A DNA stretch of 64,000 nucleotides from the NCBI GenBank assembly GCA_963786565.1, contig CAWAZR010000011.1, forward strand, positions 271,592 to 335,591, given 5' to 3'. The notes below the pieces were generated by a model. That model was not told the origin of the DNA. It did no database searches and was given only the letters and a program-made list of their open reading frames with translations. Each line of letters opens with the position of its first letter. Positions within the stretch are counted from its first letter, which is position 1. Positions 1 through 64,000 of the stretch are shown one piece after another. The stretch comes from an uncultured Acidobacteriota bacterium (GTDB lineage: Bacteria > Acidobacteriota > Terriglobia > Terriglobales > Acidobacteriaceae). A program made the position numbers and the translations under genes.

Positions 1-781
1 TCCCACGCATCCCGATCTCGTGGCCTGGCCGGAATCGCCCGCGCCGTTCGATGAATCGGACCCCAGATTCAAGAGCGCCCTCGTGAGCATCGCCCACGCC
101 GTCCAGGCGCCGCTGGTGGTGGGCAGCGTTGGCTGGACGTATGACGTTTCTGCGCACGAGTGGAACTACTTCAACTCCGCCCTGGTCGTCGACGCGGACG
201 GCAATCGCGTGGGCCGCTACGACAAAATCCACCTTGTTCCCTTCGGCGAGTACATTCCCTTCCAGAATCTGCTCACCTTCGCCCGCAAGCTCACCGGCCG
301 CGTTGGCTTGTTCACGCGCGGCAGCGAGCGCAATGGGTTTCTGCTGCCTACGCAGAGCGGCGTCAGCCATCGCTACGGCGTCTTTATCTGCTATGAAGCG
401 GTCTTCGCCGACGAGGTGCGCCTGTTCGCGCTCCATGGTGCCGAGGTTTTCGTCAACATCAGTGACGACGGATGGTATGGCGACACCAGCGCTCCCTGGC
501 AGCACTTGAACATGGCACGCATGAGGGCCATCGAGAACCGCCGCTGGCTGCTGCGCGACACCAACTCGGGCGTGACTGCGGCCATCGATCCATATGGGAG
601 GGTCCGCCAGTCGATTCCTCGCCACCAGGCCGACGCGCTGCCTGCGGAATTTGCCTTTCGCAACGACATCACGTTCTACACCGCCCACGGCGACGTCTTT
701 GCGTGGCTATGTGCCATACTTTCAATAGGCGTTGTTGGTTTGTCGTTTGGTCAGCGAAAGTCATTACCGCAGAATCGCTGA
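1..781 (+). CDS. lnt: apolipoprotein N-acyltransferase (Lnt), C-terminal part; the 5' end lies outside the window
   Basis: The ORF is open to the window edge. It carries CN-hydrolase motifs typical of Lnt (RYDKIHLVPFGEYIP lysine motif, VFICYEAVF cysteine motif) and a C-terminal hydrophobic helix WLCAILSIGVVGL. Confidence 0.75.
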   Translation, partial: PTHPDLVAWPESPAPFDESDPRFKSALVSIAHAVQAPLVVGSVGWTYDVSAHEWNYFNSALVVDADGNRVGRYDKIHLVPFGEYIPFQNLLTFARKLTGRVGLFTRGSERNGFLLPTQSGVSHRYGVFICYEAVFADEVRLFALHGAEVFVNISDDGWYGDTSAPWQHLNMARMRAIENRRWLLRDTNSGVTAAIDPYGRVRQSIPRHQADALPAEFAFRNDITFYTAHGDVFAWLCAILSIGVVGLSFGQRKSLPQNR

Positions 782-837
782 CTTGGCGACTGGCTAATTC
801 GCTGACTCGTCAATTCAAAGCCAGGTCCTACGAGCCC

Positions 838-1975
838 ATGTCGCTGAACGATCTCGAATTCGCCTACGCTCCCGTGCGCAATCAAGTGCGCGACCTGCGG
901 GAGTATCTTTGACCCGGCTCGCATCCGCAGGGAACTCGCCGACATAGAAAAGAAGCTCGCCGATCCGGCTCTCTGGTCCGATCCCAACGCCACCAAGCCG
1001 TTGATGCGCGACAAGAAGCGCCTCGAAACGCTGGTGCGCGACGACGACGAGCTCGTCCGCCGCACCGATGACATCGCAGCCTACATCGAGCTGGCGCGCG
1101 AGGGCGAAGATGTCCTCGTTGAACTCGACCGAGAGATCAAAGCCCTGGAAGGGTTCGCCGAGGAACTCGAAGCGCGCACCATGCTTTCCGGCGAAGCCGA
1201 TCCGCTCAACGCCATCGTCACTGTGCATCCCGGCGCGGGCGGCACCGAAAGCCAGGACTGGGCCGAGATGCTGCTGCGCATGTACCTGCGCTGGGCCGAG
1301 CAGCAGGGCTTCAAAACGGAGATGAACGACTATCAGGCCGGCGAAGAGGCGGGCATCAAATCGGCCACCTTCACCATTATTGGCGAGAACGCCTTTGGGC
1401 AGTTGGCCGGCGAGAGCGGTGTGCATCGCCTGGTGCGCATCTCACCGTTCGACCAGGCCAAGCGCCGCCACACGTCGTTCGCTTCGGTTTACGTTTCGCC
1501 GGAGATTGACGAAACCATTCACGTCGATCTGAAAGTGGAAGACCTGCGCATTGACACCTACCGCTCCGGCGGCAAGGGCGGCCAGCATGTGAATACCACC
1601 GACTCCGCCGTACGCATGACACACCTGCCGACCGGCATCGTGGTCCAGTGCCAGAACGAGCGCAGTCAGCATAAGAACCGCGAGAAGGCGATGAAGATGC
1701 TTCGTTCGCGGCTCTATGAGTATGAACTCGAAAAGAAGCGTGCGGTGAGCAAGAAGCTGGAAGACTCCAAGCTCGAGATCAACTTCGGCTCGCAGATCCG
1801 GTCGTACGTCTTGCAGCCTTACCGCATGGCCAAGGATCATCGCACCAAGGTCGAGGTTGGCGACGTGGACAAGGTTCTGGACGGGTATTTGGAACCGTTC
1901 CTGAGGGGCTACCTGCTCGCCAAGCGCCGCGGTACGGCAGTGGCGACGGGCGCAGAGGATGATTTGGAAGTGTGA
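838..1975 (+). CDS. prfB: peptide chain release factor 2, expressed through a programmed +1 frameshift (838..909 joined to 911..1975)
   Basis: The first piece, MSLNDLEFAYAPVRNQVRDLREYL, ends CTT TGA C. The +1 frame continues DPARIRRELADIEKKLADPALW... and contains the RF2-specific SPF motif (RISPFD) and GGQ (GGKGGQHVN). There is no stop between 911 and 1975. Confidence 0.92.
899..913 (+). promoter_or_regulatory. prfB +1 ribosomal frameshift (recoding) site
   Basis: GGGAG (899..903), 3 nt spacer, CTT TGA C (907..913). This is the same architecture as the E. coli prfB autoregulatory site (internal SD-like element, slippery CUU, in-frame UGA followed by C). Confidence 0.9.
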
Positions 1976-2433
1976 TGACTGAATCGAGCAATCAACACGA
2001 TCTCATAGACGAAATGCTGCTCAACGCGCGCAACATTGCTGTCGTCGGCATGAGCGACAAACCGCACCGCGCCAGCTACAACATCGGCCGCTATCTTGCC
2101 AATAGTGGCTATCGCATTTTTCCCGTGAATCCTGCGTTTCAAGAGGTGCTCGGCAGGCCCAGCTACCCCGACCTCGATGCGGCCCAGGCCGCGGCACGCG
2201 AGCAGACAGGGAAGGGAATCGACCTTGTGGACGTCTTCCGCGCCTCCGAGCACGTTCCCGCAATTGTTGATGACGTGATCCGGATCGGAATCCCGTATCT
2301 CTGGTTGCAGGATGGGGTCATTCACGACGAGGCCGTCGCCCGCGCCCGCGCCGCCGGCGTCAAGTGCGTGCAAAACGACTGCATCTTCCGCGAGCACGCC
2401 GCCCGGCCAGAACTCCACGGGAAGCGGAGCTAG
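1975..2433 (+). CDS. CoA-binding domain protein (YccU/YneT-like)
   Basis: Contains NIAVVGMSDKPHRASYNIGRYLANSGYRIFPVNP, the typical CoA-binding Rossmann-like N-terminus. The ATG overlaps the prfB TGA (TGATG). Confidence 0.7.
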   Translation: MTESSNQHDLIDEMLLNARNIAVVGMSDKPHRASYNIGRYLANSGYRIFPVNPAFQEVLGRPSYPDLDAAQAAAREQTGKGIDLVDVFRASEHVPAIVDDVIRIGIPYLWLQDGVIHDEAVARARAAGVKCVQNDCIFREHAARPELHGKRS

Positions 2434-2485
2434 TGGCCTGAGCGGCGCCGGCGGAACTGCTGCATCGTCTAAGTAGACACTCCCG

Positions 2486-2947
2486 TTACTTCATCGATTT
2501 CGGAGTGTGTTCCTTGGGAACGCAGCTGATGTACGTTTCTTTCATCGTCGATATGTCGGTGTACGCTTTCACGTAGGTGTCCCACTCTGCATCATGGACA
2601 GGAGGCTTGCTGCCCTCCTCGATGAAGTGGTATTGCAGCACCAGATGATTGGAAAAGTGGGCCGCACCAGTCTGCTCATCCCTCTCCAGGACGCGCGCGG
2701 CGAAGATCTGGTCCTTGTAGCCGTGCTTCCTGAACCACGCCTTATGCATCTCCAGGGCCTTCTCATATGTTTCGAAGTTGCTGTCGGGTTTGATCTCGGT
2801 GAGCCGGACTACGGCGTAGGTACCGCTGCAAGCGGGCAAAGGGCCCTTGAGTGAATACGCTGGTTCCATCTGGGCCTGGCCCTTGCTCGAGAGGATGAGC
2901 GCTGCGCCAAGCAAAACCAACATAGTGAAAAAACGGGAGACTTTCAT
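2486..2947 (-). CDS. hypothetical secreted protein
   Basis: Start placed at the internal ATG 2947, preceded by GGAGGT. Signal-peptide-like N-terminus MKVSRFFTMLVLLGAALILSSKGQAQ. No family recognised. Confidence 0.55.
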   Translation of the reverse strand: MKVSRFFTMLVLLGAALILSSKGQAQMEPAYSLKGPLPACSGTYAVVRLTEIKPDSNFETYEKALEMHKAWFRKHGYKDQIFAARVLERDEQTGAAHFSNHLVLQYHFIEEGSKPPVHDAEWDTYVKAYTDISTMKETYISCVPKEHTPKSMK

Positions 2948-3241
2948 GAGTCGTACCTCCATGGGATTTGTTGAGGGCGGGGGACCAGTTGGCAATCAAA
3001 TTAGCACACGGATGCAGAAATTACATTGAAAAAAGAGCGCTATCCGCTTTTTTTTCAAGAACGAATGGCTCCGGCCCAGTCCCCAATGGGCGGCGGCTCA
3101 CGCCCCGGCCGCCGGCATCACTCTCGCCGTGTCGCGTTTCTTAGGCTTTTGGGCAGTGCAAAGCCATTTTCTCTGGCTTCCGCTGCATCGCCGGTCCTTT
3201 ACACTGAGTCCAACTGCTTGGAGTGTCTTTTCTTGCCTGCC

Positions 3242-5371
3242 ATGCGCCGTTTCCAGTTGATCTTCGCGTTGATCGCCGCATTCGCGGCTGCGCCTCTCGC
3301 ATGCGCCGCATCGAATTCGGCCGACGTTGCGCACCTGCATGTGCAGTTGGTTTTTCCCAACCAGAACCTGAATACCGGGGCGCCGGTGAATGCTGGTTTG
3401 TACTTCAAGCTCGAATCTGGCTGGCATGTGTACTGGAAGAACGCAGGCGACTCCGGCGAGCCGCCGCGCATTCAGTGGACTCTGCCGACCGGTATCACGG
3501 CGAGCGCCATGCAATTCCCTGCGCCCGCGCGCCTGCCGCTGGGCCCGCTGATGGATTTCGGCTACGAAAACGAGGTTCTCTTCCCGTTCACTGTGCAGGC
3601 AGCAGCGACCACTAAGACAGATTCTGCCATCCTGCACGCGAAGGTAGACTGGCTGGTTTGCCGCGAGGTTTGTATTCCCGGCAAAGCTGAGCTAGACCAG
3701 AACGTCAATGTGGTTTCCGGAACGCCGGTCGTCAATTTCATCTCCCCCGGCGACCAGCAGCTATGGGCGCGCCTCGCCAACCAACTCCCGCAAGCTCTGC
3801 CTTCGTCCGACACCGCCATTTTCCAGTCCACGCTCACCGGATTCCGTCTCGCCGTCACCACCGGCCAACGCGAGACCCATGCGGAGTTTTTTCCCGAAGA
3901 CGAGGACATCCTCGACAATCCCGCGCCGCAAACCGTCACGCCAACGGTAGCGGGCTTCGTTCTCGATCTCAAGAAAGACGCGAATCTCGCCACGAATCCC
4001 GCGCAGTTGAAGGGCGTGCTCGAGTTGGCCGGTGGCAGGAACTACGAGATCGTTGCGATGCCCGGAACCGTTGCCGCTCCACCGGCCCCGCCCGCGTTCT
4101 CGTTCGGCGCGCTCGCCAGTACTGCGTTCTTCGCATTCCTCGGCGGGTTACTGCTCAACCTCATGCCCTGCGTCTTTCCCGTGCTGTTCTTGAAAGGCCT
4201 GGCGCTCGTGAATTCCGGAACAGAAGAGCGGCACAAGCTCCGCTCTCACGGCCTGGTTTACACCGCGGGTATTCTCGTCTCTTTTTGGGCGCTGGTTGGC
4301 GCTCTGCTCGGGCTGCGCGCCGCGGGCGCCACGCTGGGCTGGGGATTCCAATTCCAGTCGCCCGTTTTTCTCGCGCTCATGGCCGCGCTCCTCTTCTTCC
4401 TCGGGCTTTCGCTCGCCGGGCAATTCGATATCGGCCTCACGCTCACCAGCGCTGGAGGTTCTCTCGCCGCGAAACAGGGCTACGCGGGCAGCTTTTTCAC
4501 GGGAGTCCTCGCCGTCATTGTCGCCACGCCATGCACGGCGCCTTTTATGGGAGCAGCCATCGGCTATGCGCTCGCCCAACCTGCCGCCGCAACCTTTACG
4601 ATCTTCACCGCGCTTGCTCTCGGCCTGGCCGCGCCCTACGTTGCGCTCACGCTCCAGCCCGCGTGGACCCGCGTGCTGCCCAAACCCGGCGCATGGATGG
4701 ACATTCTCAAGCAGGCGGTTTCGGTTCCCATCTTCGGCACCGTCATCTGGCTCACGTGGGTCGTCGCCGATGCCTATGGCGCGAATCTCCTGCTCGCGCT
4801 GCTTTTTATTTTTCTGCTGCTCGCCGTCGCCGGATGGTTCCTGGGCCGCTGGCCTGCGCAGCGCTGGGCCACTCTCGTTGCAGTGCTGATTCTGCTTACG
4901 ACACTTGTTGCCTGCATCACCGCGCCCAGTGAACTCGCCACTGCGCCCGATCAACTCTCGTCCAAGAGGTCAGAGGCACGGAGTGCCTGGCAGCCCTGGT
5001 CGGCCGATGCCGTCCAGCACGCACTCGCCGCCGGGCAACCCGTTTTTGTGGACTTCACCGCCAGTTGGTGCCTGAGTTGCCAGGTCAACGAGCGCGTCGC
5101 CCTCAGCCAACCTGAAGTGATGCAGGCCTTTGGGGAAAGAAACGTGGCTTTGTTCAAAGCCGACTGGACCCGCGAAGATCCAGCGATTACCCAGGAACTT
5201 ACAGTGCTGGGCCGCAGCGGCGTGCCAGTCTACGCACTCTATGCCCCAGGGGAAAACAACCCACGGTTGCTGCCGCAGGTGCTTACGCCCGGCATCGTTC
5301 TGGATGCCATCAATAAACTCCCCACTGCGGTTGCAACCCCCGCCAGCGCTTCTCCGTCCAAACAGCAGTAA
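3242..5371 (+). CDS. DsbD/ScsB-like thiol:disulfide interchange protein (periplasmic N-domain, CcdA-type membrane core, C-terminal thioredoxin domain)
   Basis: Start chosen at MRRFQLIFALIAAFAAAPLACA (signal peptide). The membrane core has LMPCVFPVL and ATPCTAPFM cysteine motifs. The C-terminal thioredoxin fold has FTASWCLSCQ. The 5' extension in the ORF track (from 3026) is Arg-rich and unlikely to be coding. Confidence 0.8.
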   Translation: MRRFQLIFALIAAFAAAPLACAASNSADVAHLHVQLVFPNQNLNTGAPVNAGLYFKLESGWHVYWKNAGDSGEPPRIQWTLPTGITASAMQFPAPARLPLGPLMDFGYENEVLFPFTVQAAATTKTDSAILHAKVDWLVCREVCIPGKAELDQNVNVVSGTPVVNFISPGDQQLWARLANQLPQALPSSDTAIFQSTLTGFRLAVTTGQRETHAEFFPEDEDILDNPAPQTVTPTVAGFVLDLKKDANLATNPAQLKGVLELAGGRNYEIVAMPGTVAAPPAPPAFSFGALASTAFFAFLGGLLLNLMPCVFPVLFLKGLALVNSGTEERHKLRSHGLVYTAGILVSFWALVGALLGLRAAGATLGWGFQFQSPVFLALMAALLFFLGLSLAGQFDIGLTLTSAGGSLAAKQGYAGSFFTGVLAVIVATPCTAPFMGAAIGYALAQPAAATFTIFTALALGLAAPYVALTLQPAWTRVLPKPGAWMDILKQAVSVPIFGTVIWLTWVVADAYGANLLLALLFIFLLLAVAGWFLGRWPAQRWATLVAVLILLTTLVACITAPSELATAPDQLSSKRSEARSAWQPWSADAVQHALAAGQPVFVDFTASWCLSCQVNERVALSQPEVMQAFGERNVALFKADWTREDPAITQELTVLGRSGVPVYALYAPGENNPRLLPQVLTPGIVLDAINKLPTAVATPASASPSKQQ

Positions 5372-5469
5372 ACTGGGTGCGTGATCGGCGGCAATATCAG
5401 CGCCGGTCCGATCACCAATTCCCCATCTAGTGCAAGTCGGAACTCCCCACAGTCAGGAGGTCGACTCTC

Positions 5470-6084
5470 ATGAAATCTCTCTCTTTTCTCGCGGGCATGA
5501 TTCTTGCGGCCGCGCTCGTGCCCGTTTCGGTTGGCGCCCAGGCTGTCGTAGGTTCGCTCGCGCCCAACTTCACTTCAACTGACTCGCATGGCCAAACTCA
5601 CTCGCTCCAGGAATACCGCGGTAAGTATGTTGTCCTCGAATGGCACAACCAGGGATGCCCCTACACCAGGAAGCACTACGTCAGCGGCAACATGCAGTCG
5701 CTGCAAAAAGAGTGGACCACGAAAGGCGTGGTCTGGTTCACGGTCATCTCTTCGGCGCCGGGCGAGCAAGGCTACGTGACCGATGCCGAGGAGAACGCGT
5801 ATCTGGAGCAAATGCACGCCGCACCCACCGCCGTTCTCATGGATCCCGAAGGCAAGCTGGGCCGTCTTTTCAGCGCCAAGACCACGCCGGAGATGTATGT
5901 CATCGATCCCCAGGGCAAGCTGATTTACGAGGGTGCGATCGACGACCGGGCCACGCCCGACACAAGCGACATCAAGGGCGCCGACAACTACCTGAGCGAC
6001 GCGCTGATGGAGTCCATGGCGGGCAAGCCGGTGGCGCACGCCTACACGCGGTCGTACGGCTGCTCCGTGAAATACGCGAACTAA
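5470..6084 (+). CDS. secreted thioredoxin-fold redoxin (AhpC/TSA-like)
   Basis: Signal peptide MKSLSFLAGMILAAALVPVSVGAQA, redoxin-like core with WHNQGCPYTRKHY, and a CAGGAGG SD upstream. Confidence 0.65.
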   Translation: MKSLSFLAGMILAAALVPVSVGAQAVVGSLAPNFTSTDSHGQTHSLQEYRGKYVVLEWHNQGCPYTRKHYVSGNMQSLQKEWTTKGVVWFTVISSAPGEQGYVTDAEENAYLEQMHAAPTAVLMDPEGKLGRLFSAKTTPEMYVIDPQGKLIYEGAIDDRATPDTSDIKGADNYLSDALMESMAGKPVAHAYTRSYGCSVKYAN

Positions 6085-6133
6085 GGCCAGTGGATCGTCA
6101 CGGTTTGCCGGCTGGCAAATCGAAATTTGCACT

Positions 6134-6161
6134 TGACAAACCATAACCATTCGGTTATGAA
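6134..6161 (+). promoter_or_regulatory. candidate promoter with overlapping palindromic operator for the ArsR-family gene
   Basis: Perfect TTGACA (6134..6139), 16 nt spacer, TATGAA (6156..6161). The perfect inverted repeat CATAACC-ATTC-GGTTATG (6142..6159) lies between and over the -10. The ATG at 6168 is about 7 nt after the -10 and has no SD, so the transcript may be leaderless. Confidence 0.45.
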
Positions 6162-6167
6162 TTATTC

Positions 6168-6491
6168 ATGCAGGCCGTTGAGTCCAACATCTTCAAAGCG
6201 CTAGCTGACCCCACCCGCAGGGCGATCTTTGAGCGGCTTACCCGCAAAGGCGAGCAGACCGTACACGCGTTAACGGGGTCGTTCCACGTGTCGCAGCCGG
6301 CAATCTCGAAGCACCTGACGGTGCTGAAAAGGGCAAAGCTGGTTCGGCATCGGCGCGAAGGACGCGAGACGCACTACACTGCGCAGCCGAAGGCCTTGGC
6401 GCCGTTGGCCAACTGGATGAGCCACTACGGCGCCTTCTGGAATGAACGATTCGATCGACTCGAAAATCTGCTGGAAAGGATGGACAAATGA
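6168..6491 (+). CDS. ArsR/SmtB-family transcriptional regulator
   Basis: Winged-HTH signature: FKALADPTRRAIFERLTRKGEQTVHALTGSFHVSQPAISKHLTVLKRAKLV. Confidence 0.85.
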   Translation: MQAVESNIFKALADPTRRAIFERLTRKGEQTVHALTGSFHVSQPAISKHLTVLKRAKLVRHRREGRETHYTAQPKALAPLANWMSHYGAFWNERFDRLENLLERMDK

Positions 6492-6913
6492 CCGAGACCG
6501 TTGCATCAACCCGCACTCTGACGATTGAGCGCGAACTGCCACATCCGCCAGAGAAGGTGTGGCGAGCCCTTACTGAAAGCTCGTTGATCCAGGAGTGGCT
6601 GATGGGGAACGATTTCCAGCCGGAAGTCGGCCACCGGTTCAAATTCCGCTCCACTCCCGTGCCCAACTGGGACGGGGTGATCGACAGCCAAGTCCTGATT
6701 GTCGAGCCGGTTTCGCGGCTCTCTTATAGCTGGGGCACGATGGGGATGGAGAGCGTGGTCACCTGGACATTGACGCCGACCGCGAGCGGCACGCATGTTC
6801 GCATGGAGCATTCCGGCTTCCCGTCGGAAGAAAGCGCCAGCTACAAAGGCGCAAAGTACGGATGGACGAATTTCATTGGCAAACTCGAAAACGTCGTTGG
6901 AGGTTTGGACTGA
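6488..6913 (+). CDS. SRPBCC / AHSA1-like domain protein
   Basis: Size and sequence (PPEKVWRALTE...WLM..DF.PEVGHRFKF) fit Aha1-like SRPBCC proteins, which commonly follow ArsR genes. There is a 4-nt overlap with the upstream gene. Confidence 0.7.
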   Translation: MTETVASTRTLTIERELPHPPEKVWRALTESSLIQEWLMGNDFQPEVGHRFKFRSTPVPNWDGVIDSQVLIVEPVSRLSYSWGTMGMESVVTWTLTPTASGTHVRMEHSGFPSEESASYKGAKYGWTNFIGKLENVVGGLD

Positions 6914-6915
6914 CC

Positions 6916-7353
6916 ATGAAAACCAAACGCATTGCTTACTGGGTCACGACCATACTCGTAGCTTTTTTCATGACCGGCGGCATCGCGCAGATCTTGCAAT
7001 TCCGCGCCAACCCTCATGGCATCGTGCCCGAACTCGGCTACCCCATGTACTTCTTCCTCATCCTCGGAATCTGGAAGGTGTTGGGTGCCATCGCCATCCT
7101 CGTGCCGCGTTTTCCGCGGCTCAAGGAATGGGCGTATGCCGGCATCTTCTTTGACCTCACAGGCGCAGCCGCATCGTGCGCCGCGGTCGGAGGATACGGC
7201 GCATACGCCTTTCACGTCATTGCGCCTCTCATCATTGCGGGTCTCACTGTGGCATCGTGGGCGCTGCGACCCCAAAGCCGCATCATCGGCGTCCTTTTTC
7301 CAGCGACAAATGAGCATGCCGGCATGAACGCGAGAGCGGCTACGGTTAGCTAA
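6916..7353 (+). CDS. DoxX-like membrane protein
   Basis: Start at ATG 6916, just after the SRPBCC stop. Four predicted hydrophobic helices and a DoxX-like pattern (LGIWKVLGAIAILVPRFPRLKEWAYAG). Confidence 0.65.
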   Translation: MKTKRIAYWVTTILVAFFMTGGIAQILQFRANPHGIVPELGYPMYFFLILGIWKVLGAIAILVPRFPRLKEWAYAGIFFDLTGAAASCAAVGGYGAYAFHVIAPLIIAGLTVASWALRPQSRIIGVLFPATNEHAGMNARAATVS

Positions 7354-7397
7354 AGCGGCGGCAAAGTTCAATTGAGCAGGGACGCGAAGCAGGGCGA

Positions 7398-8747
7398 TCA
7401 GTCTTTGCCGTGCTTCGTGGCCTTGACCCTGCGAATCTCTTCCAGCCGCGCGGCCAACTGTCTCTCACGGCCCTCTTGCGTGGGCTGGTAGTAGCGGCGT
7501 CCTTTGAGCGAGTCGGGCAGGCAATCCATGTCGGCCACTTTGCCCTCTTCGTCGTGCGCGTAGCGATAGCCTTCGCTGTAGCCCAGGTCCTTCATCAGGC
7601 GCGTCGGCGCATTGCGCAAATGCAGCGGCACTGGCTCCTGGCGCGTATTCTCAATCTCCGCCTGCACCGCGCCCCAGGCCGTATACACCGCGTTCGATTT
7701 GGGCGCGAGCGCGAGATACACCACGGCTTCGGCCAGCGCCAGTTCGCCCTCCGGTGAGCCGAGGAAATCGTAAGTATCCCTCGCAGAGAGGCACAGGTTC
7801 AGCGCTTCGGGTGCGGCGAGGCCGATGTCCTCAACTGCCATGCGCACGATGCGCCGTGCCAGATACAGTGGATCCTCGCCGCCCGCCAACATGCGTCCCA
7901 ACCAGTACAACGCGGCATCGGGGTCGGAGTTGCGCACGCTCTTATGCAGCGCCGAGATCAGGTTGAAGTGCTCCTCGCCCGATTTGTCGTACATCAGCAC
8001 GCGCTTCTGCACCGCTTCCGCGGCGATCACTTTGGCGATCGTTTTATCGTCTTGCACCAGCTGCGCGGCGACCTCAAGCGCGTTATAGGCGCTGCGGCAG
8101 TCGCCGCTCGAATAGCTCGCGATCAACTCCAGCGCATCGTTGTCGGCAGTCAGTTCGAGTGCGCCAAGTCCGCGTTCCTTGTCGGCGAGCGCGCGCTTGA
8201 GCAGCGTCACGATCTGCTCCTCTTTGAGCGGTTGCAGCACATACACGCGGCAGCGCGAGAGCAGCGCCGAGATAATTTCAAAGGACGGATTCTCGGTGGT
8301 CGCGCCGATCAGCCGAATCGTGCCCCGCTCCACGTAAGGAAGAAACGCATCCTGTTGAGCTTTGTTGAAGCGGTGAATTTCATCAATAAACAGGATCGTC
8401 CGTGAGTGCATTTCGGCGGCGCGCGCAGCGTCTACCATCACCTGCTTGATCTCTTTAATGCCGCTGGTGACTGCCGAAAACTCGATGAAGCTGGCCTCGG
8501 TGGTTTCGGCAACGATCTTGGCCAGCGTGGTTTTTCCCACGCCCGGCGGACCCCAGAAGATCATGGAACTGGCATCGTCGCGCTCGAACTGCACGCGCAG
8601 CGGCTTGCCTGGACCGACCAAATGCTCCTGGCCCACTAACTCGTCCAGGCTGCGCGGTCGCATCCGTTCCGCCAACGGCACCATTGCATGGAGCAGACTT
8701 TTGGAGGAGGACCGTGGAACGTGCGGCGCATTGTCGAACAGATTCAT
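7398..8747 (-). CDS. rarA: replication-associated recombination protein A (AAA+ ATPase)
   Basis: Walker A GPPGVGKTT, Walker B/sensor FIDEIHRFNKAQQD, and the MgsA C-terminal domain (HFNLISALHKSVRNSDPDAALYWL). Confidence 0.9.
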   Translation of the reverse strand: MNLFDNAPHVPRSSSKSLLHAMVPLAERMRPRSLDELVGQEHLVGPGKPLRVQFERDDASSMIFWGPPGVGKTTLAKIVAETTEASFIEFSAVTSGIKEIKQVMVDAARAAEMHSRTILFIDEIHRFNKAQQDAFLPYVERGTIRLIGATTENPSFEIISALLSRCRVYVLQPLKEEQIVTLLKRALADKERGLGALELTADNDALELIASYSSGDCRSAYNALEVAAQLVQDDKTIAKVIAAEAVQKRVLMYDKSGEEHFNLISALHKSVRNSDPDAALYWLGRMLAGGEDPLYLARRIVRMAVEDIGLAAPEALNLCLSARDTYDFLGSPEGELALAEAVVYLALAPKSNAVYTAWGAVQAEIENTRQEPVPLHLRNAPTRLMKDLGYSEGYRYAHDEEGKVADMDCLPDSLKGRRYYQPTQEGRERQLAARLEEIRRVKATKHGKD

Positions 8748-9577
8748 CGCCGCGCCTCTCGATAGCCCGCCGGTCCACCACTTACATTCGACCGCTGCCG
8801 CGCCGCCTCATACAGCAGCACGCTGGCTGCGACAGCGGCGTTCAGGCTCTCAACTGGTCCGGGGCAAGGAATCGTGATTCTGGCGTCGGCCTTTGCCGCC
8901 AGATCGTCGGCCACGCCGTTGCCCTCGTTGCCGATGATGAGAGCCACCGGCCCGGCCATGTCCATCATTTCGGCTGGCTGCGCGGCGTGCACCGTTGTGG
9001 CCAGAATCTTCACCCCAGCCTTATGCAACTCTTCAAGGCACTCCCGCTCGCTCACCGCAAGCAGCGGCACACGGAAGACACTCCCGGCCGAGGCGCGCAC
9101 CGCCTTCGGGTTCCACGCACTCACGGTTCCTGGCAGGCTCACCACGCCGGTGGCGCCAAAGGCCTCTGCCGAGCGCAGGATGGTGCCGAGATTTCCCGGA
9201 TCCTGAATACCGGCGAGCACAACGATAAGCGTTTTCTCCTGATCTTGGTCGAGAACGTGCGCCCAGGTCCAATTCGGTGGGTCGACCAGCGCGGCAATCG
9301 CTTGCGGCGTCTCGGTGGCCAGCGCGGAATCGAGCAACTTCGCGGGCACCCGCAGAATCTCGGTTTCCTGCGGCACGTGTAGCCCAACCAGCAACCGCTC
9401 AGCTCCCTGCGCCACAAAAATTGTATTCACGCGCAGACCCGCGCGCAGCGCCTCTTCCAGCAGATGCGGCCCTTCGATACCTATGCAGCACTTCGCACTG
9501 CGGCCTGCCGCAGCCAACGCCTTGCGCAGCTCTTTCAGGCGCGCATTGTCCTTGCTTTCCACCACGCGAACTGGCAT
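8744..9577 (-). CDS. TrmH/SpoU-family RNA 2'-O-methyltransferase
   Basis: SpoU motifs LAGIQDPGNLGTILRSAEAFG, ALIIGNEGNGV and IPCPGPVESLNAAVA. There is a 4-nt overlap with rarA. Confidence 0.8.
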   Translation of the reverse strand: MPVRVVESKDNARLKELRKALAAAGRSAKCCIGIEGPHLLEEALRAGLRVNTIFVAQGAERLLVGLHVPQETEILRVPAKLLDSALATETPQAIAALVDPPNWTWAHVLDQDQEKTLIVVLAGIQDPGNLGTILRSAEAFGATGVVSLPGTVSAWNPKAVRASAGSVFRVPLLAVSERECLEELHKAGVKILATTVHAAQPAEMMDMAGPVALIIGNEGNGVADDLAAKADARITIPCPGPVESLNAAVAASVLLYEAARQRSNVSGGPAGYREARR

Positions 9578-9731
9578 CGAACGGGCACCTCTGAGTGCTG
9601 TGCCGATTTTAAGCTGTTTTTGCGGCCACAGGTGCCCGGTTTGGTCCCGTAAACTTGCACCACGGCTAGTGCTGTGATAGTTTCCGATTCTGTAGCGTCT
9701 TCTTTCTATTCGGGAACTGAGGTAAGCAAGA

Positions 9732-10376
9732 TTGTCGGCGGAAATTCTACGCGTTCATCCCGATGAACCCCAACCAGACCGGATCGATTACATCGTCTCC
9801 TGCCTGCGCAAGGGCGGTGTGGTTGCCCTGCCCACCGACACGTTTTACGGCTTGGCCGTAGACCCGGTGAACCTGTACGCCGTCGAGCAGATTTATCAGA
9901 TCAAGAGCCGCCAGAAGCACAAGCCGCTTTCGCTGCTGATCTCCGGTCTGGCCCAGGCCTATGAGTTGGCGCGCGACACCGATCCGCTGCTGGACAAGCT
10001 GGCCGATCGCTTCTGGCCCGGCCCGCTCACCATCATTGTCCGCGCGGGAACCAAGCTACCGCTTCGCTCCACCGCCAACACCGGCAACGTGGCGCTCCGT
10101 GTGCCTGACGCGGCCATCGCCCGCGCGGTCGTGGAGCGATTCGGACTGCCCATCACGGCTACTTCGGCCAATCTCCAGGGCGCTTCGGAGTGTACCAACG
10201 CCGCCTGCGTCCGCGATCAGATTGGCGATCGCATTCCTCTCATCATCGACGGCGGCCCCACCGGCCGGGCGCAGCCCACGACTATCGTCGATCTCACGCT
10301 GGGAGCGGGACGATGGGAGATTCTGCGCGAAGGCGCAATTCCCACCCACGAAATCGTCATGGTCCTTCAGCGGTAG
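9732..10376 (+). CDS. tsaC: L-threonylcarbamoyladenylate synthase (YrdC/TsaC/Sua5 family)
   Basis: YrdC-domain motifs LPTDTFYGLAVDP, KSRQKHKPLSLL, RFWPGPLT and TSANLQG. TTG start. Confidence 0.8.
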   Translation: MSAEILRVHPDEPQPDRIDYIVSCLRKGGVVALPTDTFYGLAVDPVNLYAVEQIYQIKSRQKHKPLSLLISGLAQAYELARDTDPLLDKLADRFWPGPLTIIVRAGTKLPLRSTANTGNVALRVPDAAIARAVVERFGLPITATSANLQGASECTNAACVRDQIGDRIPLIIDGGPTGRAQPTTIVDLTLGAGRWEILREGAIPTHEIVMVLQR

Positions 10377-10384
10377 GAAAAACA

Positions 10385-10412
10385 GGGAATCGGGACCAGG
10401 GAACTGGGATCA
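10385..10412. repeat. heptamer tandem repeat (GGGANNN)x4
   Basis: gggaatc gggacca gggaact gggatca, beginning 9 nt after the tsaC stop codon. Confidence 0.6.
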
Positions 10413-10492
10413 GACAACGCGACCAGTGCTAACAAGAGATTTATGATTGTTGCGACACTTGGAAGTGTCCGCTGGCCCCTGAAAACTGTCCT

Positions 10493-11113
10493 ATGCCCGC
10501 CCAATCCAAGCCGAAGCGTCGTCACACAGGTCTTCGCATTGCGATGGCGCTGGCGTTGCTTCTGTTGGCCGGCGCTCTAGGCTGGATCAGCTGGGTCTAC
10601 ACGCAAATTGAACTCTACGCGCATCAGGATCAGACTGCGCCCGCAGATGCCATCGGCGTACTGGGCGCGGCGGAGTACGATGGCAAGCCCTCGCCGGTTT
10701 ACCGCGCCCGTCTGGACCACGCGCTCGAGCTTTTCCATCGCGGCATCGCACCGCTGATCATCACGCTGGGAGGTCCCGGTGGCGATCAATACACTGAGGG
10801 CGCGGTGGGTCAGGAATACCTGGTGAGCAAGGGAGTTCCCGAAAGCGCCATCATTGCGGAAACGGAGAGCCGCAATACCGAGGAATCGGCTCGTCGCATG
10901 GTCGTCATCGCGCGCGTCAACGGCCTGCACCGCGTCGTGGTGGTCAGCGACGACACGCACATGTTCCGCATCCATGCCGTTTGCGCCGCCGATGGGCTCG
11001 ATGTCCTGACTTCGCCGCGGCCGCGCCCGGCCACCGAGGAAAAAACGCAGGAAGGCGCGCGCATCGCCCACGAAATTCTCAGCTACACACTCTGGCGGCT
11101 CGATCTGCACTGA
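10493..11113 (+). CDS. YdcF/DUF218-family protein (ElyC/SanA-like), N-terminal membrane anchor
   Basis: TM helix IAMALALLLLAGALGWISWVY, followed by the DUF218 pattern DAIGVLGAA...ARLDHALELFHRGIAPLIITLGG. Confidence 0.7.
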   Translation: MPAQSKPKRRHTGLRIAMALALLLLAGALGWISWVYTQIELYAHQDQTAPADAIGVLGAAEYDGKPSPVYRARLDHALELFHRGIAPLIITLGGPGGDQYTEGAVGQEYLVSKGVPESAIIAETESRNTEESARRMVVIARVNGLHRVVVVSDDTHMFRIHAVCAADGLDVLTSPRPRPATEEKTQEGARIAHEILSYTLWRLDLH

Positions 11114-11162
11114 AAAAGGCAGCGGAACTGGCGGGGTTAGCGAGTCAGCGTGCCCGGTGTTT

Positions 11163-11612
11163 CTACTTTAGCCACGCCGCCGCCAGCAACGTGGCGAGAA
11201 AAATAAGTTGAATCGCACTGCGCACGGGCAGACTAGGTACGTGCTGGCCGGCGATGGTCAATTGCTTTTGCGCTGCATACACGTTAGCCGGGAACAGTGC
11301 AATAAGGAGCAGTGCCAGGCAGATGCAAGCCGGCCGTGCCGTTATCGGCAGCAACAGGCCGATGACGCCCACTATTTCCAGCACACCCGTGATCGAAACA
11401 AGCAGGTCGGGACGTGGAAGGGCGGACGGCACCATGCGTATCAGATCGGGGCGCCGCTTACCCCAATGGGCAGAAGCGGTGAGAACGAACATCGCAGCAA
11501 GCGCTGCGCGAAGTGCGAAACCGAAGTCTTGAAACGCCGTTACTCCCGCCTTCCCGGTGAGCCAGAAGAACAGGATCGAGGCCAAAAGGACAATCAATGG
11601 CGCCATAAACAA
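11163..11612 (-). CDS. DoxX-family membrane protein
   Basis: Small four-helix hydrophobic protein with DoxX-like C-terminal helices (LLIALFPANVYAA). Confidence 0.55.
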   Translation of the reverse strand: MFMAPLIVLLASILFFWLTGKAGVTAFQDFGFALRAALAAMFVLTASAHWGKRRPDLIRMVPSALPRPDLLVSITGVLEIVGVIGLLLPITARPACICLALLLIALFPANVYAAQKQLTIAGQHVPSLPVRSAIQLIFLATLLAAAWLK

Positions 11613-11670
11613 CCTCTCCAGGTTGACGTTGGGAATAGGCTACCCGGACCGTGCTTTCATAAGAGATATT

Positions 11671-12546
11671 TCATTTGAGAATCGTGATCAGCGCCAGCGC
11701 ACATCCCGCTGCGCTTCCCGTGGACAGAAAATTCACCGCGTCGTTGTTCAGCAGGCCCCGCTCTTCCAGCGTGGCTCCCAGCAGGCTGTCGAAGAAGAGG
11801 CCGAAGACAGCCCCCGCGCAACTCACTGTAAATAGTATCCAGCCGCCGCCGAGCGCCCACATGCCCGCGTAGGCGACAACGGCTGCGGCGACCACTCCGG
11901 TTAGGGAACCGGTCAGGCTGATGGCGCCGTCGCGTCCGGCATCGACTGACTTGAACGAAATGATCATGCGTGGACGCCCGCCGAGCACTTGCCCGATCTC
12001 CGATGAAGCCGTGTCGGCCGCAGCCTCAGCCAGTGCTGCTATCGCCAGGGCAAAAAGCATGGTCGGCGTGGCGGCATGGTGGGGCACCCAGCGGGAGTCC
12101 ATGAGCCAGGACTGCACGGGATTGCTCGTAACCAGCGCCGCCAGGCCCAGGTTCGCCGCAACCTGAGAGGCTGACCGTCCCTTGCGTCCCTCCGCGGTTC
12201 CGAGCCGTTCCTTTTTGTGCCGGCCGGCACGCGTGACCGCGAATGCCAGCAGGGAAACAGCCAGTGTGGGAATGAGGGCGGAATGCCAGGGCGCATAAGG
12301 AACTACAACCGTGGAAAACATGAGGCTGGCCGTGATCAGTGTGCCGGTCACGGCAGCCGCCGGAGTGGCCGCTCGCAGCTTCCAAGTGACCAGTCCCAGC
12401 AAGACGCTGAGACCAATGGTCCAGATGGCGACCGGAGCCGCATGCGAAGCCCACCAATCGCAGTCAAGCACCACTTCTGTGCCTGCAAAAGGCAGTACGG
12501 CAAGTAACACGAGCTTCGATTGCCAGGTCAGCTTGTTTTCAGCCAC
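11671..12546 (-). CDS. DUF92 (TMEM19-like) integral membrane protein
   Basis: Polytopic membrane protein containing the DUF92-type motif AADTASSEIGQ. Confidence 0.65.
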   Translation of the reverse strand: MAENKLTWQSKLVLLAVLPFAGTEVVLDCDWWASHAAPVAIWTIGLSVLLGLVTWKLRAATPAAAVTGTLITASLMFSTVVVPYAPWHSALIPTLAVSLLAFAVTRAGRHKKERLGTAEGRKGRSASQVAANLGLAALVTSNPVQSWLMDSRWVPHHAATPTMLFALAIAALAEAAADTASSEIGQVLGGRPRMIISFKSVDAGRDGAISLTGSLTGVVAAAVVAYAGMWALGGGWILFTVSCAGAVFGLFFDSLLGATLEERGLLNNDAVNFLSTGSAAGCALALITILK

Positions 12547-12703
12547 GCTTCATCGTATCCCCTGCTTGCGCCCGGCAAGAAGCACGTGGCGACTGCCGAT
12601 GACCAATCTTCATTTCCTCCGTCGCAAGGAAGTGCGGACAGTGGGGGCAGTTTTTGGCCGCCCGGCTGATTTACAATCACCTAGGAAGCAGGAAAGATTC
12701 TGA

Positions 12704-14269
12704 ATGAGGCTTTTTCCCATGATTTCAGGCCAGGGGCGCGCACTGTTGGCCCAGGCAGGCGGGGCACTTGCAATTGCCGTATTAATTGCAGGTTGTGGAG
12801 ACAATTACAGGCCGACGGTCACCCCGGTTTATAGCACCGGCCCGGCTGCGCAACCGACGTCGTACACTGTCGTGGTTTCCACCACGGGCGCCAACACGGA
12901 TGGCGTGGTCACTCTTATCGATTACTCAGGTGATTCGATCTTGACCGAGGCAACCATCGGTCCCGGACCGACTGCCTTCACCCTCGACGAGTTGGGCGCA
13001 ACCGGATACACCGTGAACAGCGACGGCACGCTCTCCAACTTTGCCATCACCACCTCGCTGCAAACCAAGAATGTTTCCTTCTCTACCTTGTCGCCGACCT
13101 CGAAGATCGTGAACCTGATGCCGCCGTCTTCCGGGCTTTGGGCTACCGACCTGAATGGCGATGTCGTCGATCTCTTTCAAGGCTCGCCTCAGGCATTCAA
13201 GCTGGCGATTCCGGTGGCGACCTCCGGCAGCCCCGCGACCATGCCGATGTTTATCGCAGGGTCTCCAACTCTTTCCGGCCAACGCGAATACATCATCAGC
13301 CAGGACGTTGCGGATGCCGCGCCGATGACATGCAATCTGTCGCCCAGAACCGCGGGCGCAAATGGCGTGGCGACACCGATAGAGATTTCCAGCAATACCA
13401 CCGATCCGGCGATCGCGGTAGGCAAGTGCCCAGTTTATGCGGTGCCATCGACTGACCAACAGCGCCTGTTTGTGCTCAATCGGGGCGACGACACCGTTAC
13501 GGTCATCAACGCCAGAAACAACACGCTCGATGCCTGCACGCCCTTCCAGAATCAAAACGGGCAATGGGTCACGTGTCACCAGACCATCCAGCTTCCCACC
13601 GGTTCGGGGCCGATCTACGCCGAGTATGTTCCTGCGACCCAGCAGCTTGTTGTGGCCAACTACGACGGGGGAACGATTACTGTCATCAACGTCCCATTGG
13701 ATGAGTACGGCAACGACTCCAACACCTATGCCAACAGCAGCTGCACCACCTATGCCGCTTGCGGCGCGATCACGGGCGGTTTTGGCACCTTCGTTACCGT
13801 TCCGGTGGGCAATACGGCCACGCCCAATCCGGCCAGCGTGACCGTACTTTATGACGGTACCAAGGCCTATACCGCGAATCAGAACGATGGGGTACAAAAC
13901 GGCACGGTGACGGTGGTCAACCTGTCCACGTACACGGTGGAAAAGACCATCACCGTTGTCGGCCATCCGCGCACCGTGGTGAATACGCAGAACTCCGAGT
14001 ACGCCAAAATCTACGTGGGTTCGCCCGACAGCCCGTACATTACCGTCATCGAATCGAGCCCGACGGTGACCGACCTGATCGACACCACGATTTTGGTGGA
14101 AGGCACGGTAGTGGATGTGCGCACTACCTCGCAGAACGGCAGCGGCGGCAACAATGATTACAGCAGCCGCGTGCCGGGCTACGGTCAGCCATGCAACCGG
14201 TCGCCTTCGAGCATGGTTTCCACCTACGGTGCGAACTATACCCTCGCGGAATGCCAGGCCATTCCGTAG
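12704..14269 (+). CDS. YVTN/YncE-like beta-propeller repeat lipoprotein
   Basis: Lipobox LIAGC at the N-terminus. Repeated blades have the pattern ...(L/V)(F/V)V(A/L)N...(D/G)(T/G)(V/I)TV(I/V)N (LFVLNRGDDTVTVINA, LVVANYDGGTITVINV, NGTVTVVNLST, YITVIES). Confidence 0.7.
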   Translation: MRLFPMISGQGRALLAQAGGALAIAVLIAGCGDNYRPTVTPVYSTGPAAQPTSYTVVVSTTGANTDGVVTLIDYSGDSILTEATIGPGPTAFTLDELGATGYTVNSDGTLSNFAITTSLQTKNVSFSTLSPTSKIVNLMPPSSGLWATDLNGDVVDLFQGSPQAFKLAIPVATSGSPATMPMFIAGSPTLSGQREYIISQDVADAAPMTCNLSPRTAGANGVATPIEISSNTTDPAIAVGKCPVYAVPSTDQQRLFVLNRGDDTVTVINARNNTLDACTPFQNQNGQWVTCHQTIQLPTGSGPIYAEYVPATQQLVVANYDGGTITVINVPLDEYGNDSNTYANSSCTTYAACGAITGGFGTFVTVPVGNTATPNPASVTVLYDGTKAYTANQNDGVQNGTVTVVNLSTYTVEKTITVVGHPRTVVNTQNSEYAKIYVGSPDSPYITVIESSPTVTDLIDTTILVEGTVVDVRTTSQNGSGGNNDYSSRVPGYGQPCNRSPSSMVSTYGANYTLAECQAIP

Positions 14270-14295
14270 AGGATCGATCCTTTCGTTACAATCCA

Positions 14296-14335
14296 AAGGG
14301 CCATTCCCTCTGAGGGAACGGCCCTTCGATTTTTT
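14296..14335 (+). terminator. rho-independent terminator after the beta-propeller lipoprotein gene
   Basis: AAGGGCC(ATTCCCTCTGAGGGAAC)GGCCCTT stem-loop with a nested TTCCCTC/GAGGGAA pairing, then CGA and a T6 run (14330..14335). Confidence 0.75.
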
Positions 14336-14354
14336 AGAAGGAGTGGCAGCCGCC

Positions 14355-15239
14355 ATGCCGGATGTGGGCAAAACCCGCCCGGGAAAGACTCGTCTCGACC
14401 TGCTTCTCGTCGAGCAAGGCTTCGTCCCCAGCCGCGAGCGCGCTCGTGCCCTGATTCTTGCCGGTCGCGTGCTGGTCCGCGAGCAGAAGATTGACAAGCC
14501 CGGGACTGCGATTGCGCAGGACTCCCTGATCCGCCTGCTCGGCGAGGATCAGCCTTACGTTAGCCGCGGCGGATTGAAACTCGCTGCGGCCCTGGAGCAT
14601 TGGAAGATCGACGTCAAGGGCCGCGCGTGCCTCGACGTGGGCGCCTCGACCGGCGGCTTTACCGATTGCCTGCTGCAACACGGCGCCGCGCACGTGACCG
14701 CAGTCGATACCGGCTTCGGGCAGATCCACATGAAGTTGCGCAACGATCCCCGCGTGCAGCTCCGCGAGCGCACCAATGCGCGCCTGCTCAAACCGGGATT
14801 ATTTGCATCTGGGGCACTGCCAGTCCAGGATTCGGATAAACCTTTTTCAGACAGCAAGAAGTGTCAGGGCACGACTTTAGTCGTGCCGAAAATGCAGCGC
14901 AATGAAAGTGGGGCTTTAGCCCCTGAGGGAAATCCCGAACTCACGCTGCTGGTCATGGATGTTTCGTTCATCTCGGCCACGCTTCTTCTGGGACCGGTAA
15001 TGGCCGCCGCGCCGGCGCTGGTAGAGGCCGTAATTCTGGTGAAACCGCAGTTTGAGGCCGGCCGCGAACACGTGGGCAAAGGCGGCATTGTGCGCGATGT
15101 GGCGGCGCATGAATTGGCGATCAATCGAGTGGCGGATGGCGTGCGCGCGCTCGGCTGGCAGGTTGTGGAGACGATCGATTCGCCGATTACGGGCGCCGAG
15201 GGCAACCACGAGTTTCTGCTCTACGCGCGGCGTGCGTGA
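14355..15239 (+). CDS. tlyA: TlyA-family rRNA (cytidine-2'-O)-methyltransferase carrying an internal repeat-derived insertion
   Basis: Start at ATG 14355 with GAAGGAG upstream. S4 domain (RLDLLLVEQGFVPSRERARALILAGRVLV), FtsJ-type SAM motif CLDVGASTGGFTDCLL, and the conserved C-terminal part LVMDVSFISATLLL...VKPQFEAG...GGIVRD. About 40 extra residues lie between NARLLKP and LLVMDVSFIS. Confidence 0.85.
   Translation: MPDVGKTRPGKTRLDLLLVEQGFVPSRERARALILAGRVLVREQKIDKPGTAIAQDSLIRLLGEDQPYVSRGGLKLAAALEHWKIDVKGRACLDVGASTGGFTDCLLQHGAAHVTAVDTGFGQIHMKLRNDPRVQLRERTNARLLKPGLFASGALPVQDSDKPFSDSKKCQGTTLVVPKMQRNESGALAPEGNPELTLLVMDVSFISATLLLGPVMAAAPALVEAVILVKPQFEAGREHVGKGGIVRDVAAHELAINRVADGVRALGWQVVETIDSPITGAEGNHEFLLYARRA
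14861..14930 (+). repeat. family A double-hairpin repeat, copy A1 (inside the tlyA CDS, in frame)
   Basis: GTGTCAGGGCACGACTTTAGTCGTGCC...GGGGCTTTAGCCCCTGAGGGA. The first 31 nt are identical to copy A2 at 21231. Confidence 0.85.
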
Positions 15240-15312
15240 ACGGGAGCCTGGTCACAAACAGGGCCAGTCGGAAGCACGCCGAGCATTGAGAAGACTGTCC
15301 TGCACGCTCATC

Positions 15313-15876
15313 TCAGACGGTCGCGCCACACTTGGTGCAAAACGCTGAGCCGCCTTCCAGCATTGCCCCGCAACTCCTGCACAGGCCGTAGCCGGACTGG
15401 CCCACGAGCGGCTGCGGCGGAGGCGGAGGGGGAAACCCCATTGGCGGCACACCTGGGTACCCTGCGATCACGCCAGCTGCCTGCTCGGGAAACTTCGGGT
15501 TCGGGCCGTATTGATTCGGCCCCGGTTCGCTATCCGTACACAGGAAAACCAGCTGCACGATCGCCGTGATGAACCCCACGATTGGAATCACGCCCAGCAC
15601 AATCAACAAAAAGAGGATCCAGCCGCTCTTGCCGATGTCGTGGAATCGCCGCGTAGCGACGGCCAGAGTTGGAACCAAACTAGCCAGAGCGTAAAGGCAA
15701 AGCGGAATGAACAAGACCCATCCGTTGTCCTGCGACATCGCAATTCCTACGCCGCCGATCGCGGCCAGCGCAATCATGGCCAGGGAGTTGAACAGCGCGA
15801 ACATCCAATACTCTGTGCGCCGCGCGCGCCCATTGAATTCTGAGTACTTCTTCCACCCCATCAAATACCAATCCAT
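15313..15876 (-). CDS. DUF805 membrane protein with Pro-rich linker and C-terminal zinc-ribbon
   Basis: DUF805 signature GRARRTEYWMFALFN and RRFHDIGKSGW. The C-terminus has CRSCG...CTKCG. Confidence 0.7.
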   Translation of the reverse strand: MDWYLMGWKKYSEFNGRARRTEYWMFALFNSLAMIALAAIGGVGIAMSQDNGWVLFIPLCLYALASLVPTLAVATRRFHDIGKSGWILFLLIVLGVIPIVGFITAIVQLVFLCTDSEPGPNQYGPNPKFPEQAAGVIAGYPGVPPMGFPPPPPPQPLVGQSGYGLCRSCGAMLEGGSAFCTKCGATV

Positions 15877-16245
15877 CGTTTGCTCCTCTCCAGGCAGATT
15901 GATGAATGCTATGGTTCAGGCCGGTCACAGGCGGTGCTCGTCCGTTTGCGCAGCCGACGAATAGACTCCACTTTTTGCGTTGAGCCAATATACAGCCGAA
16001 GCCCCGGCAAGGCCAGAAGATTTACATCGTTTTTCCAGAAATTGTGGAGTATTTCGAACGCCGTTCCAGGCGGCTCTCACTACTACCCCCAAACGAAAGC
16101 CTGTCTGTGCGGACCCCGGGTTGGGAAAACCACTCGGCAGCTGCGGCTCGGCTGATCAGCAACCGGAAAGCCGCTGGATGCGCAGGAATCATGCAGTCAA
16201 GGATGCTTTTGTCCCCCGCCGAGGTGGTCGATTACACTCGAACCA

Positions 16246-17103
16246 ATGACCCGCGTCGCTATCGTTGCAAAGCCGAATCGCGAAGAGCTCAAACGGCTTC
16301 TGCCGGAATTGATTGCATGGCTGCGCCAGCATGGCTACGAGCCGCTGCTCGACCACGAAAGCGCAAGCTACACCGCGGACGCGCCGTCCGTCCCGCGCTC
16401 GGAACTGCCCGCGCATGCGCCGCAGTTAGTCATCGTACTTGGTGGCGACGGCACATTGCTTGCCGCGGCGCGCATCTTTGCCACCTCCGACACGCCCATT
16501 CTCAGCGTGAACCTCGGCTTTCTCGGTTTCCTTACAGAAGTACGTCTCGGCGACCTCTACGCCACGCTCGAGAACTGGTGCGCCGGCTGCCACACTCTCG
16601 ACGAACGGGCCATGCTGCACGCCGAACTGTGGCGCCAGGGCGCCGAGATCGCGAGCTTCGAAGCGCTCAACGAAGTGGTGGTTTCAAAGGGCGATATCGC
16701 CCGCATGGGCGATTTTGCAGTGGAGTTGGATGGCAGGAGTGTAGCCAGTTTCCGCGCTGACGGCGTTATTGTTTCCACGCCCACAGGTTCTACGGCCTAC
16801 ACGCTGGCCGCCAATGGTCCCATTCTGACCCCGGATGTGGACGCCATGGTGGTAACGCCCATCTGTCCCCACCTGCTCACGTTGCGGCCCATCGTGGTAC
16901 GTGGCGACGCATCGCTTACCGTCCGCGTAGAGGGCGTACCCGATGTCGCGCTGCTCACCATAGACGGCCAGCAGAAGGTTGAACTGCGCCGCGGTGACGA
17001 GATGCGCTGCTGCCGCTCCCGCCATACCGTCAAGCTGGTTCGCCTGGGAGACAGCGGCTTCTTTGACGCATTGCGCAGCAAATTGAGTTGGGGCGAGCAG
17101 TAG
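16246..17103 (+). CDS. nadK: NAD kinase
   Basis: GGDGTLL motif (VIVLGGDGTLLAAAR), NLGFLGFL, NEVVVSKG and DGVIVSTPTGSTAY. Confidence 0.9.
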   Translation: MTRVAIVAKPNREELKRLLPELIAWLRQHGYEPLLDHESASYTADAPSVPRSELPAHAPQLVIVLGGDGTLLAAARIFATSDTPILSVNLGFLGFLTEVRLGDLYATLENWCAGCHTLDERAMLHAELWRQGAEIASFEALNEVVVSKGDIARMGDFAVELDGRSVASFRADGVIVSTPTGSTAYTLAANGPILTPDVDAMVVTPICPHLLTLRPIVVRGDASLTVRVEGVPDVALLTIDGQQKVELRRGDEMRCCRSRHTVKLVRLGDSGFFDALRSKLSWGEQ

Positions 17104-17123
17104 CTTCGTCGCGGGAACCGATC

Positions 17124-17678
17124 CTACTTCGTCAATTCTGCAAGCAGCACCTGGGCCTTTGCAGTCAGCGTCTGCGCGCCCTCTACGTCGCCCGAGGCCA
17201 ATGCGGCCCTGGCCTGCTTCAGAAACTCCCGAATGTGATCGGCAGTCTTTTGCTCGGGGTCGCTCAGCCCACGATTGATGCCATTCAAACGGTGCTCAAC
17301 GTCAGCGATGGAATTCTCGGTTTCCTGGCGGGAGTTTGCAGGATCGCCTGAGGAAAGCTGTCCGATGGCGCTCACGGGCGGGTTTGCAGGCGGCGGCTCA
17401 GGTGTGGTCGTGGCATCGTCGGGATTCGCTGGTCTTCTATGCCTGACCGGCGGCCGGATCGGTTCCACTTCTTCCCTGAAGTTGGTGATGGCGTACGCGG
17501 CAACGACCGTATCCTCCGGCGGCAGCTCGATGTCGACGAGTGGAATAGCCTGCGATGGCTGCGCACGTGGCGCTAGCATCCGGGACTGCACCGGCGGCTT
17601 TTTGTGAAACGGCAGTCCGGAGCAGCCCGCGAGCAAGAACGGCAGCAGCCATACAACGCTCTTGGCAGGCGACTTCAT
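17124..17678 (-). CDS. hypothetical lipoprotein
   Basis: Lipobox LLAGCSG. The middle is Pro-rich and low-complexity. There is a 4-nt overlap with the upstream kinase gene, so the two are probably co-transcribed. Confidence 0.5.
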   Translation of the reverse strand: MKSPAKSVVWLLPFLLAGCSGLPFHKKPPVQSRMLAPRAQPSQAIPLVDIELPPEDTVVAAYAITNFREEVEPIRPPVRHRRPANPDDATTTPEPPPANPPVSAIGQLSSGDPANSRQETENSIADVEHRLNGINRGLSDPEQKTADHIREFLKQARAALASGDVEGAQTLTAKAQVLLAELTK

Positions 17679-19651
17679 TTCTCCAGCTCCGTTTCGCTGC
17701 GCATGCTCGCGGGTTGCTGGGCCCGGTGTACGCGGTCTACGGTGGTGATTGGAATGCGCAGCAGGAATTCCGTGCCCCGATCTTGTCTCGATTGTACTTC
17801 CACGCTCCCGTGGTGTAACTGAAGGATGCGGTAGGTCATGGCAAGTCCGATGCCGCTTCCTCCGGTCTTGGTTGTGAAATAAAGGTCGAAGATTTTTTCC
17901 CGGATCTCCGCGGGAATTCCCGGCCCCTCGTCGGCAATCCGCAGCACGGCAATCCTTTGCGCCGCGCGCCCGGTGCGCCCGCCATCGATCCCGTTGCGTT
18001 GCGCCATGGGCAGCGAAGTGGCATCGGCGCTGCGGTCCTCTTCGAGAGTCACTTCCAGGCGGCCGCCCTCCGGCATGGCCTGCGCGCCATTCTGGATCAC
18101 ATTCAGCGCCGCCTGCTTCAGCAGGTCCGCGTCTACATTGGCAATCAGTGGCTCCTCCGGCAGTCGACTAATCAGCTGAATCCTCCGCGTGGTCAGCTCG
18201 TCGGCAGACAGCGCCAGCACGTCGCCAATCACCAGCCGCAAGTCCTGTTCGTGCAATTGCAGCTCCACCGGCCGCGAGAAGTCCACCAGGGTTTGCACTA
18301 CGCGATCCAGGCGCCGGATTTCCGCGTCGATCACTTCCAGATGCCTGGTCGCCGGCCCTTCGGCATCGCCCAGTTTCGATTTCAAAAGCTCCAGATGCAC
18401 CACGATGGCGTTGATGGGGTTCTTCACCTCGTGGCCGACGCCTGACGTAAGCCGTCCGATGGCCGCCATGCGGCGCGAAAGCTCCAGTTCCGATTCAATC
18501 TTCTCTGCCGACTCCAGATCGTGCAGGGTCACCAGCGCGCCGAGCCCGCGGTGCGTTTCATCGTCGTAAATAAAATCCACCGACGCCTGGATGCGCCGCC
18601 CATTCTCGGTGCGAATCTCCTCATTCACCATGTTGGCGCCGGCGTCGATGCTCTCCCGCAGCGTCCGGCCCAGCACGGTAGAGCTGGGAAAGATCTCACT
18701 TGCGGGCCGCCCCAGAACGCTGTCGCGGTCGATGCCGAGAAAGCGGCGCGCTGCTTCTGAAACCAGCACGGCGCGCTTGTCTTCGGTGAAGAGCAGGATG
18801 CCGTCCTGCAAATTGCCGAGAATCTGGTCAAGATTCTCACGCAATGCGGAGTAGACTTCTTCCACGTTGCGCATGCGCTGGCCAATCCTCTCGATTTTTG
18901 TCGAGACCAGCGCCGCCACATCCTCTTTTGAGACCGCTTTGCCCTCGGGAGACACTCCCTCGGCTGCCGACAAGCGGTCCAGTTGCTGGCTGATCAGGGT
19001 CAACGGCCGCAAAGCCAGATTGCTCAGCAGAAAAGCCGCTGCCAGCGCCACAATCAGCGCCAGCGCCATCAAACGCAGCGCATTTCTAAGCAGCGGCTCA
19101 TATACCGCACGCAGCAGCGACGTGTGCACGCCCACATTCACGGTGGCAAAGAGCTTGCCATTGTTTTCAAGCGGCGCCACCACGTCATATATCGTCGGAT
19201 TTCTAAAGGACTCGGCGACCACGCGCAAAGGATTGGTCTTGAGCAACTGTGCGAAGTTGGGGCGCAAGGGCAGCGGCTTGCCTTCGTTGCCCTGATCTGT
19301 GCTTAGCAGCGTCATGCCCTGGCTGTCGCCAATGTTGACGTCGTATACCGTGAGGTAATTGCGGTTCACCGAAACGAGCGCCGCCTGCAACTGTGCGTCG
19401 TTGCGCACCGTTTCTGCCACCAATTCCTGCAACTCACCGGGATTGTTGGGATCGACCGTGCGGTCCCGAAGGCCGCTTTCCAGCGCATTCTGCAGCGCAA
19501 ATAGCACTTGCCTCGCTACCGCCCTATGCGTGTCGTAGGTCTCCCGCACCACCATTTTCGCCAATTGGTGCACGTAGAGCAGCGACACCAGCCCGGCGAT
19601 AAGGAACACCAGAGCCGAAATGGCCAGCACGAGTTTGGTTTTCAGGCGCAT
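17675..19651 (-). CDS. sensor histidine kinase (TM, HAMP-like, PAS, HisKA, HATPase_c)
   Basis: H-box SGVGHEVKNPINAI, and N/G boxes VIQNGAQAM, DEGPGIP and GGSGIGLAM. There is an N-terminal TM helix and a second TM helix near residue 200. Confidence 0.85.
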   Translation of the reverse strand: MRLKTKLVLAISALVFLIAGLVSLLYVHQLAKMVVRETYDTHRAVARQVLFALQNALESGLRDRTVDPNNPGELQELVAETVRNDAQLQAALVSVNRNYLTVYDVNIGDSQGMTLLSTDQGNEGKPLPLRPNFAQLLKTNPLRVVAESFRNPTIYDVVAPLENNGKLFATVNVGVHTSLLRAVYEPLLRNALRLMALALIVALAAAFLLSNLALRPLTLISQQLDRLSAAEGVSPEGKAVSKEDVAALVSTKIERIGQRMRNVEEVYSALRENLDQILGNLQDGILLFTEDKRAVLVSEAARRFLGIDRDSVLGRPASEIFPSSTVLGRTLRESIDAGANMVNEEIRTENGRRIQASVDFIYDDETHRGLGALVTLHDLESAEKIESELELSRRMAAIGRLTSGVGHEVKNPINAIVVHLELLKSKLGDAEGPATRHLEVIDAEIRRLDRVVQTLVDFSRPVELQLHEQDLRLVIGDVLALSADELTTRRIQLISRLPEEPLIANVDADLLKQAALNVIQNGAQAMPEGGRLEVTLEEDRSADATSLPMAQRNGIDGGRTGRAAQRIAVLRIADEGPGIPAEIREKIFDLYFTTKTGGSGIGLAMTYRILQLHHGSVEVQSRQDRGTEFLLRIPITTVDRVHRAQQPASMRSETELEK

Positions 19652-19681
19652 GGGGAACCGATCTTCAATGGGATCCCGGGT

Positions 19682-21088
19682 CTACTCGGCTTGTATCTCC
19701 CGTTCCCGGCCGTATTCCTTGAGCTTATTGTGCAGTGTCTTCAGGCTGACGCCCAGAATTTCGGCAGCGCGCGTCTTGTTCTGGCCCGTTACTTCGAGCG
19801 TGCGCAGAATCAGCAGCCGTTCGGCCTCGCCGACCGTCGCGCCCACGCGCACTGTCACCACGTTCCCTTCCAACGCAGCAGATTCCAGGCCATGGTCCAC
19901 GCCGAAGCCCTGGGGCAGATGTCCGGTGTCCAGCGGCGCGCCGTCAGGGCAAAGGACGACCGCCCGCTCGATGGTGTTACGCAATTCGCGCGCATTTCCC
20001 GGCCAGTCATGAGCCATCAGCCGTTCCAGCATCGGTGCCGAGAGCGCGGTCACTCTGCGCCCGTGTTTCTGGTTCATGTCGCCGATCATCGCCTCCACCA
20101 TGGCCGGCAAATCTTCCATGTGTTCGCGCAGCGGGGGCATGTGGATGTTGAATACGTTGAGCCGGTAAAAGAGATCGGCGCGCAGATGTCCCTGGGCCAC
20201 GGCATGGCGGGGATCGCGATTGGTGGCCGCGAGCACGCGCACGTCCACGTCCTGCTCGGTGCGCGCTCCCAGCCGCCGGAGCTTGCGCTCTTCCAGCACT
20301 CTGAGCAGTTTGGCTTGAGTACCGGCAGGCATTTCGCCCACCTCGTCAAGTAGAAGTGTTCCGCCCGAAGCCAGCTCGAAGCAGCCGGCTCTGCGCTCCG
20401 CGGCGCCCGTGAATGCGCCTTTTTCGTGGCCGAAAATTTCGCTCTCAATCAGTGTTTCCGGAATCGCCGCGCAGTTGACGGCGACAAAGGGACGCGACTT
20501 GCGAGGGCTCAGATCGTGCAGTGTGCGCGCCACCAGTTCCTTGCCTGTGCCGCTCTCGCCGGTGATGAGCACCGGCACGTTCGACGGCGCAATCTGCTCG
20601 ATCAGCCCGAAGATCTCGCGCATCTGCTTTGAGCTGCCCACCAGCGCGCCCAGCACGCCCGATTCGCGCAGCCGTCGCCGCGCCACTTCGAGCTCTATCG
20701 TCGTTTCCCGCTGTTTTGTCGCGTTGGCCAGGATGGTCTTGAGCCGCGTCGCGTCCACCGGCTTCGGCAAAAAGTCGTACGCGCCCAGCTTCATGGCCTC
20801 CACGGCCAGTTGAATCGAGCCCATGGCGGTGAGCACCACCACGGCCATATTGGCGCTTAAGCCCATGCCGCCATCGGAGAGCTTGGCCAGCAGTCCCATG
20901 CCGTCGAGCCGCGGCATCTTCAGATCTGTCACCACAATGGCCGGATCCCACGTCAGCGCCTTTTCCCATGCTTCTACGCCGTCGCGCGCGGTTTCGGTGC
21001 GGTATCCCCACCCGGAGATCAGTTCCGCCAGCCCGGCCAGGGCATTGGGCTCGTCTTCGGCAATCAAAACCTTCACGACGTTTTGCAT
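19682..21088 (-). CDS. sigma-54-dependent response regulator (REC, AAA+, Fis-type HTH; NtrC family)
   Basis: Start placed at MQNVVKVLIAEDEP. GESGTGKE Walker A, the ESEIFGHEKGAFTGA sigma-54 contact loop, and a C-terminal HTH AAEILGVSLKTLHNKLKEY. Confidence 0.88.
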   Translation of the reverse strand: MQNVVKVLIAEDEPNALAGLAELISGWGYRTETARDGVEAWEKALTWDPAIVVTDLKMPRLDGMGLLAKLSDGGMGLSANMAVVVLTAMGSIQLAVEAMKLGAYDFLPKPVDATRLKTILANATKQRETTIELEVARRRLRESGVLGALVGSSKQMREIFGLIEQIAPSNVPVLITGESGTGKELVARTLHDLSPRKSRPFVAVNCAAIPETLIESEIFGHEKGAFTGAAERRAGCFELASGGTLLLDEVGEMPAGTQAKLLRVLEERKLRRLGARTEQDVDVRVLAATNRDPRHAVAQGHLRADLFYRLNVFNIHMPPLREHMEDLPAMVEAMIGDMNQKHGRRVTALSAPMLERLMAHDWPGNARELRNTIERAVVLCPDGAPLDTGHLPQGFGVDHGLESAALEGNVVTVRVGATVGEAERLLILRTLEVTGQNKTRAAEILGVSLKTLHNKLKEYGREREIQAE

Positions 21089-21177
21089 AGGGGCGTACCG
21101 TTCACCCTTTAGCTTACCTTTTTGCCATGCCATCCCGCCAAAGTCACTCTCCGTTTGGACCTCGCTGCTTAAATGGC

Positions 21178-21300
21178 GCCGTGAAAGGGCCCGATTGAAA
21201 AGCCTGACTAAGAATGCATCGTAAGGCGCGAAGTGTCAGGGCACGACTTTAGTCGTGCCGCAAACAAAGCTCAATGAGCGGGGCTTTAGCCCCTGGGGGA
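21178..21300 (+). repeat. family A repeat, copy A2, preceded by a degenerate B-type unit
   Basis: CGCCGTGAAAGGGCCCGATTGAAAAGCCTGAC... followed by GTGTCAGGGCACGACTTTAGTCGTGCC...GGGGCTTTAGCCCCTGGGGGA. Confidence 0.8.
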
Positions 21301-21331
21301 CAGCTTGTGCAAGTCCATCTAAACTGGAATC

Positions 21332-21655
21332 ATGCTGCCCTACGAAATCTCCGCCGCTGAAGCTGCTCAAATCCTGCGCGAAAAGGGTGCCCGGCTCGTT
21401 GACGTGCGCGAGACCTGGGAGTTCGACACCACCCGCATCGAAGACAGCCTGCACTTACCGATGGGCGAAGTGCCCACCCGCGCGCACAAGGAACTCGATA
21501 TGAACGAGCGGCTGGTCATCGTCTGCCATCACGGCGTGCGTTCCATGAACGTCACCGCATGGCTGCGCCGGCAGGGCTTTGAAAATGCCCAGTCGCTGCG
21601 CGGCGGCATCGACGCCTGGTCGCTCGAAGTCGACCCCAAAGTTACGCGCTATTAG
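21332..21655 (+). CDS. single-domain rhodanese-like sulfurtransferase
   Basis: Active-site loop CHHGVRS in a roughly 100-aa rhodanese fold. Confidence 0.8.
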   Translation: MLPYEISAAEAAQILREKGARLVDVRETWEFDTTRIEDSLHLPMGEVPTRAHKELDMNERLVIVCHHGVRSMNVTAWLRRQGFENAQSLRGGIDAWSLEVDPKVTRY

Positions 21656-22437
21656 CGCCCGAACGCGTACGTCACTTGAAAAAGACCGTTGTCGATCCCG
21701 GGATTTGCATTGGCCGTGCCGTGGTTCGAAATGTGGTGATAGCGGTACTCGAAACGAATCGAGCCGTTCCTGGCGCGATAGAGTTCAAAGCCCGCGCCTA
21801 GATCGAATGTGAAGTTGAAGGAGCCGGCGTAATTGATTGGGATCGGCTGCGTGGAATACATATATCCGCCGTGACTGGTAAAAAACGGCTGCAATTTACG
21901 GCGGGACTGAAAATTCCATTGCATTCCAATAGGAGACATTGCCTCACCGATGGTCCAACGGCGGCCGCAGACGCTAGTGTAGGTGTAATTTTCGAATCCC
22001 GGGATGCTTCCGCTTCCCGACGAGGGATAGCATGGCCCTAGCGTGGGGTTGGCGGTTGTACTGGTAGTCGTCACGGGAGGGTTCTCATTGGTGAACGTGA
22101 CGGTTTCCGTGGTGTACTGCATCGGATCGCTTTCCAGCGCGACCGGCAGCAACTCCCCGCTGTACTGCCAGTTCACGATGCGGTTCAGGAACAGCCGTCG
22201 GTTGTAGGAGACGCCAATGTTCAGCAGTTTGCGATTCGCGGCGTCGCCCAAAAGGATGTGGCTGGAGTCTCCGGAGTATGCAACGAGGATCCCGAATGTG
22301 TTCCGTCTGGCGTAATAGGGACCGTTGATATCGGATTGAGCCGGAGCTGCGAATGAACTCACTCCGAGGATCAAAAGTGCGAAAAAATAAAGACGACCTC
22401 TAGGTCTGGGCCGTAGCTCACCGTCGTTCGTGCGCAA
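21652..22437 (-). CDS. outer-membrane beta-barrel protein, acyloxyacyl hydrolase (PagL-like) family
   Basis: Signal peptide, alternating beta-strand pattern, C-terminal YRYHHISNHG motif (His/Ser as in PagL, from memory), and a terminal aromatic (TYAFGR). Its stop overlaps the rhodanese stop convergently. Confidence 0.5.
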   Translation of the reverse strand: MRTNDGELRPRPRGRLYFFALLILGVSSFAAPAQSDINGPYYARRNTFGILVAYSGDSSHILLGDAANRKLLNIGVSYNRRLFLNRIVNWQYSGELLPVALESDPMQYTTETVTFTNENPPVTTTSTTANPTLGPCYPSSGSGSIPGFENYTYTSVCGRRWTIGEAMSPIGMQWNFQSRRKLQPFFTSHGGYMYSTQPIPINYAGSFNFTFDLGAGFELYRARNGSIRFEYRYHHISNHGTANANPGIDNGLFQVTYAFGR

Positions 22438-22528
22438 ATGAATCCCCCTTTCGGGCGTGCGGACCGAATGCTTTTGGAAAGCCTATACTTTTTATTGACT
22501 CTGGAAATCAGTATAAGGGAGCGATCAA

Positions 22529-23920
22529 TTGTCTTCTTCCGCCGTTGCTTTTGCCCGTCAAAACTACCCTCGTTTTGTGGATGAACTGAAGACCCTGCTG
22601 CGCATCGCATCCATCTCCACCCTGCCCGAACACAAAGGCGATTGCCGCAAGGCCGCCGAAACGCTGCTCGCCGAACTGAAGCGCATCGGCATGGAGAATG
22701 CGCGCCTGATCGAGGGTGATGGACACCCGCTGGTCTATGCCGATTGGCTGCATGCGGCCGGTAAACCGACCGTACTCATTTACGGCCATTACGACGTGCA
22801 GCCAGCCGATCCGCTCGACGAGTGGCACTCGCCGCCCTTCGAGCCCACCGAACGCAACGGCAACATCTACGCGCGCGGCGCGGTCGACGACAAAGGCCAG
22901 GTAGTGGCGCAGGTCAAGGCGCTCGAGTCGTTGTTCTCCGCTGACGCCTCGCTGCCGGCCGCCAACCGTTCGTTGCCCATCAACGTGCGCGTCCTCTTCG
23001 AGGGCGAAGAAGAAGTGGGAGGGGAGGGAATCGCGAAGTATGTTGGTTCAAAACCCGCCGACCTCAAGGCTGACTTCGCGCTCGTCTCCGACTCCGATAT
23101 GTTTGCGCCCGGCCTGCCGTCACTTTGCGTCGGATTGCGCGGCATGATCTACACCGAGCTGGAAGTACGTGGCGCCAGAACCGATTTGCACTCCGGCATG
23201 TATGGAGGCGCGGCACCCAACCCATTCGTCTCCATCGCGCACATCATCGCCAGGCTCAAAGACGTAAACGGCCACATCCTCATTCCCGGCTTTTACGACG
23301 GCATCATTCCTCCCAGTCCCGAGGAGCTGGCGGCATGGCGCAGCCTTCCTTTCGACGAGGAGGAGTATCGCGAAGCCGAGGTGGGTTCGAAGCAACTGGT
23401 CGGCGAGGCAGGCTACAGCGTTCTGGAGCGCACCTGGGCGCGGCCTACGCTCGACGTGCATGGCATTCCCGGAGGCTTTATCGGCGCAGGCGCCAAGACT
23501 GTGATTCCAGCAAAAGCCACGGCGAAGGTCTCCATGCGTCTTGTTCCCGGCATGACCCCGGCCAAAGCCTTCGAACTCTACAAGAGCTATGTCGAAAAGA
23601 TCGCACCCGCCGGCGTCGAAGTGGAAGTGCGGCTGATTCACTCCGGAGACGCCTGTCTGGTTCCGGTCGACAACCCCTTTATCAAGGCCGCCACGCGCGC
23701 CCTGCATGAAGTGTGGGGTAAGGACACCGTCTTCATCCGCTCCGGTGGCTCCATTCCGATCGTCGGCGACTTCGATCGCCACCTGGGCCTGCCCAGCGTG
23801 ATGATGGGTTTCGGCCTGCCCGACGACAATATCCACGCGCCCAACGAGAAGTTCAACCTGAAGAACTTTGAGCTGGGCATCGAGTCGCTCATCCGCTTCC
23901 TTGAAGAGGTTGGCCGTTGA
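22529..23920 (+). CDS. M20-family dipeptidase / metallohydrolase
   Basis: M20 motifs GHYDVQP, ARGAVDDKG and FEGEEEVGG. TTG start. Confidence 0.8.
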   Translation: MSSSAVAFARQNYPRFVDELKTLLRIASISTLPEHKGDCRKAAETLLAELKRIGMENARLIEGDGHPLVYADWLHAAGKPTVLIYGHYDVQPADPLDEWHSPPFEPTERNGNIYARGAVDDKGQVVAQVKALESLFSADASLPAANRSLPINVRVLFEGEEEVGGEGIAKYVGSKPADLKADFALVSDSDMFAPGLPSLCVGLRGMIYTELEVRGARTDLHSGMYGGAAPNPFVSIAHIIARLKDVNGHILIPGFYDGIIPPSPEELAAWRSLPFDEEEYREAEVGSKQLVGEAGYSVLERTWARPTLDVHGIPGGFIGAGAKTVIPAKATAKVSMRLVPGMTPAKAFELYKSYVEKIAPAGVEVEVRLIHSGDACLVPVDNPFIKAATRALHEVWGKDTVFIRSGGSIPIVGDFDRHLGLPSVMMGFGLPDDNIHAPNEKFNLKNFELGIESLIRFLEEVGR

Positions 23921-24621
23921 ATCCAGCCGGGCAAGTTCCGGCGCATCGCGATCCTGAGCCCAACGCGATCGGATTCGTGCTCGCGGGCGGCCAATCCAGC
24001 CGCATGGGCCGGGACAAGGCGCTCCTGGAGTTTGCGGGCAAGCCACTGGTCGCGCACGCGCTCGACATCTTTCATGAGGCGGGCATTTCGGTGAAGATCG
24101 CCGGCGTCGCCTCGCCTTCCCGTGCGTCTCTTGAGGCCTTCGCGCCCATCATCGAAGATGCTTCGCCGGGCCTCGGTCCTCTCTCCGGCATTTGCGCCGC
24201 GCTCTCGATCATCTCCGTGCGCTATGCCGTGTTTCTCCCAGTCGACTTGCCCCTGCTTCCGGCCTCGCTTCTCGTCTACCTCTTGCGCCACGCGCAAATC
24301 ACCGGCTCCGCCGTCACCATTGCCTCGATTTCCGGTTTTACGCAGACCTTCCCCGTGGTTCTCGACCGCGCTGCACTGCCAGCGCTGCAAAACGAGCTCA
24401 ATTCTGGTCAAGGCGGCTGTTTTTCCGGGTTCCAGGCGGCTTCCGCAGCCCTGAACCAGCGCATCAGTAGCGTTGCCGTCGAACTGCTCGCCCAGACCGC
24501 GGAGGTTTCCGATCCGCTGGGCCTATCCCCAGCCCGGTGGTTTCTCAATCTGAATACGCCGGACGATCTTGAGCGGGCCGAAGCGCTTCGTGGCAAGCTC
24601 CGGGGCCGGCGCATCGCGTAA
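23917..24621 (+). CDS. mobA: molybdenum cofactor guanylyltransferase
   Basis: N-terminal GFVLAGGQSSRMGRDKALL signature. There is a 4-nt overlap with the upstream gene. Confidence 0.75.
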   Translation: MNPAGQVPAHRDPEPNAIGFVLAGGQSSRMGRDKALLEFAGKPLVAHALDIFHEAGISVKIAGVASPSRASLEAFAPIIEDASPGLGPLSGICAALSIISVRYAVFLPVDLPLLPASLLVYLLRHAQITGSAVTIASISGFTQTFPVVLDRAALPALQNELNSGQGGCFSGFQAASAALNQRISSVAVELLAQTAEVSDPLGLSPARWFLNLNTPDDLERAEALRGKLRGRRIA

Positions 24622-24636
24622 GCTGTTCTCAAAGGC

Positions 24637-25509
24637 ATGTCGGACGCTGAATCTCAATCCGAGTTTCTGAAGCCGCTGAAGGCGGAACTAGAAGCGCTGG
24701 CACGGCCGCCGGCCTCCGATGGTCCGCCCTCCATCGCTCCGCCTGGACCTCTACCTTTAGGTCCCATCGTCCAGTTCGATCGGGTTTCAATTTCGTTCGG
24801 TGGCCGGTCAGTTCTTGAAGAAGTCAGCTTTTCCGTCGAGCGCGGACAAACGCTGTGCATTCTCGGCCGCAGCGGCGTCGGCAAATCAGTGTCCTTGCGC
24901 ATGATCATGGGTTTCCTCAAGCCGGATTCCGGCGCGATTCAAGTCGAGAACCAGGAGATCACCGGCCTCAGCGAAGAGGGCATGCGCGCCATTCGCAAGC
25001 GCGTCACCATGGTTTTCCAGAATGGCGCATTATTCGATTCGCTCAGCGTGCGCGAAAATGTGGCGTTCCCATTACGCGAGCGTGGAGGTCTGGCCGATGA
25101 TCAGGTAGATCAGATCGCGGGCCGGCTGATTAGCCTGGTGGGGGCGGAAGATGTGGCCGATGACTTGCCGGCCAGCTTATCGACTGGACGCAAGCGTGCA
25201 GTGGCCATGGCGCGCGCTCTGGCCGCGCAGCCTGAAGTCGTGCTCTACGACGAGCCCACCACCATGGTCGATCCCCTGATTGCCCGCCATGTGGGGGACC
25301 TCATTCAGCGTCTCAAGCGACAGCTCGGCTTTACCAGCATCGTGGTCACGCACGACACTCGCTTCGCCCGCAAGCTGGCGGATACCATCCTCTTTCTGCA
25401 CCAGGGCAGGGCGCTCTTCTTCGGTCCCCTCGAAGCCTTTCTCGCGTCCAAAGATCCTGATATTCAACTGTTCTTGACCCTGGACGCCTATGTATTGCCT
25501 ACGGTATAA
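24637..25509 (+). CDS. ABC transporter ATP-binding protein (MlaF/Mkl-like), no adjacent permease
   Basis: Walker A GRSGVGKS, signature LSTGRKRAVAMARAL, and Walker B VVLYDEPT. It has an N-terminal extension of about 50 aa. Confidence 0.8.
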   Translation: MSDAESQSEFLKPLKAELEALARPPASDGPPSIAPPGPLPLGPIVQFDRVSISFGGRSVLEEVSFSVERGQTLCILGRSGVGKSVSLRMIMGFLKPDSGAIQVENQEITGLSEEGMRAIRKRVTMVFQNGALFDSLSVRENVAFPLRERGGLADDQVDQIAGRLISLVGAEDVADDLPASLSTGRKRAVAMARALAAQPEVVLYDEPTTMVDPLIARHVGDLIQRLKRQLGFTSIVVTHDTRFARKLADTILFLHQGRALFFGPLEAFLASKDPDIQLFLTLDAYVLPTV

Positions 25510-26152
25510 AGACTTTATTGTCTTTGTAACCACTGTGCTGTAAAATCAAACAATTACAAGTAAGACAGATACAGAGACCGTTTAGTAACCATGTAGTTAC
25601 TCTCTCGTAATCCTTTGCCTTGCAATTCTCTTGCAGCCCGGACTTTATTGGGCGAAGCTAAAGAAAACCAATTGATTCGGGTTTGTATCGAAAATTGGTG
25701 GGGCAACAATTCACGGACTCCCCACGTGATGGACTTTCAAGAACCTGCATAGCTCCTTTATTTGCGAGCGTTTTTCATCGCCTTAAGGGCCCCGGAATCG
25801 CGCAATACGGTTCTTCTCTTTATGCAAAAGTTTGCAAGAATCAGGCTTCGTTCGCGTCAGGCTTCCCCCGCTTGCGAGGGTAACTGCTGTGTCACGTACG
25901 CCGAGCGCCGTCCGGATGCATTTGAAAGACTGAACTCTCACCTGTGCCGGGGCGGCACAGAAAAACTGACTGAGCGCAACACACTAGCTTTTCCCGTGTC
26001 TTTCTTTGAAGTTCAGGCATCGGGGGCAGCGTATGCGTCTTCCCATTTATTCCACTTTGTTGCATTTTTGCCTTGCTTCCATTCCCTTGAGAATCAATCC
26101 CGGCAGCACGCCGTTCAGGCGCTTCTGAAAGTTTGAGGTCTGCGTTTCTCTT

Positions 26153-27670
26153 ATGGCGAGTTCGGATTTTTGGCAAAGGTTGTCGTCTTCCCTGGCTTTA
26201 TCGGCCGAGTGGGAATCGGGTGTCTCGAGCGGCTCCACGCGGCCGGCTCGCGGCACTGCCAAGCTCTGGATGGTCCTGGATATCGTCACGGTCTGCCTCG
26301 CTGCGGCTGTGACCACAATCTTCGAGTTTCATACCACTCCCCTGAAGGGAGCCCAGGGTTTTTGGCACGGGACGTTATTTTTCGGCCGTTCGATGTGGGT
26401 TTTGCTGGCCTTCCTGTTTGGATTCACTCTGACGCTCATCGCCACCAGTCGCCGCCTGCACTTGTACACTCCGGCGCGCCTGACTAATTTTCTCCACGAG
26501 CAGAGACTGAGTGCGCAGGCGTGCTTGACTTCCGGCCTGCTGCTGACCGGCGCGCTTTACCTGGTGCGCGCGGTTTATATTCCACGCGGTATCGTGCTTA
26601 GCACGGTACTCATGGTCGCCGTCGCACTCGGCTTGCGGCGGTTCATCTATCGTGTGCTCCTCTATCGGCGTTTCGACCGGGGTCTGGATACCCGCAACGT
26701 GCTCATTGTCGGTACGGGAACAGAGGCGCAAGCCCTTCGCCACCATCTCGACAGCATCCGGCATCTGGGATTTACCTTCAAAGGCTTCATCGAGCTCCCC
26801 GGTTCCGTGGCGCGCACGCAGATGGCGCCAGGCGACATTGTCGGCACGCTCGATTCTCTATTCCAGAATGCCCGCAAGCAGTTTATCGACGAGATTTTTT
26901 TCACCACGCCCTGCGAACGCAGCATTGTTCAGGACGTGCTGGCGCAAGCGCGGGTTCACGGTGTAGATCTGCGCGTGGTTCCCGACATGTACGACTCCGT
27001 GGCCTGGGACAGCCCCATCGAATACATCGGCCAGTTTCCCACCATGCCGCTGCATCGCGGCGAAGTGCCGGAACTAGGTCTCATTTTCAAGCGCGTCTTC
27101 GATACCATCTTTTCCGTACTGACGCTTATTCTCCTTGCGCCCATGCTGGTGGCCGTCGCCATCGCCATCAAGCTCGATTCACCCGGCCCGGTCTTCTACA
27201 CCTCTGACCGCATCGGCAAAAAGGGAGTGGTCTTCCGCTGCATCAAATTTCGCACCATGGTTATGGATGCAGAAACTCGCCGCGCCGATGTCATGCACAT
27301 GAACGAGCGCGACGACGTGCTGTTCAAGATCTCGAACGATCCGCGTATCACTCGCCTGGGACGGTTCCTGCGCAAATATTCATTGGATGAGCTGCCACAG
27401 TTCTTCAACGTCCTGGCTGGCGATATGAGCATTGTGGGCCCGCGCCCGCCCCTGGCCGGCGAAGTGCACAAATACGACCTCAGCCACCTCCGCCGCCTGG
27501 ATGTCACTCCGGGGATTACCGGACTATGGCAGGTGCAGGGACGTCAGGATCCGTCCTTTGCCAGCTATGTGTCTCTCGATGTCTCCTACATCGACAACTG
27601 GAGCATCTGGCTGGACTTCAAAATCATCCTGCGCACCATCGCCGTGGTCTTTGCCGGCACCGGCACGTAG
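26153..27670 (+). CDS. exopolysaccharide priming polyprenyl glycosylphosphotransferase (WcaJ/EpsB-type bacterial sugar transferase)
   Basis: Multi-TM N-terminus, central Rossmann-like domain, and a C-terminal sugar-transferase domain (FKRVFDTIFS..., DELPQFFNVL, MSIVGPRP, PGITGLWQVQGR). Confidence 0.85.
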   Translation: MASSDFWQRLSSSLALSAEWESGVSSGSTRPARGTAKLWMVLDIVTVCLAAAVTTIFEFHTTPLKGAQGFWHGTLFFGRSMWVLLAFLFGFTLTLIATSRRLHLYTPARLTNFLHEQRLSAQACLTSGLLLTGALYLVRAVYIPRGIVLSTVLMVAVALGLRRFIYRVLLYRRFDRGLDTRNVLIVGTGTEAQALRHHLDSIRHLGFTFKGFIELPGSVARTQMAPGDIVGTLDSLFQNARKQFIDEIFFTTPCERSIVQDVLAQARVHGVDLRVVPDMYDSVAWDSPIEYIGQFPTMPLHRGEVPELGLIFKRVFDTIFSVLTLILLAPMLVAVAIAIKLDSPGPVFYTSDRIGKKGVVFRCIKFRTMVMDAETRRADVMHMNERDDVLFKISNDPRITRLGRFLRKYSLDELPQFFNVLAGDMSIVGPRPPLAGEVHKYDLSHLRRLDVTPGITGLWQVQGRQDPSFASYVSLDVSYIDNWSIWLDFKIILRTIAVVFAGTGT

Positions 27671-27706
27671 TAGGTCTGGCGTGTGGTTCGTGCGGGAAGT
27701 AATTTC

Positions 27707-29326
27707 CTAGGATTGGTTATATACTCCGGTCGGTGAGTGGAGACTCGACGGCTTTTCCGTCGGGCTCGTTGACCGTTCCGCTTCGACTTCCGGTTTGGGT
27801 TTCTTGCGGACTCCCAGGTTGTTGATCGCGTAATCGATAAAAGGTGACTTGAGTTCGGGGTCCTGTCCCAGGAAGCGGCAGGTCGCCACCACTTGATCCA
27901 CGATGAACCGTGGATGATAGCAGGCAAGATCGAGGCCCATCTCTTCCCTCACCATGTAGACCATGAAGTTGAACACATCGTCGCGCAGCGTCAGGCCCTG
28001 CCGCGTGCACTCCCTGTCGAAGATGATCCGGTAGTGCTCCAGGTCCGGCGGACCCACCTCGATCTTGTAGGGAAGGCGTCGCAGGAAGGCGGGATCCATC
28101 AGGTCTTCCGGTTCCAGGTTGGTGGAGAAGATCACCAGTTCCTCGAACGGAATGCTGAAGGTCTTGCCGGTATGCAGCTTGAGATAGTCCACGCGGCTTT
28201 CCAGCGGCACAATCCAGCGATTCAGCAGATTGGCCGGGCTTACCAGCTGCCGGCCGAAGTCGTCGATGAGAAAGCATCCGCCCAATGCCTTCATGTGCAG
28301 CGGGGCTTCGTAGAAGTGGCCCGCTTCGTCGTAGCGCAGGTCGAGCATCTCCAGCGTCAGTTCGCCGCCAGTGATCACGAAGGGCCTGCGGCACGTAACC
28401 CAACGCGTATCGTAGGTCTCCCGGCGGATAAATGATTGGCTATCGTCTTCGCCCTCCGCCAACGGGCTGATGGGAATATGCACGCTGGGATCGTAGAAGC
28501 GGATGATCTGGCCTTCTACGATGATGGCGTACGGTACATAGATCACATCGTGAAAGACGCTTGCGAATCTGAGCGCGACGGAGGTTTTGCCGTTTCCCGG
28601 AGGACCGTAGAGCAGGATGGCCCTGCCCGAATTCAACGCCGGCCCGGTTTGTTCCACGATACTGTCAGCCAGTGTCAGCTCGCTGACTGCCTTGCGGATT
28701 CGATCCGCGGTAATGCGCTCGTTGGTGGGCTTCTGAAGATTGACGCGGTCGACAAACTCCGCCAGGGTCACCGGAGCGGGCCCGACGTAACCCATGCGCT
28801 TGATCGCTTCCTGCGTCCAGCGCCGGCCCTCGTCGGTCAGCGCATAAGTCATACCGATGGGACTATCGGAGTTGCGCGATCCCAGCACGTAGAGCAACTG
28901 CCGTTCGATCGCAAGCTGGGTCAGGTCGATCACGATCGTCATCGGCAGCTTGATGGCTTCCGCATACTGGGCGATGCCGCTCAGACCGAAGGTATAAATC
29001 ACCTTCATCAGCAGGGCGAGAAGTTCGGTTTCCTCGAGGCCGGTGGCGGCAATGTCTTTGGGTTCCTTCGGAATGCGGTGGATAAATCCGTTTAGCACAG
29101 CCTCATCGATGGCCCCTACGGCCACAAGGTTGTCGCCAAGACGCCCGCCGTGTATCTTCAGCCGTTCCAGCGCCGCCGTCACATCCTTTTCTGTGACCAG
29201 CTTTGCCCGGACTAACAGATCGCCCAGTCGCACTCGCGCTTCGATGGTATCCCCCCGGCAATCCTTCTGCCTTTTAGCCCCAATGGCGGAATGTCTCAGG
29301 CTCCAGTGGCGTCGCGGACGGCACAC
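27707..29326 (-). CDS. AAA+ ATPase with N-terminal MshEN-like (T2SSE_N) domain
   Basis: N-terminus RLGDLLVRAKLVTEKDVTAALERL-KIHGG-RLGDNLVAVGAIDEAVLNGFIHRI, Walker A LLYGPPGNGKTSVA, Walker B CFLIDDFGRQ. The start is uncertain: the GTG at 29326, or the in-frame GTG just before the first RLG motif. Confidence 0.7.
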   Translation of the reverse strand: MCRPRRHWSLRHSAIGAKRQKDCRGDTIEARVRLGDLLVRAKLVTEKDVTAALERLKIHGGRLGDNLVAVGAIDEAVLNGFIHRIPKEPKDIAATGLEETELLALLMKVIYTFGLSGIAQYAEAIKLPMTIVIDLTQLAIERQLLYVLGSRNSDSPIGMTYALTDEGRRWTQEAIKRMGYVGPAPVTLAEFVDRVNLQKPTNERITADRIRKAVSELTLADSIVEQTGPALNSGRAILLYGPPGNGKTSVALRFASVFHDVIYVPYAIIVEGQIIRFYDPSVHIPISPLAEGEDDSQSFIRRETYDTRWVTCRRPFVITGGELTLEMLDLRYDEAGHFYEAPLHMKALGGCFLIDDFGRQLVSPANLLNRWIVPLESRVDYLKLHTGKTFSIPFEELVIFSTNLEPEDLMDPAFLRRLPYKIEVGPPDLEHYRIIFDRECTRQGLTLRDDVFNFMVYMVREEMGLDLACYHPRFIVDQVVATCRFLGQDPELKSPFIDYAINNLGVRKKPKPEVEAERSTSPTEKPSSLHSPTGVYNQS

Positions 29327-29425
29327 ACAAAGGCAACCTTCGGCACACTCAAGTGTAAGTGGTGGCTAAAGTGCAAAAAATCCCCCGTTGGAGGGTAACG
29401 TTACTGTGCGATTTAAAATGGAATT

Positions 29426-31069
29426 GTGAAGATCGCGCTGGCCCAGATCGACCCCACGGTTGGTGATTTTACTGGAAACCTCGAGAAGATCGTTGCCGCC
29501 AGCCGCCGCGCGGCGGAACAGGGCGCGCGCCTTGCGGTCTTTTCCGAGCTCGCCATCTGCGGCTATCCTCCCGCCGACTTTCTTGAGAAACCCAGCTTCC
29601 TGGCGCGCTGCCGCTCGGCCGTGGACGAGCTGGCTGCGGCAACGCGCGAGTTGCCCATTGCCGTGCTTGCCGGCGTCGCGCTTCCTGCCGACGGAAAGGA
29701 TGGAAAACCGGCCTTCAACGCCGCCGTCCTCCTCGACAAAGGCAACTTGCTTCTCGAACAGCACAAACGGCTCCTGCCCTTTTACGATGTCTTTGACGAA
29801 CAGCGTTACTTCTCTGCGGCTGAATCTCAGAAGGTGATCGAGATCGACGGCGTTCGCCTTGCTATTACCATTTGCGAGGACGCGTGGAACGACAAGGGCT
29901 TCTGGCCGCGCCGCCTCTACGCCGTCGATCCAGTGGAAGAACTGATGCGCCAGAACCCGGCGCTGCACATCAACCTTTCCTCGTCGCCGTTCTGGCATTC
30001 CAAGCGCACCATCCGTCGTGAGATGTTGGCCGCCATCGCCCGACGCGACGGAATTCCGGTGCTGATGTGCAATCAGGTGGGCGGCAACGACAGCCTGATC
30101 TTTGATGGCTCCTCCTTCGCGCTCAACGGACGCGGCGAACTGATTGCGCAGGCAGCTTCGTTCGTCGAGGATCTGGTTTTTGTCGATCCTTTCCATGCCC
30201 AGCCGGTTCCGGTTCCTGAAGACGATGCTACCGAGGCCGCCTATCGCGCCCTGGTGCTGGGCACACGCGATTATGTGCGCAAATGCGGCTTCAGCAAGGC
30301 CATCGTGGGCTTGAGCGGCGGCATCGACTCCGCTCTGGTAGCCGCCATCGCTGCCGAGGCTCTGGGCGCAGAGAATGTAATCGGCGTCGGCATGCCCAGC
30401 CCCTACTCTTCCGCAGGTTCCATCGACGACAGCCAACGCCTGGCAGCCAACCTCGGCATCCGTTTTGAAACCATCTCCATCAAATCGCTGTTTGCCGAGT
30501 TCAACCAGGCTCTCGCGCCGCTTTTTCACGGCATGAAGGATGACATTACGGAGGAGAACATCCAGCCGCGCATTCGCGGCACGCTCCTGATGGCGCTTTC
30601 CAACAAATTCGGCGCGCTGGTGCTCACCACCGGCAACAAGTCCGAAATGGCGGTGGGTTACTGTACGCTCTACGGCGACATGGTGGGCGCCCTGGCGGTC
30701 ATCGGCGATCTGGTCAAGACGCGCGTCTATGCGGTCTGCAATTGGCTCAACCGAGACAAGGAAATCATCCCTTCCGCCATCCTCACCAAGCCGCCCACCG
30801 CCGAACTGCGTCCCGGCCAGATGGACACCGACTCGCTTCCCCCGTACGAGGTGCTCGATCCCATCGTCGAGGCTTACGTGGAGCGCTACGAAACGCCGGA
30901 ACGCATTGCTGCCGAGCACGGATTCCCACTTGATCTGGTCCTGCAAACCGTGCGTCTTATCGAGCGCTCCCAATACAAACGCCAGCAGGCCGCCCCGGTT
31001 CTCAAAGTCACTGCCAAGTCATTTGGAATGGGGCGCAGATTTCCCATTGCCGTCAAAGTGCAGGTGTAG
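29426..31069 (+). CDS. nadE: glutamine-dependent NAD+ synthetase
   Basis: N-terminal CN-hydrolase domain plus a C-terminal NAD synthetase domain with the PP-loop GLSGGIDSALVA. GTG start. Confidence 0.9.
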   Translation: MKIALAQIDPTVGDFTGNLEKIVAASRRAAEQGARLAVFSELAICGYPPADFLEKPSFLARCRSAVDELAAATRELPIAVLAGVALPADGKDGKPAFNAAVLLDKGNLLLEQHKRLLPFYDVFDEQRYFSAAESQKVIEIDGVRLAITICEDAWNDKGFWPRRLYAVDPVEELMRQNPALHINLSSSPFWHSKRTIRREMLAAIARRDGIPVLMCNQVGGNDSLIFDGSSFALNGRGELIAQAASFVEDLVFVDPFHAQPVPVPEDDATEAAYRALVLGTRDYVRKCGFSKAIVGLSGGIDSALVAAIAAEALGAENVIGVGMPSPYSSAGSIDDSQRLAANLGIRFETISIKSLFAEFNQALAPLFHGMKDDITEENIQPRIRGTLLMALSNKFGALVLTTGNKSEMAVGYCTLYGDMVGALAVIGDLVKTRVYAVCNWLNRDKEIIPSAILTKPPTAELRPGQMDTDSLPPYEVLDPIVEAYVERYETPERIAAEHGFPLDLVLQTVRLIERSQYKRQQAAPVLKVTAKSFGMGRRFPIAVKVQV

Positions 31070-31206
31070 GAAGCGAGACGGCGAAGTAAGTGAAATGAGT
31101 GAAACGAGTACAGGCGCCCCGGAGCCGGAATCCGTTCCGGTTCACTCCCTTCACTTTCCTCACTCCTTTCACTTTCTTCACTCCTTTCACTCGTTCACTC
31201 CTCCCG
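31069..31206. repeat. purine-arm / pyrimidine-arm repeat block (AGTGAA units versus about 7 TTCACTYY units) around a small hairpin
   Basis: GGAAGCGAGACGGCGAAGTAAGTGAAATGAGTGAAACGAGT ... CCGGAATCCGTTCCGG ... TTCACTCCCTTCACTTTCCTCACTCCTTTCACTTTCTTCACTCCTTTCACTCGTTCACTCC. Confidence 0.6.
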
Positions 31207-31276
31207 CTATAGCCCCCACCCGGTATCGGCAATTAAGCTATAGTCAGGGAGCTTTCCCGCGTTTAAGGAGAACCGC

Positions 31277-32311
31277 TTGATCCGTCCGTCTGTTCGTTTG
31301 CTCAGCGCCGCAGCGCTGATTGCCATCTTCGTTCCGGTATTCCCGGCCGCTGCCCAGCAGCATGTGCCACCAGCGCCCGATGCCAGCGCCCCGCAGGCGC
31401 CTGCCGCACCGGGACCGTCCGCCACTGAACCCTCGGCCCCGGCTCCGACGGCCGCACCGGTGTTTCCCAAGCCCAATCCAGCAGACTTTACCGCGTCCTC
31501 GCCGACCAAGGAAGCCGTAAATGCGTTTCTCACCGCGAATTGGGGATTCGACGAGAACCGCGTCTGGCAGGTGGAGGCCATTCTCACCACGCAAGCGCCG
31601 AACGTGAGCCAGGTAATCGTCTTCATCGGCGACAAGACAGGCAAGGAAAAGCCCGCGAGGTTCTCCTTTTTTGTGCTGCCCGACGGCAAGCACATCATCA
31701 GCGGCGAGAGCATCATCAACTTTGGCGATCATCCCTTCGCGGAATTCCGCCAGGCGATGCAGCAAGGCGCCGACGGCCCGTATCGCGGCTCGGCATCGAA
31801 GGATCTGGAACTGGTAGAGTTCGCTGACTTCCAATGCCCGCACTGCAAAGAGGCGCAAGCCAACATGGAGAAGCTGGTCGCGGATTTTCCCAAGGCGCGC
31901 ATCGTCTTTCAGAACTTTCCCATCGCGTCCATCCATCCTGCCTCCGTGCAGGCGGCTGAGTACGGCCTCTGCGTGAACAAGCAGGGCGGGAGCACCGCCT
32001 TCTTCCAATTCGCCTCGGCAGTGTTCGACGGCCAGGATGGCCTTGCCACTCCTGACGGCGCAGCCCTTACCCTCAACAGCGCCGTCATCAAGGCGGGACT
32101 CGATCCCACCAAGGTCTCGGCGTGCGCCGCGACGCCTGAGATCAAGGCCAATGTCGATGCCTCCATCAAGCTTGGCACCGACGCGGGCATTAACTCGGTT
32201 CCAACCCTCGTCATCAACGGCCACGAAGTTCCCGTCGGCCAGATTCCTTACGAGACTCTGAAGAAGATCGTCGAATTCCAGGCCAAGCTCGACGGCGTTT
32301 CCGGCCAGTAA
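31277..32311 (+). CDS. secreted DsbA-family thiol:disulfide oxidoreductase
   Basis: Signal peptide, Ala/Pro-rich linker, and a thioredoxin fold with the CPHC active site (FADFQCPHCKEA). TTG start. Confidence 0.8.
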   Translation: MIRPSVRLLSAAALIAIFVPVFPAAAQQHVPPAPDASAPQAPAAPGPSATEPSAPAPTAAPVFPKPNPADFTASSPTKEAVNAFLTANWGFDENRVWQVEAILTTQAPNVSQVIVFIGDKTGKEKPARFSFFVLPDGKHIISGESIINFGDHPFAEFRQAMQQGADGPYRGSASKDLELVEFADFQCPHCKEAQANMEKLVADFPKARIVFQNFPIASIHPASVQAAEYGLCVNKQGGSTAFFQFASAVFDGQDGLATPDGAALTLNSAVIKAGLDPTKVSACAATPEIKANVDASIKLGTDAGINSVPTLVINGHEVPVGQIPYETLKKIVEFQAKLDGVSGQ

Positions 32312-32327
32312 CTGGTTCCTGATGCAT

Positions 32328-32361
32328 CGTGCCCCGTTCTCGCTTTGCGAGGGCGGGGCAC
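32328..32361 (+). repeat. family E stem-loop repeat, copy E5 (may also terminate the dsbA-like gene)
   Basis: GTGCCCCGTTCTCGC-TTT-GCGAGGGCGGGGCAC: a 14-bp stem including two G-T wobbles, followed by ATTCTTTATT. Confidence 0.65.
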
Positions 32362-32440
32362 ATTCTTTATTGCGTCCCGCTTTTTTCCACCCGGCAGGTA
32401 GCGCACCCTATATTTTTGAGATCCTAACCTTCTTACAACT

Positions 32441-32485
32441 GAGGGTGCCCCATCCTTCGCTTTTTTCTGGCGAAGGGTGGGCAGC
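32441..32485 (+). repeat. family E stem-loop repeat, copy E1
   Basis: GAGGGTGCCCCATCCTTCGC-TTTTTTCTG-GCGAAGGGTGGGCAG. Confidence 0.8.
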
Positions 32486-32527
32486 CACGAACCTTGCTTT
32501 TCGGAACGGGAGTAGAATTGTTCCGTC

Positions 32528-33061
32528 ATGACACGGCTGGCTCGTTATCAGCAATGCGGCTGTTTCCATTTTGTGACCTTCAGTTGTTATCGTCGTCGGC
32601 CGTTGCTGGGCACGGCGGCGGCGTACGCCATCTTCCAGCGGGAGTTTGAGGCAGTGCGTCTGCGGTACGGCATTGTGGTTGCCGGATATGTTCTTATGCC
32701 GGAGCACGTTCATTTGCTTGTCGGGGAGCCGCGGCGCTCGTCGCTGTCGATTGCGCTGCAAGTGCTGAAGCAGCAGACCTCGCGCAAACTGAAGGCACGC
32801 GGCGCGGTTGCGTTCTGGCAGCGGCGCTACTACGACTTCAATGTGTGGAGTGAAGAAAAGCGTGTCGAGAAGCTGCGCTATATGCATCGCAATCCAGTGA
32901 CACGCGGATTGGTCGCCAGGCCAGAAGATTGGCCATGGTCCAGCTTTTGCCATTACGCAACCGGAATCGAGGGCACAGTCGAGATCGAATCGCAATGGGC
33001 AGCTTTCCGGCGAGGGAATCAACTACCCGAGCATCTCCGGTACGCCGGAAAGCACGGTTGA
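32528..33061 (+). CDS. REP-associated tyrosine transposase (RAYT; IS200/IS605-like Y1 transposase)
   Basis: HUH motif PEHVHLLV, catalytic Tyr region FWQRRYYDFNVW, and YMHRNPVTRGLV typical of RAYTs. Flanked by inverted repeats. Confidence 0.85.
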   Translation: MTRLARYQQCGCFHFVTFSCYRRRPLLGTAAAYAIFQREFEAVRLRYGIVVAGYVLMPEHVHLLVGEPRRSSLSIALQVLKQQTSRKLKARGAVAFWQRRYYDFNVWSEEKRVEKLRYMHRNPVTRGLVARPEDWPWSSFCHYATGIEGTVEIESQWAAFRRGNQLPEHLRYAGKHG

Positions 33062-33071
33062 GGATCGTGCT

Positions 33072-33119
33072 CTCCCACCCTTCGTGCGATGAAACTGCGC
33101 GAAGGATGGGGCACCCTCG
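33072..33119 (-). repeat. family E stem-loop repeat, copy E2 (inverted relative to E1)
   Basis: The reverse complement reads GAGGGTGCCCCATCCTTCGC-GCAGTTTCATCGCAC-GAAGGGTGGGAG. The 20-nt 5' part is identical to E1. Confidence 0.8.
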
Positions 33120-33199
33120 ATGGAGGGAGAATGAAGATGAAAAAAGCCTGGGCCACCCGCCAATATCCATGTCCGATATGAGAGGGCGAAGCACTCCCT

Positions 33200-35213
33200 T
33201 TACGGCGTTGCGCTTTTTTCCACTCGCATCATCACTGTGTGTCCCGCGGCTTGTGGTCCGCGGACCACGTGCGGCGTCATCACAATCACCAGCGTCGCGT
33301 AGCTCCTCTGCGAATCCTTATCCGTGACGTTGTTCATTCCCGGGATCTCGCTAAGCCCGGGAGTTCCGCTGATTGCCTGGCTCTGCGACTTGTCCATCTC
33401 CGTGGCCACTACCGTCGCCTCGCCCGCTTTCAGCGTCACCACGCCGCTGTATTCCCGGTTATTGAGCACCGGATTGCCGTCGATCGAGGTTCCGGCAAGC
33501 GCGTCGAGCTTCATTTCAACGGTCAGTGCCACGTCGCCGTTGCGGAGTGCCTTGGGCGTTACGGTCAACGTCAAACCCAGGTCCTGGTACTGCACCATCG
33601 GAACATTCGGCACCGTACTTGTAAGGGAGGACAGCAGGGAACTGAGGCTGCTCGATGTGCCTGCTCCGGTCAATCCTGGAATGCTCCCGGCGCTTCCCGA
33701 CAGGCTCGAAAAGGAAGAGGTCTGGATGGGATATTTTTCGCCAAGCTTGAGTTCGCCCTTTTCACCGTCCTCAAGGCGGAGCTGAACCTGATCGAGCTCG
33801 CGCGAGTCGGACGTATTCAGATTGAGGTTGTAAGCAGTTTTCCCCGGAACCAGGGCCGACTGCGTAAGTCCGCCACCGAACAGGGCAAAGCCGCTGGAGA
33901 GCAGAGGGCTTGAAACCTGGCCCGAGGCGATGAGAATGCCAAGAATTGCCAGGGGATCGTTGGGCGAAGCCAATCCCGAAGAAATGATCTGCTGCACCAG
34001 GCTTTGGTTGGCGTTCAAAATTGACTGCTCTTCTGCATACACATTGAAGGCCGCGATGCTCTGCGGTAATTGCGCACCGGTGTTGCGATCGCTGGTGTGT
34101 GCCACCTGGATGAGGCGCACATCGAGCAATACCTGGCTCCGCCCGTCGAGAAGGCTCTGCATGGTGGCGTTGAAGGCTTCCAGTGTGCGTTGGGGAGCGC
34201 GTAGAGTAATGGCGTGTTCGCTGAGCGAAAGCGTCGCCTGCTGCACAACGAAAATATTCCTTGCCACCGACAACACGTCGTTCAATTCATCGTCGCTCAA
34301 CCCGTTCAGGTAGACCGTTTCCACGTCCTGGCGCAGAAACTGATTGCGGTTCGCGGTGGTGTCGGCTGCCACCAGCGCGCGATGCGCATCCAGCGGCACA
34401 AAGAACGTGTTCGTGACCAGGCTCAACACCTGCGCCGCCTGCTCAAAGCTGACGTCGTCCACATCGAACCGGGTCAGGAATGGGTGCACGCTGGTGTCGA
34501 GCATGGCCGTCATGCCGTAGGCGTGAAAGACCTGGAGGATGATTTGCTCCCGATCGTTGCGCAGATGAAAGCTATGCACGCCCGGAGCGGGTTCCAGCTG
34601 CACGGGTCCAGCCGGGGAACTGCCGCTCTGCTCGTAGATCGCTTGCGGCTGGCTGCGCACGGAGTCGTCGGCCAACTCGTCAAGATGCTGGTTGATTTCA
34701 ATGTTCGTGGGGTCGAGCGCGCGGGCGCGCTCCAGCGCATCGCGCGCCGCAGCCTCATTGTTCAGCAGCCGATCCTTGGCTGCCTCCTGAATCAACTCGG
34801 TGACCGCGTGGTTGCGCGCCACATCGGCTGCCAGCCGATAGTTGGCATTCGCCGGATCGAGTACGGCGGCGTGCTCATAGTCCTTCAGGGCAGCTTCAAA
34901 CTGGCGATCGAGGAATAATTTGCTCGCATCGAGATAAAGTTTGGTGGCTCGCCGCCTGTCGCTTGAGCGCGGCTGCGTAGTTTCCGAACGCGGCTGCGCG
35001 GTCACTTTGTCCGTAGCTGCACTGGGAGCGGTCGCCGGCGTGGTCTGGCCTTCGGGCGCGTTTTGACCTGCGGGCGCCGCCGCGGGAGTCGCGGTTTGCG
35101 CCGAAAGAGCGCCTGTAAACAGGACCAGCGCCAGGCCCGCGCAACAGTTCCGGGCCAGGGATCCGGCTTGCCCGCACGCCCGCGCGGCCTGGGTTTTGCC
35201 GCCGCGGCTTCAT
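33200..35213 (-). CDS. secretin (GspD/PilQ superfamily) with TPR-like N-terminal region; 5' end shows a frame discontinuity
   Basis: C-terminal secretin domain (GTPGLSEIPGMNNV...ATLVIVMTPHVV). The reading frame stays open upstream of the track start and encodes LARNCCAGLALVLFTGALSAQ (a signal-peptide h-region), but the only ATG (35213, 10 nt after the HAD stop) is in a different frame. Confidence 0.7.
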
Positions 35214-35223
35214 GGCCTGCCCT

Positions 35224-35964
35224 TCATACTCTGCTCTTGACCGTGGCCAGCAAATCGGCCAGCGAGGTGACGCAGACTTCAGGCTGGTGCTCCTTCAGCT
35301 CATCGAAGCTGAATTTGCCGGTCGCCACGGCGATTACGCTCAGGAAATTAGCTCGCGCCGCTTCAATATCGCGCGGCGTGTCGCCGACCACGCATATCTT
35401 TGCGTCCTTGCCGGCCATCTCACGCGCCTTCCACGCCGCGTGAGCGATCAGCTCCCCACGGATGGGGAAGTGATCGCTGAAGCCGCCAAAGCGGAACCAC
35501 TCCCGCAAACCGGCCTTCTCAATCTTGATCCAGCCGATGGTTTCCAGATTGCCCGTGGCCACGCCCAGCAATGCGCCTTTCTGGGCCAGGTGGCGCAGCG
35601 CGTCTTCCACGCCCGGCATCAATGCCAGGTCCAGCTCGTGACGTCGCTCGGCAACGCTGTTGCGCATGGCTTCCAGGATGGCTTCCACGCGCTCTTCCAG
35701 CAGCGGTGCGGGAATCTCCGCCTGGCGGCAGGCCTCGCGCAAGATGGCAGTATCGGTATTGCCGTGCAGCAGGATGCCGCTCAGAGTGATCTCAAAGCCC
35801 GTCACGCGCTGCACGCTGGCGGCGAAGGAGTCAAAGTGCACGCGGTCACGGCTGCGCAACAGGGTGCCGTCAATGTCGAAGAGATAGGCGTCCTGCCCGT
35901 CCCAGGCAAAGTCCGGCTCTATCGCGACGCGGGCTGTGGGGTTCTGCGAGGTTGTTGGCATCAT
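35224..35964 (-). CDS. HAD-superfamily hydrolase (phosphoglycolate phosphatase-like)
   Basis: Motif I YLFDIDGTLL, motif II GVATGN, and motif III/IV KICVVGDTPRDIEAA. Confidence 0.8.
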   Translation of the reverse strand: MMPTTSQNPTARVAIEPDFAWDGQDAYLFDIDGTLLRSRDRVHFDSFAASVQRVTGFEITLSGILLHGNTDTAILREACRQAEIPAPLLEERVEAILEAMRNSVAERRHELDLALMPGVEDALRHLAQKGALLGVATGNLETIGWIKIEKAGLREWFRFGGFSDHFPIRGELIAHAAWKAREMAGKDAKICVVGDTPRDIEAARANFLSVIAVATGKFSFDELKEHQPEVCVTSLADLLATVKSRV

Positions 35965-35978
35965 GTTGGGCTGCGTCT

Positions 35979-36335
35979 TCAGCCCTGGCGGTAGCCTTGG
36001 CGAACAACGCTGAATACAGGACGTTCGCTGCGCGGCGGACGCTTGAGCCCGGCCCGCACTTCGGCCAGATCCAGTCCCAGGTCGGCCATGGCGCGGCTCA
36101 GCGTGTTACGGTGCATGCCCAACTCTTCGGCCGCCTTACACTGGTTCCCCCGGTGTGCCACAAGCACCTCGCGCAGATACTGCCTCTTAAATTCCCGCAC
36201 TGCTTCCTCATAGCGGATGCCGCTTGAGTGCATTTGCGTCACCAGGCTGTCCAGTTCTCGTCTCACGCTTCCCTCGTGCTTGTGTTGCTCAAATAGTGTA
36301 ACCGCCGCGCCGCCGATTTTCTCAAGAAGCGCCAT
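35979..36335 (-). CDS. Fis-type helix-turn-helix DNA-binding protein
   Basis: C-terminal HTH_8 pattern REVLVAHRGNQCKAAEELGMHRNTLSRAM. It overlaps the cvpA 3' end by 14 nt. Confidence 0.65.
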   Translation of the reverse strand: MALLEKIGGAAVTLFEQHKHEGSVRRELDSLVTQMHSSGIRYEEAVREFKRQYLREVLVAHRGNQCKAAEELGMHRNTLSRAMADLGLDLAEVRAGLKRPPRSERPVFSVVRQGYRQG

Positions 36336-36867
36336 TTTTTTCGTGAATCCATTTCGGCGATTCGTGCTCCAGCTTTTTTAACCCGTCAACGATGCGCTGC
36401 GACAGGCCGCCCGGACTCACTTCCGTGCTCACATGCAAGGCTCCGAAAAAGATCTTCGGCAATGTGGCCTGGGTCAACCACTCTGTCTGGGGGAAAAACG
36501 CCACTGTGACCAGGATGCAGACCGTAACCAGCAATGCTCCCTGCACAAAACCCACAATGGACCCGGCAATGACGTCCAGACAGCCCAACCCCACCCAGTG
36601 GAACATTTTCTTCAGCATGGCCCCAGCCACATTCGCCAGAAACATCACGATTACGGCGATCAGCAGAAATCCAATGGCATTGGCTACGGCTTCATAGTGC
36701 ACGATGGGCATGAACGCCACGCCCACGCGCGCGTAATTCCAGCCCGCCAGTATTACTCCCAGGATCAGGCCCAGCAATGAGCAAATCGAGCGGAAGAATC
36801 CCTGTGCCATTCCTCCCAGCACCGACACCACCAGTACCACGAGAATGATCCAATCCACCCATTCCAT
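36322..36867 (-). CDS. cvpA: CvpA-family membrane protein
   Basis: Four hydrophobic helices and an N-terminus W.D.IILVVLVVSVLGGMAQGFFRS typical of CvpA. Located downstream of a purine gene. Confidence 0.75.
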   Translation of the reverse strand: MEWVDWIILVVLVVSVLGGMAQGFFRSICSLLGLILGVILAGWNYARVGVAFMPIVHYEAVANAIGFLLIAVIVMFLANVAGAMLKKMFHWVGLGCLDVIAGSIVGFVQGALLVTVCILVTVAFFPQTEWLTQATLPKIFFGALHVSTEVSPGGLSQRIVDGLKKLEHESPKWIHEKNGAS

Positions 36868-36924
36868 ATCGCACTCCGCGTTCTCTCACCGCAACGCTCA
36901 TTCCCAAGGCAATGTCCATAAAAA

Positions 36925-37818
36925 TTACGATGCAAGTTCCCGGCCGGTCAAACGCCTGAAGGCTTCTAGATACTTGGCCCGCGTGCGTTCGACCACCTCG
37001 TCCGGCAAACTCGGCGCCGGCGCCTGCTTATTCCAGTGGATTTCTTCCAGGTAATCGCGAACAAACTGCTTGTCAAACGATGGCTGTGCCCCGCCGGGCT
37101 TCCAGGTCTTGCCGTCCCAGAAACGCGAGGAGTCCGGCGTTAAAACCTCATCGGCAAGAATAACGCCTTTCGGCGTTTTGCCAAACTCAAATTTTGTGTC
37201 GGCCAGGATCAGTCCGCAGGCCTCGGCGTGTGCCGCCGCCCGGCCGTAGAGCGCGAGCGTCAGCCGCCGCAATTCCGCCGCCTCTGCCGCGCCCACAATG
37301 AGCTCCATCTTGTCATAAGAAATGTTCTCGTCGTGTTCGCCGTCCTGGCTCTTGGTGGCCGGCGTAAAAATTGGCTCCGGCAGTCGCGAGCCGTCCAAAA
37401 GGCCGCCATGAAGACGAATGCCGCAGACCGTGCCGTCAGCGCGATACTCTTTCCATCCCGAACCCGCGAGATAGCCACGCGCCACGCACTCCGCGGGAAA
37501 CATATCTGCCCGCTTCACCAGCATCGAGCGGCCTTGCAACTGGTCGCGGTAGGGCTGGAGGGACGCGGGAAACTCACCAACCTCCGCCGTGATCAGGTGG
37601 TTGGGCACCACATCCTTCAGCAGATCGAACCAGAACAGCGAAATCTGCGTCAGGATCTTGCCCTTGTCCGGGATTCCCGTGCCCAGCACGTGATCGAAGG
37701 CCGAAATGCGGTCGGTGGCCACCAGCAGTAGTGCGCCATCGACGGAGTAGAGATCGCGTACCTTGCCCCGCCCCACGAGCGTTGTCGGACCCAGATTCGT
37801 AGTGAGCAAAGCTGCCAT
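36925..37818 (-). CDS. purC: phosphoribosylaminoimidazole-succinocarboxamide (SAICAR) synthase
   Basis: Start at the internal ATG 37818 (MAALLTTNLG...). Motifs GKVRDLY, LLVATDRISAFD and ADTKFEFG. Confidence 0.9.
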   Translation of the reverse strand: MAALLTTNLGPTTLVGRGKVRDLYSVDGALLLVATDRISAFDHVLGTGIPDKGKILTQISLFWFDLLKDVVPNHLITAEVGEFPASLQPYRDQLQGRSMLVKRADMFPAECVARGYLAGSGWKEYRADGTVCGIRLHGGLLDGSRLPEPIFTPATKSQDGEHDENISYDKMELIVGAAEAAELRRLTLALYGRAAAHAEACGLILADTKFEFGKTPKGVILADEVLTPDSSRFWDGKTWKPGGAQPSFDKQFVRDYLEEIHWNKQAPAPSLPDEVVERTRAKYLEAFRRLTGRELAS

Positions 37819-37851
37819 GGGGAATCTTCCTCGGAGTGGTTCGAAACTCCG

Positions 37852-37880
37852 ATTCTCGTGCGGCAGAGAGGCTTTGTCAA
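37852..37880 (-). promoter_or_regulatory. candidate sigma-70 promoter of purC
   Basis: On the minus strand: TTGACA (37880..37875), 17 nt spacer, GAGAAT (37857..37852). Downstream is a short leader with a GGAGT/ACTCC hairpin and a GAGGAAG SD. Confidence 0.4.
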
Positions 37881-38059
37881 TCTTCCGCGGCGCATTGCTG
37901 AAACCGGAAGTTTTACGCTCTGGTAGGTCCACGTGCAACCCGCAAAACCAGGCCGGAGTCGCCGGCTATTTACGCTTTCCGGACTGCAATCCAAGTCCTG
38001 TGACGGCCGTCACGGCCTGACCCCTCGACATGGGAGACACTTCGATTGTCAACATGGTT

Positions 38060-38272
38060 CGGACGGCGTGTAAGTTGAGCCGTCTTTGAGCCGGGCGACA
38101 CGAGGCAGCAGTGGAAAGGGGAAGCCGCGGCTAGTCTCGTTTAGTGCAGGGATCACCAGTAGCCGCGTGCTACCGACCTCCAGTGCCGGCTACTGGTCCC
38201 CGTCTTTATCTTGTGTTTTATTGAAAGACAAGCGCCTCCGAAGAGAAGACATCCTTCGGGGGCGATTTTTTT
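38060..38272 (+). ncRNA. candidate structured small RNA (unclassified) ending in an intrinsic terminator
   Basis: Consecutive stable hairpins: GACGGC/GCCGTC (38062..38085), CACCAGTAGCCG/CGGCTACTGGT (within 38149..38203), GTCTTT/AAAGAC, then a terminator. There is no plus-strand gene downstream. The overlapping 73-aa ORF has no coding signature. The 5' end is not defined. Confidence 0.35.
38233..38272 (+). terminator. rho-independent terminator
   Basis: CGCCTCCGAAG(agaagacatc)CTTCGGGGGCG: an 11-bp stem with one G-T pair, followed by ATTTTTTT. Confidence 0.7.
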
Positions 38273-38310
38273 GCCCGCAAGGTCAAACATTGCGACTGGT
38301 TTCATAAAAG

Positions 38311-38464
38311 ACGCCGTGAAAGGGCACGCCTTCAAAGCCTGCCCTGACCGCAGTCGAAGGGTGACATAAAGGCGCAGTCAGTCCGCCCGAATCCGCCGTG
38401 AAAGGGCACGACTTCAGTCGTGCCGCAGAAGGCGCATAAACCCCGGGGCTTTAGCCCCTGACGG
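38311..38464 (+). repeat. composite repeat: B-type unit plus family A copy A3
   Basis: GACGCCGTGAAAGGGCACGCCTTCAAAGCCTGCCCTGACCGCAGTCGAAGGGTGAC ... CCGCCGTGAAAGGGCACGACTTCAGTCGTGCC...GGGGCTTTAGCCCCTGACGG. Same layout as 41108..41296. Confidence 0.85.
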
Positions 38465-38503
38465 GCGTCTTTCAATCGGCGCCGCGGTATGATGCAGCCG
38501 GCT

Positions 38504-39904
38504 CTACGCCTCTGATACGACCGGCAGCCCTGCTGCTTCCCATGCGGCCAGGCCGCCTGCGATTTCTATCTGATTGGTCATCCCATACTGCTGAAGAATG
38601 CTCGCGGCGATTGATGATCGGTATCCGCCCGCGCAATGCACCGCGATTCGACGGTCGCGCGGTATCTCATCGATCCGCTCCTGCAAATGGTTCAGCGGAA
38701 TGTTGACGCTGTTCTCAATATGTTTATCCGCCCATTCGCGCGGTGTACGCACATCGAGTACCAGCGACAGTTCATTGGCCGTCAGATCCTCTGCTGCAAC
38801 CAGGACGCTGACGCGCTCCGTCGGCCAAACCAGATCGGGTCTTTCCGCGAGCGCTTCCATGCCCCCTTCGAGGTAACCCCTCACGTGGTCGAAGCCAATC
38901 CGGCCCAGTCGCAGAGCGGCCTCCTGCTCGCGCCCCGGCTCAGCGATGATCACGATCGGTTTGGCGCGGTCCAGTACTGTGCCCGCCCAGGTGGCGTACT
39001 GGCCCCCAAGCCCAATGTTGATGCTGCCCGCAAGATGCCCCTTGGCGTACTGCTCCGGGTCGCGCACGTCGAGTAACTGAGCGCCCCTCTCTCCCATTGC
39101 GAGCACCTCCGCCAGTGCTACCGGTTTGTGGACCAGCTCGAGATTCTCCTGGAGCGTGGCGCGTTCGCGAGTGTTGAGGACGGCGTCAAAGGTGAAATAG
39201 GACGGAGCGTCGGGTTGGTCCGCTGTTACCAGGCGCACGAACTCTTCCTTATTAGTGGGCTTCAACGCGTAATTCAATCGCCTTTGATCGCCCAGGGACG
39301 AGAACGTGTCGGAAGAAAGCTTCTTGCCGCAGAGGGAACCGGCTCCGTGGGCCGGGTAAACCAGAACTTCGTCGGGAAGAGTCAGCAGCTTGTCGTGGAG
39401 GGAGTCAAAGAGAAAGCCGCCCAGCTCGTTCGCGCTCCAGCCCAGCGATGCTCGCAAGTCCGGACGCCCCACGTCGCCGATGAACAGAGTATCGCCAGTG
39501 AGAACTGCGTACGGTTTTGCCTCATCTTTGCTCCGGTCGAACACGAGAATTGAAATGGACTCGATGGTGTGCCCCGGAGTCTCGAGCACCGTCAGGCGCA
39601 GCCCGGGGAATTCCAGCGAATCGCCATCCTTCATGGCGACGAATCCGTATTCCGCCTTTGCGCGCGCTCCGAGGTGGATTGTGGCGCCGCAGGAGTCGCG
39701 CAGCTCCAGGTGGCCGGCGACGAAGTCCGCGTGGAAGTGGCTGAGGAAGACGTGGCGGATTTGCAGGCCAAGCCGTTCCGCGTCAGCGACGTACTGTTGA
39801 ATGTCGCGCTGCGGATCGACGACGATGGCGGTCCCGCTCTCCTCATCACCGAGCAGATAGGAGGCGTGTGCCAGGCATCCGAGATAATACTGTTTCAGGA
39901 CCAT
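38504..39904 (-). CDS. MBL-fold persulfide-dioxygenase-like hydrolase fused to two rhodanese domains
   Basis: Metallo-beta-lactamase motif SHFHADFVAGH, then two rhodanese-like domains, the last with the active-site loop HCAGGYRS. Confidence 0.8.
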   Translation of the reverse strand: MVLKQYYLGCLAHASYLLGDEESGTAIVVDPQRDIQQYVADAERLGLQIRHVFLSHFHADFVAGHLELRDSCGATIHLGARAKAEYGFVAMKDGDSLEFPGLRLTVLETPGHTIESISILVFDRSKDEAKPYAVLTGDTLFIGDVGRPDLRASLGWSANELGGFLFDSLHDKLLTLPDEVLVYPAHGAGSLCGKKLSSDTFSSLGDQRRLNYALKPTNKEEFVRLVTADQPDAPSYFTFDAVLNTRERATLQENLELVHKPVALAEVLAMGERGAQLLDVRDPEQYAKGHLAGSINIGLGGQYATWAGTVLDRAKPIVIIAEPGREQEAALRLGRIGFDHVRGYLEGGMEALAERPDLVWPTERVSVLVAAEDLTANELSLVLDVRTPREWADKHIENSVNIPLNHLQERIDEIPRDRRIAVHCAGGYRSSIAASILQQYGMTNQIEIAGGLAAWEAAGLPVVSEA

Positions 39905-40176
39905 CGGAATTCGGTGAGTTTAGCATTGCAGGCTTTCGACGGCCAATCCGAAAATCTTTTGATTCGCTTGCCTTCCGCTAAGAATAAGAAACGATTCTTC
40001 TTCGCGGCGCGCAAATTCTGCATCCAATTTCTCAGTACCGGAATAAGGCGCCGCCTGCATTGCGACGCGCTTCCGCTTCTATTAAAATAAAAGCGTCCCT
40101 GCACGTAGATTTGTTTCGCATTCCTGCCTTGGTCAGCTCAGTTTTCCTATAGCGCACAAACGCGAGGACTGAAGTC

Positions 40177-41103
40177 ATGACCGACTCTCCCGACCATGCC
40201 ATTTTTGGCCTGTTGCCCCAGCCCGAGGGCCGCAGACGTTCCTTCGTTACCAGTTCGATCCTCAACCTCGCGTTGCTCAGCGTATGTATTTTCGCCGGCA
40301 TGTCGGCTCCGAAGGTGATGGAGCGGCACTACGAAGAAACGCAACTGATTGCTCCCACCCTGCCGCCTCCCATGAAAATCAGGCAGCCGCGTCCCCAGCC
40401 TCCCAAGCCCGTGCCGGAGCACAGGCCTCTTCGCATGGAGGCCAAGTTCACGGCTCCGCCGATGCCGCACATCAGGCCAAACATGGCGCTCACGCCACGG
40501 CCCCTGCCTTCGCTGGCCGCAGCCATGCCCGCGCAAAACAAGTTCGTCCATCCCTCAGTGGCCCCCGTCCATCTCGGCGATACATTCGGAGTCACGCCTA
40601 ATCCCAACGCCGTACGTCCGGCCACCGTCGCCGCCCTCGGCAATCCCTATGGCGGCATGCAGGGTCCGGCCGTCGCTCCTCACGGTGTCGTCAAATCTGC
40701 TGGTATAGGCGACTCCACGCGTGGCGGGGCAGGCGGTGGTGGCGGAGGAGGATATGGCGGCAAGGTTGCATCCGTCGGCATGCCCGGCTACGCGCCGGTT
40801 CCCGCTGCGCCCGTCTATGCTTCCACGGAGCGCCAATCCACCAGCGTCGAGGTGCTCTCCAAGCCGCCCGTGCAATATCCCCCCGAGGCCCGCCAATTAC
40901 ACATCGAGGGCAACGTCGTGCTCAGCGTCACTTTTCTTGCGAACGGCCAGGTCGTTGTCCACGGCGTAGTCCACGGTCTGGGCCACGGGCTCGATCAGGA
41001 AGCCATCCGTGTGGCGCAGCAGATTCGCTTCCGCCCCGCTACCGAGAACGGCCGCCCTGTGGACGTAACCACGCGCGTTACCATCGCTTTTCAACTCGCA
41101 TAG
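40177..41103 (+). CDS. energy transducer TonB
   Basis: N-terminal anchor FVTSSILNLALLSVCIFAG, Pro-rich spacer (PPPMKIRQPRPQPPKPVPEHRP), Gly-rich tract, and a C-terminal TonB domain (PVQYPPEARQLHIEGNVVLSVTFLANGQV...RFRPATENGRPVD). Confidence 0.8.
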   Translation: MTDSPDHAIFGLLPQPEGRRRSFVTSSILNLALLSVCIFAGMSAPKVMERHYEETQLIAPTLPPPMKIRQPRPQPPKPVPEHRPLRMEAKFTAPPMPHIRPNMALTPRPLPSLAAAMPAQNKFVHPSVAPVHLGDTFGVTPNPNAVRPATVAALGNPYGGMQGPAVAPHGVVKSAGIGDSTRGGAGGGGGGGYGGKVASVGMPGYAPVPAAPVYASTERQSTSVEVLSKPPVQYPPEARQLHIEGNVVLSVTFLANGQVVVHGVVHGLGHGLDQEAIRVAQQIRFRPATENGRPVDVTTRVTIAFQLA

Positions 41104-41107
41104 GTAG

Positions 41108-41296
41108 TGGGTCAGCCTGAATCTTTCGTGAAGGGGCGCGACTTCAAAGCCTGCCCTGAGCGCAGTCGAAGGGTGCCGTAGATACGCAGTCGGTCAGCCT
41201 GAATCCGCCGCGAAAGTTGAATCCGTTGCGAAGGGGCACGACTTCAGTCGTGCCGTAAAGGCGCCAAAATGAGTGGGGCTTTAGCCCCTGAGGGAT
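41108..41296 (+). repeat. composite repeat: B-type unit plus family A copy A4
   Basis: GTCAGCCTGAATC...GGGGCGCGACTTCAAAGCCTGCCCTGAGCGCAGTCGAAGGGTGCC...GTCAGCCTGAATCCGCCGCGAAAG...GGGGCACGACTTCAGTCGTGCC...GGGGCTTTAGCCCCTGAGGGA. Confidence 0.85.
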
Positions 41297-41373
41297 GTTT
41301 TTTCAAACAGACCCAGTAGCTATTTGCGCGGCCCGGCTGAAACTATGGCATGATCGAAGGAAGAGGTGAAGTG

Positions 41374-41640
41374 ATGGCAGAAATGTTTGATAAACCGGCT
41401 TCGGTTGACGACGTTCTTCGCGAAGTTTCCCGGATCAAATCAGTTGTCACCGACGCGGTGGACGACGGCGTTCGGTCTGCGCTGCGTGCGACCAAGCAGG
41501 GAAGAGCATTCGCCGAAGACAAGATTGACGATGCAAGGCACGCCATCAAGCGCAACCCCCTGCAAGCCGCGGGCATTGTATTTGCCGCCGGAATCGTGAT
41601 CGGCAGCGTCATCACTTTGATCTGTTACCCGCGCGACTAA
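41374..41640 (+). CDS. DUF883 (ElaB/YqjD-like) membrane-anchored protein
   Basis: Start at ATG 41374 after GAAGAGGTGAAG. Helical N-part and a C-terminal anchor NPLQAAGIVFAAGIVIGSVI typical of DUF883. Confidence 0.65.
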   Translation: MAEMFDKPASVDDVLREVSRIKSVVTDAVDDGVRSALRATKQGRAFAEDKIDDARHAIKRNPLQAAGIVFAAGIVIGSVITLICYPRD

Positions 41641-41679
41641 CTCGCCGACTCCGCCAGCCCCGCTAGTTCGTTCGCCTTT

Positions 41680-42288
41680 CTAATGCGGCCTTCCCGGCAG
41701 CACGAAGTGCTCCTCACAGCGCGGCTCATAGTTGTCGCCCGCCATGATGATGGGGCTGGTGTAGTGCGCCGGTTTGCCGTCGACCAGGCGCTGCGGATAC
41801 AGCGCCTTGGCCCCGCAACTGCAATACGCCACCAACTCGGTCACGTTCCCCGCGTAAGTGCGCACCAGCCACGAAAGTTCGAGCATTTCGCCGAACGGCA
41901 TGCCGCGAAAGTCGAGTTCGAGGCCCGAAACCATCACATCGTAGCCGGAGTCGAGCAGCCGTTTGGTAAACAGGAACAGATCCTGCACGAACTGGCCCTC
42001 GTCGAGGGCGATGCACTCAATGTGCTTGCCGATGCGCTGTTCGGTGGATGCGATGACCGGCAGCACGGTCCACGGATCGTTGCCAGGAAACTCGACGGCT
42101 TCCATTTTTCCGCAGCCATTGCGATTGCGGCTTTCCACCAGTCCGGCGGCGGCCTTGGTGTCGGCGCTCGGCTTCAGCAGTATCACATACTGCTTGGCGT
42201 ATTCGCGGCGGGTCTCGATCCTGCGCAGCAACTCGGCAGTCTTGTTGCTCCGCATCGGCCCGACAATCATTTCCAGTTTGCCAAGCAC
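41680..42288 (-). CDS. tdk: thymidine kinase
   Basis: P-loop GPMRSNKTAELL, IALDEGQF, and C-terminal zinc-binding cysteines (YCSCG ... PRCEEH). Confidence 0.88.
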   Translation of the reverse strand: MLGKLEMIVGPMRSNKTAELLRRIETRREYAKQYVILLKPSADTKAAAGLVESRNRNGCGKMEAVEFPGNDPWTVLPVIASTEQRIGKHIECIALDEGQFVQDLFLFTKRLLDSGYDVMVSGLELDFRGMPFGEMLELSWLVRTYAGNVTELVAYCSCGAKALYPQRLVDGKPAHYTSPIIMAGDNYEPRCEEHFVLPGRPH

Positions 42289-42385
42289 AGCCGTCTCCGC
42301 ATGTCACTTTGGGTGGGACATCCGAGCTGCAAAAGCATCAGCTCAAGGAACCCGCAGCTACCAATCTCGCCACCGCCGAAGCTGG

Positions 42386-42420
42386 CCACTGACCACTGAC
42401 CACTGATCACTGACAACTGC
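42386..42420. repeat. heptamer tandem repeat (CCACTGA)x3 plus two degenerate units
   Basis: ccactga ccactga ccactga tcactga caactgc, ending 3 nt before the smc stop codon, between smc and tdk. Confidence 0.7.
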
Positions 42421-42422
42421 TC

Positions 42423-45400
42423 TTACGCCGTCGCCCGCTTCAACTCGCGTTGTCCCAGTCGCACGCTCACGATCTTCGACACGCCCGGCTCCTGCATGGT
42501 CACGCCGTAGATCATGTCTGCGGCCTGCATCATGCGCTTGGAGTGCGTGACGATCAGGAACTGCGTGTTGTGGCTGAGCGAGTCCAGCAGGTCGCTGAAG
42601 CGGCCCACGTTGGTCTCGTCCAGCGCCGCGTCCACTTCGTCGAGCACACAGAAGGGGCTTGGCCGGAACTCGAAAATGCCCACCAGCAGCGCCAGCGCGG
42701 TCAGCGCCTTTTCGCCGCCTGAAAGCAGCAACACGTTCTGCAGCTTCTTGCCCGGCGGCGACACCACGATATCCAGTCCGCTTTCCGCCTGGTTTTCTTC
42801 ATCGGTCACGCGCAAGAAGGCTTGCCCGCCCTGGAACAGCCGCGCAAACACCTTGCCGAAGTTCTCGTTGATCTGAACAAGCGCCTCATCGAACTTGGTG
42901 CGCGAGATCAGATCGATCTCCTTGATCGTCTCCTGCGTGTTCTCGATGGACTCGATCAGGTCATTGCGCTGTGTCTCGAGGAACGCATGCCGCTCCGCAG
43001 TTTCCTTGTACTCGTCGAGGGCCATCATGTTCACGGGGCCCATCTGTTCCAACCGCTGCTTTAAGCCGCGGCAGATTTCCTCTTCAGCCGCCAGTTCTTC
43101 GCCGGCCAGTCGCGCGATCGCCGTATCGGCGCGCAGCACCTGCGCCTCCACATTCACCTCGGCCAGGCAGCTTCCCTCCAGATATTCCAGATCGGAATGC
43201 AGCTTGGCCAGCTCGCTGGAAAGCCCAGCGCGCTTCTCACGCAACTGATCCAGGGCGGCGCGCCCGGTTTTGAGTTGCGCCTCCATCGCAGCCAGTTGCA
43301 GACGCAGCGCCTGCGCCTGCTCGCTGAGAGATTGCGCCGCGGCCAGAGCCGCCGCGCGCGTCTCGGTCCTTTGCCTCTGTTGCCCGACCAGTTCGGTGTT
43401 TTCCTGAATGCGCTGCTCGCGCTCCGCTTCGGCCGCAGTACGTTGCTGCTCAATCGCCTGCACGCGCCGCGTCAAATCGCCAAATAGCCGGTCGATGCGT
43501 TGGAAGGCCGCCTCTGCGCCACGCCGCCGCTCTTCCAGGCCGGCCAGCTCCGCCGTCATCTGCGCCGCTTCCTGTTGCAGTGCCTCGCGCTTCAGGCGCA
43601 AAGTTTCCAACTGCGCCAATCGCGCGTTCAAGCCACTGTCCGCCTGGCTGTGTTCCGACTCAAGGCGTGCGGCTTCTTCGCGCTTCTCGGCGATGGCCTG
43701 GCGCTTGGTTTCGCGCGCATCCTTGTTGCGCGCCGCCTGCGCCTGCCACTCCTGCAAGCGCCGCTCGATGCGCTGTGCCTCGGCTTCCATCTGCTTCAGC
43801 GCCGCGCCCAGTGTGGCCGACTCGCTTTCGCCGGTTCGCCGTTCCTCGCCGTGGGTCTCCAGTTGCGCCGTCAGCTCCTCGATGGCGCGGCTCAATGCAT
43901 CGGCATCCCGTTGCGCGCTCTCCAGATCCGCTTCCAGCTTCGCCAGGCGGCCCTCGGTCTCGCGCAACTCGCGCTTCAGCGCCAACGGTCCTTCGCTGGC
44001 CGGCTTGCCGCCCGTTACTGTCGAACTGTGGAAGCACTCGCCGTCCGGCGTAAGGAAATAGGCATGCCTGTAACGCGACGCCAGCCGCTGCGCGTCCGTG
44101 GAATTCTCCGTCAGGTAGCCGTGCCGCAACTTCGGCAGCACCGCTTCCAGCGAACGGCCAAAGCCATTGAGCACTTTCACGGCATCGCGCAGCGGCGTCA
44201 CGCCGGGTTCCCCTGTTGGGTCGTTGGTGGTTTCAAAGAGCTTGCCCTGCGCGTCAGAGTGAATCAAGAACGTTGCCCGGCCGTCGCTGGTCTTCAGCAC
44301 GCGTACGCCCTCTTCCGCTGCGCCCCAGTTTTCCACCACAACGTAGTTCAGCTCTTCGCGCAGAAATTCGTCCACCACGCCTTCGTGCTCGCCGCTCACC
44401 TCAAGAATGTCCGCCAGCGTTCCCACCGGCGCCACCGACGGCCCCAGCGCTCCCGGCTTCAGCAGCCGCCGCACCGAGTCAGTTGCGTAGCCATGGTTGC
44501 GAATCAGTGCCTGCAATGAGTCGCGCCGGCCCAGCACCGCCGCCTGTTCGCCGCGCAGTTGGTTGGCCTGCGCGCGGCGCGCGCTTTCGTCGCTGCGCTT
44601 GGCCGTCAGGGTTTCGCGCAACGTCGCGATCTCCTGTTCAAGCCGCTTCAATGTTGCATCCGCCGATGCAAAGCGCAGTCGCGACTCGCCGGTCTGCACG
44701 CCCAGGTTCTCACTCTCAATGCGCGCCTGGCCCATCTCCGATTCCAGCCGCTCCGCTTCGCGTTCCAGCGCCGCCAGGCTTTCTTCGCCCTGCGCAATGT
44801 AGTTGCGCGCATTGCCTGAGAGCGTGAGCAGATGCATGGCGTGGCGGCGTTCGGTTTCGAGCTCCCGCTCCGCGGTAAACACCTCTTCGGCCGCGCTGCG
44901 CGCCTCATGCTGCCGCGTTTCCACTTTGGCATGGAACTCGTGCGCCTCGCCGGCCGCGGTCTCGAGAAAAGTTTTTTGCTGCGCGCGCTCTTCTTCGATT
45001 CCCGCCAACTGCGTGCGCGTCTGCTCCAGCTCCGCACCCGACTCCGCAATCCGCGCCACAAGTTCGCCCACGCGCTCCGTATTGCTGCGCTCTCGCGCCG
45101 CGGCCCGCTCCAACTCCACAGCCGCGGTGCTGGCGCGCGTCTGCGACTCCAGAACCTCTCGGTCCAACTCGTAGCCGCGCTCGGTCAATGCGTGCTGGCT
45201 CGTTTCCTGTTGCGCAATTTCCACGACCGAGCGGTTCACCTGCTCTGTGAGTGCGGCAATCTCTGCTTCCAGACGCGCCTGGTCGGCATCCATGGCGGCC
45301 ATGCGGCTGGCCAGCACCACGCGCAACCTTCCCCGCAGCTCCTCGCGCACCGCGGCGTAGCGTTCCGCTTTTGCCGCCTGCCGCTTCAGGCTGTTCATCT

Positions 45401-46250
45401 GCCGCGTGACTTCTTCAAAAATGTCGTCCACGCGCGCCAGATTCTGTTTCGCGCTTTCCAGGCGCAGCTCCGCGAGTCGCTTCTTGGTCTTGAAGCGCGT
45501 TACGCCGGCCGCTTCTTCGATAATCGCCCTGCGCTCATAGGGCTTCGAACTCAGCAGTTGCCCAATGCGCTCCTGCCCGATGATCGCGTAGCTCTCCGGC
45601 CCCAGGCCCGTGCCCATGAAGATGTCCTGAATGTCGCGCAGCCGGCAGAGCTTGCCGTTCAGCAGGTACTCGCTTTCGCCGGTGCGAAACAGCCGCCGCG
45701 TAATCACGACTTCACCCTTTTGCGGCTTGCTATGGAACTTGCGCCGCCGGATCTTGAGCAGCACGCCTTGCGGCGCCCCGTTGGGTGCCCCCGGTCCCTC
45801 GCCTTTGGGGACCGGGGATTCCTCGCCCTCTTCTTCGCTCACCTGTCCCGGCTGTTCGCTCGCGATGATCTCTTCGGCCTCGGCCGCGCGCTGGCGGCGC
45901 ACCTCTTCTTCATCCCAGTCCGCCGGCCCCTCGTGACCCACCATGACCTCCGGCTCAACCGGCACAGGCCCCTCGTAGGCCTCGGGATCGATCATGGTCA
46001 GCGTTACTTCCGCCATTCCCAGCGGCTTGCGTTCGCGCGTCCCGGCAAAGATCAGGTCCTGCATGTGCGAGCCGCGCAATGTCTTCGCGCTCTGCTCACC
46101 CAGTACCCAACTCACGCCGTCCAAAATGTTCGACTTTCCGCATCCATTCGGACCCACCACCACGGCAATCCCCGTGCCCGCAACGGTCACTTCCGTGCGG
46201 TCACAAAAGCTTTTAAAGCCGAGGATGTGAATCTTCTTTAGTTTCAGCAT
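42423..46250 (-). CDS. smc: chromosome segregation protein SMC
   Basis: Start at MLKLKKIHILGFKSF (ATG 46250). Walker A GPNGCGKSN, long coiled coils, and a C-terminal LSGGEK signature plus Walker B FCVLDEVDAALD. The 106-codon 5' extension in the track overlaps ffs and is rejected. Confidence 0.9.
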   Translation of the reverse strand: MLKLKKIHILGFKSFCDRTEVTVAGTGIAVVVGPNGCGKSNILDGVSWVLGEQSAKTLRGSHMQDLIFAGTRERKPLGMAEVTLTMIDPEAYEGPVPVEPEVMVGHEGPADWDEEEVRRQRAAEAEEIIASEQPGQVSEEEGEESPVPKGEGPGAPNGAPQGVLLKIRRRKFHSKPQKGEVVITRRLFRTGESEYLLNGKLCRLRDIQDIFMGTGLGPESYAIIGQERIGQLLSSKPYERRAIIEEAAGVTRFKTKKRLAELRLESAKQNLARVDDIFEEVTRQMNSLKRQAAKAERYAAVREELRGRLRVVLASRMAAMDADQARLEAEIAALTEQVNRSVVEIAQQETSQHALTERGYELDREVLESQTRASTAAVELERAAARERSNTERVGELVARIAESGAELEQTRTQLAGIEEERAQQKTFLETAAGEAHEFHAKVETRQHEARSAAEEVFTAERELETERRHAMHLLTLSGNARNYIAQGEESLAALEREAERLESEMGQARIESENLGVQTGESRLRFASADATLKRLEQEIATLRETLTAKRSDESARRAQANQLRGEQAAVLGRRDSLQALIRNHGYATDSVRRLLKPGALGPSVAPVGTLADILEVSGEHEGVVDEFLREELNYVVVENWGAAEEGVRVLKTSDGRATFLIHSDAQGKLFETTNDPTGEPGVTPLRDAVKVLNGFGRSLEAVLPKLRHGYLTENSTDAQRLASRYRHAYFLTPDGECFHSSTVTGGKPASEGPLALKRELRETEGRLAKLEADLESAQRDADALSRAIEELTAQLETHGEERRTGESESATLGAALKQMEAEAQRIERRLQEWQAQAARNKDARETKRQAIAEKREEAARLESEHSQADSGLNARLAQLETLRLKREALQQEAAQMTAELAGLEERRRGAEAAFQRIDRLFGDLTRRVQAIEQQRTAAEAEREQRIQENTELVGQQRQRTETRAAALAAAQSLSEQAQALRLQLAAMEAQLKTGRAALDQLREKRAGLSSELAKLHSDLEYLEGSCLAEVNVEAQVLRADTAIARLAGEELAAEEEICRGLKQRLEQMGPVNMMALDEYKETAERHAFLETQRNDLIESIENTQETIKEIDLISRTKFDEALVQINENFGKVFARLFQGGQAFLRVTDEENQAESGLDIVVSPPGKKLQNVLLLSGGEKALTALALLVGIFEFRPSPFCVLDEVDAALDETNVGRFSDLLDSLSHNTQFLIVTHSKRMMQAADMIYGVTMQEPGVSKIVSVRLGQRELKRATA

Positions 46251-46521
46251 GTTTACTCCGGATCGACGAGCCTGCGCTTGAAGGTTTGTTTTGCGCCCGC
46301 CCGCGACCTCGCGAAAAACCGCGCGAACGCGCAAATTCACTGCTTCATTAGAGACTTTACGAAGGTGTGAAGGCAGGGTCAACGCGAATAAGAGGCACCA
46401 ATGTGGATAAGAGGGCTGGAATTGTTGCGCCACGAAAAGCGCCGGACATTCTTCGGCCTTGGTCAGACAGTCCGTAGCCGGTCGCGAGGGTCTTTGCACC
46501 TCCGCTCCAACCAAGCGCAAA

Positions 46522-46530
46522 TGATAAAAT
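46522..46530 (+). promoter_or_regulatory. extended -10 promoter element of ffs
   Basis: TGATAAAAT (TGn + TAAAAT), ending 7 nt before the proposed SRP RNA 5' end. No good -35 is seen. Confidence 0.45.
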
Positions 46531-46536
46531 CTATCA

Positions 46537-46639
46537 GTGCCGGGTCCTCCGCGACGTAATCCCGCCAATCCCGCCAGGTCCGGAAGGAAGCAACGGTAAC
46601 GGGCTAATGCGTGTGCAGTAGGTCACCCGGTACTTTTTT
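46537..46639 (+). ncRNA. ffs: signal recognition particle RNA (small/4.5S type)
   Basis: CCAGGTCCGGAAGGAAGCAACGG (46574..46596) matches the conserved SRP RNA domain IV motif (E. coli 4.5S ...CAGGUCCGGAAGGAAGCAGCC..., from memory). The 5' GTGCCGGGT pairs with the 3' ACCCGGTAC. A T6 run follows (46634..46639), and a second small palindrome AGCGCCATGGCGCT lies after it. Confidence 0.85.
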
Positions 46640-46772
46640 AGCGCCATGGCGCTTTTCCAAAGAGCCTGTGGACCGCAATTCTTGAGAAAGTTCGCAATCT
46701 TCGCACACCGTTTGTGAACGAAAGGCGGCCAGCCGGTTCCCCACCGGTGCGTACGCCGCAAGGAGAAATACA

Positions 46773-47789
46773 TTGAGCCTGACCGTTCGCCCCGTGGTGG
46801 GCCGCCGCGCCAAGATTTCGGCGCTCGGAACCTACGTTCCTCCCGATTTGATCACCAATCAAGACCTGGAAAAGCTGGTGGAAACCAGCGACCAGTGGAT
46901 CATGGAACGCACGGGCATCAAGACGCGTCACAAGCTGGCCGCCGGAAAGGGCGTAAGCGACATTTGCGCGGAAGCCGCAAAGAAATGTTTGGCGGCGCGC
47001 AGCATTGGGCCCGACGAGCTTGACGTCATCATCGTGGGCACGGTGACGCCGGACATGATGTATCCCAACACGGCCGCCCTGGTGCAGCACAAGATCGGCG
47101 CGCATCGCGTGTGGGGTTTTGACGTCTCCGCGGGCTGCTCGGGATTCACCTATGCGCTACAGGCAGGCGTGAAGATGGTGGAGAGCGGCATGCACAGCAA
47201 GGTCCTGGTATGCGGCGCCGACGCCAACACGCGTATGACCGACTACACCGACCGCGCCACCTGCGTGCTCTTCGGCGACGGCGGCGGCGCGGTGCTGGTC
47301 GAGCCTTGCGAAGAGGGCGAGATCGGCTTCATCGACTCCCTCAACGAGATCGACGGCGCGGGCGGCGTGAGCTTGTACATGCCGGGCGGCGGCAGCCTGA
47401 ACCCATCGACCCACGAGACCGTCGACAAGAAGATGCACTTCATCCACCAGGACGGCCCCGCGGTCTACAAGTTCGCGGTGCGCAAAATGGCCGAACTTAC
47501 GGGATCGCTGCTGGAGCGCAATGGCGTTACCGGCGCGGATCTGGGCTGCTTCATTCCCCATCAGGCCAACAAGCGCATCATCACGGCCACGGCCGATCGG
47601 CTTGGCATGAGCGCAGATCGCGTGATCGTCAATATAGAAAAGTACGGCAACACCTCCTCCGGAACCATCCCGCTCGCCATGGAGACGGCCGTCGAAGAAG
47701 GCAAGTTGAAAAAGGGCGACCTGGTGCTGCTCGCCGCAGTGGGCGCAGGTTTTACCGTGGGCACAGTGCTGCTGCGCTGGGAAATCTGA
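46773..47789 (+). CDS. fabH: beta-ketoacyl-ACP synthase III
   Basis: Active-site Cys in [20 protein letters not shown] and [14 protein letters not shown] start. Confidence 0.9.
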
Positions 47790-47895
47790 AACGCAACTGG
47801 TTGCTACCATCTTCTAGCTTGCTCTGCGCAGGACGAACCACGGCGCGTCGGCGCGTTCGCTGCTGTCCTCGCCTCGATGAGGGCTGAGCAAGGAA

Positions 47896-47990
47896 TAAGC
47901 CCGCTTCAGCGGGCATAAGAGGCTAGCCCCAGGCGCAAGCCTGGGGCGGAAGGTCGCTTTCCGAAACCGCAGCCCCAAAGGGGCGTAAGA
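47896..47990 (+). repeat. family C hairpin-cluster repeat, copy C1
   Basis: GCCCGCTTCAGCGGGC ... AGCCCCAGGCGCAAGCCTGGGGC ... GCCCCAAAGGGGCGTAAGAAC. The central hairpin is identical to that at 52338. Confidence 0.75.
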
Positions 47991-48049
47991 ACGACTCCCG
48001 AATCTAAAATCGCTCGCGAGAATCTCGCAGCTTTTTATCAAAAAGACCA

Positions 48050-48084
48050 AGCTGGAAGCTGGTAGCTAGAAGCTGGCAGCTATT
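48050..48084. repeat. heptamer tandem repeat (AGCTGGN)x5
   Basis: agctgga agctggt agctaga agctggc agctatt, about 70 nt upstream of hpf. Confidence 0.7.
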
Positions 48085-48154
48085 TCGGCATATACTGTGC
48101 TCCACCAGCGTCGGCATTCGGCGCGAACTAGACGATATCTAAGCGGAGGCGACC

Positions 48155-48781
48155 ATGGAAGTGGCATTCACCGCAAGGAAGGGCAAGATTTCCAAGGCTG
48201 TGCGCACGCAGGCCGAGGAAGGCATGGAACGCATTGGGCGCATTCTGGGCCGGACCGCGCGAGCCAGCGTCACATTCAGCGCGCAAAGGCATGTCCACAT
48301 CGTCGAATTGACCATCATGGCCCGCTCGCAGAAATTCGCCGCCACGGGCAAAGGCGATTCGCCCGACGCAGCGCTGCGTGAAGCCACCGAACACGCCGAG
48401 CATCAAGTCCATCGGCACCGCGACCGGCGCATCGTGAGCAAGCGCCTGCCCAAAGGCGAAAAGATGCTCACGGCGCCTCCCGTTACGCGGCCCAAGGCGC
48501 GCGTGGAGCCCCTGAGAGATACCGAAGAGGCTGGTTCGGCACGTGGCAAAGCGCGGGCATCCATTGCCGTGCACTCGTTCCCTATGCGCAGCACCGTGGT
48601 CGAGCCGCACATCGTCAAGAGCGGGGAGGCCATTTCGCTGAGGCCGATGACGATTGAAGAGGCCGTGAAAGACGCCGAGTTTCGCGACCGCGACTTGTTG
48701 ATTTTTCGCACCGCAGTCGGAGAGACGTTTGTGCTGCATCGCCGCCGCGACGGCCAAATGGAGTTGGTGGAAATTCCCTAG
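48155..48781 (+). CDS. hpf: ribosome hibernation promoting factor (long HPF)
   Basis: N-terminal RaiA/S30AE fold (MEVAFTARKGKISKAVRTQAEEGMERI...) and a C-terminal long-HPF dimerisation domain (IVKSGEAISLRPMTIEEAV...FRTAVGETFVLHRRRDGQMELVE). Confidence 0.85.
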   Translation: MEVAFTARKGKISKAVRTQAEEGMERIGRILGRTARASVTFSAQRHVHIVELTIMARSQKFAATGKGDSPDAALREATEHAEHQVHRHRDRRIVSKRLPKGEKMLTAPPVTRPKARVEPLRDTEEAGSARGKARASIAVHSFPMRSTVVEPHIVKSGEAISLRPMTIEEAVKDAEFRDRDLLIFRTAVGETFVLHRRRDGQMELVEIP

Positions 48782-49002
48782 AGCCTTCATGGACGGCGCC
48801 GCGCCCGCTGTCTGGCTCGCCGCACGCGCACGATATGACCAGGCGCCGTCCGGTACCGAACTGATCGTGTTTGTGTCTCCTGGGGAAACACGGGAGTGCG
48901 TAAGGGCTTACGTAACTTGCGCTTGCACGCGGACTTTGGTTGCATTCGGTGACCGCTTTTTGGGGATGGTTGTATGAATCCACGCCGCTTACGATCTAAC
49001 CA

Positions 49003-51144
49003 ATGGCATCAGTTGCTCCAAAGGCCGGACCCAGAGGGGTGCGGAAACGCTCGCCAGCTCCTATGCTGGCTGTTCCGGGGGAGGCCGTGGATCTGAACGT
49101 GTACGGAAACGCAAATCCCGACGCGCAGCGCGCGGTTCTCGACGGTCTCCCAGTCCTGGTCTTCCTTGAACGTGCGGGCAAGATTGTCTTTGCCAATGCC
49201 GAAGCGCGGCAGTTGCTGGGTATGGATGGCGGCGAGTGGATTCCCCGTCCCGTCGAAGATGTTTTGTGGGGACTTTTTCCCGGCACGGCTGAGCCGCAAA
49301 CCCTGCTGACCGGCACGCGGCACGGTAGTCCATTCCATGCCACTCTTCCGGCCCCCGACGGCAGCCTTGTGCCTGTCGAGGGCACCTATAGCATCTCAAA
49401 CGCGCAACTGCGCGAAGCTGTGATCGTGGCTCATCCCTGCGAAAAGGAACGAGCTCCCAAATCGCGATTGATGGAAGATGTCCTCTCCAGCCTTCCCGAA
49501 GGCGTCGCGATTGAACATCAGAATCACGTTCTCTACACCAATCCCGCGTTCACGCGCATGTTTGGCTACACCGCTGAAGAGGTCAGCGGCGGCAGCCTGC
49601 GCGAATTGATTGTCCCAGAGACACGCCTGAACGAAAATGCCACGCTGCTGCGCGTGGTCGACGATCGGGGAAGCGCCACCATGGAAACCGTGCGCCTCAG
49701 CAAGGCCGGCGAACTCGTAGACGTCAGCATGCAAATCGCGCCGCTCTTGGTGGACGGCGCCAAGGTGGGCTATGTCTTCACGTTTCGCGATATCGGCGAA
49801 GTGAAACAGACTGAAGCCAAGTTGCAGCACGACGCCATGCACGATGTGCTCACCGGATTGCCCAACCGTGCGCTGTTTCTTGACCGCCTGAACCTCACTC
49901 TGACTCGCCGCCTGCGCCATCCTGACAATGGCTGTGGCGTGCTCTATATGGATCTCGACAACTTCAAGTCCGTCAACGACAGCCTGGGTCACGCCGCGGG
50001 CGATGTACTGTTGATGGCGATTGCCGGACGGCTGCGTTCCTCGCTTCGCCCTCAGGACTCTGCCGCGCGTCTCGGCGGCGATGAATTTGCCGTGCTGGTG
50101 GAAAACATTGTAACTGCTTACGATCTTGAAGTGGTCGCCAGACGCATCCTGCATGAGCTGGAGCGGCCCTTCGATATCTTCGGCCACACCGTTCACGCCG
50201 GCGCCAGCATCGGTGCGGCTATGGCGGGTCCCGAGCACACATCATCCGATCTGCTGCTGCGCGACGCCGACTTTGCCATGTACCGCGCCAAACAAGCGGG
50301 CCGCGGACGTTACGAAATCTTCGACAAGCATCTCGAGGTCTTCGTCACCAGCCAGCAAGAGCGCGAGCGCGAGTTGCGGACGGCCCTCGACAAGCGCCAA
50401 TTCACATTCCTCTATCAGCCCATCTACCGGCTCACCAACGGCAAGCTGGAAGGCTTCGAATCTCAACTCTGCCTGCGCCGCGCCGATGGATCCATTGAGG
50501 ATGTTGACGGCCTGCTCGCACTGGCCGAGGACACGGGCCTTTCTATCGCGCTGGCCCAGGAAGTATTTGACACCGTTTCCGCGCAGTTGCGGTCCTGGAG
50601 CGAAACTCTGCCGAACTCGGATATATTCCTCTCCGTCAACCTGACGCGCCGGCAGATATTTAACACCGATTTGATCGCCCAGGTAATGAGAGCCCTTGCG
50701 GCCAGCGGCGTTGATCCATCGCGCCTCGTGTTCGAGATTCCCGAAAGCGCCCTCAACGAGACTCCCGATGCTGCGGTTGGCATCCTCCAGCGCCTCGCCG
50801 ATTGCCAGGTGCGCGTAGCTATCGACGAATTCGGCAGTAGCCTGGCGCCCTTGAATCATCTGCTTCAGTTGCCCCTTGCCATGGTCAAGCTCGCGCCCAA
50901 GCTCACAGCCGCTGCCGTTTCGACGGGCCGTCAACAGGCTGTACTGGAGTCGCTCGTCCGCCTCTCCAACACATTGAACCTGCCTGTCGTCGCCCAGGGA
51001 ATCGAGACCCGCGAGCAGGTTGCAGCGCTGGTCCGCATAGGCTGCACGTTGGGTGAAGGACCGCTTCTGTCACCCGCTCTCAATCCGGAACGTGCGCTGG
51101 AACTGGCGCAAGCCGGCTCGCGACCTGCCGCGTCTCGCGCCTAA
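49003..51144 (+). CDS. PAS-PAS-GGDEF-EAL signalling protein (GGDEF intact, EAL degenerate)
   Basis: GGDEF with an upstream RxxD I-site (RPQDSAARLGGDEF). EAL-domain landmarks are altered: ESQLC for EALxR, DEFGSS for DDFGTG, KLA for KID, AQGIE for AEGVE, EGP for QGY. Confidence 0.85.
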   Translation: MASVAPKAGPRGVRKRSPAPMLAVPGEAVDLNVYGNANPDAQRAVLDGLPVLVFLERAGKIVFANAEARQLLGMDGGEWIPRPVEDVLWGLFPGTAEPQTLLTGTRHGSPFHATLPAPDGSLVPVEGTYSISNAQLREAVIVAHPCEKERAPKSRLMEDVLSSLPEGVAIEHQNHVLYTNPAFTRMFGYTAEEVSGGSLRELIVPETRLNENATLLRVVDDRGSATMETVRLSKAGELVDVSMQIAPLLVDGAKVGYVFTFRDIGEVKQTEAKLQHDAMHDVLTGLPNRALFLDRLNLTLTRRLRHPDNGCGVLYMDLDNFKSVNDSLGHAAGDVLLMAIAGRLRSSLRPQDSAARLGGDEFAVLVENIVTAYDLEVVARRILHELERPFDIFGHTVHAGASIGAAMAGPEHTSSDLLLRDADFAMYRAKQAGRGRYEIFDKHLEVFVTSQQERERELRTALDKRQFTFLYQPIYRLTNGKLEGFESQLCLRRADGSIEDVDGLLALAEDTGLSIALAQEVFDTVSAQLRSWSETLPNSDIFLSVNLTRRQIFNTDLIAQVMRALAASGVDPSRLVFEIPESALNETPDAAVGILQRLADCQVRVAIDEFGSSLAPLNHLLQLPLAMVKLAPKLTAAAVSTGRQQAVLESLVRLSNTLNLPVVAQGIETREQVAALVRIGCTLGEGPLLSPALNPERALELAQAGSRPAASRA

Positions 51145-51369
51145 TACTACGGTCGTAGATAGTCGTTTGGGAGGGAGCAGGGGGATTTATCTCCCTGAAA
51201 AGCAGTGCAAGTTTCGCGGCCTTTAGGCCCGGATTTACGCGACTCGCGCCAAACACAACTGCTGAAGCCGTGCCCTTGTTACTAAGCCCATTGAATCGAA
51301 TTTTTCCGCAACCTGTTAAATCCATCCCGTCATATACCGGCTGCCGCCCTCCCGGTGTAGCATGATCCC

Positions 51370-52299
51370 ATGACGCCCCGAAAGCCCGCGCGCAACCCGG
51401 GGATATCTCCTCGAACCGCTCGGCAGCGGAAGCAGGCTGGCAAACCGGTCAACGAACTGGTGATCCTGACCGGAATCTCCGGCGCGGGAAAAGCATCAGC
51501 GCTCAAGGCATTTGAGGATCTGGGATTTCACTGCGTCGATAATCTTCCTCTTGAGCTTCTACCTCATTTTGCGGGTCTCGTCAGTGCCTCGCCCCACGTG
51601 GAGCGTGCGGCCATCGTGATCGACGTGCGCGAAGGCGCGACCCTCGACCGCTTGCCCGACATTCTCAAGAGCGTCAAGAAATTACTGCAAACCCGCGTGG
51701 TGTTTCTCGACGCTCAGGACGCGGTGCTGGTGCGCCGCTTCTCCGAGACGCGCCGCCCGCACCCGCTCGGCCGCAGTGAAACGGTGTGGCGCTCCATCGT
51801 AGAAGAGCGCCAGTTGCTCGACCCCATTCGCAACGTCGCCGACACCCTTATCGACACCTCGAACTTCAACGTGCACGAGTTGCGTGCCGACATCCTGGCG
51901 CGTTTCGGTCACGAGGACGAATCGAAGCGCCTTCTTGTTTCCTGTCTCAGTTTTGGTTTCAAAAATGGTGTTCCGCTTGACGCGGACATGGTCTTCGATG
52001 TGCGTTTCCTTCCCAATCCGCACTTCGTGCCGGAGTTCCGCAAGAAGACCGGCCTCGATCCCAAGGTTGCCGCCTACGTGCGCGGTTTCCCGCAGACGAA
52101 GGAGTTCCTCGATCGCGTGACAAAGCTGATGCTCTACCTGCTGCCGCACTATGTGGAAGAGGGCAAGAGCTATCTGACGGTGGGCTTCGGTTGCACCGGT
52201 GGCCAGCATCGCAGCGTCATGATGGCCGAAGAGATGCGCAAGCGGTTGGAAAAAGCTGGCTACCAGGTGAAGTCCCTGCATCGCGACATGCCGCGCTGA
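51370..52299 (+). CDS. rapZ: RNase adapter protein RapZ (YvcJ/YhbJ P-loop NTPase)
   Basis: P-loop GISGAGKASALKAFEDLGF, DVRFLPNPHF and FGCTGGQHRSV. Confidence 0.88.
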   Translation: MTPRKPARNPGISPRTARQRKQAGKPVNELVILTGISGAGKASALKAFEDLGFHCVDNLPLELLPHFAGLVSASPHVERAAIVIDVREGATLDRLPDILKSVKKLLQTRVVFLDAQDAVLVRRFSETRRPHPLGRSETVWRSIVEERQLLDPIRNVADTLIDTSNFNVHELRADILARFGHEDESKRLLVSCLSFGFKNGVPLDADMVFDVRFLPNPHFVPEFRKKTGLDPKVAAYVRGFPQTKEFLDRVTKLMLYLLPHYVEEGKSYLTVGFGCTGGQHRSVMMAEEMRKRLEKAGYQVKSLHRDMPR

Positions 52300-52305
52300 G
52301 TAGTG

Positions 52306-52400
52306 GCTCCAAAGCCCCGCAGGGGCGAAAGATGGTAGCCCCAGGCGCAAGCCTGGGGAATTAGGCAGACCAACAAACATCAGCCCCGTAGGGGCGAAAG
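52306..52400 (+). repeat. family C hairpin-cluster repeat, copy C2
   Basis: GCCCCGCAGGGGCGAAAGA ... AGCCCCAGGCGCAAGCCTGGGGA ... GCCCCGTAGGGGCGAAAGAAC. Confidence 0.75.
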
Positions 52401-52444
52401 AACTCCAAGCGGGTCATCGGCGAGGTTTTTGAACCGCGCCCTCT

Positions 52445-53398
52445 TCACTTCGCAGGCAGCTCGTCCAGCCATCGCGCCAGCGCATCTGCAAAAGGCTGGC
52501 TGCCGGGATTCGTCCAAGCTGCCATTTTTTGCGCCGGCACGCTTCTGTACGCCTCAACATCTTCCGTCCGTCCCTCGGGAGAAAGTATCCACAGGGACGG
52601 GACCCGCAGCGCGCCCGCTGCCGCATCCAATTCCCACCGATCGCGCACCAGCAGCCGCGCGGGAACCATCCGCGCCCGCGCATCGTTGAAGATCGCGCTC
52701 ATCGGATCCGCCAGCGGTGTTTCCACAATCACCCCGGCCAACTCCGGATGCGCGGCGGCCTCTTCGAGCGCCAGGTTCGCGCCCAGCCCCGTTCCGTCGA
52801 GCACAATGGCCCCGGGAACGACGTGCCGGGTTCCAATCAAATATTCGAGTGCCCACTCGGCATCCTGACCCCATTCAGCCTCACTGGGCCGTACAAACTG
52901 GCTCTGCCCGTAGCCGCGGTAATCGAAAACCAGCACGTTCACGCCCGCCGCGTGCAGCCGGGCGAGTGCATCCACCGTGTCTCCCAGATTGCCGTCCTGC
53001 TCGTGCAGGTAGAGCACCGTGAGCCGGGCGAATTGTGCGTCCGGCGCAGCGGGAATCCACCAGCCCGCAAGCCGCGGCGTGCCCGCATCGGTAGCAGCAA
53101 ACCCCACAGCATCGAAAGCCAATCCCGCGCTTGCCGGCGTGCGCGTAACCGCCGCCGCCGGATGGTAGAGCAGTTGCCAACTGCCCTGCCAGAAAAGCAG
53201 GCAAAGCCCGCACCACGCGCAAAAAAAGGCCGCGCCAATGGTGACGCCAATAGCGCCCAGCAGCCAGCGGCCCGAAACCCTGATCCTTCCTGACGCATCG
53301 CGCGCGTGGACCTGCGCGCGCCGCCCTGCACCGGCCTTTTCGCCGCCGTGTCCGGGTCCGCGCGACCCAATCTCCGACCCCTTTTTCTTGCCGGCCAT
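52445..53398 (-). CDS. membrane-anchored alpha/beta-hydrolase-fold protein, nucleophile motif degenerate (GTGLG)
   Basis: Only the 3' third of the 878-aa track ORF is credible. Start at MAGKKKGSEIG (ATG 53398), TM helix LLGAIGVTIGAAFFCAWCGLCLLFW, and the hydrolase_4-like core VLVFDYRGYGQS...IVLDGTGLGANLAL. Confidence 0.65.
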   Translation of the reverse strand: MAGKKKGSEIGSRGPGHGGEKAGAGRRAQVHARDASGRIRVSGRWLLGAIGVTIGAAFFCAWCGLCLLFWQGSWQLLYHPAAAVTRTPASAGLAFDAVGFAATDAGTPRLAGWWIPAAPDAQFARLTVLYLHEQDGNLGDTVDALARLHAAGVNVLVFDYRGYGQSQFVRPSEAEWGQDAEWALEYLIGTRHVVPGAIVLDGTGLGANLALEEAAAHPELAGVIVETPLADPMSAIFNDARARMVPARLLVRDRWELDAAAGALRVPSLWILSPEGRTEDVEAYRSVPAQKMAAWTNPGSQPFADALARWLDELPAK

Positions 53399-53536
53399 GC
53401 GTGCTTCTTCCCTGGTTTCCGGTCCCGGATTCCGGAACCAACTCCATGCTAATTCGTAAGCCTGCAGGCCTCTTCCCGGTCTTCGGGTGTATAGTTTTTC
53501 TTGGTTTCCGAAATCGTTTACGGAGAAGGTCAAAAA

Positions 53537-55195
53537 ATGGGGCAAAACAGCCAGGAAATAGCGAAACCAGCGGCAAATGAGGTGCTTTTGGTCACCAGCG
53601 GCGATCTGCGCCAGTCGGCCAATCAAGTGTGCTGGCCCGCGCAGCGCGATATGGAAGAAAAGCTGACCGCGGCCTTCGCGCAAAAGGGCTTTAAGCTGGT
53701 GCGCGCCCACGCCTATGACGACAAGGTCAAGCACGGCTTTATCTCTTCGCAGCGCCAGGGCATGGACGTCTTCATGAATATTCATCCTGAAGCGAAGCTG
53801 GTGTTTGCCACTGCTGCCTGGCAATACAGCCATCATGTTCTGCCCGGTCTGCGCAGTCATAAGGGTCCGATTCTCACTGCGGCCAACTGGTCGGGCCAAT
53901 GGCCGGGGCTGGTGGGGCTTCTCAATCTGAATGGCTCGCTGATCAAGGCCGCCAAGCCCTTCTCGTCCATCTGGAGCAAGGATTTTACCGACGCCTATTT
54001 CCAGAAGGCTCTCGACGAATGGCTCAATACAGGTAAGATCACGCACGATCTCTCGCACGTGCACACGCTCGACACAAGCAAATTGCCCGCCGAAAGCGCG
54101 AAGCTCGGTGCCGAGCTGGCCGCCGAGTTGCAACATCGCAAGGCCATCATGGGCATCTTCGATGAGGGCTGCATGGGCATGTACAACGCCATCATCGACG
54201 ACGAATTGCTCAATCCCGCGGGAGTTTTCAAAGAGCGGCTGAGCCAGTCGGCGCTTGTGGCCAAGATGCGCACCGTGAGCGACGCCGAAGCCAACGCCGT
54301 CTACCAATGGCTGGTCGCCAAAGGCGTCAAGTTCGATCTCGGTAAGGATGAAGCCAGCGAACTTACGCTTGAACAGGTGCTGGGCCAGTGCAGGATGTAC
54401 ATCGCCGCGGTCCGCATCGCGCACGAATTCGGCTGCGACGCCGTCGGCATCCAGTATCAGCAGGGACTGAAAGACATGGCGCCCGCCTCGGACCTGGCCG
54501 AAGGCATGCTCAACAACAGCGAGCGCCCGCCGGTCTTCGCCGAGGGGACGAAAGAAGAGCTGTATGCCGGCGGTCCGCTCCCGCACTTCAACGAAGTGGA
54601 CGAGTGCGCTGGTGTCGACGAAATGATCACCAGCCTTTGCTGGAAGGCGCTCGGCCTCGATCCCTCCACCACGCTGCACGATGTGCGCTGGGGCGAGCAC
54701 TACAAGGGCGATGGAAGCGCCGGCGGCAGTTCCAAAATTGACGATTTTGTTTGGCTCTTGCAAATTTCCGGCGCCGCGCCGGCGAATCACTTTGTGGGCG
54801 GCTATGCAGGCGCCATCAGCGAGCGCCAGCCCGCCATGTATTTTCCGCTCGGCGGCGGCTCGCTCAAAGGCGTCGGCAAACCCGGCGAAATCGTCTGGAG
54901 CCGCGTCTTTGTCGAAGGCGGCGCACTGCATTGCGACATAGGCCGGGGCACGGTCGTCAGTCTGCCCGCGGCTGAAACCGAACGCCGCTGGCGCGAGACC
55001 ACGGTGCAATGGCCCATCGTGCACACCATTCTGCACGGCGTCAGCCAGAATCAGATGATGGCCCGTCACCGCGCCAACCACGTCAACGTGGCCTATGCGC
55101 CGTCAGCAGAAGTTGCCGGCAAAGCCCTGGCCACCAAAGCTGCAATGCTCGCAGAGCTTGGTATCCAAGTGCATCTCTGTGGAGTCACGCAATAA
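53537..55195 (+). CDS. L-fucose isomerase-family sugar isomerase
   Basis: Start at ATG 53537 after GGAGAAGG. The layout is collinear with FucI-family proteins (N-terminal Rossmann-like VLLVTSGDLR, central FNEVDECAGVDEMITS, DVRWGEHY, C-terminal ANHVNVAY...IQVHLCG). Similarity was judged by eye against E. coli FucI from memory. Confidence 0.6.
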   Translation: MGQNSQEIAKPAANEVLLVTSGDLRQSANQVCWPAQRDMEEKLTAAFAQKGFKLVRAHAYDDKVKHGFISSQRQGMDVFMNIHPEAKLVFATAAWQYSHHVLPGLRSHKGPILTAANWSGQWPGLVGLLNLNGSLIKAAKPFSSIWSKDFTDAYFQKALDEWLNTGKITHDLSHVHTLDTSKLPAESAKLGAELAAELQHRKAIMGIFDEGCMGMYNAIIDDELLNPAGVFKERLSQSALVAKMRTVSDAEANAVYQWLVAKGVKFDLGKDEASELTLEQVLGQCRMYIAAVRIAHEFGCDAVGIQYQQGLKDMAPASDLAEGMLNNSERPPVFAEGTKEELYAGGPLPHFNEVDECAGVDEMITSLCWKALGLDPSTTLHDVRWGEHYKGDGSAGGSSKIDDFVWLLQISGAAPANHFVGGYAGAISERQPAMYFPLGGGSLKGVGKPGEIVWSRVFVEGGALHCDIGRGTVVSLPAAETERRWRETTVQWPIVHTILHGVSQNQMMARHRANHVNVAYAPSAEVAGKALATKAAMLAELGIQVHLCGVTQ

Positions 55196-55217
55196 GTCAG
55201 CGGGTGCAAATCAGCTG

Positions 55218-55260
55218 GGTGCCCCATCCTAAACGCGTATTTTGCGTTTAGGGTGGGATA
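55218..55260 (+). repeat. family E stem-loop repeat, copy E3
   Basis: GGGTGCCCCATCCTAAACGC-GTATTTT-GCGTTTAGGGTGGGAT. Confidence 0.75.
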
Positions 55261-55263
55261 GCA

Positions 55264-55298
55264 AGCTAGGAGCTAGAAGCTAGCAGCTAGTAGCTGTC
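55264..55298. repeat. heptamer tandem repeat (AGCTAGN)x4 plus one degenerate unit
   Basis: agctagg agctaga agctagc agctagt agctgtc. It lies between convergent genes and ends 4 nt before the MFS stop codon. Confidence 0.7.
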
Positions 55299-55301
55299 TC
55301 T

Positions 55302-56726
55302 TCACGACTGAATCTGTTCCGCCGCCATCTCCTGCGCCGCGGGAATGATGCCCATCTCCTGGTAAATCGGCCGCACCACCACGCGCAGCGCCGGCAGGCG
55401 CGAGAAGAACCATAGTGCACCCAGCCCAATGGCCAGCCCATTAATAATGACGGTCCACTGCGCGCCGGCCAACACCGGTCCCGACACAAACCACAACGGC
55501 GTCGGCGGGATCGCATGCGCCAGCGTTCCAGCCAGCAGGCTGCCGAACGGCGCCATGCCCATAAACGCCATGGTGTAGTAGCTCATCACGCGGCCGCGTT
55601 TGTCTTCGCTGGTCAGGGTTTGGATGATCGTGTTGCTCGACGCCATGCCCTGCATCATGCCCGCGCCCGCCACCAGCACCATCGCCATCGAGAGCCAGAA
55701 GGTGCTCGACAGCCCGAATCCGATCAGCCCTATCCCGAAGACCGCCGCTGCAAATGGAATCATGCGAATCAATCCGCGCACATTCCTGCGCGCGGCCAGC
55801 GAAAGCGCGGAGATGAGCGCGCCCACGCCCATCGCGCCCATCAGGAACCCCAGCGTATGCGCGCCGCCGTGCAGCACCGTGGCCGCAAACACAGGCATCA
55901 GCACCACAAAGGGCATGCCCATCAGGCTAACCACGCCAAATAACAAAAGGATCGTCCGGATGGGCAGGAATCCCGAAACGTAGCTCCAGCCCTCCTTCAT
56001 CTCGTGGAAGGTCGATGTCGCCTTGCGCAGTATCGCGGGCGCATGCACGTGCATCATCAGCAGCGACGCAATTACCGCGATGTAACTCACACCATCGATG
56101 AGGAAGCACCACGCCTCGCTCGTCACCGCGATCAGCATTCCGGCCAGCGATGGGCCAATCAGCCGGGCCACATTCACCATCGATGAGTTGATGGCAATGG
56201 CGTTGCCCAGGTCGGCGCGGTCCTCCACCATCTGCACCATGAACGATTGCCGCCCCGGCATGTCGAAGGCATTGATGATGCCCTGCAAAATGCTCAAGCC
56301 GAGAATCCAGTGAATGGTAATGAGTCCTGAAAACGTAAGCGCGGCCAGCGCGAACGACTGCACCATGGCCAGCGTTTGCGTCCACACCAGAACCTGCCGG
56401 CGATCCCATCGGTCGATCCACACACCCGCAAACGGCGCCACAAGAAACGTAGGAATCTGCCCCGCAAAGCTCACGGTGCCCAGCAACAGCGCCGAATGCG
56501 TGAGCCGGTACACCAGCCACGCCGTGGCGATGCGCGTCATCCACGTGCCGATGAGCGAAATCGTCTGCCCGCCGAAAAACAGCCGGAAGTTGCGATGCCG
56601 CAACGCGCGCCACGCATGCGACATGCCGTCCACCGCGCGCTGCGGCCGGTCTGCTTGTGCGGGCTTGATGGAATCGTCCTTGGTCAAAAAGCTTTCCTTG
56701 TGCGAAGAACCTGGAGACTGGCGCAA
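55302..56726 (-). CDS. MFS transporter (EntS/DUF894-like)
   Basis: About 12 hydrophobic helices and an N-terminal pattern ALRHRNFRLFFGGQTISLIGTWM typical of this MFS subfamily. The start may instead be the internal ATG at 56624. Confidence 0.8.
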   Translation of the reverse strand: MRQSPGSSHKESFLTKDDSIKPAQADRPQRAVDGMSHAWRALRHRNFRLFFGGQTISLIGTWMTRIATAWLVYRLTHSALLLGTVSFAGQIPTFLVAPFAGVWIDRWDRRQVLVWTQTLAMVQSFALAALTFSGLITIHWILGLSILQGIINAFDMPGRQSFMVQMVEDRADLGNAIAINSSMVNVARLIGPSLAGMLIAVTSEAWCFLIDGVSYIAVIASLLMMHVHAPAILRKATSTFHEMKEGWSYVSGFLPIRTILLLFGVVSLMGMPFVVLMPVFAATVLHGGAHTLGFLMGAMGVGALISALSLAARRNVRGLIRMIPFAAAVFGIGLIGFGLSSTFWLSMAMVLVAGAGMMQGMASSNTIIQTLTSEDKRGRVMSYYTMAFMGMAPFGSLLAGTLAHAIPPTPLWFVSGPVLAGAQWTVIINGLAIGLGALWFFSRLPALRVVVRPIYQEMGIIPAAQEMAAEQIQS

Positions 56727-56833
56727 TCCATTTCCTGCGCCGGCCCTGTTTTTCTGCTCACTCTTTACTGTATAAGGACAACTTGCGCCTCGCGTAGCCC
56801 CGCCGCCAGGTAGTCGGTATGTTTGAAACTGTT

Positions 56834-56946
56834 TTGAAAGGGCACGACTTCAGTCGTGCCGCAAACTGCACCCGTCGCGAAAGGGCACGACTTCAGTCGT
56901 GCCGCAAAGTCACCAAAAATGAGCGGTGCTTTAGCCCCTGAGGAAA
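56834..56946 (+). repeat. family A repeat, copy A5 (first hairpin duplicated)
   Basis: GAAAGGGCACGACTTCAGTCGTGCCGCAAACTGCACCCGTCGCGAAAGGGCACGACTTCAGTCGTGCC...GGTGCTTTAGCCCCTGAGGAA, bracketed by GTTTGAAA / TTTCAAAC. Confidence 0.85.
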
Positions 56947-57040
56947 GCTTTTTCAAACTGCCCTCCACCGAGCGCCGACCCGCATCCGGTAAGGTGGACA
57001 ATAGAAGTAGCTGCTTCCTGTTTTTGATGGTGGAATCTTC

Positions 57041-59116
57041 TTGACGGTTTCTTTAAATACGAATTCTCCGCTTGGGCTCTTGCAGTCCAAATTTGGCCTG
57101 GCCGGCTTTCGCGCCCATCAGGAAGAAGTGTGCCGCGCGACGATCGAGGGACGCGACCTCTTGTTGGTCATGCCCACCGGGGCGGGGAAGTCTCTCTGCT
57201 ATCAGTTGCCCGCCATCGCGCGCGGCGGAACCGCCCTGGTGATCTCGCCCTTGATCTCTCTCATGGAAGACCAGGCAGCCAAGCTGGCTGCGCTCGGTCT
57301 GCGTGTGGGACGGATTCACTCCGGCCTGGAGCGCAGCGCATCCCGCCAGGTGTGCGCGGAGTATCTCAACGGCGGACTGCAGTTTCTCTTCATTGCGCCC
57401 GAGCGCTTGCGCGTGCCCGGATTTCCCGAGATGCTGGCCAAAGGCAAGCTGGCGCTGATCGCCATTGACGAAGCGCATTGCATCTCGCAATGGGGTCACG
57501 ACTTCCGGCCCGACTATCGCATGTTGGGCCAATATCTGCCTGCTTTGCGCAACTCTCCCGATCCCGCGCCGGTCATTGCGCTCACGGCGACCGCTACGCC
57601 CACGGTGCAGGCGGACATCCTTACGCAACTCGGCATGGTGAATCCCCTCAAGTTCATTCACGGCTTCCGTCGCGAAAATCTAGCCATCGAAGTGATCGAA
57701 GTCGCGGTGCCGGCGCGCGCGGGCATCGCCTGCCGCCTGCTGGCCTCGGCCGCGCGCCGTCCCGCCATCGTGTACGCGCCATCGAGAAAGCAGTCTGAAA
57801 GTCTGGCCGCGGAACTATCGCGCATTGTCCCAACCGCCGCCTACCATGCCGGGCTCGATGCGGAGACGCGCGCGCGCGTGCAGAAGGCCTTCCAGGCCGG
57901 CGAATTGGAAGTTGTGGTGGCAACCATTGCTTTCGGCATGGGCATCGACAAGGCCGATATTCGGACCGTGATTCACGCCGCATTGCCGGCGACGCTCGAG
58001 GGTTTTTACCAGGAGATTGGCCGCGCCGGCCGCGACGGAGCCTTGAGCCGGACTTTTCTGATGCACTCGTATGCCGACCAGCGAACGCGCGACTTTTTTC
58101 TCAACCGCGACTATCCGCCCGCGCAACATCTGAACGAGGTTTTTGCGGCGCTCGGAGAGGAACCGCGCCTCGTCGAAGAGTTGCGTGCCGCGTCGAAACT
58201 GGGCGAAGAAGAATTTGACAAGGCTCTCGAGAAACTCGAAATTCACGGCGGCGCGCGCGTCGATTTCGGAGGCGCAGTCACCAAAGGCGCGACTGGCTGG
58301 AAGAAAACCTACACGATTCAGGCGCAGGTTCGCGCTGAGCAGTTTGAGCAGGTGCTGCGCTTCACGCGCTCGAGCGCATGCCGGATGTCCGCGCTGGCAA
58401 GTCATTTTGGCGATGTGAATGATGCCATCCGGCCCTGCGGAATCTGCGACATTTGCGATCCGGCGGGCGCGGTGCTGCGCCAGTTCCGGCGAGCCACTCC
58501 GGCTGAGCGCGACCTCGTTCAAACCATTGTGGACGAACTCCGCCCGGTGGATTACCTGGCTGCGGGAACGCTGCAACGGACCCTCGAGCGTGTGAGCAAA
58601 ATGAGCCGTGACGATTTCGACGCGCTGCTCGATGCTATGGTGCGCGCGGCGCTCATCGAGATCGAAGAAGCGGAATTCGAGAAGAACGGCGAGGTTCTGC
58701 GTTTTCGCAAAGTGCGGCTCACGGAAACTGGAATGGATGTCAGGTCCACAACGCCGCTGCCGCTGCTGATCGGCGATGGCATTGCCGCCGAGTTCGATGC
58801 CGGCAGCGCCGGGCCGCCGCCGAAGAAGAAAGCCAAAATCGCTGCGCAAAAACCAGGACCAGCAGCGACGAGCCCGCCGCAACCAACTCCCGCTTCAGAG
58901 GCGCTCGCGGCGCGGCTCCGCGAGTGGCGTACCGCCGAAGCGAAACGCCTGGGCGTCCCAGCTTATCTTGTGCTGCATGAGCGTACATTGCAGGCTGTTG
59001 CCATCGTTCGGCCTGCTAATCCGGCGCAATTGCTCTCGATCGACGGCATTGGTCCCGCCAAGGCCGAGCGGTTCGGCGAGGCGATCCTGAAAATGTGCGA
59101 TTCGACTTCCGGCTGA
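57041..59116 (+). CDS. recQ: ATP-dependent DNA helicase RecQ
   Basis: Motif I PTGAGKSLCYQLP, DEAH box IAIDEAHCISQWGHDFRPDY, a RecQ zinc-binding Cys cluster (CGICDIC), and a C-terminal HRDC domain (LREWRTAEAKRLGVPAYLVLHERTL). TTG start. Confidence 0.9.
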   Translation: MTVSLNTNSPLGLLQSKFGLAGFRAHQEEVCRATIEGRDLLLVMPTGAGKSLCYQLPAIARGGTALVISPLISLMEDQAAKLAALGLRVGRIHSGLERSASRQVCAEYLNGGLQFLFIAPERLRVPGFPEMLAKGKLALIAIDEAHCISQWGHDFRPDYRMLGQYLPALRNSPDPAPVIALTATATPTVQADILTQLGMVNPLKFIHGFRRENLAIEVIEVAVPARAGIACRLLASAARRPAIVYAPSRKQSESLAAELSRIVPTAAYHAGLDAETRARVQKAFQAGELEVVVATIAFGMGIDKADIRTVIHAALPATLEGFYQEIGRAGRDGALSRTFLMHSYADQRTRDFFLNRDYPPAQHLNEVFAALGEEPRLVEELRAASKLGEEEFDKALEKLEIHGGARVDFGGAVTKGATGWKKTYTIQAQVRAEQFEQVLRFTRSSACRMSALASHFGDVNDAIRPCGICDICDPAGAVLRQFRRATPAERDLVQTIVDELRPVDYLAAGTLQRTLERVSKMSRDDFDALLDAMVRAALIEIEEAEFEKNGEVLRFRKVRLTETGMDVRSTTPLPLLIGDGIAAEFDAGSAGPPPKKKAKIAAQKPGPAATSPPQPTPASEALAARLREWRTAEAKRLGVPAYLVLHERTLQAVAIVRPANPAQLLSIDGIGPAKAERFGEAILKMCDSTSG

Positions 59117-59129
59117 CCGGCCAATGCAG

Positions 59130-59552
59130 CTACTCGGCGGCCTTCGCAGCCAGCGCTTCAACGACTGCAAGGATTGGCATGAATTCTGCCGGCACGTTGT
59201 GCCGGTCGCGAAGATACTCCGGCGCGTTATACGACACCCAGACCTTGCCGCCCGCGTCCTCCCATACCAGGATCTTCAAGGGGAGATCGATGGCGATGCT
59301 CGGTGCGGCCTGCATCACGGGAGTGCCTGCCTTCGGGCTGCCGAAGATCAGCAGCTTTGTGGGACGCATGGTCATGCCTGCCTTCGCCGCCTCTCCGCTG
59401 TGATCCACCAATGCGAAAAGCGTTACCGCCTTCGCCGCCAGAATCCCGCGCAGCCGCCCGACTGTCTCATCCACGGAATGGTGGCTCTCCACATCAATGA
59501 TCCCTTTCGCACTCTCCGTCATGCGTGCCTCCAATCTTTTCCTTTCAGCCAA
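59130..59552 (-). CDS. DUF302 domain protein
   Basis: DUF302 pattern: TLFALVDHSGEAAKAGMTMRPTKLLIFGSPKAGTPVM...IDLPLKILVWED. Confidence 0.7.
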   Translation of the reverse strand: MAERKRLEARMTESAKGIIDVESHHSVDETVGRLRGILAAKAVTLFALVDHSGEAAKAGMTMRPTKLLIFGSPKAGTPVMQAAPSIAIDLPLKILVWEDAGGKVWVSYNAPEYLRDRHNVPAEFMPILAVVEALAAKAAE

Positions 59553-59557
59553 AAATT

Positions 59558-59953
59558 CTACACACGGATTGACACCAGGTACGCGGCCATAGCCAGCCCA
59601 ACCATGGCCAGAAACAAAGCCAATGCCAAGGCTGGCGCCGTGGCGTGGCTGCGCGGAATCTCGCCGCTATCGAGCTTCTTAACGAGATTGAGGTGATGAA
59701 AGCCGGCAAAGATATTCAGGATGACGCCCACGGCAATCAGCGCAGTCCCAAACCACAGCGACAGACCATAGCCTTGCTTTGGAACTGCCACGGAAAACGC
59801 CTGTACCTGCTGCAAAAACAATCCGAAGCGCGCCACCACAAAACCAAAGCCCATCAGGGCCAGCCCGGTGCGCATCCACGCAAGAAAGGTGCGCTCCGCG
59901 GCCAGATAGTCGCTGAGCACCGCTTTCTGCGTCGAGGGCACGGGCTTCTCCAT
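59558..59953 (-). CDS. DUF202 (YidH-like) membrane protein
   Basis: LAAERTFLAWMRTGLALMGFG signature and three hydrophobic helices. Confidence 0.7.
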   Translation of the reverse strand: MEKPVPSTQKAVLSDYLAAERTFLAWMRTGLALMGFGFVVARFGLFLQQVQAFSVAVPKQGYGLSLWFGTALIAVGVILNIFAGFHHLNLVKKLDSGEIPRSHATAPALALALFLAMVGLAMAAYLVSIRV

Positions 59954-59981
59954 GATGGGCTGTCCCGTTTTCAGAGCGTCG

Positions 59982-60512
59982 CTATGCCACGCGCTCGATC
60001 GTCACCGACTCCAGCACCACCGGCTTATGCGGCTTGTCCTGCGCGTTGCGCGCCACCTTGCTGATGCCGGTCACTATATCCTGGCCCTCCACCACTTCGC
60101 CGAAGATGGTGTGATTGCCCGTGAGCCACGGCGTTGCCGCCACGGTGAGGAAGAACTGGCTGCCGTTGGTACCGGGGCCGGCATTGGCCATCGCCAGCTT
60201 GCCCGGCTTGTCGAAGCTGTGACGCGAGCCCTTGGTCTCATCCTGAAAGCGGTAGCCCGGTCCGCCCATGCCGGTGCCCGCCGGATCGCCGCCCTGGATC
60301 ATGAAATCGGGAATCACGCGATGGAAGATGGTGCCGTCGTAGAGCTTGTCCTTCGACTTGGCGCGCGTCACCGGGTGCGTCCACTCTTTGGAGCCCTCGG
60401 CAAGCTCGATGAAATTCTTTACGGTGATGGGCGCTTCAGATTCGAAAAGGCGCACGGTAATCTTGCCTTCCGAAGTGGTAAAGACGGCGTAAGTTCCTGC
60501 TGCAAGTGCCAT
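59982..60512 (-). CDS. cytoplasmic cyclophilin-type peptidyl-prolyl isomerase
   Basis: FHRVIPDFMIQGGDP and MANAGPGTNGSQFF. No signal peptide. Confidence 0.9.
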   Translation of the reverse strand: MALAAGTYAVFTTSEGKITVRLFESEAPITVKNFIELAEGSKEWTHPVTRAKSKDKLYDGTIFHRVIPDFMIQGGDPAGTGMGGPGYRFQDETKGSRHSFDKPGKLAMANAGPGTNGSQFFLTVAATPWLTGNHTIFGEVVEGQDIVTGISKVARNAQDKPHKPVVLESVTIERVA

Positions 60513-60571
60513 GTGTTTTTCCTCGTTTGAATTGGTGCATTGACTCTTAGATGGTTACATACAAAAGCTTG

Positions 60572-60678
60572 TCATCCTGAGCGGAGCAAGTCGCGTTTTT
60601 GCGGCTTGCGAAGTCGAAGGACCTGCGGTTGTCTTTCTCTCGAACTTCGGATTCGGCTCGCGAAATTGGCAGAGCCCT
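60572..60678. repeat. possible repeat-derived intergenic element related to the B-type unit
   Basis: GTCATCCTGAGCGGAGCAAGTCGCG...GCGAAGTCGAAGGACC shares CCTGAGCG.AG...GTCGAAGG with the B-type units at 38330 and 41150. There is only one copy of this form in the window, so repeat status is not demonstrated here. Confidence 0.3.
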
Positions 60679-60999
60679 TTAACGGCCCAGCGTAAAGATG
60701 ATGTTGATTTTGGTGTCGACCTCGACGGGCTCGCCGTTCAGCAGATAAGGCCGATAGCGCCATTGTTTGACGGCATCGAGCGCGGCCTGTTGCAGAAGAT
60801 CCGGCCCGCTGACAACTTGAAGATCCTGAATAAGACCGTCCTTGCCAATGACCGCAGTCAGCACGACCGTGCCGGATACGCCGGCTTTCTTGGCATCAAT
60901 CGGGTAGACCGGCGCTACCTTGGAGACGAGCAAGCCGACCGCGATGCCCGGGGAGATGATGATCCTCTTTGGCTGAGCTCCCGACATTGGCGCGTTCAT
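60679..60999 (-). CDS. stand-alone TonB C-terminal domain ORF (no signal peptide or anchor)
   Basis: VAPVYPIDAKKAGVSGTVVLTAVIGKDGLIQDLQVVSGPDLLQQAALDAVKQWRYRPYLLNGEPVEVDTKINIIF is a TonB_C fold pattern. Its ATG overlaps the upstream cyclophilin stop (ATGA). Confidence 0.7.
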   Translation of the reverse strand: MNAPMSGAQPKRIIISPGIAVGLLVSKVAPVYPIDAKKAGVSGTVVLTAVIGKDGLIQDLQVVSGPDLLQQAALDAVKQWRYRPYLLNGEPVEVDTKINIIFTLGR

Positions 61000-61715
61000 G
61001 CGCCGGGCGGCGGCGGAGGAGGCGGCGGCGGTGGAACCGGCGGCGGGGCCTGATTGAAGATCGTCACCTTCTCCAGCACCACCGGCGTCAGCGGCTTGTC
61101 ATCGGAATTACGCGGCACGCGTGCAATGGCTTTCACCACAGCCACGCTGGCGTCGTCGCACTGTCCGAAAATCACGTAATGCCCATCGCCCGAATCGAAG
61201 GTCTTTTCGGTGATGAAAAATTGGCTGCCATTCGTATTTGGCCCGCTGTTCGCCATGGCCAGTCGTCCCGGCCGGTCGAAATTGAGATTGGGATCGAACT
61301 CGTCGTCGAAGGCGTAGCCCGGATCGCCCATCCCTGTGCCCGTCGGATCGCCGCCTTGAATCATGAACTCCGGAATCACGCGATGGAAAATGGTGCCATC
61401 GTAATACCGCTTGTGGTGCATCATCTTTTTGGTCGCGGGATCGGCCCAGTCCTTGGTGCCCTCCACCAGGGCAATAAAGTTGGCCACGGCTTTCGGCGCC
61501 TGCCTCTGGAAAAACTGGCAGGTAATGCGGCCCATCGAGGTGTCCATCACCACGTACGGCCCATTGGGAACAGTCATTGCCTCGGGAGTGGCCTGGGGAG
61601 CGTCGGGAATCTCCTGGCTCGCCGGTGTCGACTGTTGCGCAAAGACCGTCAGGGCCGCGCATGCGGCGCAAGCCGCGGCCAGGGCAGAGAAAAGAAGGGT
61701 GCGCTGAAGTTTCAT
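60996..61715 (-). CDS. secreted cyclophilin-type peptidyl-prolyl isomerase with C-terminal poly-proline tail
   Basis: Signal peptide MKLQRTLLFSALAAACAACAALTVFAQ, FHRVIPEFMIQGGDP, MANSGPNTNGSQFF, and a C-terminus NQAPPPVPPPPPPPPPPGA. Confidence 0.88.
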   Translation of the reverse strand: MKLQRTLLFSALAAACAACAALTVFAQQSTPASQEIPDAPQATPEAMTVPNGPYVVMDTSMGRITCQFFQRQAPKAVANFIALVEGTKDWADPATKKMMHHKRYYDGTIFHRVIPEFMIQGGDPTGTGMGDPGYAFDDEFDPNLNFDRPGRLAMANSGPNTNGSQFFITEKTFDSGDGHYVIFGQCDDASVAVVKAIARVPRNSDDKPLTPVVLEKVTIFNQAPPPVPPPPPPPPPPGA

Positions 61716-61858
61716 GCCGACTTCGAGATTAAATCATGCGCCGTGGGCCACGCCACTTCGCGGAACGTGAGCTTGCTGACGTGCCCCCGCGCGCAAAAAG
61801 CTTCTCGTTCCCGAAGCTCCCGTTTTCTAATCTCTTATCTCTGTTCTCTGATCCTTGT

Positions 61859-62548
61859 CTACGGCGCAGGCGGCATCGACTGGCCTTCGCGCACAATCGT
61901 CACCTTCTCCAGCACGATGGGAGTGAGCGGCGTGTCCCCGTGGTGCTGCGTTCGCGCAATGGTCTTCACTACGGCCACGCTGGCGTCGTCGCACTGTCCA
62001 AAGAGCGTGAAGTGCTGGTTGAGCAGGTCGTAAGCCTGTTCTGTGATGAAAAACTGGCTGCCGTTCGTGTTGGGTCCGCTGTTCGCCATCCCCAGCCGTC
62101 CGGGCCGGTCGAAGTTCAGGTTGGGATCGAACTCATCCTCGAAGGTGTACCCCGGCCCTCCCGTCCCGATGCCCGTCGGATCGCCGCCCTGGATCATGAA
62201 CTCCGGAATCACGCGATAGAAGGTCGTGCCGTCGTAGTACCGCTTGTGATGCTGCACCTTCTTGGTTGTGGGATCGATCCAGTCCTTAGTACCCTCGGCC
62301 AGCCCAATGAAGTTGGCCACGGCATTCGGCGCCTGCTTCTGATAGAACTGGCACGTGATGCGGCCCATCGAGGTGTCCATCACCACGTGCGGCCCATTGG
62401 GAACCGTCATCGCCCCGGGAGCGGCCTGCGGAGCGCCGGAAATCTGCTGGCTCGCCGGCGTCGACTGCTGCGCAAGGGCAACTACGGCCCCGCATGCGGC
62501 GCAAGCCGCGGCCAGGGCAGAGAAGAGTAGCGTGCGCTGAGTTTTCAT
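61859..62548 (-). CDS. secreted cyclophilin-type peptidyl-prolyl isomerase (tandem paralogue)
   Basis: Roughly 80 percent identical by eye to the 60996..61715 product, with the same signal peptide and core. It ends REGQSMPPAP, with no poly-Pro tract. Confidence 0.88.
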   Translation of the reverse strand: MKTQRTLLFSALAAACAACGAVVALAQQSTPASQQISGAPQAAPGAMTVPNGPHVVMDTSMGRITCQFYQKQAPNAVANFIGLAEGTKDWIDPTTKKVQHHKRYYDGTTFYRVIPEFMIQGGDPTGIGTGGPGYTFEDEFDPNLNFDRPGRLGMANSGPNTNGSQFFITEQAYDLLNQHFTLFGQCDDASVAVVKTIARTQHHGDTPLTPIVLEKVTIVREGQSMPPAP

Positions 62549-62621
62549 GCCGACTTCGAGATTAAATCATGCCCCGTGGTGCATGCCAGCCTGCGCCGAT
62601 CGCGTTCCCGGCCCGCAGACT

Positions 62622-63630
62622 CTAATTCTCCGTAGGCATCTTCTCGATGTGGTCGATGATCAGCCGATCCACGGTGGCGCTCCGGTCTTCCAGCTTTAGC
62701 CCCATCTGACTGACGGACTCGAAAACGCTCGATCCGCCGCCAGGGTCCGATGCCTCTGGAGCCGTGTTTCCGCCACCACTCGACGGGCTTGCAGGAATCG
62801 GCATGCCTTGCGCGCGGGCCATGGCTCATCAGATCCGCGATCGAAATCTCGACATCGACCTCGTAGTAGCCCTTGAGCCCTGTCATATCGATCACCTGCC
62901 GGCTGTTGGCCCCGCCCATCTGCATCAATATGGTCGAAAGCAAATCCGCGAATCCTTGCATGGTCACGCCGCTCGATATGATGTCGAACGTCATAGTTTG
63001 CCGGTCGACCTTCTCGATGATCGTACCCCTGGCGCCCATATTCGCGGTGATGGTGAAGTCCGAGTTCATCTTGATGCGCATCGGCCCATCCACGTCGTCC
63101 ACTTGCCGTTCACCGGGCTGGAGCGGTGAGTTGGGGTCGAACGCCTGCGGCGCCGTCGCCGCTTCCTTCATCTTGACCCCGCTCTTGCCGACCACCAGTC
63201 CCAGTACCTTGTGTTCCTCCTGCGCATGGTGGGCAACCAGCTTGAACCGTTCCGCGAGCAACGCCTGCAGCATGGCGGGAACATCGTCCTTGGTCGCGCC
63301 TTCGGGAATCGAGGCCACAATATCGAAGCGCTCTTGCGACATCCAGGGCGGGCCGCTGAGCTGATAGAGGCGGATTTTATAGGCCATGGCAATCAACTGA
63401 TCGAGCTGCGTGTAGGTATACGTCGCTCGTGTGGCGTCGATCTCCTGCCCGACCTTCGGCATCTTGCCCGCCCGCATATCGGCGGCCATTTGCGCCTGAT
63501 CGAGAGGCGCGGCCGGCTTTATCGTGGCTACATCAAAGGTGAATTTGCTCTGCGGCGCCTGCCCGGATGCGGCGCCCGATGCAACAACAAGAAGGATGAG
63601 TGCGGAGACAATACGGCGATGGAATTTCAT
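62622..63630 (-). pseudogene. TIGR03435-family (soil-associated, Acidobacteria-type) secreted protein with an internal frameshift
   Basis: The N-terminal 270 aa (FDVATIKPA..., LSGPPWMSQERFDI, LLAERFKLVAHH, DMTGLKGYYEVDVE) are in one frame. The family-typical C-terminus SVFESVSQMGLKLEDRSATVDRLIIDHIEKMPTEN is in another frame (ORF 62622..62822). The track ORF continues into Arg-rich nonsense. Confidence 0.75.
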
Positions 63631-63698
63631 AGAAGCTCTTTCTGTGGCGCGAATCTGGAGAAATCATACGCCTCGGCGCGTATGCGCAAAAGAGCCTG

Positions 63699-63733
63699 CA
63701 GGGTGCCCCGTCCAAGCTCTGCTTGGGCGGGCT
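63699..63733 (+). repeat. family E stem-loop repeat, copy E4
   Basis: CAGGGTGCCCCGTCCAAGC-TCT-GCTTGGGCGGGCT. Confidence 0.7.
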
Positions 63734-63747
63734 CGCCCTCCGTTTCT

Positions 63748-64000
63748 CTACACCAGCTTCAAAAAATTCCCGCGGTTGAGCCGCGCGCCGGGAAACACCA
63801 GGTCGAGATTCTCCGCGCCCAGGGTTTGCGTGACAACTTCGCCCAGCACCTGCCGAAAGTCGGTGGTCAGCGCCAGGTCGCGGCCCTCGTTCAGTTGCTC
63901 GTTCTCGAGGCCCGGCCACTTTCCGTAAACCTTGCCGCCCTTCACGTTTGCGCCCAGCACGAACATCGCGTTCGCATGGCCGTGATCGGTGCCGCCGGTT
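63748..64000 (-). CDS. DUF1501 domain protein, C-terminal part; the 5' end lies outside the window
   Basis: The ORF is open to the window edge. The C-terminal pattern TDHGHANAMFVLGANVKGGKVYGKWPGL...DLALTTDFRQVLGEV is typical of DUF1501 (sulfatase-like) proteins. Confidence 0.7.
   Translation of the reverse strand, partial: TGGTDHGHANAMFVLGANVKGGKVYGKWPGLENEQLNEGRDLALTTDFRQVLGEVVTQTLGAENLDLVFPGARLNRGNFLKLV

Follow-up and report, generated by a model that had tools for sequence, protein, structure and literature searches.

An in-frame copy of a two-hairpin REP/RPE-like repeat in the tlyA gene of an Acidobacteriota bacterium, probably a tolerated passenger at a recurrently used site

The tlyA gene in the 64,000-nucleotide stretch of Acidobacteriota DNA analysed here (the window) reads through a complete copy of a dispersed two-hairpin repeat, here called family A, and we consider it likely that this copy is a tolerated, translated passenger from a REP/RPE-like family that has used the same site recurrently. 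According to this explanation, an intact copy would have landed, beside an older remnant, in the codons for the beta3-beta4 connection of TlyA and would be translated, adding about 37 residues as a disordered loop. Since the element has one stop-free sense frame (...GALAPEG...) and lengthens the gene by a whole number of codons, it would simply be read along with the gene, and since the enzyme is still under purifying selection, the insert would be a tolerated passenger rather than a new protein module. Copies would land or be retained at this site repeatedly, and other family members would overwrite or duplicate what is there or insert within it. The features are listed in Table 1.

Table 1. 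Features of the tlyA locus and other full copies of the element in the window
Feature	Position	Strand	Description
tlyA ORF	14355-15239	+	294 aa, intact; S4 and FtsJ 2'-O-methyltransferase
Arg143 codon	14781-14783	+	aligned to M. tuberculosis TlyA Arg137; 6 residues before the insert
Extra segment	14804-14926	+	no counterpart in L001; net gain 111 nt / 37 aa; residues ~150-190; DNA and protein alignment with L001 and L207
Left, diverged part of insert	14804-14850	+	alignment with L002, L003 and L206
Intact two-hairpin element in tlyA	14851-14935	+	covariance model 74.5 bits, E 5e-22, full model length
Hairpin 1	14868-14887	+	GGCACGACTTTAGTCGTGCC; 8-bp stem GGCACGAC/GTCGTGCC, loop TTTA; read as (Q)GTTLVVP
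Hairpin 2 and 3' motif	14910-14930	+	GGGGC TTTA GCCCC, then TGAGGGA; read as GALAPEG
Phe205 codon	14967-14969	+	aligned to M. tuberculosis TlyA Phe157; ~10 residues after the insert
Intergenic copy	21223-21305	+	GTGTCAGG subfamily, as the tlyA copy; orthologous to L002:17470-17550
Intergenic copy	38388-38470	+	covariance model
Intergenic copy	41218-41300	+	covariance model; best score in the window, 81 bits
Intergenic copy with extra hairpin-1 unit	56824-56950	+	copy 56867-56950, preceded by the extra unit 56824-56866

The host gene encodes a recognisable TlyA. Its product matches the Pfam families S4 (E 1.7e-8) and FtsJ (E 5.9e-38) and M. tuberculosis TlyA in 7s0s (E 2.9e-49), its AlphaFold model superposes on the TlyA C-terminal domain in 5kyg with a TM score of 0.80, and GASTGGFT, ERTNAR and DVSFIS are invariant, as are all catalytic and SAM-binding motifs. 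By homology the product is TlyA, the 16S/23S rRNA cytidine-2'-O-methyltransferase, with methylation of 16S C1409 and 23S C1920 as its predicted activity. The window protein aligns to 7s0s in two separated blocks (residues 11-149 and 195-292 against chain residues 20-159 and 163-260), so that about 42-45 residues are extra relative to M. tuberculosis TlyA, in line with the surplus of some 40 residues claimed by an earlier, sequence-only reading; the surplus over the closest insert-free orthologue is 37 residues. This nearest syntenic orthologue, L001 (~94% identical DNA locally, 93.5% in the tlyA core), has no insert and a loop of 14 residues, PDSLENPNQGPEKT, vs 51 residues in the window. The distance from ERxNAR to DVSFIS is 16-22 residues in 67 of 69 distant TlyAs among the matches listed (a mostly insert-free set from a metagenome scan for TlyA relatives, used as a control for loop length) vs 58 in the window. 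The length comparison among orthologues, proposed earlier as a means of overturning the insertion, found short loops in insert-free orthologues, and the insertion stands.

The AlphaFold model of the window protein has a normal TlyA fold in which the insert forms a disordered loop: no secondary structure is predicted for residues 157-191, whose pLDDT stays below 50, and the loop joins two strands. This is the outcome of the structure-model check suggested in the earlier reading. The insert falls in the codons for the beta3-beta4 connection of the methyltransferase domain, a location predicted to be permissive or at the surface, as for RPE-like elements. The extra segment (~14804-14926) exceeds the intact element, its left 50 nt being older, diverged material. 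In this left part the window and L002 have diverged no faster than the background (6/66 differences), while L003 and L206 have homologous sequence with indels. It contains GGGGCACTGCC (14811-14821, translated SGAL), which looks like a decayed hairpin 2, and it probably represents what is left of an older, decayed unit.

The intact part is a full family member. A covariance model that we derived from 111 copies of other genomes aligns to it over its whole length, bearing out the claim that the ORF reads through a complete copy, and both hairpins are present, with hairpin 2 itself (GGGGCTTTAGCCCC) at 14910-14923 and followed by TGAGGGA. Its predicted RNA fold has an energy of -33.2 kcal/mol (z = -3.3), and its score is the second best among the five full copies in the window. 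Nucleotides 14858-14888 reproduce the previously noted identity of 31 nt with the copy at 21230, the other four copies lie between long ORFs, also as noted before, and the repeat is translated as ...SDSKKCQGTTLVVPKMQRNESGALAPEGNP..., in agreement with the earlier translation. Judged from the sequence, GALAPEG is the only stop-free sense frame of hairpin 2 plus TGAGGGA. The hairpin-1 sequence occurs at 6 sites in the window, that is, 12 matches over both strands vs 0.02 expected by chance.

Family A elements are dispersed, about 80 nt long and composed of two hairpins in direct order separated by a spacer of ~20 nt; hairpin 1 combines a variable stem with a conserved CTTYAG loop region and the 5' motif TTTTGAAAGG or GTGTCAGG. 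The tlyA copy has the 8-bp stem, the CTTYAG loop, the spacer, GGGGCTTTAGCCCC and TGAGGGA in the same direct order. A DNA-pattern scan recovered the hairpin-2/TGAGGGA motif in at least 119 stretches, every one of them acidobacterial (phylum Acidobacteriota), and hairpin 2 does not vary between the orders of Terriglobia; the two-hairpin family is spread across Acidobacteriota of the class Terriglobia. In the 111 copies, pairing is kept at 98.6% of hairpin-1 stem positions and each of the 8 pairs has changed on both sides, a degree of covariation reached by none of 500 shuffles. Rfam yielded no match at the gathering score in the window, nor any with E <= 1 when six loci with the element were searched; the translated repeat peptide likewise matched nothing in Pfam or NCBIfam, and literature string searches for the element returned nothing. 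The best reading is that family A comprises undescribed REP/RPE-like elements, of a kind already known but new as a family and in this phylum. In a separate word-index peptide search, the translated repeat gave 32 candidates, all of them small hypothetical ORFs and none a TlyA.

Selection on the host gene bears on whether tlyA could be a young pseudogene, inactivated by the insertion and with stop codons yet to come. TlyA is dispensable in some bacteria, and the insert does lie between the equivalents of two rRNA-contacting residues of the M. tuberculosis enzyme: Arg137, which contacts the tip of rRNA helix 69, and Phe157, which stabilises the flipped target base (PMC9168844). Against this stand the core dN/dS of 0.07-0.13, which includes pairs in which both genes carry the insert (0.113 for the window and L002, 0.128 for the window and L003, 0.104 for L206 and L208), the dS of 0.3-1.5 that separates the insert-bearing lineages compared, the invariance of the catalytic and SAM-binding motifs, and the 55 TlyA clusters that hold frame and length through inserts of 96-270 nt. 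We regard a pseudogene as very unlikely: to judge from the substitution pattern, tlyA with its insert is not dead and purifying selection continues. That selection suggests that an insert so close to the rRNA-contacting residues is harmless, and we infer that the insert-bearing protein is made and active. Of the possibilities raised by the sequence-only reading, a tolerated loop insertion is thus the one that agrees with the AlphaFold loop, the dN/dS and the dozens of in-frame insert-bearing orthologues, and the same three observations reject a recently inactivated gene.

Among the 120 closest TlyA clusters, 55 carry family members at the same site as the window; some of these have a different hairpin 1, some are in tandem or decayed, and in one case an insertion is nested in another. 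At this site 54 nt are exactly duplicated in tandem in L006, the hairpin-1 loop of L208 contains a further hairpin of 41 nt flanked by TTTA/TTCA, the first unit in L005 is decayed, and P0103 retains a deletion scar, GEGTPQLT. The informative sites of the window locus are mosaic, L001-like overall (251:122) and L002-like over 14500-14899 (14:29), and the insert allele, which is present in some close relatives and absent from others, appears to be exchanged among them through homologous recombination. How many times it was gained or lost independently is uncertain, the TlyA tree being a weak neighbour-joining tree of ~230 columns. The idea that the tlyA insert is always of the genome's own hairpin-1 subfamily was abandoned: L004 has a GTACGGGC-type hairpin in tlyA and a CACGAC-type 8.5 kb away.

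It is extremely unlikely that the tlyA copy arose as an artefact when the metagenome-derived genome was assembled or polished. L002 and L003 stem from one sample and their element cores are nearly identical, which would allow cross-talk, but the insert allele recurs in numerous assemblies made independently from different samples by different sequencing centres (P0001 on 2 contigs, P0002 on 10 and P0088 on 17; JGI, ENA and NCBI sources), the frame is preserved in every case and the insert flanks diverge at the background rate. Another proposal is that the extra segment is a functional protein module, such as a ribosome- or partner-binding loop, whose likeness to the repeat arose by chance. The segment is near the helix-69-binding surface and is retained in many lineages, but it is predicted to be disordered, its peptide has no Pfam or NCBIfam match, and hairpin 1 is read in differing frames and variants across orthologues (QGTTLVVP, GHDFSRA, KGTGFSPY, GGGFNPR). 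The same DNA moreover occurs between genes and in unrelated proteins, in both orientations, and its codons show nonsynonymous change at or above the level of the core, with synonymous change suppressed. We therefore give the protein-module proposal very little credence.

In favour of the passenger reading, the insert shows no constraint at the protein level. Between the window and L003 the element codons differ at 0 synonymous and 3 nonsynonymous positions at a core dS of 0.75, and between the window and L206 1.5 of ~20 synonymous sites differ at a core dS of 1.46; synonymous divergence is 4-8 times lower in the element than in the host gene. These comparisons point to a real nucleic-acid-level constraint on the hairpins in tlyA, which may be kept through selection on their structure or through turnover and gene conversion from the genomic pool. 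The element core shows 1 difference in ~95 nt vs L002 and L003, from genomes that are 78-89% identical, and this near-identity could reflect recent exchange, or metagenome assembly or polishing cross-talk, rather than constraint. In the more distant TlyAs L206, L208 and L006 the stems are conserved and the spacer is not, so that recent exchange is the likelier source of the 1-in-95 difference; the freely diverging spacer likewise tempered our use of the extreme conservation of the whole element as proof of selection.

The hairpins might instead be retained in tlyA and other genes for a role at the nucleic-acid level, with the coding insertion as the price of the signal. As candidate roles, they could form a strand-oriented DNA signal used when the chromosome is replicated or handled, bind a protein, or fold in the mRNA and so influence its translation or stability. 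Besides the low synonymous divergence, the covariation of hairpin 1, the invariance of hairpin 2 across Terriglobia orders, a strong GC-skew strand bias with local concordance of orientation (below) and the status of the tlyA copy as a top-scoring, undecayed family member all favour such a role. We nevertheless consider it unlikely, for older units at the site decay (the left part of the window insert and the first unit of L005), the nearest relative manages without the insert, the spacer between the hairpins diverges freely among more distant TlyAs, and turnover or gene conversion from the pool of copies explains the conservation equally well. Copies in both gene orientations in many unrelated genes further speak against regulation specific to tlyA. 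The earlier suggestion that the hairpins modulate translation from the mRNA finds no gene-specific support, since this element occurs in many unrelated genes and in both orientations, although the nucleic-acid-level constraint on the hairpins is real.

In-frame copies are not confined to tlyA. Of 122 copies sampled from Acidobacteriota genomes by a DNA-pattern scan followed by ORF and Pfam analysis, at least 13 lie in frame within housekeeping genes with Pfam domains on both sides, namely genes for AlaRS (three), UvrC (two), MetRS, HypF, Dus, MutS, CarB, Lhr, HemD and an FAD oxidase, two of the 13 having been assigned by homology to scanned ones; five further copies have a Pfam domain on one side only. 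Like RPE-like in-frame palindromic elements, the copies in tlyA and in these genes occupy intact ORFs with no stop codon or frameshift. The earlier remark that REP-like elements are uncommon in intact housekeeping ORFs does not hold for this lineage of Acidobacteriota, where they are common.

The distribution of copies over the two DNA strands suggests how the family may have spread. Adjacent copies are concordant in orientation 17:2, and in 92 of 113 loci the sense strand is the one with negative GC skew (p = 9e-12), GC skew serving as a proxy for replication direction rather than a mapped origin; the bias persists in 21 of 27 loci where most ORFs are on the other strand. By this proxy, family A shares the strand-specific distribution linked to replication direction that marks IS200/IS605 and class 3 TnpA(Y1) systems. 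A role as a sense-oriented 3'-UTR terminator or stabiliser was considered and found unsupported in the window, where copies lie in divergent, convergent and co-directional gaps and all face the same way. No HUH/Y1 transposase gene (including RAYT and TnpA) was found by a regex motif scan of 1.46 Mb, a sample that is uninformative for single-copy genes. The element ends TTGAAAGGGC and GCCCCTGAGGGA match at 5/8 positions as inverted repeats in the consensus, and the nested element of L208 is the sole case with a flanking 4-nt TTYA duplication; with no clear terminal inverted repeats or target duplications defined, the case for mobility rests on the distribution of copies. We infer that the element spread by a single-stranded-DNA route of the HUH/Y1-transposase type. 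An alternative, which we think improbable, is that the element serves Terriglobia as a class-wide, strand-oriented nucleic-acid signal, recognised for instance by a domesticated HUH enzyme or while the DNA is single-stranded at the fork during replication; were this so, its structure would be selected so strongly that intact copies persist in essential genes, and proteins would carry translated hairpins.

Family A combines traits of several known systems. As far as RPEs (Ogata et al., 2000) are summarised in PMC3733652, they too are short dispersed palindromic repeats, many of them in frame in functional housekeeping genes and translated into loops of the host proteins. The likeness is one of functional class, and there are differences: family A belongs to free-living soil Acidobacteriota with large genomes and not to reduced intracellular alpha-proteobacteria, is shorter (~80 nt), has two direct hairpins with a common apical loop, reuses sites with different variants and shows a strong strand bias. 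With REPs and REPINs (Di Nocera et al., 2013; PMC3733652) it shares GC-rich, multicopy stem-loops that are mostly intergenic or near gene ends and sometimes clustered, and the minority of REPs inside coding regions are, like family A, often in DNA-repair and tRNA/rRNA-related genes (PMC3733652). It differs in having no GTAG or CGTC foot tag (consensus nnTTnTGAAAGGGCACGGCTTCAGCCGTGCCGnAAA...GGGGCTTTAGCCCCTGAGGGA), in units that are direct rather than inverted as in REPINs or BIMEs, with neighbours concordant, in a hairpin 2 that is conserved class-wide instead of being species-specific, and in having no linked RAYT gene in the 1.46 Mb scanned, RAYT being a single-copy gene.

Closer in phylum are the REPtron-like structures that flank class 3 TnpA(Y1) genes of Acidobacteria and Planctomycetes (Quentin et al., 2018; PMC6006769), among them high-copy 'atypical secondary structures', of which there are ~600 in Solibacter usitatus (PMC6006769). 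Like these and other IS200/IS605-derived elements, family A is hairpin-based and has no long terminal repeats, and its strand bias is of the sort that replication-coupled single-strand transposition generates. This is a likeness to REPtron structures and not an established identity: the CnGA 5' foot was not found 5' of family A hairpins, CTGA being conserved 3' of hairpin 2 instead, and the 1.46 Mb scanned contained no TnpA gene. MITEs by which ORFs are extended or interrupted, such as the Coxiella QMITEs (PMC5896051) and enterobacterial examples (PMC3184786), are likewise small non-autonomous repeats that provide host coding sequence. Unlike them, the main family A element has no convincing terminal inverted repeats or target-site duplications and is built from two hairpins, not from the remains of an IS.

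In-frame palindromic elements are textbook knowledge mainly for Rickettsia, where the usual account invokes weak selection in small intracellular populations. Family A presents the same phenomenon at scale in free-living soil Acidobacteriota, where it affects enzymes central to translation, repair and the synthesis of nucleotides (TlyA, AlaRS, MetRS, UvrC, MutS and CarB). When translated, the repeat makes proteins appear longer, breaks up profile alignments and yields many spurious small 'hypothetical proteins' in Acidobacteriota annotations. The family offers a second, independent system in which to study how proteins absorb foreign loops, and it bears on the reuse of sites and on the spread of hairpin elements, with the strand bias as a testable lead to single-strand transposition.

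The tlyA reading frame encodes a protein of 294 residues in which Pfam recognizes S4 and FtsJ methyltransferase domains; the nearest solved structures are the TlyA proteins of M. tuberculosis (7s0s, E 3e-49) and S. thermophilus (3hp7). The alignment with 7s0s splits into two blocks (window residues 11-149 and 195-292 against chain residues 20-159 and 163-260), so that the window protein has about 42-45 residues lacking a counterpart, and both hairpins of the repeat, with the 3' motif TGAGGGA, lie under this gap. Re-reading the sequence, we found every feature that the sequence-only reading had described for the tlyA repeat. Six sites of the window match the hairpin 1 pattern (12 matches over both strands; 0.02 expected), and hairpins 1 and 2 together define five full copies. 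A covariance model of the element built from 111 copies in other genomes likewise gave five full copies, plus one or two that have diverged, and each of these lies on the + strand; the tlyA copy ranks second by score and is the only one inside a gene, the other four full copies lying between long ORFs on our ORF map, as had been claimed. A second repeat module (GTGAAAGGGCACGCCTTCAAAGCCTGCCCTGAnCGCAGTCGAAGGGTG…) immediately precedes some two-hairpin copies in the window and in other loci (L025, L035, L110), stands in place of hairpin 1 in some genomes, and in translation (…PERSRR…) is apparently nested within the TlyA insert of homologue cluster P0034.

Coordinates of the tlyA gene, the element copies and other features
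Feature	Location	Strand	Remarks
tlyA ORF	14355-15239	+	
Hairpin 1 in tlyA	14868-14887	+	GGCACGACTTTAGTCGTGCC
Hairpin 2 in tlyA	14910-14923	+	GGGGCTTTAGCCCC, then TGAGGGA
Family copies in the window	14851-14935, 21223-21305, 38388-38470, 41218-41300, 56824-56950, 51161-51238	+	
Second repeat module	38315-38404, 41127-41216, 21161-21206		
Nested hairpin in a tlyA insert	L208:7019-7083		41 nt, CCCCATCGAC…GTCGATGGGG
Copies in AlaRS	L029:487-570, L074:7510-7593, L097:3778-3861		
Copies in UvrC	L071:186-269, L075:6882-6965		
Bacterial small SRP RNA	46538-46635	+	71 bits
Acido-Lenti-1 RNA	52313-52358	-	Rfam
Acido-Lenti-1-like stretch	47911-47946		36 nt, 89% identical to Acido-Lenti-1 above; absent at Rfam gathering score
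Three diverged tandem repeats	59997-62252		~830-1060 nt; identity 62-85% across the compared segments of the repeats; seemingly a run of paralogous genes
Unrelated repeat pair	32341, 33174		833-nt spacing, shared with the tandem repeats above
Short repeat AAGCTGGTAGCTAGAAGCTGGCAGCTA	48042-48082, 55263-55303		7.2 kb apart; each internally reiterated, 14-nt period

Comparison with three syntenic orthologous loci, which share the neighbors DUF218, DUF92, a lactonase-like gene, tlyA, DUF805 and NAD kinase, identifies the extra tlyA segment as an insertion. The closest locus, L001 (local DNA identity to the window ~94%, tlyA core 93.5%), has no insert and carries the loop PDSLENPNQGPEKT, and the insert is present in L002 (~89% and 90.5%) and L003 (~78% and 79.8%). 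The loop measures 51 residues in the window versus 14 in L001, a net gain of 111 nt, and the distance from ERxNAR to DVSFIS is 16-22 residues in 67 of 69 distant metagenomic TlyA genes, 21 in L001 and 58 in the window. Since repeat-free TlyAs thus have short loops, with no homologous segment of equal length, the reading of the segment as an insertion stands. An assembly artefact as its source is unlikely and was rejected, because many independent assemblies carry the insert allele. In insert-free TlyAs of this clade (P0014, P0026, P0032, P0090 and others), the equivalent of window residues 148-197 is a low-complexity loop of 14-26 residues with a variable number of QEKN/QEKD units; length change is tolerated there even without the element.

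Family-derived inserts occupy exactly the window position in 55 of the 120 closest TlyA clusters, either in the window form (QGTT[LS]VVPQM…GALAPEG) or as KGTGFSPYI…GALAPEG, RGGGFNPRM…ALAPEG or SGHDFSRA…GALAPEG, some of them in two- or three-unit arrays (P0005 reaches 105 residues). At the DNA level, seven such inserts are the same element, differing in the hairpin-1 stem (as in L004, GTACGGGC/GCCCGTAC) or in reading frame (as in L005, where a frame shift in hairpin 1 yields GHDFSRA). The L006 insert holds an exact tandem duplication of 54 nt, and in L208 a different hairpin, with TTTA on one side and TTCA on the other, is nested in the hairpin-1 loop and lengthens the insert by 45 nt, or 15 in-frame residues; this looks like targeted insertion into a hairpin loop with a 4-nt duplication. 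Decay is also seen: hairpin 2 of the first L005 unit is degraded, and in P0103 a GEGTPQLT scar is all that remains. Within the window insert, the leftmost 50 nt show background divergence from L002 (6/66 differences) and an indel relative to L003, and look like an older remnant unit. A neighbor-joining tree of the core gathers most insert-bearing TlyAs into a single large clade and places the window, P0002 and P0003 amid insert-free sequences. When the window, L001 and L002 are compared at informative sites, the window sides with L001 overall (251:122) and with L002 around the insert, at 14500-14899 (14:29). This mosaic is suggestive of an insert allele that may have been carried between lineages by homologous recombination, and only suggestive because further mosaic stretches occur near the insert.

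The sequence-only reading had also considered a recently inactivated gene. With the insert masked, the Nei-Gojobori dN/dS of the tlyA core is 0.07-0.13 in all pairs compared, including those in which both genes bear the insert (window-L002 0.113, window-L003 0.128, L206-L208 0.104), and the pseudogene reading was rejected on this ground. AlphaFold, given 120 homologues, predicts the TlyA fold (TM 0.80 to 5kyg), with residues 157-191 at pLDDT below 50 and without secondary structure between strands 134-137 and 196-204; together with the core dN/dS, this predicted disordered loop supports a tolerated loop insertion, as had been proposed. By alignment, window Arg139, Arg143 and Phe205 correspond to M. 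tuberculosis Arg133 and Arg137, which approach the helix 69 tip, and Phe157, which stabilizes the flipped target base (PMC9168844). The insert starts 6 residues past Arg139/Arg143 and ends ~10 residues short of Phe205, where strand beta4 has its N-terminal end; from the topology of a parallel Rossmann-type sheet, that end should face away from the cofactor edge.

We compared substitutions over 29 element codons with core-gene divergence. Synonymous and nonsynonymous differences numbered 0 (~9 expected) and 3 for window-L003 (core dS 0.75), 1.5 of ~20 sites and 11.5 for window-L206 (1.46), and 3 and 7 for L206-L208 (0.47); nonsynonymous change therefore equals or exceeds the core rate and synonymous change is suppressed. 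Judged from these codons, the tlyA element is conserved as nucleic acid rather than as peptide. In the 111 copies that come from other genomes, pairing in hairpin 1 holds at 98.6% of positions (slid controls 33-46%), all eight of its pairs show changes on both sides, and the observed covariation was reached in 0/500 shuffles; the two hairpins have the apical sequence G[GA]CTTYAG[CT]C in common. Because more distant TlyAs retain the stems while the spacer drifts, recent exchange or conversion accounts for the near-identity of the window element with those of L002 and L003 better than selection on every base does. The hairpins are clearly kept up as nucleic-acid structures; a tlyA-specific role in modulating translation from the mRNA, another of the earlier proposals, found no support.

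Scanning one genome per species for exact matches to hairpin 2 with its 3' motif recovered at least 119 stretches; among the matches listed, all are from Acidobacteriota (Terracidiphilus, Granulicella, Edaphobacter, Terriglobus, Ca. Sulfotelmatobacter, Ca. Solibacter, Acidoferrales), with hairpin 1 ~20 nt upstream of hairpin 2 in every case. Deep within long stop-free frames lie 25 of 122 sampled copies; 13 have Pfam domains spanning them or on both sides (2 assigned by homology to scanned ones), and another five are flanked by a domain on just one side (TilS, MnmA, MBL hydrolase, PMT_2 glycosyltransferase, COX2-like protein). At recurrent sites in AlaRS (three genomes) and UvrC (two), copies share the same position and carry different hairpin-1 variants (as in AlaRS) or 5' motifs; the remaining hosts among the 13 are MetRS, HypF, Dus, MutS, CarB, Lhr, HemD and an FAD/Fe-S oxidase. 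Open frames through hairpin 2 number one sense (GALAPEG) and two antisense (PSGAKAP, PQGLKP), and exactly these peptides are observed. Many public calls of 43-97-aa 'hypothetical proteins' (P0121-P0133) are translated intergenic copies, an annotation artefact.

Neighboring copies in a locus share orientation 17:2 (L004, L008, L021, L030, L051, L073, L074, L091, L092, L109, L113, L117 and the window), and window copies are all + regardless of flanking gene orientation. In 92 of 113 loci (p = 9e-12) GC skew is negative on the strand that reads GGGGCTTTAGCCCCTGAGGG; the window shows the same (skew -0.049, every copy on +), and the association holds in 21 of 27 loci where most long ORFs lie on the opposite strand; by the usual bacterial rule, orientation is thus tied to replication direction. 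Such a link characterizes elements whose movement runs through single-stranded DNA at the replication fork (IS200/IS605 type; reviewed in PMC6006769), and the present element would spread by the same route. Acidobacteria have their own Y1/HUH transposase group, associated with high-copy hairpin structures (PMC3733652; PMC6006769). Because a motif scan of 1.46 Mb found no Y1/HUH transposase gene, no link between this group and the family emerged, and the 5' CnGA foot reported for those structures is not evident in the element, we infer this route only tentatively, as plausible but somewhat short of even. The element has no match in Rfam, its translation no model in Pfam or NCBIfam, and its motif strings were not found in a literature string search. 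A palindromic repeat translated within an intact housekeeping gene is an already known kind, to which the Rickettsia RPEs and REPs in ORFs belong; the family itself, its phylum-wide spread in free-living bacteria, its reuse of the same protein loops and its strong strand bias appear undescribed.

Follow-up and report, generated by a model that had tools for sequence, protein, structure and literature searches.

On the minus strand of a 64,000-nucleotide stretch of DNA from an uncultured bacterium of the Acidobacteriaceae (in the following, the window), a secreted cyclophilin is followed directly and in a different frame by little more than a TonB C-terminal domain (TonB_C). This arrangement raises the question whether the locus holds two coupled genes, a recoded gene or one gene that has been broken. 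As sequenced, the cyclophilin ORF (60996..61715) encodes 239 aa with a signal-peptide-like N-terminus, a PF00160 domain and the tail NQAPPPVPPPPPPPPPPGA before a TGA, its 3' end reading ...PPPPPPPPPPGA-TGA. The TonB_C ORF (60679..60999, likewise minus strand) encodes 106 aa with PF03544 at residues 29-104. Stop and start overlap as ATGA (60999-60996), the ATG lying at 60999-60997 and the TGA at 60998-60996, and the junction in this broken form has the sequence GGCGCATGAAC. A sequence-only reading of the same DNA had described this overlap, and both its coordinates and its TonB_C assignment hold. It had also remarked that the 106-aa ORF has no signal peptide, membrane anchor or Pro-rich spacer of its own, and we found all three to be absent from the window sequence. 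In addition, the TonB_C frame contains no alternative start codon between the upstream stop and the ATG at 60999 of the window, and the first residues of the 106-aa product are those immediately ahead of the TonB_C fold. An ATGA overlap as such is not unusual within the window, as ordinary gene pairs show it too, at 6488-6491 and at 8744-8747.

The answer that emerges from our analysis is that 60679..61715 is, with near certainty, a single gene for an exported protein consisting of signal peptide, cyclophilin, poly-Pro spacer and TonB_C. Residues 1-26 (61638..61715, minus strand) read as a putative Sec-type signal peptide, MKLQRTLLFSALAAACAACAALTVFA|QQ, for which cleavage after VFA is probable; its n-h-c layout and its FAQQS motif are shared by the aligned fusions and by a plain secreted paralogue. 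The cyclophilin domain covers residues 54-218 (61062..61556, minus strand; PF00160, E 5.5e-42); its score over profile positions 1-158 of 159 is 144.1 bits, where the curated cut-off is 21.7. In alignments A1 and A2, the residues R112, F117, M118, Q120, A155, N156, Q165 and F167 do not vary, H179 hardly varies, and the motifs FHRVIPxFMIQGGD, AN and QFF are invariant throughout. Mapped by motif (FHRxIPxFMxQGGD, ANxG, QFF, HxVFG), these residues have counterparts in human CypA that we take to be R55, F60, M61, Q63, A101, N102, Q111, F113 and H126. By profile and catalytic residues the domain classifies as a cyclophilin-type peptidyl-prolyl isomerase (PPIase), and isomerase activity is predicted. 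The Pro-rich spacer APPPVPPPPPPPPPPGA follows at residues 223-239 (60999..61049, minus strand). Its uninterrupted proline run is exactly 10 residues long, not longer than 10 as had been noted, and 13 of 14 residues are proline; length and composition of the spacer vary between orthologues in alignment A1. The TonB_C domain (60688..60915, minus strand) corresponds to residues 29-104 of the 106-aa ORF, or about 268-343 of the fusion. It reaches 76.8 bits over profile positions 2-79 of 79 (cut-off 24.6; E 1.7e-21), carries a PVYP motif that is nearly invariant in alignment A1 and matches TonB C-terminal domains in the PDB (2k9k, E 1.5e-9; also 6i97, 2gsk and 2grx).

The evidence for a single gene comes mainly from relatives. 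With the conceptual fusion as query, a 345-aa protein obtained by restoring one A at 60999/61000, the best 120 matches in a database of clusters at 90% identity are all single ORFs of 291-371 aa that carry PF00160 and PF03544, and query coverage is at least 92% in 116 of these 120. The closest, P0121, also has 345 aa and is 98% identical over 100% of the length. The proposal that the two ORFs represent one exported protein interrupted by one frame step is borne out by these matches, and the check suggested there, whether cyclophilin and TonB_C form one ORF in orthologues, is answered in the affirmative. The earlier reading did not know of such an architecture as a described one; databases do contain it, since all of these 120 clusters combine the two domains, and pipelines at NCBI and JGI, where they name such proteins, call them 'TonB family protein [Terracidiphilus sp.]' or 'peptidyl-prolyl cis-trans isomerase A (cyclophilin A)'. 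The family, exemplified by P0121, P0242 and P0243, shares with the window copy the domain order, the signal peptide, the poly-Pro spacer, the neighbourhood and, once the window copy is mended, the length; the window copy differs in being broken by one missing base. In relatives of Terracidiphilus (Acidobacteriaceae) the gene is maintained as a single ORF of some 330-357 aa. Our literature search found no experimental characterisation of any P0121-like fusion. The 90% cluster that contains the 239-aa protein of the window has three other members, all fused and 341-345 aa long, whereas the 106-aa ORF is a singleton known from one contig. That the window holds the two domains in two ORFs rather than one is attributed, on the sequence comparisons given below, to an assembly error.

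At the position of the break the nearest relatives read PGAMNAP and most others PGAA... (alignment A1), so that the apparent start methionine is a lineage-specific internal residue, alanine occupying its position in most orthologues. The junction peptide ...PPPPGAMNAP..., which had been predicted beforehand, is encoded by the intact relatives L004, P0121 and P0243, and the junction peptide expected of a fused product is PPPPGAMNAPMSGAQPK.

A search with the TonB_C part alone gave a misleading picture. When the 106-aa ORF was the sole query, the 120 matches listed were TonB_C-only proteins of 84-181 aa with no fusion among them. This result would suggest that the locus normally contains two distinct genes, one for a cyclophilin and one for a small stand-alone TonB_C protein, arranged as a translationally coupled operon, and the ATGA at 60999-60996 is the stop/start overlap expected of such a pair. 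However, the listed matches turned out to be either calls cut by contig ends (L001-L004) or a fragment of an ExbBD-linked TonB (L086). In the JGI contig L001, one frame runs from the contig edge as ...YVIFGQCDDASVAVVKAIARV...VTIVPEGAPMPPAPGTAPAQGELPKRINISAGV...; L003 reads ...PPPPPPPPPGATSTPMPETAPPPKRVNISAGV... in a single frame; the Logan contig L004 encodes PPPPPPPGAMNSPSQ... in one frame with the junction GGT GCA ATG AAC; and in L002 the C-terminus of the cyclophilin is in frame with TonB_C. Altogether, cyclophilin or poly-Pro sequence is in frame with TonB_C in each of L001-L006. The short TonB_C-only calls in L001-L004 are artefacts, as contig ends cut the gene and the frame is open upstream. 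The matches of 155-166 aa represent the C-terminal part of a genuine TonB beside exbB-exbD-exbD in L086, where tonB is itself frameshifted in its assembly, on a contig with the same name style as that of L005. The DNA behind the closest matches thus showed truncated calls or genuine TonB, and we rejected the TonB_C-only matches as a refutation of the fusion; the word-index search had simply missed the 98%-identical fusion later found with the mended query. Neither arrangement nor start is conserved as in a coupled pair either: the methionine is mostly alanine, the split form is a singleton and the 106-aa product has no export signal. Overall, we regard two separate genes as the least probable account of the locus, with a likelihood close to nil.

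If the gene is one, the cause of its split has to be sought in the few nucleotides at 60996..61000 on the minus strand, where the window reads GGC GC-ATG AAC and the relatives read GGC GCA ATG AAC. One A of the codon pair GCA-ATG would be missing; the old frame would then run into GGC GCA TGA, a stop, and the internal, lineage-specific Met codon would become the apparent start of the 106-aa TonB_C ORF. The loss of one A from AATGA gives rise to the TGA stop and the seeming ATGA overlap alike; that the junction looks canonical is coincidental and follows from the local AATGA sequence. Three explanations had been offered beforehand, namely a sequencing indel, a recent mutation and translational coupling or -1 recoding. 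The sequencing indel has by far the best support, the recent mutation retains a small probability and coupling or recoding has no support.

The decisive comparison is with a near-identical second assembly. L005, which carries P0121 and is fully syntenic, shares 99.4% DNA identity with the window over 8.3 kb with two indels: the window lacks one A at 60999/61000 and has an extra A at 62826. L005, L085 and L095 all derive from a single ENA contig. It can be compared with the window over positions 26300-64000, and over these 37.7 kb DNA identity is 99.4-99.6%. Five isolated 1-nt indels occur in the 37.7 kb, each of which breaks a conserved ORF in one assembly only. Three of these breaks are on the side of the window, at 35186 (secretin start), 61000 (fusion) and 62826 (DUF3738); the other two are in the second assembly, at 49502 (PAS-GGDEF-EAL) and 54758, and the window is intact at both. 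The remaining indels form two patches with gaps summing to 21 nt and 6 nt, both in frame. As 1-nt ORF-breaking indels are divided between the two assemblies and gaps in multiples of three stay in frame, long-read consensus errors are the likely source; selection would not leave such a pattern. According to PMC12313526, contig_N contigs in MFD genome bins are Nanopore-only metaFlye assemblies polished once with Medaka, and contig_N names and MFD bins among the relatives point to assemblies of this kind. On this comparative evidence, the split is very probably an error that persisted in the consensus of a long-read metagenome assembly, and neither biology nor recoding.

Two of the window's breaks outside the fusion serve as indicators of assembly quality. 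In the secretin gene at 33200..35212 (minus strand), an extra C at 35186 in the window relative to L095 puts the start codon and the first 8 codons out of frame. The DUF3738 gene (62545..63663, minus strand) is broken by the extra A at 62826, and Pfam finds its profile split, with positions 2-146 in one ORF and positions 150-190 in the ORF 62622..62822. Contigs of the soil-metagenome runs X1, X3 and X4 are without this extra A, like L005. Overlapping same-strand ORFs at 35.2-36.9, 12.7-15.2 and 22.5-24.6 kb were also considered as frameshifts and rejected, as Pfam assigns them to distinct genes.

A 1-nt deletion that is real and recent in this strain, and that would amount to incipient loss of the TonB_C docking module, appears unlikely to us. 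Its presumed products are no more probable: an exported cyclophilin with a dangling poly-Pro tail and, at most, a TonB_C fragment that is made by ATGA-coupled reinitiation, stays untargeted in the cytoplasm and presumably serves no purpose. The TonB_C part (60679-60967) is base-for-base identical between the window and the intact L005 allele, which argues that no decay has taken place and that the break, if real, is extremely recent. Furthermore, the window assembly has at least two other ORF-breaking 1-nt indels, its sister has two at other places, and the split form is found on a single contig only. On the other hand, coupling through the ATGA overlap would be feasible, as in the ordinary gene pairs of the window, the tandem paralogue demonstrates a viable secreted cyclophilin that lacks TonB_C, and the orthologue in the JGI contig L002 has a different frameshift, inside its cyclophilin part. 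The read-level data bear on this reading as well. We mapped eight soil-metagenome runs (X1-X7 and X21) to the junction; the single contig crossing it, from run X3, has the additional base and the L005 haplotype, and no read or contig of the window's own haplotype covers 60975-61005 in these runs. When JGI metagenome contigs were scanned for either form of the junction, 8 chance matches in unrelated genes came up. Since own-haplotype reads across the junction were not found, a real recent mutation keeps its small share of probability beside the strongly favoured consensus error.

Two observations on the surroundings of the break speak against an artefact. The missing A comes from a stretch of just two A, not from a long homopolymer. 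The indels at 61000 and 62826 are 1.8 kb apart in a locally diverged segment, which could mark a locus in genuine decay. Within this segment, the cyclophilin part of the fusion is locally 4-5% diverged between the window and L005, and five substitutions adjoin the break (60968-60984, MSGAQPK versus MPGAQPR). For 25 clustered substitutions we considered gene conversion from the tandem paralogue and rejected it, as the window has the paralogue-like base in 8 cases, L005 in 10 and neither in 7.

Programmed recoding would turn the split into a regulated feature, in which ribosomes stalling on the run of 10 prolines shift to the -1 frame or reinitiate and thereby produce free cyclophilin and fusion in a regulated ratio. 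The circumstances are suggestive in so far as a ribosome-stalling poly-Pro run directly precedes the frame step and the stop codon overlaps the start codon. None of the 120 best relatives has the frame step, however; all are in-frame fusions with comparable poly-Pro runs, and the DNA of L004 and L005 runs through in one frame, so the break is not conserved. No slippery heptamer of the form X XXY YYZ is present in ...CCG CCG CCC GGC GCA TGA, and the downstream 121 nt form no stimulatory structure, as their minimum free energy of -38.8 kcal/mol does not improve on the mean of -38.9 for shuffled sequences (z = 0.03). Reinitiation, moreover, would give a separate 106-aa protein without export signal and no fusion. 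We therefore consider recoding highly improbable and retain the consensus error as the explanation of the split. The case calls for caution, as a single lost base in a long-read metagenome assembly can mimic a coupled or recoded gene pair. Here the probable artefact even brings about an ATGA overlap of textbook form behind a ribosome-stalling run of prolines, and comparison with a near-identical second assembly exposes it.

Gene order supports the assignment of the locus to the fusion family. The fusion is surrounded by genes for DUF1501, DUF3738, two cyclophilins, DUF202 and DUF302. Upstream lies the secreted tandem paralogue (61859..62548, minus strand; 229 aa; PF00160, E 7e-38), whose DNA is about 82-84% identical to the cyclophilin part of the fusion. 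Its lack of both tail and partner had been pointed out before and is confirmed: the protein ends in ...VREGQSMPPAP and no TonB_C follows. Directly downstream, a cytoplasmic cyclophilin of 176 aa is encoded (59982..60512, minus strand; PF00160, E 1.5e-45). Among L001-L006, the loci examined with a readable 3' flank of the fusion, the cyclophilin gene 3' of the fusion is full-length in 5 of 6; in L002 the contig ends within it. L005 has the secreted paralogue too and the same gene order as the window. The juxtaposition of the two ORFs is not due to chance; a conserved fusion gene stands at the orthologous position in relatives.

What the intact protein might do can be approached by comparison with known systems. 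TonB of E. coli and the acidobacterial TonB of L086 likewise have a Pro-rich spacer directly before the TonB_C domain, and the TonB_C domain of the fusion shares 68% identity with the C-terminal domain of the L086 TonB and only 32% with the other TonB_C protein of the window. In contrast to energy-transducing TonB, the N-terminus of the fusion is by eye a cleavable-looking signal peptide without the anchor His, and a whole cyclophilin domain is placed between N-terminus and spacer. The exbB and exbD genes are absent beside the fusion, whereas the L086 tonB adjoins a MotA_ExbB gene and two exbD genes. With neither the Ser/His membrane anchor nor the linkage to exbB/exbD of a true TonB, the fusion presumably cannot transduce proton-motive force as TonB does. 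E. coli PpiA (RotA) and the paralogue 61859..62548 resemble the fusion in combining a signal peptide with a single cyclophilin domain that bears the catalytic motifs; they differ in being free soluble enzymes without a targeting domain. The same logic of a catalytic or chaperone module joined to an envelope-localising module is found in SurA, PpiD and FkpA and in M56/BlaR1-type peptidase-TonB_C proteins. SurA, PpiD and FkpA belong to other PPIase classes (parvulin, FKBP) and use other localisation modules; any sequence relationship is confined to the single domains. The AF2 model of the fusion has a mean pLDDT of 47.7 and is confident in the TonB_C part only (pLDDT 73-95), which shows mixed strand-helix secondary structure.

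From homology and domain logic a functional model can be outlined. After cleavage of the signal peptide the protein would be periplasmic. Its TonB_C domain would be a close paralogue of the ExbBD-linked TonB domain that lacks TonB's membrane anchor, and it could dock passively on peptidoglycan or on the TonB boxes of outer-membrane transporters that depend on TonB, of which Acidobacteria have very many. Linked to this docking domain by the rigid poly-Pro spacer, the proline isomerase would be kept close to the outer membrane, on its inner face. We tentatively suggest a periplasmic PPIase tethered by a passive TonB_C docking domain, a reading that we hold to be possible but less probable than its opposite. 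Slightly more doubtful is the specific proposal of an undescribed envelope foldase in which a non-energised copy of TonB_C serves as an address label to transporter TonB boxes. There, the cyclophilin could act on prolines of the plug or the TonB box, or the protein could compete with TonB as a regulator. A conserved, uncharacterised architecture that joins an exported cyclophilin to a TonB C-terminal domain in a clade of soil Acidobacteriaceae thus offers the testable hypothesis that periplasmic protein folding is linked to TonB-dependent transport.

The fusion is confined to a narrow, Terracidiphilus-like clade of the Acidobacteriaceae; it is uncharacterised, and the databases already hold the family. 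Among representatives at 50% identity, P0244 is the only full-length fusion, and the nine other long matches are by Pfam cyclophilin only, several with 2-3 copies and none with TonB_C. That clustering at 50% leaves a single full-length fusion representative indicates that the family forms one tight clade. In other Acidobacteriaceae genomes, the secreted cyclophilin is directly followed by the second cyclophilin gene, without TonB_C. A scan of GTDB genomes returned one fused locus (L006) and one fusion of reverse order (L046); as its patterns were cyclophilin-specific and gave only these two, the species distribution is under-sampled. A paper describing either domain order did not come up in our literature search. 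In L046, from another Terriglobia genome bin, one ORF encodes signal peptide, TonB_C and cyclophilin in this order. This fusion is independent of the family described here and stems from an unrelated genome bin, which suggests that the pairing of cyclophilin and TonB_C has been selected for and is not accidental.

Besides the missing A that splits the fusion gene (60679..61715, minus strand), further one-nucleotide indels were found in the window assembly. A DUF3738 gene (62545..63663, minus strand) is shifted in frame by an additional A at 62826 that is absent from L005, a piece of the sister ENA contig, and from the contigs of three other runs; the ORF at 62622..62822 represents the C-terminal part of this frameshifted gene. 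The secretin gene (33200..35212, minus strand) carries an additional C at 35186, which places its start codon and first eight codons out of frame. This gene is unbroken in L095, another piece of the same contig, and between the two sequences it also exhibits a 21-nt in-frame repeat difference at 34950-34984. The sister assembly contains its own one-nucleotide indels at L085 positions 11349 and 16598 (window 49502 and 54758). These break a PAS-GGDEF-EAL gene and one gene without a Pfam match, both of which are unbroken in the window.

The fusion gene lies in a row of three consecutive cyclophilin genes (59982..62548, minus strand) encoding a secreted protein of 229 aa, the fusion and a cytoplasmic protein of 176 aa. 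Of the 45 substitutions relative to L005, 25 are concentrated in the fusion gene's cyclophilin part (61014..61572), and 21 of these 25 occur at codon position 3. Conversion by the tandem paralogue (61859..62548, minus strand) was considered as their source and fails to explain them. The stretch resembles an allele acquired through recombination with a more divergent strain.

A fusion orthologue at the JGI locus Ga0495419_0135605 (2..1011) is frameshifted inside the cyclophilin domain, where approximately 13 codons are missing (NGSQFF|T...HTIFGQCD), yet its C-terminus is in frame with TonB_C. This orthologue could be either a genuine pseudogene or a chimera produced during assembly. In a Terriglobia genome bin from GTDB (JBGOUV010000269.1, locus positions 2833..3780), one ORF encodes a signal peptide, TonB_C and cyclophilin, that is, the same two domains as in the window fusion but in reversed order, and it is probably an independent fusion. 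A genuine tonB (ENA ERZ25039590 contig_80990, locus positions 3460..4474) adjoins exbB-exbD-exbD. A shift in frame separates its N-terminal part from the poly-Pro region of 14 prolines, so the gene caller gives only a 157-aa TonB_C protein. Within the window, a second TonB_C protein is encoded at 40153..41103 (plus strand). Its open frame comprises 316 aa, against 308 aa for the gene call in L085, and its TonB_C domain shares only 32% identity with that of the fusion.

When the 106-aa TonB_C ORF, a short query with a single domain, was used in a word-index protein search, there were no multi-domain proteins among the matches listed. The search with the mended 345-aa fusion protein revealed that multi-domain proteins absent from this list contain a 98%-identical copy of the short query. 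Short queries can conceal fusions. Finally, the 229-aa paralogue ends in VREGQSMPPAP, a tail similar to the sequence with which the linker begins in some fusions (VREGQPMP...).
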